Shown one piece after another: positions 1 through 31,258 of a stretch of DNA of 31,258 nt. Below the pieces are notes generated by a model. The model was given only the letters and a program-made list of their open reading frames with translations. It was not told the DNA's origin and made no database searches. Each line of letters starts with the position of its first letter. Positions within the stretch are counted from its first letter, which is position 1. A program made the translations under genes and the position numbers. The DNA is from Candidatus Poribacteria bacterium (GTDB taxonomy: Bacteria; Poribacteria; WGA-4E; WGA-3G). Location: positions 1-31,258 of the forward strand of contig CBDBFU010000022.1 of assembly GCA_965205025.1 (NCBI GenBank), read 5' to 3'.

Positions 1-38
1 CTGAACCCTGTTCTGGTATAGGTTTGTAGGGTTATCAT
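1..38 (-). CDS. possible 5' end of a gene running off the left edge (MITLQTYTRTGF...)
   Basis: ATG at 38-36 is open to the window edge; a leftward sigma70-like promoter lies at 114-142. Only 12 codons are visible and there is no clear RBS. Confidence 0.25.
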   Translation of the reverse strand, partial: MITLQTYTRTGF

Positions 39-51
39 ATTTTCATTATAC

Positions 52-70
52 TTTTACAACTGTTGTAAAA
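52..70. promoter_or_regulatory. perfect palindrome, candidate operator
   Basis: TTTTACAAC-T-GTTGTAAAA: 9-bp arms, 1-nt spacer, between the leftward promoter and the putative start codon. Confidence 0.45.
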
Positions 71-113
71 CTTTCATGACTACATTTTATACTATGCTAT
101 TTTTGTAATATAT

Positions 114-142
114 ATAGTAACATAATAAAATATAGAAATCAA
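114..142 (-). promoter_or_regulatory. sigma70-like promoter (leftward)
   Basis: Minus strand TTGATT-N17-TACTAT with extended -10 TG. AT-rich background lowers specificity. Confidence 0.35.
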
Positions 143-211
143 GAAAATATTTTTTTATGTGATATTTTTCTATAGTAAATTTACTTTTTGAGTATACTTT
201 CATTATTTATA

Positions 212-352
212 ACGTGAGTTTGATAAGTCACATTGTAACCCGAACCTTTAGTTAACATCAGAGTGCACAAACTGGAAAGTTTGTGCTACAAAGACTATCT
301 TCAGGACAAAATTCTGTCTATCGAACTGACATTTTTTTTATCAAACTGATGT
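212..352. mobile_element. MITE family E, copy 1
   Basis: Terminal inverted repeats ACGTGAGTTTGATAA / TTATCAAACTGATGT; flanking direct repeat TATTTATA (204-211, 353-360); internal hairpin GCACAAACTGGAAAGTTTGTGCTAC (265-289); near-identical copy at 11062-11160. Confidence 0.8.
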
Positions 353-423
353 TATTTATAACTTTAGTTGTATTATGGTTTGGTTTTCTTCAATAATTTC
401 AGTTAACAGTTAATATGCCTGAA

Positions 424-458
424 TCGCGGATTACGCGGATTTCGCGGATTGCGCGGAT
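424..458. repeat. 9-bp tandem repeat (NCGCGGATT x ~4)
   Basis: tcgcggatt acgcggatt tcgcggatt gcgcggat; degenerate relative at ~675-696. Confidence 0.85.
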
Positions 459-486
459 ATGAGTGATTTTAGAATGTAAGGAGTAA

Positions 487-1092
487 TACCACAAACTATA
501 TGAAGATTAAAATAATAATTCGGTAATGTGTTAGAAATACGGTTCGGTGAATCAACGGTATGAATGCCATAAGGCATTCCCCGGGAAACCGAACCTACCA
601 AGTTTGGGAAAATGAGAATTACCGAATTTAAAACTTAATCCTCATTAAGTTTGTTGTACAAAGAGGTGTTTTATCTGAATCGTGTATTATGCGGATAAGA
701 GTTTTGTCTGTGAGAATTTTCTTGAATGATGAATCAAGGAATCAAGGAATCAACGGTATGAATGCTATTTAGCATTCCCCGTGGTTAGGAAACCGCACTA
801 TAGGAGTCAATTTAGGATACACCTTTCGCCCCGCGAATCAACGGTATGAATGACATTTAGTCATACACCGGGAATGAATGCCATATGAAGATTAATTTAT
901 TAAATCGGTAATATACGGGCGGGTTAACCCCGCCCCTACGATAAGTTTATGGACTGGATTACCGAAATATTTACTTAATCCTCATTAGGCATTCACCGGG
1001 TATGAATGCTATATAGCATTCCCCGCCTACCGGGTTTGGGAAAATTAGGATTACCGAACTATAGATTTAATCCTCATCATACCGCACCTGCC
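487..1092. repeat. nested cluster of REP-like hairpins and MITEs
   Basis: Family A elements ATGAAGATTAA...TTAATCCTCAT at 500-645 and 885-985, plus an orphan right end ending at 1077; 35-nt family B units at 549-583, 747-781, 835-870 and partial 1001-1025; family D left end at 799-816; GTAG-tagged hairpins at 540-599 and 916-940. Confidence 0.85.
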
Positions 1093-1158
1093 GTAGTTAT
1101 GTATGCAGAATTTAAGGAATATATAACTAAATTCCTATTACATTTACCGCCGGTTAGA

Positions 1159-1980
1159 TTAACGATTCTCAATATAATCGTATCTGGGTTTCTGTTGCTC
1201 TTCAGGTTTTACACCTTCAGGATGCAAAGGGTTAGACATCCTACTAAAATCAACCAAACTGGATTTCTGTTGTTGTTCAGGTTTTACACCTTCAGTTGGT
1301 GTATTCCTTTGATTGACACGATATCCAAAATTATATTTTTTAATACTCATTATCGGATATACTCCATCAAACCCAACAATCTTACCTTCAATTTCTACCT
1401 CTTTGTTGTTGTTACCAGCATCAAGTCGTAATTGATCGAATTCAGGTGTTGGTTTAAATACCATGTCCTGTCCATCACCGATATGTAATGCATGATGTAT
1501 CTCAGAAGTATGAGGTCTCCAACGCGCCCAAGCGGGGATATTTCGAATGCCGCTTCGGGTAAACCCATGATGAGTGAACATGTTCCCTCGAACAGTCGCA
1601 TTAGTTCTTAATAATCGAACTTGTCCTACACCGTGACGCCCCCTATACCGTGAGTCTTGCAACTGACGCATAATATCATAGATATCAAACGTATGGGTTT
1701 CACTATACTTTGATATACCTTGACGCGGTTTTAGTTCAACAACTGTCGTAAACAATCTCTTTCTACCATTCTTATCTATAGGAGTGCTAAAACTAATGTC
1801 TTTAGAATCTACCCATGGTGATAGTAGATGTCGTATTTTTATTTCATCAGCGAGACTAATAACATCTGTAATTTCTATTCTTAAAGTTTGAACTTGTGCA
1901 ACACCCACCGTACTCATGCCACATATCAGGAAAACAAGCATTACTAGGAAAATGATTATTTTATTACTTATATTTCTCAT
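1159..1980 (-). CDS. secreted hypothetical protein, possible Cys-less HMA-like N-terminal domain
   Basis: 273-aa ORF, GAGG RBS, signal peptide ending VGVA-QVQ, directly downstream of the RND pump gene; C-terminal duplicated EGVKPE(Q/E)QQK. Confidence 0.8.
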   Translation of the reverse strand: MRNISNKIIIFLVMLVFLICGMSTVGVAQVQTLRIEITDVISLADEIKIRHLLSPWVDSKDISFSTPIDKNGRKRLFTTVVELKPRQGISKYSETHTFDIYDIMRQLQDSRYRGRHGVGQVRLLRTNATVRGNMFTHHGFTRSGIRNIPAWARWRPHTSEIHHALHIGDGQDMVFKPTPEFDQLRLDAGNNNKEVEIEGKIVGFDGVYPIMSIKKYNFGYRVNQRNTPTEGVKPEQQQKSSLVDFSRMSNPLHPEGVKPEEQQKPRYDYIENR

Positions 1981-2152
1981 TTTTTACCTCACTTGGATGT
2001 ATATCTATAATTGTCTCTATTATATCCTAAATAATAGAATAGATGCAAAATGAATTGGTTGGATTGAATAGACACTTCGGTTTAGTTGAATTATTTTTAT
2101 AACATCTTATCATTTATTAACGCAAAAAATCAAGATTGGGTTGACAAACTAC

Positions 2153-5100
2153 TTATGCTTCAGTGTTTCGTTTTTCTACAAGATAATATAATACTGGTAA
2201 AACTAATAGTGTCAAAAATGTAGCAGTAATCATTCCACCACTGATAACTATAGCAAGTGGTTTTTGAAGTTCCGCACCAGAACCGTGGGCAAGAGCAAGA
2301 GGCAGCATTCCAAGTCCTGTGGTTAAGGCTGTCATTAATACTGGACTGATTCTTTCTGATGCACCTTTCATCACCGCATCATAGAGAGACATTCCTTCTG
2401 AACGTAGTGTATTGATGTGTGTAACCAAAATAATCCCGTTCCGTACTGCAATACCGAATAACAGTATAAAACCTACCATTGATGGAATACTTAATACACC
2501 GCCAGTAAGGAACACACTCACTACGCCCCCTATCAACGCTAATGGTAGGTTTAACATCACTAACAAGGAGAGTCGAATTGAGCCCATTGCAAGATATAAC
2601 AATATAGAGATACCAATAAAGACAAATCCTGTCTGAATTAGGATTCGGCTTTGTGCCCTCTGTTGACTTTCAAATTGACCACCATAGGTAAGGAAATACT
2701 CTTTTGGAATGTCAACATGAGAGTTAATCTCCGTTTTGATTTCAGCTATGAAATTACCCAGGTCCCTATTTTGGACATTACACTGAATTACTATACGTCG
2801 AGAGACATTCTCTCGATTAATTGTATTTGGTCCATAACCGAAGTTAATATCTGCGACCTGTTTCAATGGGATAAATGCACCAGATGGAGTATGTATTTTT
2901 AGATTGCCGAATGATTCTATTGTATTTACGAATGTAGGATCTATCCGGACAACAAGATTATACTGTCTTTGTCCTTGAATAACTTGACTTACAGTTTCAC
3001 CTTTAAATGCTCCCTCAGCGAAATGTGTAATATCTTGGACACTTAACCCATACCGAGCTGCTTCATATCGTTTGACCTTTATTTGAAGTTGTTCAACTTG
3101 GACCTGTTGTTCCACCTGTAAATCTGCGACACCATCTACATGTGACATAGCAGCTTTTATTTCTTCAGCTTTTTGTCTTAGTATATCCAGGTCAGGCCCA
3201 AATAACTTTAATGCCACTTGTGCACTAACGCCTGATAGTAGATGGTCAAGACGATGCTGAATAGGTTGCCCAACTGATACCTGAACACCTGGAAAGTTTT
3301 CTGAGGAAAGCAGATCTCGCACTTCGGTAAGTAGCTCCTCACGTGTTTTTTCGCGTTCATCTGGCGGAATAAAATTCACGACGATTTCATGTGTGTTTAC
3401 ATCGTGTGCATGTTCATCTGCTTCAGCTCTACCTGTTCTGCTACTAACACTTGTAACCTCATCAATATCCAACAATCCTCTTTCCATCTCGCGTCCAATT
3501 CGGGTAGATTCTCCTAAAGATGTACCGGGAGGAGAAAAAACACTAATCGTGAAGGTTGCCTCATCCATCACGGGTAAAAACTCACGACCTAACCTGGGAA
3601 TAGCAGCGAAAGTCGCTACAACCAATAATAGTGCAATCGCTACAACCACCCAACGAATCCGCATTGCTAAAGAGAGGATTGGTTGATAACCACGTTTGAT
3701 CCACATGACAACAGGTTGCAATGTTAAAGCAGACTCAACATCTGAATCTGGTGCTAATCTGACAATAAATAATCTCCACCAAACAATAAGGTTCCGGAAT
3801 ATATCTGTAAATCGTCTAAAACCGCGGCGTTCTGTTGCCACAGGTTCATGTAATGGAATATCTCTAACCCGGCCAAGTAGAAGTTCACTTAAGACTGGAA
3901 CAACAGTTAAAGCAACAAGTAAGGATGCTGCCATTGAGATTACAACTGCCCAACCAAGTGGCCGGAACATCCTACCTTCTAAACCACTAAGACTAAATAG
4001 TGGTAAAAACACAAGTATGATTATCAGTGTTGCAAAAACAATAGACACCCGCATTTCATCACTTGCACGTGTTACAACCTGTGTAGGTGTTTCGCCTGTC
4101 CCGTCCCCCATCTCTCGCAAGTGGAAATATTCTTGTAATCGTCGAAAAATATTCTCTACATATACAATTGCATCATCAACAACCATTCCTACAGCGATTG
4201 CTAATCCAGCAAGAGTCATAATATTGAGTGTACCACCTTGTGAGAGTAAAATAACAAGAGCAATTATCAGAGATAAGGGAATAGCAGTTAATGTGATAAG
4301 GGCAGTACGAATGTTAAATAGAAATATGACGAGAACAATGATAACTAGGATTGCCCCTTCCTGTAATGCATCTTTAACAGTATCCACAGCCCGTCTAATC
4401 AGGTTTGCTTGAGCATATTCAATTTCTATATTTACTCCTTCGGGTAGGGTTTTTTCCAGATTGTTTAATTCCGTTTTAACTTTATCACTCAAAGTAAGTG
4501 TATTTTCACCAGGTTGTTTTATAACCTTCCCTAAAACAGTTTCTTCTCCATTACGACTCCCCGCACCACGACGTATTTCTGGTAAAGAGCCAATCTTGAC
4601 TTTTGCAATATCCTTTACCAATACGGGGGTATTATGTTCTCTAACATCAATTACGACATTTTCAATATCTGCAACGGAGGAAATCCTACCTAACCCTCGA
4701 ATCATTAACTCTTGTGTAGTCCTAATTAGAAACCCACCAGCTGCATTCTCGTTACTCTTAGTTAGTGCATGTACAACATCTTCAAGAGATATACCGTAAC
4801 TGACCAATCTTTCCGGATTAACAAAGACTTGAAATTTCTTTACATATCCACCAATATTGATAACGTTGGCGATACCTCCTTGAGATTGCAAACGGAAGCG
4901 GATCACCCAATCTGCAATCTCACGCATCTCCATTGGGTCCATTTTTTCATCTGATTCATCGACCAACGCATACTCCATGATTTCACCTAACAGTGATGAT
5001 GTAGGTAAAATGATTGGGGTATCCACCCCTTCAGGTAAATTTGGTCCAACAAGTTGGAGTCGTTCAGAAACCATCTGACGCGCCAGAAAAATGTCCATCC

Positions 5101-5398
5101 CCCATTCAAATTCTACAAAAACAAGGGACAAACCGATAGCTGATGATGAACGAACACGGGTAACATCAGGAGCACCATTAACCGAACTTTCAATTGGTAA
5201 GGTAACAAGTGTCTCCATTTCTTCAGGAGACCAACCATGTACTTCTGTCAGAACAGTAATTCGAGGTGGGTTGATGTCAGGATAAACATCTATTGGAGCA
5301 TCCTGAAACATCCTAAAGCCGATTATGCCAGCAGCAATAATCCCAATGATGACAGGAAGTCGATTCCTTAGTGAAACTTCAGTGATTTTTGACCACAT
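2153..5398 (-). CDS. czcA: CusA/CzcA-family heavy-metal efflux RND permease
   Basis: 1081 aa; IDVYPDI, SPEEMETLVTLPIE, TM4 AVGMVVDDAIVYVENI, GIAVRNG, RISPVLMTALT, GAELQKPLA; AGGAG RBS. The symbol denotes the family; substrate is not determined. Confidence 0.95.
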   Translation of the reverse strand: MWSKITEVSLRNRLPVIIGIIAAGIIGFRMFQDAPIDVYPDINPPRITVLTEVHGWSPEEMETLVTLPIESSVNGAPDVTRVRSSSAIGLSLVFVEFEWGMDIFLARQMVSERLQLVGPNLPEGVDTPIILPTSSLLGEIMEYALVDESDEKMDPMEMREIADWVIRFRLQSQGGIANVINIGGYVKKFQVFVNPERLVSYGISLEDVVHALTKSNENAAGGFLIRTTQELMIRGLGRISSVADIENVVIDVREHNTPVLVKDIAKVKIGSLPEIRRGAGSRNGEETVLGKVIKQPGENTLTLSDKVKTELNNLEKTLPEGVNIEIEYAQANLIRRAVDTVKDALQEGAILVIIVLVIFLFNIRTALITLTAIPLSLIIALVILLSQGGTLNIMTLAGLAIAVGMVVDDAIVYVENIFRRLQEYFHLREMGDGTGETPTQVVTRASDEMRVSIVFATLIIILVFLPLFSLSGLEGRMFRPLGWAVVISMAASLLVALTVVPVLSELLLGRVRDIPLHEPVATERRGFRRFTDIFRNLIVWWRLFIVRLAPDSDVESALTLQPVVMWIKRGYQPILSLAMRIRWVVVAIALLLVVATFAAIPRLGREFLPVMDEATFTISVFSPPGTSLGESTRIGREMERGLLDIDEVTSVSSRTGRAEADEHAHDVNTHEIVVNFIPPDEREKTREELLTEVRDLLSSENFPGVQVSVGQPIQHRLDHLLSGVSAQVALKLFGPDLDILRQKAEEIKAAMSHVDGVADLQVEQQVQVEQLQIKVKRYEAARYGLSVQDITHFAEGAFKGETVSQVIQGQRQYNLVVRIDPTFVNTIESFGNLKIHTPSGAFIPLKQVADINFGYGPNTINRENVSRRIVIQCNVQNRDLGNFIAEIKTEINSHVDIPKEYFLTYGGQFESQQRAQSRILIQTGFVFIGISILLYLAMGSIRLSLLVMLNLPLALIGGVVSVFLTGGVLSIPSMVGFILLFGIAVRNGIILVTHINTLRSEGMSLYDAVMKGASERISPVLMTALTTGLGMLPLALAHGSGAELQKPLAIVISGGMITATFLTLLVLPVLYYLVEKRNTEA

Positions 5399-5482
5399 TT
5401 AATTTCTCCTACAAGGCTTTAACCAATGAGTTAAATTGAATAGTGGTTAATATATCCAATTCTAAATATGCATAGGATAATA

Positions 5483-7390
5483 TTAATGTGAATGTCCTGC
5501 ATGAGGATCAACTACATCAGAAGCCCCGGTTGATGCTCTCTGCAGTTGGTGAGTTCCTTGTATGACAACAAATTCACCTGCATACAGACCATCTCTTATC
5601 TCAACAAACCTATCATCCTTAATACCAAGTTCAACTTCATGTCTAAGATAAGAATCCCCAGATTCTACAAATACAAAGCTTGTTGTTCCTTCTGTAAGCA
5701 CTGCGGCTAATGGTACACTTAATACATCTTCAATTTCATCTATTACAAGTGTCTTATGAGCAAACATACCAGGTTTCAATAGGTGCTTTGGGTTATCGAC
5801 CTTAGTCCAGAAATGAACGGTTCTTTTCTGTGGATCGACTATCGCAGAGATTTGTGAGATCTTCCCAGTAAATACCGTGTCAAGATACGCAGGAACACGA
5901 ATTCGAACATTTCCAGCGCTCTGCCATTTCTCGTTGAGCAGTGCAAGACTTGTTTCATAAGCTTCACCTTCAACTAAAACAGTAGAAGTGTCTAAAATCG
6001 TGTATAGTGAATCACTCTTTTCAACAGTTTTACCAAGAGAAACATCCTGTTGTATGATTTTTCCAGACATTGGGGCAGTTACGGAAAACAATGAATGTGT
6101 TTGTCCTGCTTTTGCAATCTGATCTATTTCATTTTCTGATAAACCAAATACCCCCAGTTGCTGCCGTACTTTAGTTAAGATTATCTCAGTATTTCGATAT
6201 CTCTCTTCTGTTACATGCAATGCTTCTAATGTTTCGGAACTTGTCATGTAAGGCTCATACTTATTTATAAGTTCATCATTCGTTAAATCCATGAATAATA
6301 TAGTTGAACCTGTATTCATTAGAGAATCCAATTGATCAATTGTTAGTCCGGTAGCAATTGCTCTTTGTTTGCTGGCTTCAGCCTTAATTGATGCGAGTTT
6401 ATAGGCAGATTCAGCATCTACAAACTCAGATGCTTCCTCTGTTAACGTAATATACTGCAGGACATGTTCTATAGGATCTATTGCATCTGATGTTTTATTA
6501 GTATTTATAGAACTATTATCAAAATTCAGTAGGGTAAGAATAGGGGTTGAGCCATCATCTTGTAGTATTCTATCCAGAGTCTGATTAGATACATCAAGAA
6601 GTTGAAATTGTCTCTTTATTCCTGATACGACTTTCTTGGCTTTTGAGAATTCAGCCTTTTTTGCAATCAGTTCTTTATGAGCAGGGATCCTTTTCGCTGC
6701 GAGAGATTCGATTCTCTCAAGAGTGTTTGCAAGTAAATTCATTTCAACATCAGCCTTTACATAATCAATTCGCATCTGCTCTAAGGCAGATATAGTTTTT
6801 GCAATTGTGATTGCTTTATGTCTTGTAAAGGCTTTCATCAGTTGATTCTCTTTTGTAATTGATTCCAAATAATCAATCTGTCGAGTTTGTAATTCCATCT
6901 TAATCTGTTTAGCTAATACGTCTTTCTGATGAGCTAATTGTGCATTCAAGGATTTGTGTTGGTGTACAGCTTCAATTAGGTTAATCTCTGCTAACTGTAA
7001 TTCAAGACTTTCCAATTGAATCAAGACATCACCCTTCTTTACAGAGTCACCGAGATTGAAATTTACCTTTTTTACTATGCCACCAATCCTTGGTGTAACA
7101 ATCGCATGTTGAGCTGGATGTGGTATGATATTCCCTGAAATTTGAATCACCTTTTCTATTGTACGTATATCTGCTTCTGCTGTCTTCAACCCAATGTTAG
7201 CTTTTGCTTTGTCAGTGAGAGTCACCGTATTTTTTTTAGCAATCGGAGTATTTCCATCATCAACTTGGTTTTTATCACTTTCATCTTGTGCCCAAGTTAA
7301 TTTATAAAACGGATTTGTAAAACACATTCCTAAAATCATTATTATAAAAATTGGCAGAATGATCATTCTTGTTGACAAATTATTTTTCAT
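5483..7390 (-). CDS. czcB: RND periplasmic adaptor (CzcB/CusB-like) with enlarged helical region
   Basis: Split lipoyl motifs (VTPRIGGIVKKVNFNLGDSVKKGDVL ... VTAPMSGKII), beta-barrel (FTGKISQISAIVDPQKRTV, LKPGMF), His tail DPHAGHSH; 635 aa. Confidence 0.9.
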   Translation of the reverse strand: MKNNLSTRMIILPIFIIMILGMCFTNPFYKLTWAQDESDKNQVDDGNTPIAKKNTVTLTDKAKANIGLKTAEADIRTIEKVIQISGNIIPHPAQHAIVTPRIGGIVKKVNFNLGDSVKKGDVLIQLESLELQLAEINLIEAVHQHKSLNAQLAHQKDVLAKQIKMELQTRQIDYLESITKENQLMKAFTRHKAITIAKTISALEQMRIDYVKADVEMNLLANTLERIESLAAKRIPAHKELIAKKAEFSKAKKVVSGIKRQFQLLDVSNQTLDRILQDDGSTPILTLLNFDNSSINTNKTSDAIDPIEHVLQYITLTEEASEFVDAESAYKLASIKAEASKQRAIATGLTIDQLDSLMNTGSTILFMDLTNDELINKYEPYMTSSETLEALHVTEERYRNTEIILTKVRQQLGVFGLSENEIDQIAKAGQTHSLFSVTAPMSGKIIQQDVSLGKTVEKSDSLYTILDTSTVLVEGEAYETSLALLNEKWQSAGNVRIRVPAYLDTVFTGKISQISAIVDPQKRTVHFWTKVDNPKHLLKPGMFAHKTLVIDEIEDVLSVPLAAVLTEGTTSFVFVESGDSYLRHEVELGIKDDRFVEIRDGLYAGEFVVIQGTHQLQRASTGASDVVDPHAGHSH

Positions 7391-7433
7391 CGTATCCCTC
7401 CTTATGAGGTAGTCACTCCAATTAGGTTATTAA

Positions 7434-8678
7434 TCACTTTATTGACTCTAAAGGTGTTCCAATCGCCATCTCAAGGTCTATATATGCCTTCTGATATATA
7501 TAAAGCGTATCCAGATAGTCCATTTGTGATTTTATATATTCATTCTGTATAAGGATCAATTCCAAAAGTCCAGTCTCTCCTAATTCGTATGCCGATCGTG
7601 TTAGATTCAGGCTTTCATTCAGGAATTTCAATAGATCACTCTCATAAAACTTCAAGTTTCTTTTAGCAGCATCTACAGAAAGTAATGCTGCTATCACCTC
7701 ACGGGTAATCTTATTTTCTAAATCTGATATTTGGGCATCATCCGCCTTGATTTGAGCATTTGAAACGTTAATCTCAGCACGATTCCTGTCAAAAATTGGT
7801 AAGGGTATGGTTACTTTTAACCCTAATCCTGTCTCATCCGGGTTACGTTCAACTATTCCGCCGATACTTAAGTCGGGGATATTTGCAGCTTTAGCAAGTT
7901 TACGTGTGTTTTCAGTTAGTTGTTTTTGTAATTTCAGAGATTTCAAATCAGTCCGATGTGTAAGTGCTTGAGATGTTAGTGAGTCCAGTTTAAAATCAGC
8001 TGGAGTTTTTAATGGCAGTTCACCTGTTACTACCGGTTTTCTGATCAACGAAGTTCCCATTAGACCATTCAGTTCAAGCTGTGCTAATTGTTGTTCATTT
8101 TTCAATGTAGCCAATTCTCTCCGGGCAGACTGTAACTGTAAGTTTGCTAAACCGACTTGAGTAACTGATATATCTCCAGCTACATGTCGAAACTGAGCTA
8201 TATCATAAATCTGCTGATTGTGTTTAATCATTTCTTGTACTAACTTTAGCTTCTCTTGTATCAGAAGTAGTTGGTAGAATGACAATTTCACAGATTTTGT
8301 AAGAGTTTGGCTTTCCCGTGCAAGTTCATGCTCTGCTTTTTCAAGGTTTATCTTTGCAATTTGTTTTCTATGACGACGTTGACCACCCAGTTCAAAAGAT
8401 TTAATTATTTCAACATTCTGTTCACCCTGAATACCACCTATGAACTCAGATTCCACTTCGGGATTGCTAAGTAAAGGAATACCCTTGAGTCCCTCTTGTG
8501 CAATATTAACCTTCTCATGAATAGTTCTAAGTCTGTAATTTTGTTGTATTGCCGTCTTGATCGCCATCTCTAAACTGATTTCATCATTCATTTCTGCTGC
8601 ACCAGAAGTAAGAATATTAATCAGTGAAAAAATGTATATTCCTATAGCAGTAATGGTAATGTATAATCTGTTTGTCAT
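7434..8678 (-). CDS. czcC: TolC/CzcC-family outer-membrane efflux channel
   Basis: ISLEMAIKTAIQQN, ELGGQRRHR, IPLPIFDRN, AYELGETGLLEL. Start moved from 8768 to ATG 8678 (GAGGAG RBS, followed by a signal peptide). Confidence 0.9.
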   Translation of the reverse strand: MTNRLYITITAIGIYIFSLINILTSGAAEMNDEISLEMAIKTAIQQNYRLRTIHEKVNIAQEGLKGIPLLSNPEVESEFIGGIQGEQNVEIIKSFELGGQRRHRKQIAKINLEKAEHELARESQTLTKSVKLSFYQLLLIQEKLKLVQEMIKHNQQIYDIAQFRHVAGDISVTQVGLANLQLQSARRELATLKNEQQLAQLELNGLMGTSLIRKPVVTGELPLKTPADFKLDSLTSQALTHRTDLKSLKLQKQLTENTRKLAKAANIPDLSIGGIVERNPDETGLGLKVTIPLPIFDRNRAEINVSNAQIKADDAQISDLENKITREVIAALLSVDAAKRNLKFYESDLLKFLNESLNLTRSAYELGETGLLELILIQNEYIKSQMDYLDTLYIYQKAYIDLEMAIGTPLESIK

Positions 8679-8896
8679 AAGTACAATGCTCCTCACAAGT
8701 AAGATGTCAACAGAAAAGACACTGTTTTTAACATCTAAATTAATAGTAGGTTGTTGATGTGAACTCATAGATTTGATTCCACATAAATCGTAATAACAGT
8801 AGGAATTACAGAAATTACGAAACCTATATGAAAGTATGGAAAAAGAAAATTATTAAAATGAAAGGAGAAATCTGTGCATTACTTGCACATAGGAAA

Positions 8897-9349
8897 TCAA
8901 ATGAGGAGTGTAACAGTTTTTAATGAAATAAGCGTGGCATCAATTAAGGGAGGAATAGAGGAGAGAGGTTTTGCGGGAATTAATGGAAGGATTCTTTCAG
9001 TAATAGTTGAATCAATTGTATTAACTGTGTATTGTGAAGATAGGTTTGAATAGGAAGAGGTCATGACTGGTTGAGTAATTAGGGATGTGAAAATAGGAAG
9101 ATCAACACATTCACCACAATGTTCTTCCTCAATCTCATTACCTATGGATCCTGATAGAGTTCTATGAACAGAATCATGGGGTGCTATATCTGTGCAGGAT
9201 CCATTAACTGAATATTCAAAACTAACGTGTCCATCATCACCTACACAAAGGACATAACTCGCCAATTGCATAGGAACCACTGCAAAGTAGATAAACAACC
9301 AAATTATTGGTATTAAGACACTCTTTTTTCTATTGAAGAGATTACCCAT
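8897..9349 (-). CDS. small exported His/Cys-rich protein heading the metal-efflux cluster (CzcI/DUF2946-like role)
   Basis: 150 aa; hydrophobic N-terminus, LCVGDDGHV, EEHCGECVD (CxxC), Pro-rich end and hydrophobic TVTLLI C-terminus; first gene of the cluster. Confidence 0.75.
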   Translation of the reverse strand: MGNLFNRKKSVLIPIIWLFIYFAVVPMQLASYVLCVGDDGHVSFEYSVNGSCTDIAPHDSVHRTLSGSIGNEIEEEHCGECVDLPIFTSLITQPVMTSSYSNLSSQYTVNTIDSTITERILPLIPAKPLSSIPPLIDATLISLKTVTLLI

Positions 9350-9548
9350 ACCTATTACACCTAAGAAGAAATAAATGGTAAATACATATCAATCTAAGTA
9401 ACTGACTTTCAATAGTATACTATACTTAGTTTCTTTATTTCAAGTTGAATTACATATCATCATGTTTTAGTTTTTCTTATGTATTATAGATTCTATGAAC
9501 TGCTTACTCCTGTCAAGAGGCCCTATAATAACTCAAGTTGCCAATTAT

Positions 9549-9744
9549 TAACGTGAGTCTTGTATGGTAATATTTGATATTGGTGTGGAGTATAAACAAC
9601 AAATCCGCGTATTGAATTTGTCTGGAACCACACCTTCCGCGGAAAGAGACCGTGCTGAAATGAATCCTCCTTGATGGAATCCACTCCTACCAAGAGGCTA
9701 ATCCCAAATTGACGTTTATGTTGCAGTTAGAAACCGCATCTACC
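9549..9744. repeat. degenerate REP/MITE cluster
   Basis: Family E-like left end TAACGTGAGT at 9549; family D right end AAATTGACGTTTATG (9706-9720) directly followed by a REP hairpin TTGCAGTTAGAAACCGCATCTACC (9721-9744). Confidence 0.6.
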
Positions 9745-9889
9745 TTGGAAATGTCCATGACCAGAATCTAATATAGATGTCCAAATTAAGTACAAGAATG
9801 TCCATTTTACATACAATTTCAATGAATAAAAATATAAACTCTTGATAAAGTAGTATATGCTAAAGTAGTATATGCAAAACAGAATTGTT

Positions 9890-9905
9890 TGGCACTGGAA
9901 TTGCA
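9890..9905 (+). promoter_or_regulatory. sigma-54 (-24/-12) promoter
   Basis: TGGCAC-TGGAA-TTGCA matches the TGGCAC-N5-TTGCW consensus exactly, ~160 nt upstream of the 10067 gene. Confidence 0.7.
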
Positions 9906-9969
9906 TCATGAAACTTTGAAAATAGAAAGATTATAACTCAAAGTATGCGGAACCAAAAACTTAAATCAC

Positions 9970-9998
9970 TTGAAAACCACCTTCAAAAATGGTAAAAT
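9970..9998 (+). promoter_or_regulatory. sigma70-like promoter
   Basis: TTGAAA-N17-TAAAAT with extended -10 TG, ~70 nt upstream of the 10067 gene. Confidence 0.55.
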
Positions 9999-10066
9999 CT
10001 AATCTAAGAAATTTATTTTTTAGCTCTTGATTAAACCTATAGAAATAGTGAAACGAGGAAACAGAA

Positions 10067-11026
10067 GTGATGAAAAAAGCGGTTTTGATGACAGTGCTGT
10101 TCCTGATGTGTGTAGTGACAAGTTACGGTCAATATAATGGTGAATGTTGGGTTGTTAGTAGTGGTGATATAGTCTATAAATTACATGCCAATGGTAATGC
10201 AGATCCAAATGTAATACAAGATTTAACAAATGCAAGTACTGTTGCGGTAAACCCAGTTAATGGTATTGTTTGGATTGCTATTTCTGCGGGGGGTGTATTC
10301 AGATATGATCCTGCTGCTGGCACATTTGATCCAACACCAACCATTAAATCTCCGACAGGAATCTCGATTAATCCAGTGGATGGGACGGTATGGGTTGCTG
10401 GACTTGATGGCGTGAGAAAAATTTCTGCAGATGGGAAGCAAGTTCTGGCACAAGTAATTCCTCCTGATGGACCGGCGAATCTGGACTCAGGTCGTTTTAA
10501 TGTTGTGGTAAATCCGAAAGATGGAAGTGTCTGGATAACTGATGGGAAAGGACCGATTGCTCGGTATGACGAAAATGGATCTTTGCTTGCAACAGCACCC
10601 GAACTGAAAGAACCCAAAGGGGGTTTATCTGTAGACTATCAAGGAAATGTCTGGATAGCTGACACGCAGGACGATACTCTTGTTCGTTATTCACCTAATG
10701 GGGAACAATTAGTTAAGATAGATGACATTAAAAGTCCTGTTTCTCCAAGTGTAAATCCCAAAGATGGAACCGTATGGGTTGCTTCAAATAATTCTACTTT
10801 GATGAACCTATCTGCAACTGGTAACAAAATAACTGAGTTTGAAGTTGGCATGGCTATTGTTGCTGTTACCTATTCACCTGCGGATGGTGGTATCTGGATT
10901 GCAGATATGCTTGGTGAAACTTTTACTGGACAGGTTAGTAAATGGACATCTAAAGGTCAAGTGCTATTCAAGAATGCGATTCCACAACCCTCAACTGTGT
11001 CAATAGGGTTTTGGGAAGGAAATTAA
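10067..11026 (+). CDS. secreted beta-propeller protein (NHL/Vgb-like repeats)
   Basis: Signal peptide, then ~40-aa repeats VNPVNGIVWIA, INPVDGTVWVA, VNPKDGSVWIT, VDYQGNVWIAD, VNPKDGTVWVA, YSPADGGIWIAD; GAGG RBS. Confidence 0.9.
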   Translation: MMKKAVLMTVLFLMCVVTSYGQYNGECWVVSSGDIVYKLHANGNADPNVIQDLTNASTVAVNPVNGIVWIAISAGGVFRYDPAAGTFDPTPTIKSPTGISINPVDGTVWVAGLDGVRKISADGKQVLAQVIPPDGPANLDSGRFNVVVNPKDGSVWITDGKGPIARYDENGSLLATAPELKEPKGGLSVDYQGNVWIADTQDDTLVRYSPNGEQLVKIDDIKSPVSPSVNPKDGTVWVASNNSTLMNLSATGNKITEFEVGMAIVAVTYSPADGGIWIADMLGETFTGQVSKWTSKGQVLFKNAIPQPSTVSIGFWEGN

Positions 11027-11061
11027 CTTAGTATTTATAATCTTAGTTTAGATTGTATTCA

Positions 11062-11160
11062 ACGTGAGTTTGATAAGACACATTGTAACCCGAACTTTTA
11101 GTTAACACCCAGAGTGCACAAACTGGAAAGTTTGTGCTACTTTTATTATCAAACTGACGT
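11062..11160. mobile_element. MITE family E, copy 2
   Basis: TIRs ACGTGAGTTTGATAA / TTATCAAACTGACGT; flanking direct repeat TATTCA (11056-11061, 11161-11166); same interior as 212-352 but shorter at the 3' end. Confidence 0.8.
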
Positions 11161-11235
11161 TATTCAGGTAAGTAGATATACCAATTGAATTCGGGTGTAA
11201 ATTGCTGTTTAACTAATGTAGTTGGGAGATGTGTT

Positions 11236-13626
11236 ATGAAAAAACTTGCTGGAATGACAAGTGTACTTCTGTTTTTTTCAGTTTACATTGTATCTGTTTC
11301 CGCGCAACTCCCAGATTTTGAGATAACACCAAAAAGTATTACTTTTTCTAACCCTAATCCCGTAGAAGGTGAAGAAATAATAATTTGGGTGGAAGTAAAG
11401 AATGTTGGAACAGCAATCCCAACTATGAACGAGGACTTAGTCGTTGATCTATATGAAGGACACCCAGATACAAATCCTCTCCAGATTGTATGTAAAGATG
11501 TCATTTTAGAATTGAAAGTTGGTAAAGCAAAAAGTATTGCTGCTAAATGGCAGCCACCTGTTGGTGAAACCAAGATCTACGCAGTCGTTAATCCATCGGG
11601 TGAAAAACATATTGAAGAAAAAAGCATACTTAATAACACAGCATATACTACTATTAGTGCATCTACGAAGACATTTCCGAATGTAACACCCGAACAAATT
11701 CAGACTTCTATTGATAAAGGTGTGGCTTGGATTGAATCACGTCAAGGTAAGAACAGTCGTACCTGTCTGCAGTGCGGTGCTGAGAATCAGATAATATTAG
11801 CTTGTTATAATTGCGGGGCAAGTCTGAAAGGGTTACCGGAGAATTTTACACCAGGTCCTGAATGGAATTTCGGTGAAGACCGTATCCAGGAAACTTCATT
11901 AGCACTACAGACATTATTCGCAGCAGGTAAGACAACGTCAGATAAATCTATACAGCAAGGGCTTGATTTTCTTCTTGCAGAAAATTGGAATGAGTTGGCA
12001 GTATATCAGTATGCAGTCCTGATTCCAGTATTGGTTGCAACGCAGAATCCTGAATATAGAGAACGTGCACAATTTGCGGTAAATCAGTTAGTGGAAAAAC
12101 AACTTCCTGTTGAAGGAAGTGAGTTTGCTGATCCAAGGGATGATGGTGGCTGGGGATACGGCTATACAGCTGATGGTGCGCACATGAATATGGTGATTTA
12201 TGCCCTATACGCTGCCAAACAGTGGAACCTTAACATACCGCCCCAGACATGGGTACGTGCAGAAAGATGGATTAGAGGAAATCAGACCGACACCGGAGGT
12301 TGGCTTTACAATTTGGTGGACGATGGTTCACCTTGGGCAATTGGGGTTTACGGCAGTATGACTGCTACCGGATTATGGGCTCTCCGGGCATGTGGTGTAT
12401 CTGTAGAAGACACAAAAATCCAGAAAGGTATAGAATGGATTAGAAAACATTGGACTCTGACCCGTAATCCTGGATCTAATTCTTGGCTTTATTATTATTT
12501 ACTCTCCCTACAACGTTTTAGCGAAATCCCGCCTAAGTTAAAGACAATAGCTGGTTATGATTGGTACAATGAAATCTCTGCAATGATGGTATCTGAACAA
12601 CAGTCAGACGGTAGATGGCATGGATCTGAAAGTGATTTTTTAGCTACTTGTTTCGCTGTAATGACATTAAGTCGTGCATTGGTAGGACCTACAGAAGCAA
12701 ATATCGGTGTTGTACCCAATAGTCTCCGGTTTTCACCTCCGTCCCCAAGGGTAGGAGAAGCTGTAAAACTCAGTGCTACACTCAGAAATAGTGGCACATC
12801 ACTTGAAGAAACTTTTAATGTTAAGTTTTTTGTTGATGGAATTGAAGTCAAATCCACAGAAGTACTATGGACATCGACTCTTGATGAAACGGTCGTAACA
12901 GTTGATTGGGCACCCAAGAAAGAAGGTGAGAATCTAATTAGTATAGCTGTAGACTTGGAAGATTTAGATATCTCCGACAATACTGCCTCCGCACCAGTTG
13001 AAGTTTTTCCAAAATCTACTTCTGCTACGGACTTGCAACTTGTTGAACCCAAAAAAATCGGTGATGGTGTATTTCAAATGGGAACGATTGTTTTTGATAC
13101 AAAGAACAAGGAAATTACATTACCAGGTGAAATTAACATTACAAGTGGTGACACAATTATTGAATTCTTTGGTTGCGGTCTACTTGGTAATACTCATGAA
13201 AGCATCCTCATCCTTGATGCTGAACCAATTTATTTATTTATCGCTTTAGGCCTGTTAGACCTTGAACCCGGACATAATCTAAATGTTCAAGGAGATCCCC
13301 ACGATCCTAAAGGATCTCAAGTACAAATATGGGTTGAATGGGAACATGAAAATAAGGTGCTTACTCATACTGCCCGAGAATTGGTATGGAACACATTTGC
13401 AGGACACCCGATGGAGAAAACACATTGGGTTTTCACAGGTAGTCGTATTAAAAATAATCAACTCACATCACAACTCTACCATAACCTAATAGCTGTATAT
13501 CGTGATCCGGATTCTCTTATCAATAATCCTTTACCAGGAGGGACTGATGATCGTACCTATCGTGTCAATACGGATCTAATACCACCGAAAGGAACGAAAG
13601 TTAAATTGATAATTCGTCCCATTTAA
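11236..13626 (+). CDS. secreted CARDB + prenyltransferase/squalene-cyclase-repeat + CARDB + YdjY-like multidomain protein
   Basis: Start moved to ATG 11236 (GGGAG RBS, MKK signal peptide). CARDB-like PDFEITPKSITFSNPNPVEGE...NN; QW-like motifs DDGGWGY, NQTDTGGWLY, QQSDGRW; second Ig-like domain; C-terminal KEITLPGEIN...THESIL...DAEP resembling YdjY. Confidence 0.85.
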   Translation: MKKLAGMTSVLLFFSVYIVSVSAQLPDFEITPKSITFSNPNPVEGEEIIIWVEVKNVGTAIPTMNEDLVVDLYEGHPDTNPLQIVCKDVILELKVGKAKSIAAKWQPPVGETKIYAVVNPSGEKHIEEKSILNNTAYTTISASTKTFPNVTPEQIQTSIDKGVAWIESRQGKNSRTCLQCGAENQIILACYNCGASLKGLPENFTPGPEWNFGEDRIQETSLALQTLFAAGKTTSDKSIQQGLDFLLAENWNELAVYQYAVLIPVLVATQNPEYRERAQFAVNQLVEKQLPVEGSEFADPRDDGGWGYGYTADGAHMNMVIYALYAAKQWNLNIPPQTWVRAERWIRGNQTDTGGWLYNLVDDGSPWAIGVYGSMTATGLWALRACGVSVEDTKIQKGIEWIRKHWTLTRNPGSNSWLYYYLLSLQRFSEIPPKLKTIAGYDWYNEISAMMVSEQQSDGRWHGSESDFLATCFAVMTLSRALVGPTEANIGVVPNSLRFSPPSPRVGEAVKLSATLRNSGTSLEETFNVKFFVDGIEVKSTEVLWTSTLDETVVTVDWAPKKEGENLISIAVDLEDLDISDNTASAPVEVFPKSTSATDLQLVEPKKIGDGVFQMGTIVFDTKNKEITLPGEINITSGDTIIEFFGCGLLGNTHESILILDAEPIYLFIALGLLDLEPGHNLNVQGDPHDPKGSQVQIWVEWEHENKVLTHTARELVWNTFAGHPMEKTHWVFTGSRIKNNQLTSQLYHNLIAVYRDPDSLINNPLPGGTDDRTYRVNTDLIPPKGTKVKLIIRPI

Positions 13627-13658
13627 TATCATTTCATAGTTCACTAGGTATTACAATA

Positions 13659-13879
13659 ATGACTTGTGCCAGTTAATCTTTTGTTCTTTTTGTTTTCACG
13701 AACAATTTTATATTATAGACATTCCGTCCCTACGGGACTCAGTTAGGTTTTTCATAGATTTTCTATAGACATTCCGTCCCTACGGGACTCAAGAATGTCA
13801 CAAACAACAACAGAATATATTGACAATATCCTGTTATTGTGAAATAGTGTATTACAAATAGTCATTTAGCACAAGTTGT
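13659..13879. mobile_element. MITE family F carrying two 28-nt palindromic repeats
   Basis: Imperfect TIRs ATGACTTGTGC / GCACAAGTTGT; 7-bp direct repeat TACAATA (13652-13658, 13880-13886); TATAGACATTCCGTCCCTACGGGACTCA at 13714-13741 and 13764-13791, third copy at 23654-23681. Confidence 0.7.
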
Positions 13880-13977
13880 TACAATAACCTAATAGAGAAG
13901 ATTAACAGACACTTATCTAATACCATTTCTATAATTGTTTATTCAATGAGTAGTTGTAATGCATGTCTTGAAATACC

Positions 13978-14001
13978 GCACAAACTGGAAGTTTATGCTA
14001 C
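13978..14001 (-). repeat. GTAG-tagged REP-like hairpin
   Basis: GCACAAACTGGAAGTTTATGCTAC; relatives at 265-289, 11116-11140 and 16524-16546. Confidence 0.7.
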
Positions 14002-14087
14002 ATTAAAGAGACTTTAATTATCAGAATGGTATGAGTTTTAGAATAAACAAGCAATATTATAGAGGATTAATTTTTAAGGAGGAGAAA

Positions 14088-14270
14088 GTGCCAATTTTTG
14101 AATATCGTTGTACCTCTTGTGAAAATAATTTTGAAGTTTTACAACGAACCAATAGTGAGAAGAAAGTTGTAGCATGTCCTAAATGCGGAACACTTGAAAC
14201 GAAGAAACGGTTATCAAGTTTTTCTACATCTGGTAGTCAGAGTGATTTACCTCAAGATACCGGAACCTGA
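14088..14270 (+). CDS. FmdB-family zinc-ribbon protein (may extend to 14303 by UGA recoding)
   Basis: GTG start after AAGGAGG; MPIFEYRCTSC...CPKCG...KRLSSF is the typical FmdB/CxxC_CxxC_SSSS pattern. Confidence 0.9.
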   Translation: MPIFEYRCTSCENNFEVLQRTNSEKKVVACPKCGTLETKKRLSSFSTSGSQSDLPQDTGT

Positions 14271-14299
14271 GCCATACCTAACGACGACAGTTTGTCCTT

Positions 14300-15706
14300 A
14301 TGAAACAAAAACCTGAAACTAAACCAGTTAATATACTGCGTGAGATTGAAGAGAATAAAATTGCACCTGTTTATCTACTGTGTGGTAATGAGACATTCCT
14401 TATTGAAGGAACACTCAAACAGATGTTGGATAAACTACTCCCCTCCGAATCACGCGATTTCAATTTATCTATCTTAGATGGAAATATTGTCTCTGTTAGA
14501 GAAATATTGAGTCATGTAGATTTGTATCCACTAATGTCAGATTGGCGTGTAGTAGTTGTTGAGAATTTTCCTGCTTTTAAATCACAGAACAGGTCCTCTT
14601 CCCCTCTAACACTGATTCGCAATGCTATGCAGCATGAAACAGATAATATTCAACGATGCGTGCTGGATATAGCAAAATTACTTGGTATCACATCCCAACA
14701 GATAGCGGATAATCACCCAGCATATAGTAGTGCTATAGAAGAAATTACTCAGAAACTGGGGGGTGTTTTGTCAGAGGATGTGCGTACATTTTTTGAGCGA
14801 TTGCCTAACCTATCCTCACAAATTGAAACACATACGGACAATGACAGTGAAGACAATAATACTGACCTAATGATGGAATGGCTTGAAGGGGAACTACCCA
14901 AATCAAGTATCCTAATATTTGTGGTAAAGGGTGAAGTAAGTAATAAGAATCGTTTTGCTAACGCAATTGAGGCGGTAGGGAGATATGTCTCTTTTGATGT
15001 AATTGAGAAAGGCAACTCATTTAACAAAGATCCGCTCTACAAAAAGGTTGTAGAGAAATTGGCTTCATTTGATAAGAAAATTACCCCAAGAGCATTTGAC
15101 CAACTTCGTAAACGTACGGGTGGTGATATGCAATTGGTCTCCGAAGCAATTAACAAGATCATTGATTTCGTTGGAGATAAGGATCAAATAGATGAACTTG
15201 ATATACGAAATGTAGTTTCACAGACCCACTATGATGGAATATTTGATATCACAGATGCTATAAGCAGAAGATCTACAAAACAAGCAATAAAAAGTCTCCG
15301 AGAAGTGATTTCAAGTGGTATGGACCCTATACCTATTACTGCAGCAATAGCGAATCACATACGGTTTTGCGTCCAAGCAAAGTTAATAATCTTAAAAAAG
15401 GGAATGAAACCGATTGGACGGCAAATGCGATATCCAGATTTTACTTCAAAAATTTTTCAACCACTTGTAGAAGAGTTCGGAGATCTTCTACCTACCTCAC
15501 AATCATCCAATATATTAAAACGAAGTCCCTATATCATTTATAAGATATTTCAATCTATCAATTCCTTCACTACTCATGAATTGATAGATGCTCTGGATAA
15601 AGTGTTAGAGGTAGAAATTCAACTAAAAACAACACCGTTTAATGGAGAAATATTGCTTGAACAATTAGTAGTTGAAATATGTAGAAGTTCAAAAAAGAAA
15701 AGATGA
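14300..15706 (+). CDS. holA: DNA polymerase III delta subunit with insertions
   Basis: PVYLLCGNETFLI, DFNLSILDG, PLMSDWRVVVV, GGDMQLVSEAINKI, IFDITDAI, C-terminal EIQLKT...LLEQLV; 468 aa. Confidence 0.88.
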   Translation: MKQKPETKPVNILREIEENKIAPVYLLCGNETFLIEGTLKQMLDKLLPSESRDFNLSILDGNIVSVREILSHVDLYPLMSDWRVVVVENFPAFKSQNRSSSPLTLIRNAMQHETDNIQRCVLDIAKLLGITSQQIADNHPAYSSAIEEITQKLGGVLSEDVRTFFERLPNLSSQIETHTDNDSEDNNTDLMMEWLEGELPKSSILIFVVKGEVSNKNRFANAIEAVGRYVSFDVIEKGNSFNKDPLYKKVVEKLASFDKKITPRAFDQLRKRTGGDMQLVSEAINKIIDFVGDKDQIDELDIRNVVSQTHYDGIFDITDAISRRSTKQAIKSLREVISSGMDPIPITAAIANHIRFCVQAKLIILKKGMKPIGRQMRYPDFTSKIFQPLVEEFGDLLPTSQSSNILKRSPYIIYKIFQSINSFTTHELIDALDKVLEVEIQLKTTPFNGEILLEQLVVEICRSSKKKR

Positions 15707-15727
15707 ATACTTTAGTAAATTATAGTT

Positions 15728-16456
15728 TCAATGTGTAAGTGAATAGATGACAGCATTGATACCTATTTTTAATGCAATATTAGAATATTTCATTGGATAA
15801 TAGTCCTCAGCTGCATGTTCCCATGCATCCCCAAGGTCAGAATTAAAACAGATTAACATCATTAATCTATCCTTATCATCGTACACTCCTAAGTATCGGG
15901 CTGGATGACCATCTGTCCGTTCATAAGTTCTACCACTAAACAGAGCACGTAGTCCCGGAATCTGTATCAGTTCCTCAATATTAAAGAAGCATCGAAAAAT
16001 CGGATGTGTTACAGGTATATCCACGGGTTCGCGTTCAGGAAAAATCTTTTTGAATTCAGTATAGAACCATTTCCATTCCATTCCACCATGGAAGTCATCA
16101 ATAAAGATAAATCCCCCACGTAAGAGATATTCGCGTAGGTTTGATGCATCAGACCTACTAAGTCGCATACTCCCAACTTCTAACATATATGCGAACGGAT
16201 ATTCAAACAGTTTATCAGACCAAACAGGAATCTTAATACCATCCGGGGCAACATTCAAGTTAGTTTGTTTGCTCAATTGATAGATAAAATTACGATCTGA
16301 CGCTGGAAAATCCACTTCCCAATTACTCAGTTGAGTGAGTTTACCTCTATATTGTAAACGGACGAATGTAAAATCATACTTCCGATTCGCAAAAGAATTA
16401 TTTATAATCAGTAAGAAGAGAGAGATTATGAGAGTTATCTGTGATAATTTACGCAT
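15728..16456 (-). CDS. DUF4159 domain protein with signal peptide
   Basis: FTFVRLQY, DFPASDRN, LFEYPFAYM, LREYLLRGGFIFIDDF, HPIF, DLGDAWE, GINAVIYSLTH. Confidence 0.88.
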   Translation of the reverse strand: MRKLSQITLIISLFLLIINNSFANRKYDFTFVRLQYRGKLTQLSNWEVDFPASDRNFIYQLSKQTNLNVAPDGIKIPVWSDKLFEYPFAYMLEVGSMRLSRSDASNLREYLLRGGFIFIDDFHGGMEWKWFYTEFKKIFPEREPVDIPVTHPIFRCFFNIEELIQIPGLRALFSGRTYERTDGHPARYLGVYDDKDRLMMLICFNSDLGDAWEHAAEDYYPMKYSNIALKIGINAVIYSLTH

Positions 16457-16614
16457 CTTAAACTTATACTATTTCTATAAATTATTGTCTCATTAGTCAG
16501 TTATTATGGTAGTCATTTTAGGTCACAAACTGAAAGTTTGTGGTACAAAAAAGAGACATTTTCAATTAGAAATGGTATTATAACATAGGTTATATTAAAT
16601 CCAACTTGTCAGTT

Positions 16615-17709
16615 TTAATTCAATCGGTTTCGGAGTAGTCTAATTGTATGAGGAGTTTCGGTTTTTTCAGGATGAAATATTGCTTCAGGAGGAACAATTT
16701 GTCTTGGACGATCAGGTGGTGTATAGTACCATTGAAGTGCAATCTGATATCGTGGTCCTTGGAAATAGTGTATTTCAATGGGATGAAAACCCGCTGCGAG
16801 CTTAATACTAAAACGACGGTTCCGTGGATCATGTATACCATCATTATCAACAACTAATCTTCCATCAATAAATAACTTAGCTCCATCATCAGAGTATAAT
16901 TCAAATGTATAAACTCCTGGTGTATGTAAAGCTAATTTAGCTTTAAAAAGGATTGCGAAATTCTCAACGATCTTCTGTTTTTTCGGTGTAGGAAATCCAG
17001 TAGTAAAATCTCTTGGAGAAACATCAATTTTTGCTGTTGCAAAGGTATAAATAGGTGTAAGTTCTTCGAAATTTGGCATCTGATATAACGGATAATTGGG
17101 AACATATAGTTGACCTATTAATCCGTGCCCAGGCATTACATCTGTATCAAACAATCCAGTGTCGAACATGGCATTATCTATTTGAATTGATTCAAGATCG
17201 TCAATATTAGAAAGGTTTGATAATTCCTTTTTGATGTTGCTTTCTTTTTTATAAGCAGTTCCACTACGACCAGGTCCTCGGTGAGATCGACCATATCTCC
17301 GAATTTTGGGACCTTCCAGCGTTCCAGCTGAATTACTGTCTGTTCCTAAACTTACATTAGATAGTGGTGATGTGTCTGTTTGAGATAAATTCGTATTTGT
17401 TATGAATTCTGGTAGGAATTCGTCAGAAATAGGGGCTTTAGGGGTAAGCAAGTCAGGAGCATACTTAGGTGCAGCACTTGCAACTACTGTAGAACTGTTA
17501 TCTGTATTTTGTATGGCGTTTATAGGTTTATGCTCTCGAATCATCCGCCGTTTAATTCGTTTAATATTACCAGTCCTGTAAATAATTAGTGATAGATCAT
17601 CATTGGTAGTATTAAACTGTTGCACAAGAAATGGAGAAAGAATTAACATCAATATAAAGTGGATTCCTAAAGAGAGAATAAGTGATATATTTTCTTTTCT
17701 TATTTTCAT
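16615..17709 (-). CDS. membrane-anchored PA14-domain protein
   Basis: N-terminal TM (SLGIHFILMLIL), low-complexity linker, PA14 motifs GLIGQLY, ENFAILF, GVYTFELYSDDGAKLFIDGRLVVDNDGIH, GFHPIEIHYFQG. Start is 17709 or 17721. Confidence 0.88.
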   Translation of the reverse strand: MKIRKENISLILSLGIHFILMLILSPFLVQQFNTTNDDLSLIIYRTGNIKRIKRRMIREHKPINAIQNTDNSSTVVASAAPKYAPDLLTPKAPISDEFLPEFITNTNLSQTDTSPLSNVSLGTDSNSAGTLEGPKIRRYGRSHRGPGRSGTAYKKESNIKKELSNLSNIDDLESIQIDNAMFDTGLFDTDVMPGHGLIGQLYVPNYPLYQMPNFEELTPIYTFATAKIDVSPRDFTTGFPTPKKQKIVENFAILFKAKLALHTPGVYTFELYSDDGAKLFIDGRLVVDNDGIHDPRNRRFSIKLAAGFHPIEIHYFQGPRYQIALQWYYTPPDRPRQIVPPEAIFHPEKTETPHTIRLLRNRLN

Positions 17710-17799
17710 GGAACAATCCATCTTATTTCAAGAGGATGAGTGATACTACACGTATCTTTGATATTTAATGGAGATTTCATTGTTACTGTGGTATTACTT

Positions 17800-17829
17800 A
17801 TATTAGCAGATATATTTGGAAAATGTCAA
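17800..17829 (-). promoter_or_regulatory. sigma70-like promoter for the PA14 gene
   Basis: Minus strand TTGACA-N18-TAATAT with extended -10 TG. Confidence 0.5.
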
Positions 17830-17945
17830 ACAGGACTTCTATTGTAAGGATTAGACTTAAGTTCTAAAGATCAAACAAAGGATGAATATCTGGTGTATAC
17901 TCAATCAGGTCTTGATTATTACTATAGATTTTGCAGATGATTTAC

Positions 17946-17983
17946 ATAAAGAAAGGCACGTATGTTTACGTACCTTTCTTTAT
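17946..17983. terminator. probable intrinsic terminator hairpin
   Basis: ATAAAGAAAGG-C-ACGTA-TGTT-TACGT-A-CCTTTCTTTAT, ~100 nt downstream of the 18086 stop. Confidence 0.6.
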
Positions 17984-18085
17984 TTTCAGATATATGATTA
18001 CAGATTATCAGCACCTTTATCTGGTTTAATTGAAAATACCACCTATCAATAATTTAGGAAAGTGGCTTTGTTGATCACAGTTCAA

Positions 18086-18346
18086 TCATGAGACATTCTT
18101 GGTAGTAATTGATATACTTGAACTATTATTATCGGATTCATCAGGTTGTATTGTTTGGGTTGGTTGTAGTTTTGGTAATTCTTCCTGTTCGATTTCGGAT
18201 GTCTGTGTACTGGGTGTTTCAATGTAGGTCTCGTCATAATCAAGAAGTGCCAGTTCATGTTGAAACCAGAAATAACAACCCACTGTAAATACTAAAAGGA
18301 ATATACTCCCTCCAATAATCCAATTATCTATAGTAATTTCTTTCAT
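18086..18346 (-). CDS. small single-pass membrane protein with acidic/Pro-Thr tail (possibly truncated)
   Basis: Start moved to ATG 18346 (AAGGAGAG RBS); TM WIIGGSIFLLVFTVGCYFWF; 86 aa. Confidence 0.65.
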   Translation of the reverse strand: MKEITIDNWIIGGSIFLLVFTVGCYFWFQHELALLDYDETYIETPSTQTSEIEQEELPKLQPTQTIQPDESDNNSSSISITTKNVS

Positions 18347-18462
18347 TTCTTCTCTCCTTATTTGTCCTACCATACTTGTAATTTTCTGATTATATATTAT
18401 CTAAAGTTAATTCTTAGACATGTAAATATATTTTGTGTTCAGTAAAAACCTGAAGTTCATTC

Positions 18463-18498
18463 ATGAGATTTATAGATTAAATGAGATTTATAGATTAA
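18463..18498. repeat. 18-bp exact tandem duplication
   Basis: ATGAGATTTATAGATTAA x2. Confidence 0.85.
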
Positions 18499-18526
18499 TG
18501 AGTAAATTGAGAACTATTTATATATA

Positions 18527-18556
18527 TAGACACAATTTAGAGCTAAAAAGGTTGCA
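18527..18556 (-). promoter_or_regulatory. putative ECF sigma promoter
   Basis: TGCAAC-ctttttagctctaaattg-TGTCTA; same motif as upstream of both ECF genes. Confidence 0.6.
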
Positions 18557-18759
18557 TTAAAATGCATATTTCTATTTTAGTTGATAGATTATTGAATTTC
18601 TTCAAAAATAATAGCTGGCTCTGTTGTGTACCTTGTTGATAGTTTCAAAATAGGTTATACCGTAATTTACATGAGAACTTTCTTGGAAAAAGGATAGATA
18701 ATTTTAGATCTCGTCAAAGAGAGTTTATAATAACAGTATGTAACTTCCCGATTGTTATT

Positions 18760-18775
18760 AGCAAGTATTGTGCCA
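18760..18775 (-). promoter_or_regulatory. sigma-54 (-24/-12) promoter
   Basis: Minus strand TGGCAC-AATAC-TTGCT, exact consensus; upstream palindromes at 18950-18963 and 18985-19011. Confidence 0.7.
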
Positions 18776-19089
18776 AATAAGAATATAGGTAATCATATCC
18801 ACATCTAAGGTGAAATAAATTTACTTAATGCCAGTCTTTAACCTAAGAATAGTCTAAGTTTTGCTCTTTAGTCTCGTTTTTGATGGATATATCATTGTTT
18901 CTAAGAACATATTTATATAGAATGCTAATTCTTTTAAGACTACAAAACATGTCAATTTTGACACTAAATTTGCTTAAAATAACGACACATGTGTAAAAAA
19001 GGCACATGTGTTTTGGTGGGTATCCATTGATTGGTTTAAAGAGAGATATATGGTAGGAAATGATAGATCAGGATTTCAACATTTATCTT

Positions 19090-19815
19090 TCAATGTGTTA
19101 GTGTATAAACAATAGCATTTATACCCATTTTGAATGCCATATTCGACAACTCATGTGGATAATAGGGTTCAGCTGCATTCTGCCATGCATCACCTAAATC
19201 AGTATTGAAATTGATCATCATCATAAGGCGTCCCTTATCATCATAAACACCTTTGCATTTTACATGACGACCATCCTTTTCATACATTCTACCACTTAAA
19301 TAGGCAGCAGGGGCAGGGATTTGCATTAACTTGTCAATTTTGAAAAAGCAGTTAAACAACGGATGGGTAAGAGGAATATCTTTGGGTTCGCGGTTTGGGA
19401 AGATCTTCTTATACTGCCTGTAGAATCTCCTCCACTGCTCTGTACCATGAAAATCATCCATCATTATAAAACCACCCCGTAAGAGATACTCGCGTATATT
19501 TGCCGCTTCTTTTTTTGACAGGTTCAGACGACTCAATTCTGCGATATAAGCAAAAGGATAATCAAAGAGTTCCTGATCTCCTACTTCAATTACCTTTTCT
19601 ATTGGTGATACCTTAATATCCGTGTGTTTACGGAGTTGTATGAGTAGGTTTCGTTCAGCCGCTGGATAGTCTATGTGCCATAGACTACGGTATCTATAAC
19701 TTCCATGATATTTTAAACGAACGAAGGTGAATTCATAGTCTTCATTACTATGGGTTGGGTAAGTTATTGACAGTAGCAATAGAGTAATCGGAATGAGATA
19801 TTTTTTTAAATACAT
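19090..19815 (-). CDS. DUF4159 domain protein with signal peptide (paralogue of 15728-16456)
   Basis: FTFVRLKY, DYPAAERN, LFDYPFAYI, IREYLLRGGFIMMDDF, DLGDAWQ, GINAIVYTLTH. Confidence 0.88.
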   Translation of the reverse strand: MYLKKYLIPITLLLLSITYPTHSNEDYEFTFVRLKYHGSYRYRSLWHIDYPAAERNLLIQLRKHTDIKVSPIEKVIEVGDQELFDYPFAYIAELSRLNLSKKEAANIREYLLRGGFIMMDDFHGTEQWRRFYRQYKKIFPNREPKDIPLTHPLFNCFFKIDKLMQIPAPAAYLSGRMYEKDGRHVKCKGVYDDKGRLMMMINFNTDLGDAWQNAAEPYYPHELSNMAFKMGINAIVYTLTH

Positions 19816-20058
19816 AATAATAGTGTCTTTTATATAGAATTGTTTTTACTGAAAAACAATTCTGATGTGTTAATTATTGATGATACTGTATTGTCTCTTC
19901 TGATTATACATTTCCTATTACATAGTTTAAGTTATACAACTATTATATCACAATAATTATAGGAGATGCTATTCATTTTCATCAAAAAATAAATGACAGG
20001 ATGGGATGTAGGATTTATGTGTATTACATTAGTTAATAAATGCTCAATTACTTGATCA

Positions 20059-23000
20059 TTATTGGTTATCAATTGTATACCGAATCACTCCCTGTCCATC
20101 TGTTCCAACATAGATCGTATCCCCTTCAACATCAAAACACATCACTGGATATGGAATTTCTGATGTAATCTGCTTCCATTTACCAGTGTTGTGATTTAGT
20201 TCATATATTATTTGGTTTGATTCCCCGTAGATAATACTATTATCCACTACTAATCTCCCAATTATGAGTGATGTTTCTTCTTCATCGGTCAATGTAAGCC
20301 ATTCAGTTCCATTACCTGATACAACAACACCCTTATTGGTTGCAACATAGACAAAGTTCCCATTAAAAATAACTGACATAATATAATCCACTGCAAATGG
20401 TAAGTTCTTAGTAACATCAACCCAACTTGTTCCTTCATCAGTTGATTTCATGAGATGTCCATCCAGTTTTCCAACGTATACTGTATCATCTGAAACTGCT
20501 AATTTAAAGCCAATTCTATCAAAAAAGTTATTAGTGGACCAAGCAACTTCGGTAGAATCTTTTGTGTCCAATAGGTTTGTGTCATACCATTCTGAATCAC
20601 CGTCTTTCCATCTCCACAACCTGTGATTGTATTCAGCATAATATGTGGCATCTGTCAAAAATAAACTACCGAGCATAGAGACATAATATTTACCTTTCCC
20701 GTGTGGAATTGAGAATAATTGTCTTCTCATTTCAGGGGGTTGATCCATTCTACCTTTGTGTGGATCAAATGTTGGAATAGTAGGTAAATTAGACAGATGT
20801 TGAAGAGTTTTATCTGTATGAGTAAGTTTATATAAGCGTGGAGTTCCTATTTTATCGTCTCTTCCAAACAACTTCCCATTAGATTCAACAATACCGGTAA
20901 TGTATCCAGTATCGCCATGAACCGATGTCCAAGTATCGCCTTTGTCATTGGAATTGACAAGACCTGTATTTGTATTAGCATAGAGTGTACCATTTACTAC
21001 GACTAATTCTCTAATGTTTCTGTTTACAACTCCAGTATTGAACAAATGCCATGTATTCCCTTCGTCAATAGACCGGTGTATCCCATTCGGTCCACATCTG
21101 TAGAAGTTATTATCTGTTATTACTACTTTACGCGTCCAGTTTCTTATATCCATTTCATACTCTAATAATTTCCAAGTCTTACCTGAATTGTTTGAATAAT
21201 ACTGTTTTAATCCGTCGATAAGAAGTAGTTTTTCACCTGAAATAGTACAGTTGAGAGTTGTATCTATAGATTCTGTAAAAGGTAATTCATTTGTTTTCTT
21301 GCGATCTTTCTTACCCATTGGAAATATATTGGATAGTATACTACGTGTTTGATCTTTCTCAATATTTTTTGGGTTTGGTGTTATAGCTTCCCATGTGCTA
21401 CCTTTGTCCACTGATTTAAATAGAGACCAAGACCAGGCAGGTGTGTTACCTCTACTTCTTATAAATCCTGATCTTGGTTTATTAACTATTGAAATTCCAA
21501 ATCCACTACCTGGGTATGGATCACTTGGATCATTGCTTCTTGCAGCATATAGTCTGTTTTCTGTAACTACCAAATTGAATATTGGCAGTGTGTTCTCTTC
21601 CAGATGATTTTCTTTGATAGACAAATGCTCCCAAATGCGTTTCTTTAAACGATATAATCCATTATCAGTTCCTATGAACACTGTGTTTTTTAGTGCAGCA
21701 ATAGATAGAATACGTCTTTCCATTACACCTTCAAAAAGTGGTGTCCAAGAATCACCTGCCTTTTCATATCGATAAACGCCTTTCTTGTAAGCAAGATATA
21801 TGGTTTTATCACTTTGGTCTTCAGGGAATCCATCTGTAATTACCATACCGATAAGTTGCCCTTTTATACGTTCACACACCACATTCCATGTCACACCTCT
21901 ATCTATCGAAGACAATACTCCTGTACTATTTGCAGTATATAGAGCATTCTTATGCTCTATGATCAAATTTGAATTCCATGGATTGCTACTTGTTAAATCA
22001 GGATGTGAAGGATCAATCCTTGAATTAATCAGCTTCCACGTCGACCTATCATCTGAGAGTCTATATAGATCGTTCTTAGTAATCGCATACAAATCACCAC
22101 GGGTTGTCTTATAGAGCGTATTTACTCTGCCGCCTTCTGGACCTATAATTCCACTCCATTGTCCTTTAATTTCCCCTGCCTGATCTTCATCAGTTTTTCC
22201 TGCACCAAAAATTGATGTTGGTGGATTTTGTATTATATTAGTATTCTTTTCACTTACTACTGTTTTTCCCGTCTGACGTTTGATTACAGGTTTTGTATTG
22301 ACATCCATTAAGACTTTGGCGTCAACAATTTCAATCATTGATTCTGAATTAGCGTTTAGACTATAAGGTTGTTGGAACTGTAATAGGTGCTGCGAACCTA
22401 CTCCTAACAATAATAATAGAAAACAAATTGCAGTCACTGCCGATAACCCTAATGGGACTAAAGGTTTACTCCCCGATGAAGAAACTGGGTTAAGCTGAGA
22501 GATTTGCTTCATAATATTCTCTGACATCTGTCTTGGCAATTGAAAACTACTAAGATATTCTTTAATCATGGCTTCTTCCTTTTCTAATCGTTTTCGTGCA
22601 CGATGCAACCGACTCAGAACTGTGTTAATAGATACACCTAAGAACTTGCTTATATCTTCACAAGTCATCTCTCCTATATAGTGTAGGTTCATTACCGTAC
22701 GTTCACTTTCCTGGAGTTTACTGAGAAGTTTCTGAATGATATCGCGCCGTTTTTGGTCTACATCCTCTTCGCGTTGACGATTCATATAATCGGAATAATA
22801 TGCCTGATCTAATTCAACAGGATCTGTATCTTCTAAAGATTCTAAGACTACACGTTTCTTTCGGTGCCAGTTCTTACACTTATTGCTTGTAAGGACATAG
22901 AGCCATCCTTCAAATCGGTTATGGTGTGTAAGTGAGTTAAGTTTTTTATAGGCAGTAAGGAAAGTGTCCTGAGCAATTTCTTGTGCAATATGATAATCAC

Positions 23001-23118
23001 CAATTTTCTGCCACGCTAAAGCGTGAACCTGTTTTTGGTATTTTTCCACAAGCATAGTAAACGCTTGTTGGTCACCTTCTAAAGTACGTTGAATTAATTC
23101 AGTATCATTATTCTGCAT
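20059..23118 (-). CDS. ECF sigma factor fused to a TM helix and an Asp-box beta-propeller
   Basis: sigma2 (GDQQAFTMLVEKY, AQEIAQDTFL, FEGWLY), sigma4 (LQESERTV, ISKFLGVSINTVLSRLHRARKRL), TM LGLSAVTAICFLLLLLGVG, repeats SIDRGVTW, SVDKGSTW, SIDEGNTW, SNDKGDTW, STDEGTSW. Confidence 0.92.
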   Translation of the reverse strand: MQNNDTELIQRTLEGDQQAFTMLVEKYQKQVHALAWQKIGDYHIAQEIAQDTFLTAYKKLNSLTHHNRFEGWLYVLTSNKCKNWHRKKRVVLESLEDTDPVELDQAYYSDYMNRQREEDVDQKRRDIIQKLLSKLQESERTVMNLHYIGEMTCEDISKFLGVSINTVLSRLHRARKRLEKEEAMIKEYLSSFQLPRQMSENIMKQISQLNPVSSSGSKPLVPLGLSAVTAICFLLLLLGVGSQHLLQFQQPYSLNANSESMIEIVDAKVLMDVNTKPVIKRQTGKTVVSEKNTNIIQNPPTSIFGAGKTDEDQAGEIKGQWSGIIGPEGGRVNTLYKTTRGDLYAITKNDLYRLSDDRSTWKLINSRIDPSHPDLTSSNPWNSNLIIEHKNALYTANSTGVLSSIDRGVTWNVVCERIKGQLIGMVITDGFPEDQSDKTIYLAYKKGVYRYEKAGDSWTPLFEGVMERRILSIAALKNTVFIGTDNGLYRLKKRIWEHLSIKENHLEENTLPIFNLVVTENRLYAARSNDPSDPYPGSGFGISIVNKPRSGFIRSRGNTPAWSWSLFKSVDKGSTWEAITPNPKNIEKDQTRSILSNIFPMGKKDRKKTNELPFTESIDTTLNCTISGEKLLLIDGLKQYYSNNSGKTWKLLEYEMDIRNWTRKVVITDNNFYRCGPNGIHRSIDEGNTWHLFNTGVVNRNIRELVVVNGTLYANTNTGLVNSNDKGDTWTSVHGDTGYITGIVESNGKLFGRDDKIGTPRLYKLTHTDKTLQHLSNLPTIPTFDPHKGRMDQPPEMRRQLFSIPHGKGKYYVSMLGSLFLTDATYYAEYNHRLWRWKDGDSEWYDTNLLDTKDSTEVAWSTNNFFDRIGFKLAVSDDTVYVGKLDGHLMKSTDEGTSWVDVTKNLPFAVDYIMSVIFNGNFVYVATNKGVVVSGNGTEWLTLTDEEETSLIIGRLVVDNSIIYGESNQIIYELNHNTGKWKQITSEIPYPVMCFDVEGDTIYVGTDGQGVIRYTIDNQ

Positions 23119-23152
23119 TACACACCATCACATAAGTAGCTCTTTTAAATTA

Positions 23153-23181
23153 AAGACACAATTTTGAGACGAATTATTGCA
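23153..23181 (-). promoter_or_regulatory. putative ECF sigma promoter (autoregulatory)
   Basis: TGCAAT-aattcgtctcaaaattg-TGTCTT, ~35 nt upstream of the start codon. Confidence 0.55.
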
Positions 23182-23293
23182 TAATTTGAAAGAATTTTGA
23201 TTTTGTAGTTTTCTTTTAGAGAATAGAAATTGATATGTAATCCATAATTTACCATATTCAATTATAGATTATATATCAATTTGATTGTTGATT

Positions 23294-23324
23294 AAAAGAA
23301 AAGCGAGGTTTCTCGCCTCGCTTT
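23294..23324 (-). terminator. intrinsic terminator
   Basis: Minus strand AAAGCGAGG-CGAGAAA-CCTCGCTTT followed by TCTTTT, between the two ECF genes. Confidence 0.7.
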
Positions 23325-23394
23325 GGATAATTACAACTCTAACTTTTTGTATCGTAGTAAATATACTATAGTTTGGATAGTTTTAAGTGATACA

Positions 23395-23957
23395 CCTTTC
23401 ACCCCTCATGAAGTTAAAGAATTTATTCGGGTAATTTCCAGTTTCTTGTAGAATCCGGTGCGGTTAGGAAACCGCACTATAGGCGTCAATTTAGTGGTTT
23501 TCCCAGGCCGGTAGGTGCGATTTCCTAATCGCACCATAGGCATCAATTTAGGATACACCTTTCGCCCCGCTGGGGCTTAGTGTTTTGTGTTTATTACGTT
23601 TTCTACAAACCTTTCGCCCCGCTAGGGCTTGGGATATTGGTGATAACCACTTCTATAGACATTCCGTCCCTACGGGACTCAAAACCAATAAATCATAGTC
23701 TAAATTGACGCTAATAGTGCGATTTCCTAATCGCACTGGATCCTTCGCGAAAAACTTTATGAACGCAATTGGAACAAACCCGGTTCGGTTAGGAAACCGA
23801 ACCTACCGACCTGAAATTTATAGCGTACTTCTCCTTAAATTGACGCCTATGAATCAACGGTATGAATGCTATTTAGCATTCCCCGTGGTTAGGAAACCGC
23901 ACCTACCAGCTCTGGGTCCAAATTGCCTATTTTATTTTTTTAACTTCATCTGGGGCT
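23395..23957. mobile_element. multi-level nested MITE/REP composite
   Basis: Split hairpin CCTTTCACCCCTC / CTGGGGCT encloses an A-like element (ATGAAGTTAAA 23408 ... TTTAACTTCAT 23949), which encloses D (23478-23851), which encloses a second D (23535-23716) containing three more hairpin repeats; B unit at 23851-23885. Confidence 0.85.
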
Positions 23958-24099
23958 ATGCTTTGGTCTAACAGATTTTACTTTTTTTAGAGTTGGATTA
24001 GTGCGAGAAAAGTGGCAAAACCGGAAACACATTGAAAATAGGATGAGTACTTTTCAGAAAATGTCCATACTATAGTAAATATAATATGGACAAATTGTC

Positions 24100-27048
24100 T
24101 TATTCGTCAAGTGTGAATCGAAATACTCCACCACCTTGTGTTCCAACATAAATTGTACTATCATCAACATCAAGACAGGTAACTTGATAAGGGATTTCAG
24201 GTGTAACTTGCTTCCATATTCTTGAATTTTCTTCTATCAGATACACTTTCTTTCCTACAAGTCCAAATAATCTTGTACCGTCCACATTTAGTTTATCTGC
24301 AACAATAGGTATACCATCAGTATCCATGAGTACATCCCAGTCAATGCCATTTTCTGATAGGACGACACCTTTATCAGTTGAAACATAGATAGTATTTCCC
24401 AGAATAGTAATTGTTTTGAATTGATTGACAGACCATGGAAGATTGTCAGTTATATCTTTCCATGTTTCACCCTCATCAACTGACTGCATCAGATGACCAT
24501 TTCTTTTACCGACATACACAGTATTACCTATCACAGCAAATTTACTATTTGTTAAAAATACCAGTCCATGAGTATCTGTAAGTTCATAGTAATTTTTTCC
24601 ATCCAATATTTTGGTATCATACCATTTTGATGTACCAGGTTTCCATCGGTAAAGACTGTCATTATATTCTATATAGATAGCAGCATCACTAACCGCAATA
24701 CCCCATTTTGAAGGAGCAATTTCTATCCAATATTTTTCTGAATAATTAATGTCAGGACCAGATGATTTTCCTTTTTTAGATTTCCGTAGAATATCCGATC
24801 TGTCATTTATCGGGATCCAACGATTGTCCTTTTCGTTAATAGCCAATTCTGGGATAGCTGGGACTAAGACAAATTTCTTTTCTTGACTTGAAAAATGCAT
24901 GAGTCTTCTGTCTGCATTTATCCGATAGAACTTCCCATCAGAACCTTTAATTATATTCTTTACATTTGCTTCAGATAGAATAGATGTCCACGATTCACCT
25001 TTATCATTTGAAGCAAAAAGTCCTGTATCTACATAAGCATAAATTGTATTGTCTATTGTTACTAAATTGTTGATATGTGTTCCAATCAATCCAAAATTGA
25101 ATTTTTGCCATGACTTACCACCGTTCATTGTACGATGAATTCCATGTATACCACATTTGAAAAAAGTATCAGTATTTAACATGACAGCATCAGTTGTATT
25201 GTAAAAGTGTGCATGATTACCAGTATCATAAGTCCAATCTTCACCTTCGTTTTCTGAATAATAATTCATTCCTTGTACTATAATTACCTTTTTACCTGCA
25301 GCAACAATCTTAATATTGGGATTAGAGTTATTATATCTATTCTTCATCAGGTTTTCTCTTGGTTGCATTAAATTCCAAGAATTACCACCGTCAATCGAAC
25401 GGTAAAAGAAACAACTGGAATCACTTAATGTGGAAAAAGTAATGTATTGACCATACTTTTGTGTGATTATATTACCAACTGCGACGTATATTCGATTTCC
25501 AGAAACTGTTAAGTCGAGAATCGACCAAGTGTTATTTTTCATTTCTGTATTGTCAAATGTAATTAATTCCCAGTTTTTATCATTTAGACGATAGAGTCCT
25601 TGGTCTGTTCCTGCGAATATAGTTTTTTCAACAGTTGCCATAGAACGGATTTTCTTATCAATTAAACCTTCCCGTAAGGGTGTCCAAGTGTTTCCCATAT
25701 CAACAGTACGGATGATCCTATCTGGTAGTGCAAGATAAATTACTACTTCAGCCGCTGTTTCTGAAATACTGTCAGTAATCTCAATGCCAACAGGGAATCC
25801 CTTAGGATGGGAACAAAGTGTTTTCCAAGTTTCTCCTCTGTCTAATGAAGTCAATATTTCATTGTTAGTGGCTATAAATAGAATGTCATTTCGTTCTGTT
25901 ACAGGCCACCACTTCATAGGATTCTCATTTGAAGTAGTAAATGGATCATTGAATTTATATACATGTATCCATCTATTACCGTCATCCGAAAGTCTATAAA
26001 GATGGTTTCGAGCTCCCGCATATATGTCACCACGAGTTGATACGAAAAGGTCTGAGACTCTACCACCTTCCGGACCTTTTGTCTGAATCCACTGTGAATC
26101 GGAGTGTGTTGCCTTATCTTGATTGTCTTGTGTTATATCGTCAACAACATCAGTTTTCTGGTTTTTACCATTGTTCTGAGCAGTTATATCAGATCCTCCA
26201 ATTAACTTCTTAACAACTGGTTTTGATGGTAAATCCAATACAATTTGTGCATCAACAATCTCTATAGTATTTTTTGATGAACCGGTTAAATTGTAAGGTT
26301 GCTGAAATTGTAGCTGCGGTTGTGAACCAATTCCCATAAGCAGTAGAACCAATACAACAGATATAGAAGAAATCGCCAATGGTATAAGGGGTTTGCTTCC
26401 AACCGGAGGAGTCGATGGAATTTGATTTTTTACCTTCTTCATAATGTTATCAGCCATGTGTGATGGTAATTTAAAACTATTAAGGTTTTCTATGATTAAA
26501 TCTTCGTCCTTTTTCAATCTGTTCCGAGCACGATTCAGCCTACTTTTAATAGTATTCTGAGAGACACCAAGAAACTTGCTAATAGATTCACATGTCATTT
26601 CCCCAAGATAATGAAGTGTCATTACAGTTCGTTCACTTTCCGGTAATTTATTCAGCAATTTTCTCACCAAGAGTCGACGAGATTCATCTTCATCCAATTT
26701 ACGCTGTTCTTCAACATATTCATTGTATGACACTTGATCCACCTCTTTAGTATCAACGGTCTCTAAGGATTGTATGGGTAAATGATTCTTACGTAACCAA
26801 TCTGCACATAGACGTATGGCAATTACATATAACCACCCAGAAAACATCTTATGGTCTTTCAAAGTGTCCAGTCTTTGATATGCCTTTAGAAAAGCATCCT
26901 GCGTAATTTCCTGGGCAATATGAAAGTCCCCAATCTTTTGCCATATCAAGGCATGCAGTCCTTTTTGGTATTTCTCTACTAAAGTAGTAAATGCTGCTTG
27001 GTTTCCGTCTAATATCTGCTGAATCAATTCAACATCTTTCATTTTCAT
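24100..27048 (-). CDS. ECF sigma factor fused to a TM helix and an Asp-box beta-propeller (paralogue)
   Basis: GNQAAFTTLVEKY, AQEITQDAFL, LPESERTV, FLGVSQNTIKSRLNRARNRL, TM LAISSISVVLVLLLMGIG, repeats SLDRGETW, TVDMGNTW, SIDGGNSW, SNDKGESW, SVDEGETW; GGAGG RBS. Confidence 0.92.
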   Translation of the reverse strand: MKMKDVELIQQILDGNQAAFTTLVEKYQKGLHALIWQKIGDFHIAQEITQDAFLKAYQRLDTLKDHKMFSGWLYVIAIRLCADWLRKNHLPIQSLETVDTKEVDQVSYNEYVEEQRKLDEDESRRLLVRKLLNKLPESERTVMTLHYLGEMTCESISKFLGVSQNTIKSRLNRARNRLKKDEDLIIENLNSFKLPSHMADNIMKKVKNQIPSTPPVGSKPLIPLAISSISVVLVLLLMGIGSQPQLQFQQPYNLTGSSKNTIEIVDAQIVLDLPSKPVVKKLIGGSDITAQNNGKNQKTDVVDDITQDNQDKATHSDSQWIQTKGPEGGRVSDLFVSTRGDIYAGARNHLYRLSDDGNRWIHVYKFNDPFTTSNENPMKWWPVTERNDILFIATNNEILTSLDRGETWKTLCSHPKGFPVGIEITDSISETAAEVVIYLALPDRIIRTVDMGNTWTPLREGLIDKKIRSMATVEKTIFAGTDQGLYRLNDKNWELITFDNTEMKNNTWSILDLTVSGNRIYVAVGNIITQKYGQYITFSTLSDSSCFFYRSIDGGNSWNLMQPRENLMKNRYNNSNPNIKIVAAGKKVIIVQGMNYYSENEGEDWTYDTGNHAHFYNTTDAVMLNTDTFFKCGIHGIHRTMNGGKSWQKFNFGLIGTHINNLVTIDNTIYAYVDTGLFASNDKGESWTSILSEANVKNIIKGSDGKFYRINADRRLMHFSSQEKKFVLVPAIPELAINEKDNRWIPINDRSDILRKSKKGKSSGPDINYSEKYWIEIAPSKWGIAVSDAAIYIEYNDSLYRWKPGTSKWYDTKILDGKNYYELTDTHGLVFLTNSKFAVIGNTVYVGKRNGHLMQSVDEGETWKDITDNLPWSVNQFKTITILGNTIYVSTDKGVVLSENGIDWDVLMDTDGIPIVADKLNVDGTRLFGLVGKKVYLIEENSRIWKQVTPEIPYQVTCLDVDDSTIYVGTQGGGVFRFTLDE

Positions 27049-27084
27049 AAGAATCCTCCAAAGATTTAATCACCCTTATTAAAT

Positions 27085-27114
27085 TAGACGTAAATTAGAT
27101 GGTCTATAGTTGCA
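27085..27114 (-). promoter_or_regulatory. putative ECF sigma promoter (autoregulatory)
   Basis: TGCAAC-tatagaccatctaattta-CGTCTA, ~36 nt upstream of the start codon; AAC...CGT is the canonical ECF pattern. Confidence 0.65.
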
Positions 27115-27359
27115 TTTTTTCACTTTGGTATGGATATTAAGATAATTTGAGATATTCGATTTTAAACTAAATGTAAGTTCCATATTCATTGGAAATATGA
27201 ATATCCACTTTTTCATTATATGTTAATGAGATTACAGATACTTGAACAACAATTTCAATTTTGTTGGTTTTTATAGTATACTTTAATGATATACTCTTAT
27301 ATACGAACACTGCAATGTATATTTCATGACGCTATACTTCATTTAGGTGGAGGTAATGA

Positions 27360-28160
27360 ATGGAAAAACAGATAACAGATGAACAGTGGGATCATTTTAA
27401 TGAACATGGATACGTCCGTATTGGTCAAGTCGCAACTGATGATGAATTTGCCCAGTTACAACAACGTATGGACGACATCATGCTTGGGAAAGCACCCCTT
27501 GACTATGATAAGATCATGATGCAACTTGATCGAGCACCTGGAACAGGTAAACCCGGACCTCAATCTGCAGGTCATAAGGGGGCAACTCTATTATATCGAA
27601 AAATTCAGAATCTTGAATTTGATCCACTTTTTTTAGCATATTTACAAAATCCTACCTTTGAAGAAGTCTGTACAAAGATCTATGGGGAAGGTGTTCCCGT
27701 ATTGTGCTTTCGTGCCATGTTTATGAATAAACCAGCACATGAAGGTACATATCTTGTTTGGCACCAAGACAGGTGGACAGACCTTACACTTGACCCCCAG
27801 ATTACCATATATACAGCATTGGATCCAGCAACAATAGAAAATGGGTGTGTCCATATAATACCGGGATCACATAGTAATCTAATTAATCCATCACATGGAT
27901 CTGGATTTCTTTCACAGGAGCAAATTGACGATATAGTTGAGAACGCAGAACCCATTCCGTTGGAATTAAAGGCAGGTGAGGTGGTCTTACTTCATAATTG
28001 GATGCTTCATAGTTCAGGAACAAACCAGACAGATATACCCCGCCGTGCTTTTAGTGTATGCTACATGCATGGTGATACTAAATCACGTGGTGGTGGAGCA
28101 TTTAGACGCGTATTTGGTGAAGGATCAATCACTGTAGAAGACTTGGCTAAAACTGCTTAG
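27360..28160 (+). CDS. phytanoyl-CoA dioxygenase (PhyH)-family Fe(II)/2OG oxygenase
   Basis: FNEHGYV, WHQD (HxD), ALDPATIENGCVHIIPGSH, LKAGEVVLLH..LHSSGTN...RRA; GGAGG RBS. Confidence 0.93.
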   Translation: MEKQITDEQWDHFNEHGYVRIGQVATDDEFAQLQQRMDDIMLGKAPLDYDKIMMQLDRAPGTGKPGPQSAGHKGATLLYRKIQNLEFDPLFLAYLQNPTFEEVCTKIYGEGVPVLCFRAMFMNKPAHEGTYLVWHQDRWTDLTLDPQITIYTALDPATIENGCVHIIPGSHSNLINPSHGSGFLSQEQIDDIVENAEPIPLELKAGEVVLLHNWMLHSSGTNQTDIPRRAFSVCYMHGDTKSRGGGAFRRVFGEGSITVEDLAKTA

Positions 28161-28207
28161 GCAGACAATAGTGGAGCATTCAATTATTTTACTTTAAGGA
28201 GCATTAT

Positions 28208-29212
28208 ATGTCAAAAATTCGACTCGCCATGATAGGATGTGGCGGTAACTCCTCCGGCCACGCGAGGCGGATGAATGGAAATCCAGAGGTGCAAGTCATC
28301 GCTACATGTGATGTCAATACCGATATAGCCAATGGTTATATTGATAGAAACCTTTCAGATCTAAAACCCCGTCCCCAGGCTTATGACAATATTCCTAAAC
28401 TATTGGAGGAAGAAAAACCCGATGCAGTGGTTATTTCAACACCACATACCTTACACTTTGAACAGGGGATGCAGGCATTGGAAGCAGGTTGTCACGTTCT
28501 CATGGAAAAACCCATGGTAACCTCTTCTGAAGATGCCTATAAACTCGCAGAAAAGGTTGAGGAAACAGGTTTAATTCTTACAATTGGCTACAATACACCA
28601 TGTTCCGCAAATTTTCACTATATTCGAGAAATTGTACGCAGCGGAGAATTTGGCAAATTGGAGTTAGTCATAGGTTACATTACACAAAATTGGAAACGGG
28701 CAACTACCGGAGCATGGCGACAAGATCCAAAACTCTCTGGTGGTGGACAGGCATATGATAGTGGTGCCCATCTACTGAATAGTCTGTGCTGGACAGTCGA
28801 AGCAAAAGTAGAAGAAGTTTACGCATACACTGATAATATGGACACCGAAGTAGACATCAATTCTTCTATTAATGTCAAGTTTGAAAGCGGTGTCCTCGCA
28901 TCTATGGTAGTTAGTGGAAATTGTCCGAGTCCAGGTGGCACACATATGGCATTGATTTTTGATAACGGTAGAATTGAAGTTGATGGTTGGGGAGGTGGAT
29001 GGATTCGAGTTTGGAAAGGCGGAGAGGCATTAGATCCCCCTCCAATTTCACCTGAAATGTCTGCAGGTAGTCCTGATGACAACTTCATAGATGCAATTTT
29101 AGGTAAAGCAGAACCGCGAACAAGTCCGATAAACGGTATAATTCAATCAGAACTCATGGATCTAATATATGAATCCGCTGAAACCCAGGCCCCTGCAAGA
29201 CCTAAACGGTGA
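28208..29212 (+). CDS. Gfo/Idh/MocA-family NAD(P)-dependent oxidoreductase
   Basis: IRLAMIGCGG, DAVVISTPHTLH, HVLMEKPM, WRQDPKLSGGG, DSGAH. Confidence 0.93.
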   Translation: MSKIRLAMIGCGGNSSGHARRMNGNPEVQVIATCDVNTDIANGYIDRNLSDLKPRPQAYDNIPKLLEEEKPDAVVISTPHTLHFEQGMQALEAGCHVLMEKPMVTSSEDAYKLAEKVEETGLILTIGYNTPCSANFHYIREIVRSGEFGKLELVIGYITQNWKRATTGAWRQDPKLSGGGQAYDSGAHLLNSLCWTVEAKVEEVYAYTDNMDTEVDINSSINVKFESGVLASMVVSGNCPSPGGTHMALIFDNGRIEVDGWGGGWIRVWKGGEALDPPPISPEMSAGSPDDNFIDAILGKAEPRTSPINGIIQSELMDLIYESAETQAPARPKR

Positions 29213-29229
29213 AATAGGAATAAATTACA

Positions 29230-30195
29230 TTGAATTACAACCCGCCAGATGAAATACTTCAGGAATCAGAAACCGGATCTGAAGATAGACAATTCAGGTC
29301 CGGTTATGTTAGTATTATCGGTGCTCCCAATGTTGGAAAATCCACATTACTGAACACGATTTTAGGACAAAAGTTAGCTATTGTCACCCCAAAACCACAA
29401 ACAACACGCAATCAAATTCGTGGGATTGTTACCACTGATACACATCAGATGATTTTTGTGGATACCCCCGGTTTAATGGATCCAAAATACCGTCTGCAAT
29501 CAGAAATGGTACGAACCGCATACGGAGCATTACGTGATGCTGATGTTGTATTATTTGTCATTGATGTAGCACGTCCTAATTCTGAAATTGAAGAAAAGGT
29601 TATTAAACAACTTAGTGGAAGAAGACGAACTAAGACTATTCTTGTATTAAATAAGGTAGATCTTGTTGAAAAACCAACACTATTACCCTTTTTTGATGAG
29701 TATAGTACTAAGTTTGATTTTGATGCCATGATTCCAATTTCCGCACTGACTAAAGATGGTATACCAGAACTTCTGGAACAGATTACCCCAAATTTACCTC
29801 CTGGACCACTCTATTTTCCTGAAGACCAACTTAGTGATCTTCCAGAACGTTTTTTCATCTCTGAAACAGTCAGAGAAAAAATCATGCTAATCACACAAAG
29901 AGAAGTTCCGTATGCTACCGCTGTTGTTGTGGAAGAATTTGAAAAGAGAATACGACGTAACACAGACGAGATAATATACATAAGAGCAATTGTATATACA
30001 GAAAAACAAACACAAAAACAGATTATAATAGGGAAAGGTGGAAAGTTAATTAAACGAGTAGGAGAATTAGCACGTCTTGATATAGAGAGGTTTTTAGACT
30101 CACCCGTTTTCTTAGAGTTATATGTTACAGTTAAGGCAGATTGGCGAAGAGACGCGGTTCAACTAAGGGAGTTAGGTGGTTTCTTGGACTTATAA
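29230..30195 (+). CDS. era: GTPase Era
   Basis: GAPNVGKS, KPQTTR, DTPG, NKVD, ISA motifs, then KH domain EVPY...IIIGKGGKLIKRVG. TTG start is uncertain. Confidence 0.97.
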   Translation: MNYNPPDEILQESETGSEDRQFRSGYVSIIGAPNVGKSTLLNTILGQKLAIVTPKPQTTRNQIRGIVTTDTHQMIFVDTPGLMDPKYRLQSEMVRTAYGALRDADVVLFVIDVARPNSEIEEKVIKQLSGRRRTKTILVLNKVDLVEKPTLLPFFDEYSTKFDFDAMIPISALTKDGIPELLEQITPNLPPGPLYFPEDQLSDLPERFFISETVREKIMLITQREVPYATAVVVEEFEKRIRRNTDEIIYIRAIVYTEKQTQKQIIIGKGGKLIKRVGELARLDIERFLDSPVFLELYVTVKADWRRDAVQLRELGGFLDL

Positions 30196-30311
30196 ATATA
30201 CTATATACCCCATTAACTCTTCTTAGTTCTATACACAAAATATCTCATATCAAAACCACCCTTTAGATTTTATTCTAAACTGTTGAAACCTCCCAATATA
30301 AGGATTATAGT

Positions 30312-31258
30312 ATGGCAGAATCCTCAATTGACATACATGGTGCACGAGAGCATAATCTCAAGAATATTGATATACAATTACCTAAGAATAAGTTAATTGT
30401 ATTCACGGGTGTAAGTGGTTCTGGTAAGTCTTCTCTTGCAATTGATACCGTATATGCTGAAGGACAACGTCGATATATAGAATCGCTTTCTGCATATGCC
30501 CGTCAATTTTTAGGTCAACTTGGCAAAGCCGAAGTTGATAAAATTGTTGGTTTATCTCCTTCCATTGCAATTGATCAAGGTTCAACCGGACATAATCCCC
30601 GTTCAACTGTTGCCACTGTTACTGAAATCTATGATTATCTTCGTGTGCTTTTTGCACGGGCAGGACAATTCAACTGTCTTGAATGCGGACAAGCAGTCGG
30701 TTCGCAAACTATCGCAGATATCGTAGAACATATTCTCACCTTCCCTCCGCGCACACGACTCATGATTTTAGCACCCATTGTTAAAGGCAGACGTGGAGAA
30801 TATCGTAGAGAACTATCAAATGCACGGAAACTTGGCTTTGTCCGTGCTCGTATTGACGGTGAAGTACATGAAATCAATTCTGACATAGCCCTTAATCCAA
30901 ATCAAACTCATAACATTGACCTTGTTGTTGATAGGATTATTATCAAAGATAACGTTCACAGTCGTGTGGCAGAAGCCGTTGAAACTGCACTTTCCATGGG
31001 TAATGACAGTATAATTGTTAATGTAGTTTCATCAGACAAGAACGATAAAAAGGCTGCGACTGAGGGGGAAGATCTACTTTTTAGTAGGCAATATGCATGC
31101 ACTAATTGTCAAATCAGTTATGATATTCCTGAACCTCGCCATTTCTCTTACAACAGCCCTTATGGTATGTGTGAGCAATGCCGCGGCTTAGGGCTGCAAA
31201 TGGCTATTTCCCCCAAACTCATCATCTTGGATGAGTCGCTTTCAATCTTAAAGGGGGC
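30312..31258 (+). CDS. uvrA: excinuclease ABC subunit A, 5' part (runs off the window; absent from the ORF track)
   Basis: Manual translation: MAESSIDIHGAREHNLKNIDIQLPKNKLIVFTGVSGSGKSSLAIDTVYAEGQRRYIESLSAYARQFLG..., later NPRSTVATVTEIYDYLRVLFAR and FSYNSPYGMCEQCRGLG. Confidence 0.97.
   Translation, partial: MAESSIDIHGAREHNLKNIDIQLPKNKLIVFTGVSGSGKSSLAIDTVYAEGQRRYIESLSAYARQFLGQLGKAEVDKIVGLSPSIAIDQGSTGHNPRSTVATVTEIYDYLRVLFARAGQFNCLECGQAVGSQTIADIVEHILTFPPRTRLMILAPIVKGRRGEYRRELSNARKLGFVRARIDGEVHEINSDIALNPNQTHNIDLVVDRIIIKDNVHSRVAEAVETALSMGNDSIIVNVVSSDKNDKKAATEGEDLLFSRQYACTNCQISYDIPEPRHFSYNSPYGMCEQCRGLGLQMAISPKLIILDESLSILKG

Follow-up and report, generated by a model that had tools for sequence, protein, structure and literature searches.

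The window analysed here is a complete contig (C22) of 31,258 bp. It belongs to a 5.66 Mb genome in 33 contigs with approximately 38% G+C, whose nearest relatives found are metagenome-assembled genomes (MAGs) of Candidatus Poribacteria. The public records closest to its IS4-type transposase likewise come from MAGs titled Candidatus Poribacteria. The locus of interest is a 981-bp spacer between two paralogous minus-strand genes (20059-23118 and 24100-27048), in whose products an ECF-sigma domain is joined to a large BNR/sortilin-like part. Within the spacer, the bases of 23362-23955 have 13 to 291 BLAST hits each in the genome, compared with one outside. Sequences related to this stack were present in 26 of the 31 related genomes searched, including all 18 of the same genus. 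A scan of 23100-24200 against Rfam (E up to 1) identified no known RNA family; the sole hit, Acido-Lenti-1, was set aside as chance level (15.6 bits against a gathering score of 37).

The spacer is occupied by nested mobile elements. From the outside in, these are element E, a REP-like hairpin that has been split in two, an A-like MITE, an outer and an inner element of the D family, and three REP hairpins, with the micro-element H in addition (Table 1). A sequence-only reading of the window had proposed concentrically paired termini in this region; all of its coordinates were right, and the nested insertions are real. It described four levels built inside a REP hairpin. The hairpin is indeed split, but the stack is deeper because the REP is itself cargo of E, and the H insertion had been missed. 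The three innermost hairpins, which had been noted simply as three more hairpins, are the cargo of the inner MITE family and not separate local insertions. The same families had been noted at 487-1092 and 9703-9744, and these intervals do contain D ends (800 and 9705), H units (551, 749 and 837) and an A-type MITE (500-645).

Table 1. Elements, hairpins and target duplications of the nested spacer, in window coordinates.
Feature	Position	Strand	Remarks
Left 8-nt direct repeat flanking E	23358..23365	.	TAAATATA; single copy at the orthologous G004 site
Element E, outermost MITE	23366..24075	+	710 bp; ends CTATAGTTTGGATAGTTTT... and ...AAAATGTCCATACTATAG
Left half of REP-like hairpin, GCCCC type	23389..23407	+	GATACACCTTTCACCCCTC; E cargo, split by A
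A-like MITE, IS630 type	23408..23949	+	loaded with D(D) and H; base C duplicated at 23407 and 23950
Central 20-nt hairpin of A	23458..23477	+	GTGCGGTTAGGAAACCGCAC; left target-duplication copy of outer D; DNA fold -9.6 kcal/mol, z = -5.5
Outer D, IS4-type MITE	23478..23851	+	ends YATAGGCGTCAATTT
Hairpin of outer D	23515..23534	+	GTGCGATTTCCTAATCGCAC; left copy of the 20-bp target duplication of inner D; 20/20; -10.2 kcal/mol, z = -7.9
Inner D, IS4-type MITE	23535..23716	+	REP-cargo subfamily
REP-like hairpin 1, GCCCC type	23558..23577	+	inner-D cargo
REP-like hairpin 2, GCCCC type	23610..23629	+	inner-D cargo; 3' arm with one mismatch (CTAGGGC)
REP hairpin 3, GTCCC type	23652..23682	+	TATAGACATTCCGTCCCTACGGGACTCA; RAYT-flanking family; ~255 hits
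Right copy of the 20-bp target duplication of inner D	23717..23736	+	
Second hairpin of outer D	23782..23803	+	GGTTCGGTTAGGAAACCGAACC; unoccupied here
H	23852..23884	+	33 nt, AATCAACGGTATGAATGCTATTTAGCATTCCCC; at the junction of outer D and its right target copy; fold z = -3.8
Right copy of the duplicated 20-nt hairpin of A	23885..23902	+	18 nt here, 2 nt short beside H
Right half of split REP-like hairpin	23950..23957	+	CTGGGGCT
Right 8-nt direct repeat flanking E	24076..24083	.	TAAATATA

Element E forms the outermost layer. The ends of this family (CTATAGTTTGGACA...) occur 199 times in the genome and form 32 pairs. An unloaded E is approximately 220 bp and carries two GCCCC-type REP hairpins, which are intact (CGCCCCTCTGGGGCT) at C18:27225-27444 and C32:127746-127965 (contig and position). 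The REP split by A in the window is E cargo of this kind and not a free-standing hairpin. An empty E site is found in the sister species G004, in which the neighbouring protein is 83% identical. Window positions 22900-23371 align with 1013-1484 of the G004 locus (L063) at 94.9%, and 24079-24400 align with 1474-1795 at 92.2%. The two aligned flanks adjoin with an 11-bp overlap, and the whole E block is absent. A TA-flanked delimitation of E was dropped in favor of the perfect 8-nt repeat, with which the empty G004 site aligns without gaps. Perfect repeats of 8-10 nt flank at least nine of the 32 E pairs, as judged by eye. The 710-bp block now sits between the stop codon of the gene at 24100-27048 and a hairpin that resembles the terminator of that gene.

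Pairing of ends gave 120 copies of the A family: 60 have a length of 110-119 bp, 29 of 140-149 bp and seven of approximately 1240 bp. The A MITEs are short, non-coding and present in many copies. An intact A-type insertion sequence (IS) of 1241 bp (L017) has the same ends as the A-type MITEs (ATGAAGATTAATTTTTTAATTCGGTAA) and encodes a 384-aa transposase. This protein matches the NCBIfam model NF033545 of the IS630 type (181.7 bits, cut-off 100) as well as the DDE_3 and HTH domains of Pfam. Eight intact, identical, full-length genes for it are present in the genome and would be expected to act on A ends. In the window, an inverted repeat finder placed the ends of the A-like element at ATGAAGTTAAAG... 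from 23408 and ...TTTAACTTCAT up to 23949. The A-like subfamily of the stack has ends (ATGAAGTTAAAGAATTTATTCGGGTAA) that are similar to those of the intact IS and differ from them by one indel, so that it may depend on a transposase variant.

A elements lie within hairpins. In 102 of the 120 pairs, the two flanks can pair without a mismatch over 5 bp or more, no farther than 3 nt from the element ends; the same holds for 92 of 5000 random positions. No such stem flanks the other 18 pairs. In the window, the arm ...CCTTTCACCCCTC runs to 23407 and CTGGGGCT resumes at 23950, and the intact form of the hairpin, CCTTTCGCCCCGCTGGGGCT, is seen at 23558-23577. The flanking stems represent dozens of different sequences. 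The commonest target, the CACAAACT/AGTTTGTG hairpin, accounts for at least 43 of the 120 pairs and has 137 uninterrupted copies in the genome. A elements also lie in the 20-nt hairpin, in REPs of both types, in the H hairpin and in many palindromes seen just once.

The base preceding A equals the base following it in 107 of 120 pairs, and a two-base match is found in only 10. A TA duplication, as in ordinary IS630 elements, was ruled out as the source of these flanks, with TA on both sides in one pair of 120. The loops of uninterrupted copies of the main target (TCC, TTC, GGA, GAA, TTT and AAA) fit the filled forms TC/CC, TT/TC, GG/GA, GA/AA and TT/TT (slash, insertion point) if the middle base is duplicated. 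The same arrangement is found in two other species, G005 and G049, which together hold 14 full-length copies of 62-82% protein identity. Stems of at least 6 bp flank 12 of these copies, and a 1-nt repeat likewise flanks 12; two of the IS630-type copies in G049 (L088 and L090) are flanked by halves of different hairpins. Thus, A splits hairpins at the tip with a 1-nt duplication. Because the target stems share no sequence, the A transposase would seem to read structure, in the form of either an extruded cruciform or a single-strand hairpin.

The D family has a different relationship to hairpins. The intact D-type IS is 1453 bp, has ATAGGCGTCAATTT ends and encodes a 439-aa DDE transposase that matches the IS4-type model NF033592 of NCBIfam (211.7 bits, cut-off 115) and Pfam PF01609 (DDE_Tnp_1, 89.7 bits). 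The genome contains 11 intact full-length genes of this type, ten of them identical, and these are the likely source of the activity that acts on D ends. In the outer D of the window, the terminus ATAGGCGTCAATTTA (23479-23493) is complementary to 23836-23850 at 15 of 15 positions. The termini of the inner D (23536-23550 and 23701-23715) lie between two identical 20-nt hairpins. The right copy of the hairpin flanking the outer D is shortened beside H, and the paralogue on C5 retains it in full (GTACGGTTAGGAAACCGCAC).

Pairing of D ends by the stack method gave 57 pairs in the genome. Direct repeats of 18-20 nt flank 30 of these (23 of 20 nt, six of 19 nt and one of 18 nt); in a control with mismatched flanks, the same score was reached in 2 of 1624 cases. 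Nineteen of the repeats are the hairpin GTGCGGTTAGGAAACCGCAC or a variant, and the remaining 11 are other, non-hairpin sequences that are mostly unique (for example, GTTTGTTGAATACCTAACAC). Many of the 27 pairs without a long duplication are probably wrong stack pairings, or junctions that have been rearranged or interrupted by H; the outer D of the window has such an H-interrupted junction. The records of related MAGs contain perfect 19-20-nt duplications at 30 of 41 D loci. Of the remaining loci, two have hairpins with flipped loops, six have no duplication and three lack recognisable ends. The duplicated sites tend to start with G(T/G) and end with (A/C)C. A second D subfamily, with 58% identity, prefers a different repeat, GGTAGAGCG...CGAAACC. 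D copies a whole site of 19-20 bp, which a hairpin carried by A and D can supply, and a dimer of its transposase would be expected to span two helix turns. One IS4-type copy (C28:219317-220769) is flanked by inverted versions of the hairpin.

These observations bear on how the elements relate to each other and to their transposases. The expectation that the termini occur in pairs across the genome holds for all three families. The elements had been called transposase-free, which is correct locally, as C22 carries no IS630- or IS4-type gene; they are not orphans, however, since the intact 1241-bp and 1453-bp elements elsewhere in the genome are long, transposase-encoding copies with matching ends, of the kind that the sequence-only reading had proposed to look for. 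The families do use palindromes of one another as insertion sites, with A in the REP of E and D on the hairpins of A and D. The idea that the palindromes are split by insertion applies to A, but D duplicates the whole 20-nt hairpin instead.

The REP hairpins of the nest are of two types. Three genes of the Y1_Tnp family (PF01797, 100.5-100.7 bits) are present in the genome, all on C27. Upstream of each gene lie two to five copies of TATAGACATTCCGTCCCTACGGGACTCA in reverse orientation, and downstream of it lie two in forward orientation. The GTCCC-type hairpin is a genuine REP with a RAYT gene in the genome; its conserved 5' flank reads TATAGACATTCC. The GCCCC hairpins (23395-23407 with 23950-23957, 23558 and 23610) are built similarly and occur near one of the RAYT copies (copy c). 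No RAYT gene dedicated to them was found, and the one RAYT type seen in the genome is flanked by the GTCCC type. REPs stand in direct orientation within E, within the inner D and next to the RAYT gene, and not in the regularly spaced alternation seen in BIMEs. The units of the mosaic at this locus are instead elements bounded by terminal inverted repeats (TIRs), with target duplications.

H is a unit of 33-36 nt with the form (G/C)AATCAACGG-TATGAATGCnnnnGCATTC(C/A)CC and has 292 core hits in the genome. Its modules pair at 7 of 7 positions in 230 of 263 cases, and five arm types with paired changes are found (GAATGCC 102, GAATGCT 91, GAATGAC 17, GAACGCC 15 and GAATGTC 4). Among 184 complete copies, 32 lie in the loops of GCCCC REPs, 16 in those of GTCCC REPs and 16 in that of the 20-nt hairpin. 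In another 45, H replaces the start of the 20-nt hairpin and the junction ...CCCCGTGGTTAGGAAACC recurs. The loop of the second outer-D hairpin is occupied by H in other copies (for example, C7:228022). Some H copies join the 5' arm of one hairpin family to the 3' arm of another, and the left 8-mer and right 27-mer of H can be multiplied in tandem. H lacks terminal inverted repeats, and no long coding copies with H ends were found among the matches listed.

At every level of the stack, copies without the inner element exist. Unloaded A, of approximately 117 bp and without D, is found, for example, at C4:8256-8372, C29:21725-21840 and C32:92540-92656. Unloaded outer D, of approximately 170 bp, is found at C7:146232-146401, C10:48318-48487 and C20:99640-99809, and free-standing relatives of the inner D (approximately 155-180 bp) at C23:49182-49335 and C18:7617-7773. 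Partly filled forms include A with a single D (C27:95593-95987) and a 230-bp D (C23:49097-49326) whose flanks are A-like by eye. A further arrangement has the D(D) pair inside a third D-type element (C20:52707-53330). The empty and partly filled forms that the nested reading calls for are present, for E in the sister species and for the inner layers in paralogues.

The composite A(D(D)) is found at three loci: in the window, at C5:46299-46808 and at C14:338424-339067. Over aligned bases, the C5 copy is 98.0% and the C14 copy 99.1% identical to that of the window. Each lies in a different split hairpin (CACCCC TC/CT GGGG, CATCCC TC/CT GGG and ACTCC GC/CT GGAGT). D(D) alone occurs on C20 and C18, with 99.2% and 99.7% identity. 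These copies differ almost only by the clean presence or absence of H units; H is absent from the C5 composite and present on C14 and C20. The near identity of the three A(D(D)) copies in three different hairpins indicates that the composite moves as one unit. The sequence-only reading had proposed growth by repeated insertion. Nested insertion is real, but stepwise assembly of the stack at this site is unlikely: A(D(D)) seems to have arrived ready-made, and just two local events, E and a loaded A, would then account for its depth.

Short-read contigs from two public runs of one study, which may be the source sample, cover 22900-23428 and 23895/23900-24500 with zero differences. This rules out an assembly artefact at the outer junctions. 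The inner repeats are not crossed by any one short-read contig, and the interior of the locus is without independent long-molecule support; the inner repeats are covered in the public runs by short pieces only, for which any paralogue could be the origin. Apparent joints in the reads were rejected as alleles of the locus, as they match unloaded paralogues (one such joint jumps from 23514 to 23717, with 20 letters in common). Among the public runs compared with 22900-24500, no contig bridges an empty E site. Public runs that share only a small proportion of words with the locus were left out of all claims. The evidence as a whole consists of static copies in metagenome-assembled genomes, from which we infer transposition.

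The explanation that we consider highly probable is that the mosaic results from hairpin-directed transposition of several non-autonomous families. The A-type MITEs would be cut-down versions of an IS630-family IS whose transposase inserts at hairpin tips with little regard to the hairpin sequence. Insertion would duplicate the central loop base and leave the hairpin split in two halves. The D-type MITEs would be cut-down copies of the 1453-bp IS4-family IS, whose transposase would cut the target with a stagger of 19-20 bp at G(T/G)...(A/C)C sites. The 20-nt hairpin in the middle of A- and D-type MITEs fits this pattern, so that the whole hairpin would be copied to both sides of the insert. 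REP hairpins would ride as cargo in E- and D-type MITEs and also serve as targets for A and H, with at least the GTCCC type being associated with the RAYT tyrosine transposase. H would enter hairpin loops. Because the families carry landing pads for one another, nests would deepen, and finished nests would keep moving as units.

For this locus, the simplest history would be that E inserted downstream of the stop codon of the gene at 24100-27048 and that the A(D(D)) composite with H jumped into the loop of an E-borne REP. The order of the two arrivals is not fixed, and E may have come already loaded. Insertion of A at hairpin tips, copying of the site by D, and carriage of REPs by E and the inner D together explain why the termini are concentric and why only the outermost hairpin is split and the inner ones are doubled.

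Homologous recombination between repeats also shapes these mosaics, as some flanks are chimeric. The question is whether recombination or gene conversion between dispersed identical hairpins could be the main cause, shuffling segments with no need of a transposase. Several junctions have the appearance expected of it: the IS4-type copy at C28:219317-220769 lies between inverted versions of a hairpin, L088 and L090 lie between halves of different hairpins, H copies bridge the arms of two hairpin families, and the H junction that recurs in 45 of 184 complete copies looks as if it were spreading as a block. Recombination between repeats would not, however, produce the 18-20-nt duplications of non-hairpin, mostly unique sequence that flank 11 D elements here and several more in related genomes. 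Also against it, A elements lie in unique palindromes with a 1-nt repeat, and the terminal inverted repeats match those of intact insertion sequences. We regard recombination as an improbable main cause.

The concentric termini might instead have been created by local tandem duplication, or by misassembly of a repeat-rich MAG. The assembly is indeed in 33 contigs, and the short-read contigs break within the repeats of the locus. Yet the outer junctions are reproduced exactly in two runs, the nested block is found at five loci that differ in their flanks and in which sub-elements are cleanly present or missing, the termini are paired genome-wide with target duplications, and the families are shared by 26 of 31 related genomes. 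This explanation is largely refuted, and we give it very little weight. Much the same low probability attaches to a single long composite MITE family whose internal palindromes are original, with no nesting at all. Its appeal lies in the present behavior of A(D(D)) as one mobile unit, with three copies of 98-99% identity. Against it, each layer is free-standing in many copies with a target duplication of its own (A of approximately 117 bp, outer D of 170 bp and inner D of approximately 155-180 bp), and partly filled forms are known at C27:95593-95987 and, with flanks judged by eye, at C23:49097-49326. On the two sides of any one D the 20-nt hairpin is the same, but it varies from one D to the next, as is expected of target duplications.

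Hairpin-directed transposition may have a broader form, to which we assign roughly even chances. Three unrelated transposition systems (Tc1/IS630 DDE, Tn5/IS4 DDE and the Y1 RAYT), together with H, would all aim at hairpins in these Poribacteria-like genomes. The two DDE geometries would be undescribed for their families: in one, a stagger of 1 bp at the hairpin apex, whatever the sequence of the hairpin, and in the other a fixed 19-20-bp stagger that copies a whole hairpin. The former would imply recognition of structure and not of sequence. The mutual landing pads would amount to a self-feeding repeat ecosystem. What the locus offers is a testable account of how intergenic mosaics grow, in which elements drawn to hairpins add further hairpins and completed nests go on transposing. 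A relative of IS630/Tc1 appears to read DNA shape at hairpin tips, and a relative of IS4/Tn5 appears to use a stagger of two helix turns; both transposases are of interest for the study of DDE target capture and for structure-specific insertion tools. For annotators, the implication is that a deep nest does not necessarily reflect numerous events at the site.

The micro-element H resembles the SDR elements of Nostoc. These are said, in work by Elhai and colleagues from 2008, to be hairpin elements of 21-27 nt with compensatory stem changes, and reportedly occur within tandem heptamers, within MITEs and within copies of themselves. The likeness is one of description only: H is 33-36 nt, has other sequences and is found in another phylum. 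The IS4 family, to which the D transposase is related, includes IS231-type MITEs.

Insertion sequences that land on extragenic palindromes are well represented by IS1397 and ISKpn1 (IS3), IS621 and ISPpu9/10 (IS110) and ISRm22 (IS4) (Tobes and Pareja 2006, PMC1525189; Delihas 2011, PMC3184786). The portions of these two papers concerned with such targets document REPs as IS targets for the IS3, IS110, IS4, IS256 and IS5 families (PMC1525189; PMC3184786). A preference for extragenic palindromes as landing sites, in several families with IS4 among them, is thus shared with the elements described here. In those portions, REP-targeting elements recognise one REP family by sequence, and IS630 is not among the five families listed. 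In contrast, the IS630-type element of this genome enters dozens of unrelated hairpins, including unique palindromes, with a 1-nt duplication, and the IS4-type element duplicates an entire hairpin of 19-20 bp.

MITEs derived from IS630/Tc1-mariner elements are known from other bacteria, including Nezha of cyanobacteria, Correia and RUP (PMC3184786, PMC2817692). As far as the relevant passages of these papers go, such MITEs share with A a short length, TIRs like those of an IS630 element of the same genome, high copy number, a stable fold, and filled and empty sites in relatives. The target of mariner/Tc1 is given as TA in the relevant part of PMC5481204. Canonical IS630/Tc1 elements duplicate TA, whereas A duplicates a single base of any kind at the hairpin tip. 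A limited literature search found no description of an IS630 element with hairpin or palindrome targets.

The sections of the IS4 family survey that treat target sites give duplications of approximately 10 bp, or one helix turn (De Palmenaer, Siguier and Mahillon 2008, PMC2266710). The only long repeats mentioned in these sections are the variable ones of 8-514 bp created by IS1549 and IS1634, which are placed in the family IS1634 (PMC2266710). D shares with the IS4 family described there a single-ORF DDE transposase matching IS4 models, short TIRs and symmetric target preferences. It differs from the family norm in its fixed duplication of 19-20 bp, or approximately two turns, compared with approximately 10 bp. 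No description of a 20-bp duplication in the IS4 family was found in the same limited search.

REP/RAYT systems have been described as REPtrons, REPINs and BIMEs (Nunvar 2010, PMC2817692; Bertels and Rainey 2011, PMC3116915). As in the systems presented in the pertinent parts of these reports, the genome is rich in short, GC-rich hairpins, and copies of these in inverted orientation flank its Y1 transposase genes. In contrast to those systems, the REPs here travel in DDE-type MITEs and, next to the RAYT gene, are arrayed in direct orientation. The phylum does not feature among the examples given in those parts, and a literature search on transposases and repeats in Poribacteria listed general genome papers. 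In some genomes, according to the section on palindromes in Di Nocera (2013, PMC3733652), REP dimers are inserted within longer palindromes.

In itself, the nest is a variation on what is already known, since REPs as IS targets and IS630-derived MITEs with filled or empty sites are well established, REP dimers within longer palindromes have been noted and nested micro-repeats have reportedly been described in Nostoc. The two target geometries, as read from the flanks of the copies, contradict the norms given for the IS630 and IS4 families in the papers cited.

The IS4-type elements, to which the non-autonomous D belongs, have a second subfamily in related Poribacteria MAG records (L038-L051), with 58% protein identity. 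These elements likewise create duplications of 19-20 bp, and their target is a different repeat, GGTAGAGCG(n)CGAAACC. Because both subfamilies produce duplications of this length at different target repeats, the long stagger predates the choice of hairpin.

The CACAAACT-loop-AGTTTGTG hairpins are present genome-wide as 137 copies uninterrupted by A, the IS630-type MITE. Their loops are either 3 nt, consistent with the state of the filled sites prior to insertion, or the 4-nt GGAA/TTCC (53 copies). No filled site matching the 4-nt loops was found genome-wide. Another copy of E, the outermost MITE of the mosaic, contains a different nest, in which the micro-element H lies within the third REP and an A-like MITE within the loop of that H. 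Upstream of each RAYT transposase gene on contig C27, the REPs follow one another in direct orientation at regular intervals of approximately 85-90 nt, as an array with semi-conserved spacers.

Two tandem paralogues of approximately 1000 aa surround the mosaic. In both, an ECF sigma factor (regions 2 and 4) occupies the N-terminus, in fusion with a large portion that is BNR/sortilin/DUF6242-like. Their C-terminal 299 aa have matches in 40/40 genomes of the genus (1-23 per genome), which frequently stand in tandem arrays. In the sister species G004 a terminator-like hairpin lies approximately 70 bp downstream of the stop codon of the gene at 24100. In the window the E block moves this hairpin 710 bp farther from the stop. 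Transcription of this gene now continues across the entire mosaic or else ends at one of the mosaic hairpins.

Locations of the features described
Feature	Location	Strand	Remarks
Terminator-like hairpin with T-run	window 23300-23324	minus	strong; AAAGCGAGGCGAGAAACCTCGCTTT, then TCTTTT
Tandem paralogues	window 20059-23118, 24100-27048	minus	
REP arrays upstream of RAYT genes	C27:72300-72560, 86600-86930, 53500-53640		
Further E copy	C7:223961-224421		different nest
Short tandem repeats	window 420-460, 690-760		also many H sites genome-wide

The short tandem repeats next to the micro-elements have units of 7-8 nt (GCGGATT-like, GAATCAAG). Within H, the left-end 8-mer and the 27-nt hairpin module are each repeated up to 5 times. 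Cyanobacterial SDRs are surrounded by heptamer arrays, and these resemble the tandem repeats beside H.

Follow-up and report, generated by a model that had tools for sequence, protein, structure and literature searches.

Insertion sequences of the IS4 family are tabulated with target duplications of 7-13 bp (Table 1, PMC2266710), and the same source describes the members as duplicating about one helical turn of target DNA and derived families about half a turn. The length of the duplication is a direct read-out of the hold that a transposase has on its target and is normally fixed within a family. For the IS231 subgroup it is given as 10-12 bp (Table 1, PMC2266710), and for Tn5/IS50, which belongs to the same family, as 9 bp (PMC1525189), so that the Tn5 active sites act one helical turn apart and not two. 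Some insertion sequences are directed to REPs, short and abundant palindromes for which a GTAG tag is described as typical when they are RAYT-associated (PMC3733652). According to Tobes and Pareja 2006 (PMC1525189), ISRm22 and other REP-targeting insertion sequences, one of them of the IS4 family, insert almost exclusively into REP-type palindromes and have a palindromic target consensus; ISRm22 breaks the REP at the axis of the palindrome with 6-bp repeats, and the other REP-targeting elements leave 0-2 bp. Long duplications (16-28 bp) made by a single DDE transposase are described for the IS1202 group, whose transposase is modelled on Tn7 TnsB and whose ends read TGT...ACA; the source reports no site preference for this group (PMC10132070). 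Our search of the open literature returned no 19- or 20-bp duplication in IS4-type elements, individual members of which are possibly listed in ISfinder, and nothing relevant on transposons of Poribacteria.

Here we describe a new element of the IS4/IS231-like type that combines a doubled target duplication, about twice as long as that of its described relatives, with a targeting of REP-type hairpins that preserves the hairpin. The duplication is 19-20 bp long where IS231 has 10-12 bp, and about 20 bp long where Tn5/IS50 has 9 bp. Unlike the ISRm22-type elements, the new element cuts at either outer end of the hairpin, and an intact hairpin remains on both sides; like the IS1202 group, the element makes long duplications with a single DDE transposase, but this transposase is predicted to be Tn5-like and the ends are CAT...ATG. 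The repeats concerned, called D elements, lie in a 31,258-nt stretch of DNA (the window) that is the whole of one contig of a Candidatus Poribacteria genome (5.66 Mb, 33 contigs). From the static sequence that makes up all of the duplication evidence, we conclude that D elements are very probably non-coding MITEs moved in trans by an IS4-family insertion sequence that duplicates about 20 bp, with a stagger that is characteristic of the transposase clade and does not arise from hairpin extrusion.

Two D elements are nested in the window, one inside the other, within a host MITE that spans 23408-23949 (ATGAAGTTAAAG...CTTTAACTTCAT) and whose central hairpin is occupied by the outer D (Table 1). 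Once the inner D is removed, the outer D (ends TATAGGCGTCAATTTA and TAAATTGACGCCTATG) matches the plan of uninterrupted copies on two other contigs (C7 146231-146402 and C10 48317-48488); each of these has a single GTGCGATTTCCTAATCGCAC, and the window has two, around the insert. A paralogue of the host MITE on C12 has one hairpin copy only. With one hairpin in the uninterrupted paralogues, the inner and the outer insertion each made two hairpins from one. The earlier note had described exact direct copies around the inner D, at 23515-23534 and 23717-23736, of which the left alone is GTAG-tagged, and had placed the outer D between a hairpin at 23458-23477 and a CTACC-tailed copy at 23885-23902 interrupted by module B; both descriptions are exact in their coordinates, and the tag of the former reads GGTAG (23510-23514). 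As the 172-bp D MITE carries two hairpins near its ends, members of the family insert into one another and form nests. The second of these hairpins, GTTCGGTTAGGAAACCGAAC, free in the window, is occupied at C20 154422-154588. Three hairpins are cargo of the inner D: two are GCCCCGCTGGGGC, and the third is of the type found beside the RAYT-like genes of this genome. Rfam gave no match at E of at most 1 for positions 23000-24400. The host MITE in turn apparently lies within the loop of another type of hairpin (ACCTTTCACCCCTC at 23390-23407 and CTGGGGCT at 23950-23965, comparable to ACCTTTCGCCCCGCTGGGGCT inside the inner D), which would give at least four levels of nesting.

Table 1. Features of the nested D insertions and of the other D ends in the window.
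Feature	Coordinates	Strand	Remark
Host MITE, left arm (ATGAAGTTAAAG...GAATCCG)	23408..23457	+	Same arms round a single hairpin in the C12 paralogue
Outer D target duplication, left copy: hairpin GTGCGGTTAGGAAACCGCAC	23458..23477	+	
Outer D, 172-bp MITE carrying the inner D	23478..23851	+	TIRs 23478-23493, 23836-23851
GGTAG tag (23510-23514) and left subterminal hairpin of outer D, GTGCGATTTCCTAATCGCAC	23510..23534	+	Inner D target
Inner D, 182-bp MITE with D-type TIRs CATAGGCATCAATTTAG / CTAAATTGACGCTAATA	23535..23716	+	
Inner D 20-bp duplication, right copy, untagged	23717..23736	+	100% identical to 23515-23534
Outer D second subterminal hairpin GTTCGGTTAGGAAACCGAAC and CTACC tag, unoccupied	23783..23807	+	
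Module B, 33-nt hairpin insert AATCAACGGTATGAATGCTATTTAGCATTCCCC	23852..23884	+	At the outer D / hairpin junction
Outer D duplication, right copy GTGGTTAGGAAACCGCAC (23885-23902), 18 nt, and CTACC of the original target (23903-23907)	23885..23907	+	
Host MITE, right arm (...TTTTTTTAACTTCAT)	23908..23949	+	
Module B (748-780), 18-nt hairpin GTGGTTAGGAAACCGCAC (781-798), orphan D left end (799-815)	748..815	+	
Degenerate D right end (9706-9720), degenerate hairpin TTGCAGTTAGAAACCGCAT (9721-9739), CTACC tag	9706..9744	+	

Allowing up to 2 mismatches, the window has five matches to the D end motif where 0.11 would be expected, and none of 100 shuffles reached five; a sixth end, at 9720, has 3 mismatches to the motif. 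All six ends touch a hairpin, those at 799 and 9720 included, as had been noticed before. Genome-wide only 59 of 211 ends adjoin the hairpin, which makes the window richer in hairpin targets than the genome overall. Module B (AATCAACGGTATGAATGCTATTTAGCATTCCCC) is an independent repeat with a small hairpin of its own. Of its 286 tails in the genome, 12 adjoin a D end and 54 lie at one fixed position, the untagged foot of the GTGCGG hairpin, whose length is then 18 nt. At 23852 module B, which cut the right hairpin copy of the outer D to 18 nt, must have arrived later than the outer D.

Following the copies of the D ends through the genome, as the earlier note had advised, led to the autonomous partner. 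At up to 2 mismatches the end motif has 211 matches, and 11 end pairs enclose a 1455-bp IS4-family insertion sequence bounded by T/ATAGG...CCTAT/G, with IS231-like ends, Y-ATAGGCGTCAATTTA. The 439-aa transposase ORF is the same (100% identity) in 10 of the copies, the eleventh being 96% identical. The protein matches Pfam DDE_Tnp_1 (PF01609; E 2.9e-25, 89.7 bits against a cut-off of 23) and NCBIfam transpos_IS4_1 (211.7 bits, cut-off 115). Across 40 aligned relatives D191, R320, E324 and K331 are invariant and D119 nearly so; the R, E and K of the IS4 signature Y-(2)-R-(3)-E-(6)-K are present, and its Y position, A317 here, shows no conservation in the consensus. The transposase sequence gave no match in the PDB, whereas a fold search did: with an AlphaFold2 model (pLDDT 93.7) as query, the top five Foldseek hits were all Tn5 transposase (1MM8, 1MUH; E 2e-8 to 6e-8, probability 1.00, TM about 0.41-0.47). 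By its profile matches, its conserved residues and this model, the D mover is an IS4-family transposase with a predicted Tn5-like fold, and the chemistry implied by this best structural match would be cut-and-paste.

The closest named relative is the IS231 subgroup (IS231F and IS231Q, Bacillus thuringiensis plasmids), with 29% identity over 95-96% of the protein. Both have a single DDE_Tnp_1 transposase, about 40 residues shorter in D (439 vs 477 aa), and nearly the same ends (CATGCCCATCAACTTAAG in IS231F, CATAGGCGTCAATTTAG in D). Compared with the end signature given for the IS231 subgroup, CAT-------AA--TAA--- (PMC2266710), the right end of the insertion sequence, CATAGGCGTCAATTTAG, has CAT and AA at 11-12 but TAG at 15-17, and the left end starts with TAT. 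The insertion sequence and the MITEs have only their ends of about 16 nt in common. Together they make up the D family, of which the MITEs are 168-589 bp long. Counted by the 15-16-nt ends of the insertion sequence and 18-20-bp duplications, 23 elements of 168-1350 bp qualify, and the 1350-bp one is not non-coding, as it holds an IS630-like gene pair. Located at C28 257372-258721, this element is bounded by D-type ends and by a 20-bp duplication whose copies differ at one position; its two ORFs, named by eye, resemble an IS630/Tc1-type transposase (the HTH part, then ...DNAKIHK...PPYSPDYNPIE).

We compared the flanks of 79 candidate left/right pairs after setting the element ends one base outside ATAGG. 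Matching flanks were found in 32 pairs, at 20 bp in 24, at 19 bp in seven and at 18 bp in one, so that all 32 duplicated elements (nine insertion sequences and 23 MITEs) lie outside the IS4-family norm. At many sites the exact length may be off by 1-2 bp, since the target ends (G...C) look like the terminal bases of the element. Twenty-one of the elements lie in a GTGCGGTTTCCTAACCGCAC-type hairpin and 11 in unrelated, non-palindromic sequence; with 18-20 bp of unrelated sequence duplicated around these 11 complete elements, the hairpins are not invariant parts of D, in line with the earlier note. Because so many flanks are the same hairpin, a control over all flanks is weak (402 of 4796 non-cognate pairs score at least 12), and the case therefore rests on the non-hairpin subset, the comparison of hairpin variants and the hairpin census. 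In the subset with non-hairpin flanks, 11 of 26 pairs score at least 13, against 4 of 4788 non-cognate controls that reach at least 12, with a maximum of 13.

Among the 11 copies of the insertion sequence, eight have perfect 20-bp repeats, one of them the non-hairpin GTTTGTTGAATACCTAACAC, and a ninth has repeats with 2 mismatches. The other two (C28 219317-220769 and C27 101225-102677) have non-matching flanks, namely inverted hairpins with their tags outward, and are attributed, by analogy with a process described for ISRm22 (PMC1525189), to recombination between copies. When the empty site was reconstructed at three non-hairpin targets, it matched, across the junction, many uninterrupted members of another repeat family. 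Empty sites hold one copy of the target in the non-hairpin case and, in uninterrupted paralogues, for the outer-D hairpin and the host-MITE hairpin. At the C4 locus of the insertion sequence, the orthologous region of a genome of the same genus (G044) has conserved flanking genes about 40 bp apart; it is without the whole mobile-element-filled spacer and hence offers no clean empty site. Assemblies of four sponge or related runs contained no joint at the C4 locus that removes the insertion sequence, and their contigs, which break at repeats, are uninformative either way. The insertion sequence of the locus C4 71136-74188 also occurs nearly full length and with few differences in sponge/marine contigs from other studies (runs X1, X16 and X18), for example on a metagenome contig of 1459 nt with 20 differences.

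The transposase family comprises 936 representative clusters at E of at most 1e-30. Of the genomes searched, 19 of 24 in the same genus contain relatives, as does 1 of 16 in other families of the order, and the named matches are all Candidatus Poribacteria MAGs. Nezha/ISNpu3-type MITEs of a cyanobacterial genome were dropped as candidates for that reason. A first pass over other Poribacteria genomes gave 19-20-bp repeats at 17 of 39 loci with both ends; in OZ243938.1, anchored on the outer end, all 13 copies have perfect 20-bp repeats, ten in the same hairpin and three in unrelated sequence. Copies at 49-58% identity in five other genomes duplicate 18-20 bp, as read by eye with ends ambiguous by 1-2 bp, and their targets are a different GTAG-type hairpin (GTC/GGGTTTCGC...CTCTACCC/GAC) and non-hairpin DNA. 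Two plasmid copies from Chloroflexota, at 33-34% identity, have 20-bp flanks (GGGTGCTAAAACCAGTGCCC; Candidatus Chlorohelix) and 19-21-bp flanks (Herpetosiphon aurantiacus pHAU01).

Forty-three metagenome loci (31-42% identity, anchored on the CAT end) had both ends and sufficient flanking sequence. Nine of them have repeats, eight of 20 bp, one of 21 bp and none of about 10 bp, against 10 of 3000 in the control. The remaining 34 have no matching flanks, plausibly from chimeric assembly across the repeat. Some copies of the insertion sequence lie between two different hairpins with their tags outward (GTAG-hairpin A, insertion sequence, hairpin B-CTAC; for example L138, L150 and L204). This arrangement is frequent in short-read metagenome contigs and may reflect recombination between copies or chimeric assembly. 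In the same pipeline IS231F came out at 12 bp and a relative from Clostridium tagluense at 11 bp; their ends (CATGCCCATCAACTTAAG and CATAGCCATCAAGCTAAG, respectively) are of the same type as those of D. In a tree, a branch with 100/100 support divides the 17 rows that have 18-21 bp from these two elements; the rows were chosen for a clear duplication and loci without repeats were left out, so that the tree illustrates the split between 20 and about 11 bp and is no test of it.

The earlier note had explained the duplication by staggered cleavage at the base of a hairpin or cruciform, and the alternative closest to this, in which the transposase attacks the base of an extruded structure and 20 bp is the length of the hairpin and not a measure set by the enzyme, is the best of the rival readings but still improbable. 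The cuts do fall exactly at both bases of the 8-bp stem, the single-stranded hairpin folds at -8.4 kcal/mol, 21 of the 32 insertions are in hairpins, and GTAG-type hairpins of about 20 bp are targets of more distant relatives as well. However, 11 of the 32 insertions here, three of the 13 in the other genome and several of the distant relatives duplicate 18-20 bp of non-hairpin sequence, and the length is the same whatever the type of target. Moreover, the relatives that use a different hairpin cut inside its stem (GTC/GGG...CCC/GAC) and not at its base. The 11 insertions into non-palindromic sequence place the 20-bp stagger with the transposase, independent of a cruciform. Hence the duplication of a 20-bp hairpin stands, and the need for structure does not, non-palindromic targets being duplicated to the same length.

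A stagger set by the transposase is also consistent with the composition of the targets. Across 16 duplications of non-hairpin sequence, taken from this genome and others, 2.4 of the 7 inner positions are self-complementary, compared with 1.8 for random 20-mers. Of their 32 half-sites, 27 have G at position 1, and 28 have T or G at position 2, as do 28 at position 3. The hairpin stem, GTGCGG.../...CCGCAC, reproduces this bias with perfect two-fold symmetry. We propose that a symmetric transposase assembly would read half-sites of the form G/GTK...MAC/C and that the strand transfers of a cut-and-paste DDE reaction would fall on target phosphates 20 bp apart, about two helical turns, so that the D clade would span two turns of target DNA. 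Both half-sites are perfectly present in the palindromic stem, and this would account for the preference for hairpins. A symmetric target is reportedly also preferred by IS231A, as found by Hallet et al. in 1994. The sequences compared show that, after insertion, 20 bp of target (18-20 in this genome, 19-21 in relatives) stand as a direct repeat on both sides. At the preferred target, what is duplicated is exactly the hairpin minus its tag, so that tag-hairpin becomes tag-hairpin, element, hairpin. Each such insertion therefore adds one intact hairpin.

The census of hairpins agrees with this scheme. The preferred target is a 20-bp hairpin with an 8-bp stem, a 4-nt loop and a native GGTAG tag on one side. 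Allowing up to 3 mismatches, we counted 221 oriented hairpins. Of the tagged ones, 151 stand alone and 32 are directly followed by an element; of those without a tag, 33 directly follow an element and one lies between two elements. Four more untagged hairpins are only apparently free, one being a miscall of orientation, two having module B between tag and hairpin and one being degenerate. An untagged hairpin therefore occurs only as the far copy of a duplication, which is what a 20-bp duplication excluding the tag predicts. The 34 untagged copies, all directly behind an element, bear out the claim that each insertion into a hairpin multiplies it; such by-products of D insertion make up 15% of the 221. 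A further 38 hairpins (17%) are subterminal cargo of D-type MITEs, 12 of them occupied in their turn, and solitary hairpins sit centrally in other MITE families.

The two flanks of an element also agree in the variant of hairpin that they carry, as the earlier note had supposed. In 20 pairs with a hairpin on both sides, assembled with nesting taken into account, 17 are identical 20-mers and 18 differ by at most one base, whereas partners shuffled 2000 times gave on average 3.5 identical pairs and at most 10. The loops on both sides are direct and not inverted. In favour of a reading in which D inserts between pre-existing tandem hairpins, with little or no duplication of its own, hairpin doublets do occur in the genome, for example GGTAG-GTTCGG...GAAC-12 nt-GTGCGGTTAGAAACCGCAC-CTACC. 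These doublets, however, are inverted and not direct, the uninterrupted paralogues of the elements struck in the window hold one copy, and the genome has no untagged hairpin free of an element once the four apparent cases are explained, which makes a tandem origin very improbable.

An equally poor prospect is that another enzyme makes the duplications, such as a REP-directed RAYT/Y1 transposase or a site-specific recombinase whose core is 20 bp long. The hairpin does carry the GTAG tag described as typical of RAYT-associated REPs (PMC3733652), with GGTAG at up to 1 mismatch in front of 183 of the 221 copies, and the genome encodes three near-identical 170-aa Y1_Tnp proteins of RAYT or IS200-like type (C27 72631-72975, 86996-87340 and 53137-53481). 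These genes, however, are flanked by tandem arrays of a different hairpin, GAGTCCCGTAGGGACGGAATGTCTATAG, contained in a unit of about 51 bp, and within 700 bp of each of the three genes there is no hairpin of the GTGCGG type. In addition, the duplicated sequence varies by site, unlike the core of a recombinase, and every duplication is bounded by the inverted ends of a DDE transposase gene present in 10 identical copies. The earlier identification of the target as a REP is thus upheld in part: the hairpin is REP-like, that is, short, abundant, palindromic and GTAG-tagged, but it is carried inside MITEs, and with a different hairpin beside the RAYT-like genes we call it REP-like and not a RAYT-associated REP. 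One copy of the GAGTCCCGTAGGGACGGAATGTCTATAG hairpin is cargo of the inner D (window 23650-23690).

That the hairpins are an extended terminal inverted repeat of the element, with nothing duplicated, we consider already refuted: a palindrome on both sides resembles a longer inverted repeat, another family in this genome has a fixed inverted 20-22-bp segment outside a D-like end, and two of the 11 copies of the insertion sequence have inverted hairpins, but the loops are direct in 17-18 of 20 pairs, the tag is on one side only, flanks vary between loci and match within a locus, non-hairpin flanks are duplicated to equal length, and insert-free paralogues keep one hairpin.

Movement in trans by a transposase with a 20-bp stagger gives small hairpin repeats a concrete route to increase, in which they ride in MITEs and each hairpin that is struck becomes two. 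With 20 bp against the 9-12 bp of its relatives, a clade that has a Tn5-like predicted fold and IS231-like ends forms with them a natural pair for the study of active-site spacing on target DNA. Annotators who meet 20-bp direct repeats flanking an IS4-type element should not reject them as out of range. A wider generalization is conceivable, and we advance it tentatively, as something that may well prove wrong: an IS4/IS231-like subgroup spread across several phyla might make its strand transfers two turns apart, aimed at the feet of REP-type hairpins, and serve as a general copying engine for intact hairpins; in concert with MITEs that carry hairpins, it might be a main route by which GTAG-type hairpins multiply in such genomes, independently of RAYT. 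Cas1-Cas2 and casposons carry out a staggered attack at the two borders of a palindromic repeat, and each integration adds a full repeat. If the generalization is true, the hairpin-copying engine would parallel repeat duplication at CRISPR arrays in outcome; the analogy is one of outcome only, as the enzyme families are unrelated and D forms no array.

Several other repeat families of this genome are bounded by a different end of 20-22 bp, GGGTGTGTAAAGTTTTTGTCAC, which has 286 matches at up to 5 mismatches (for example C33 69187-70142 and C10 10800-11131). In one subfamily GGGTGTGTAAAGTTTTTGTCAC stands inverted at both ends, directly outside a D-like end, CATAGGTGTTAATTTA, and there a fixed 20-bp segment occupies the position that the duplication has in D.
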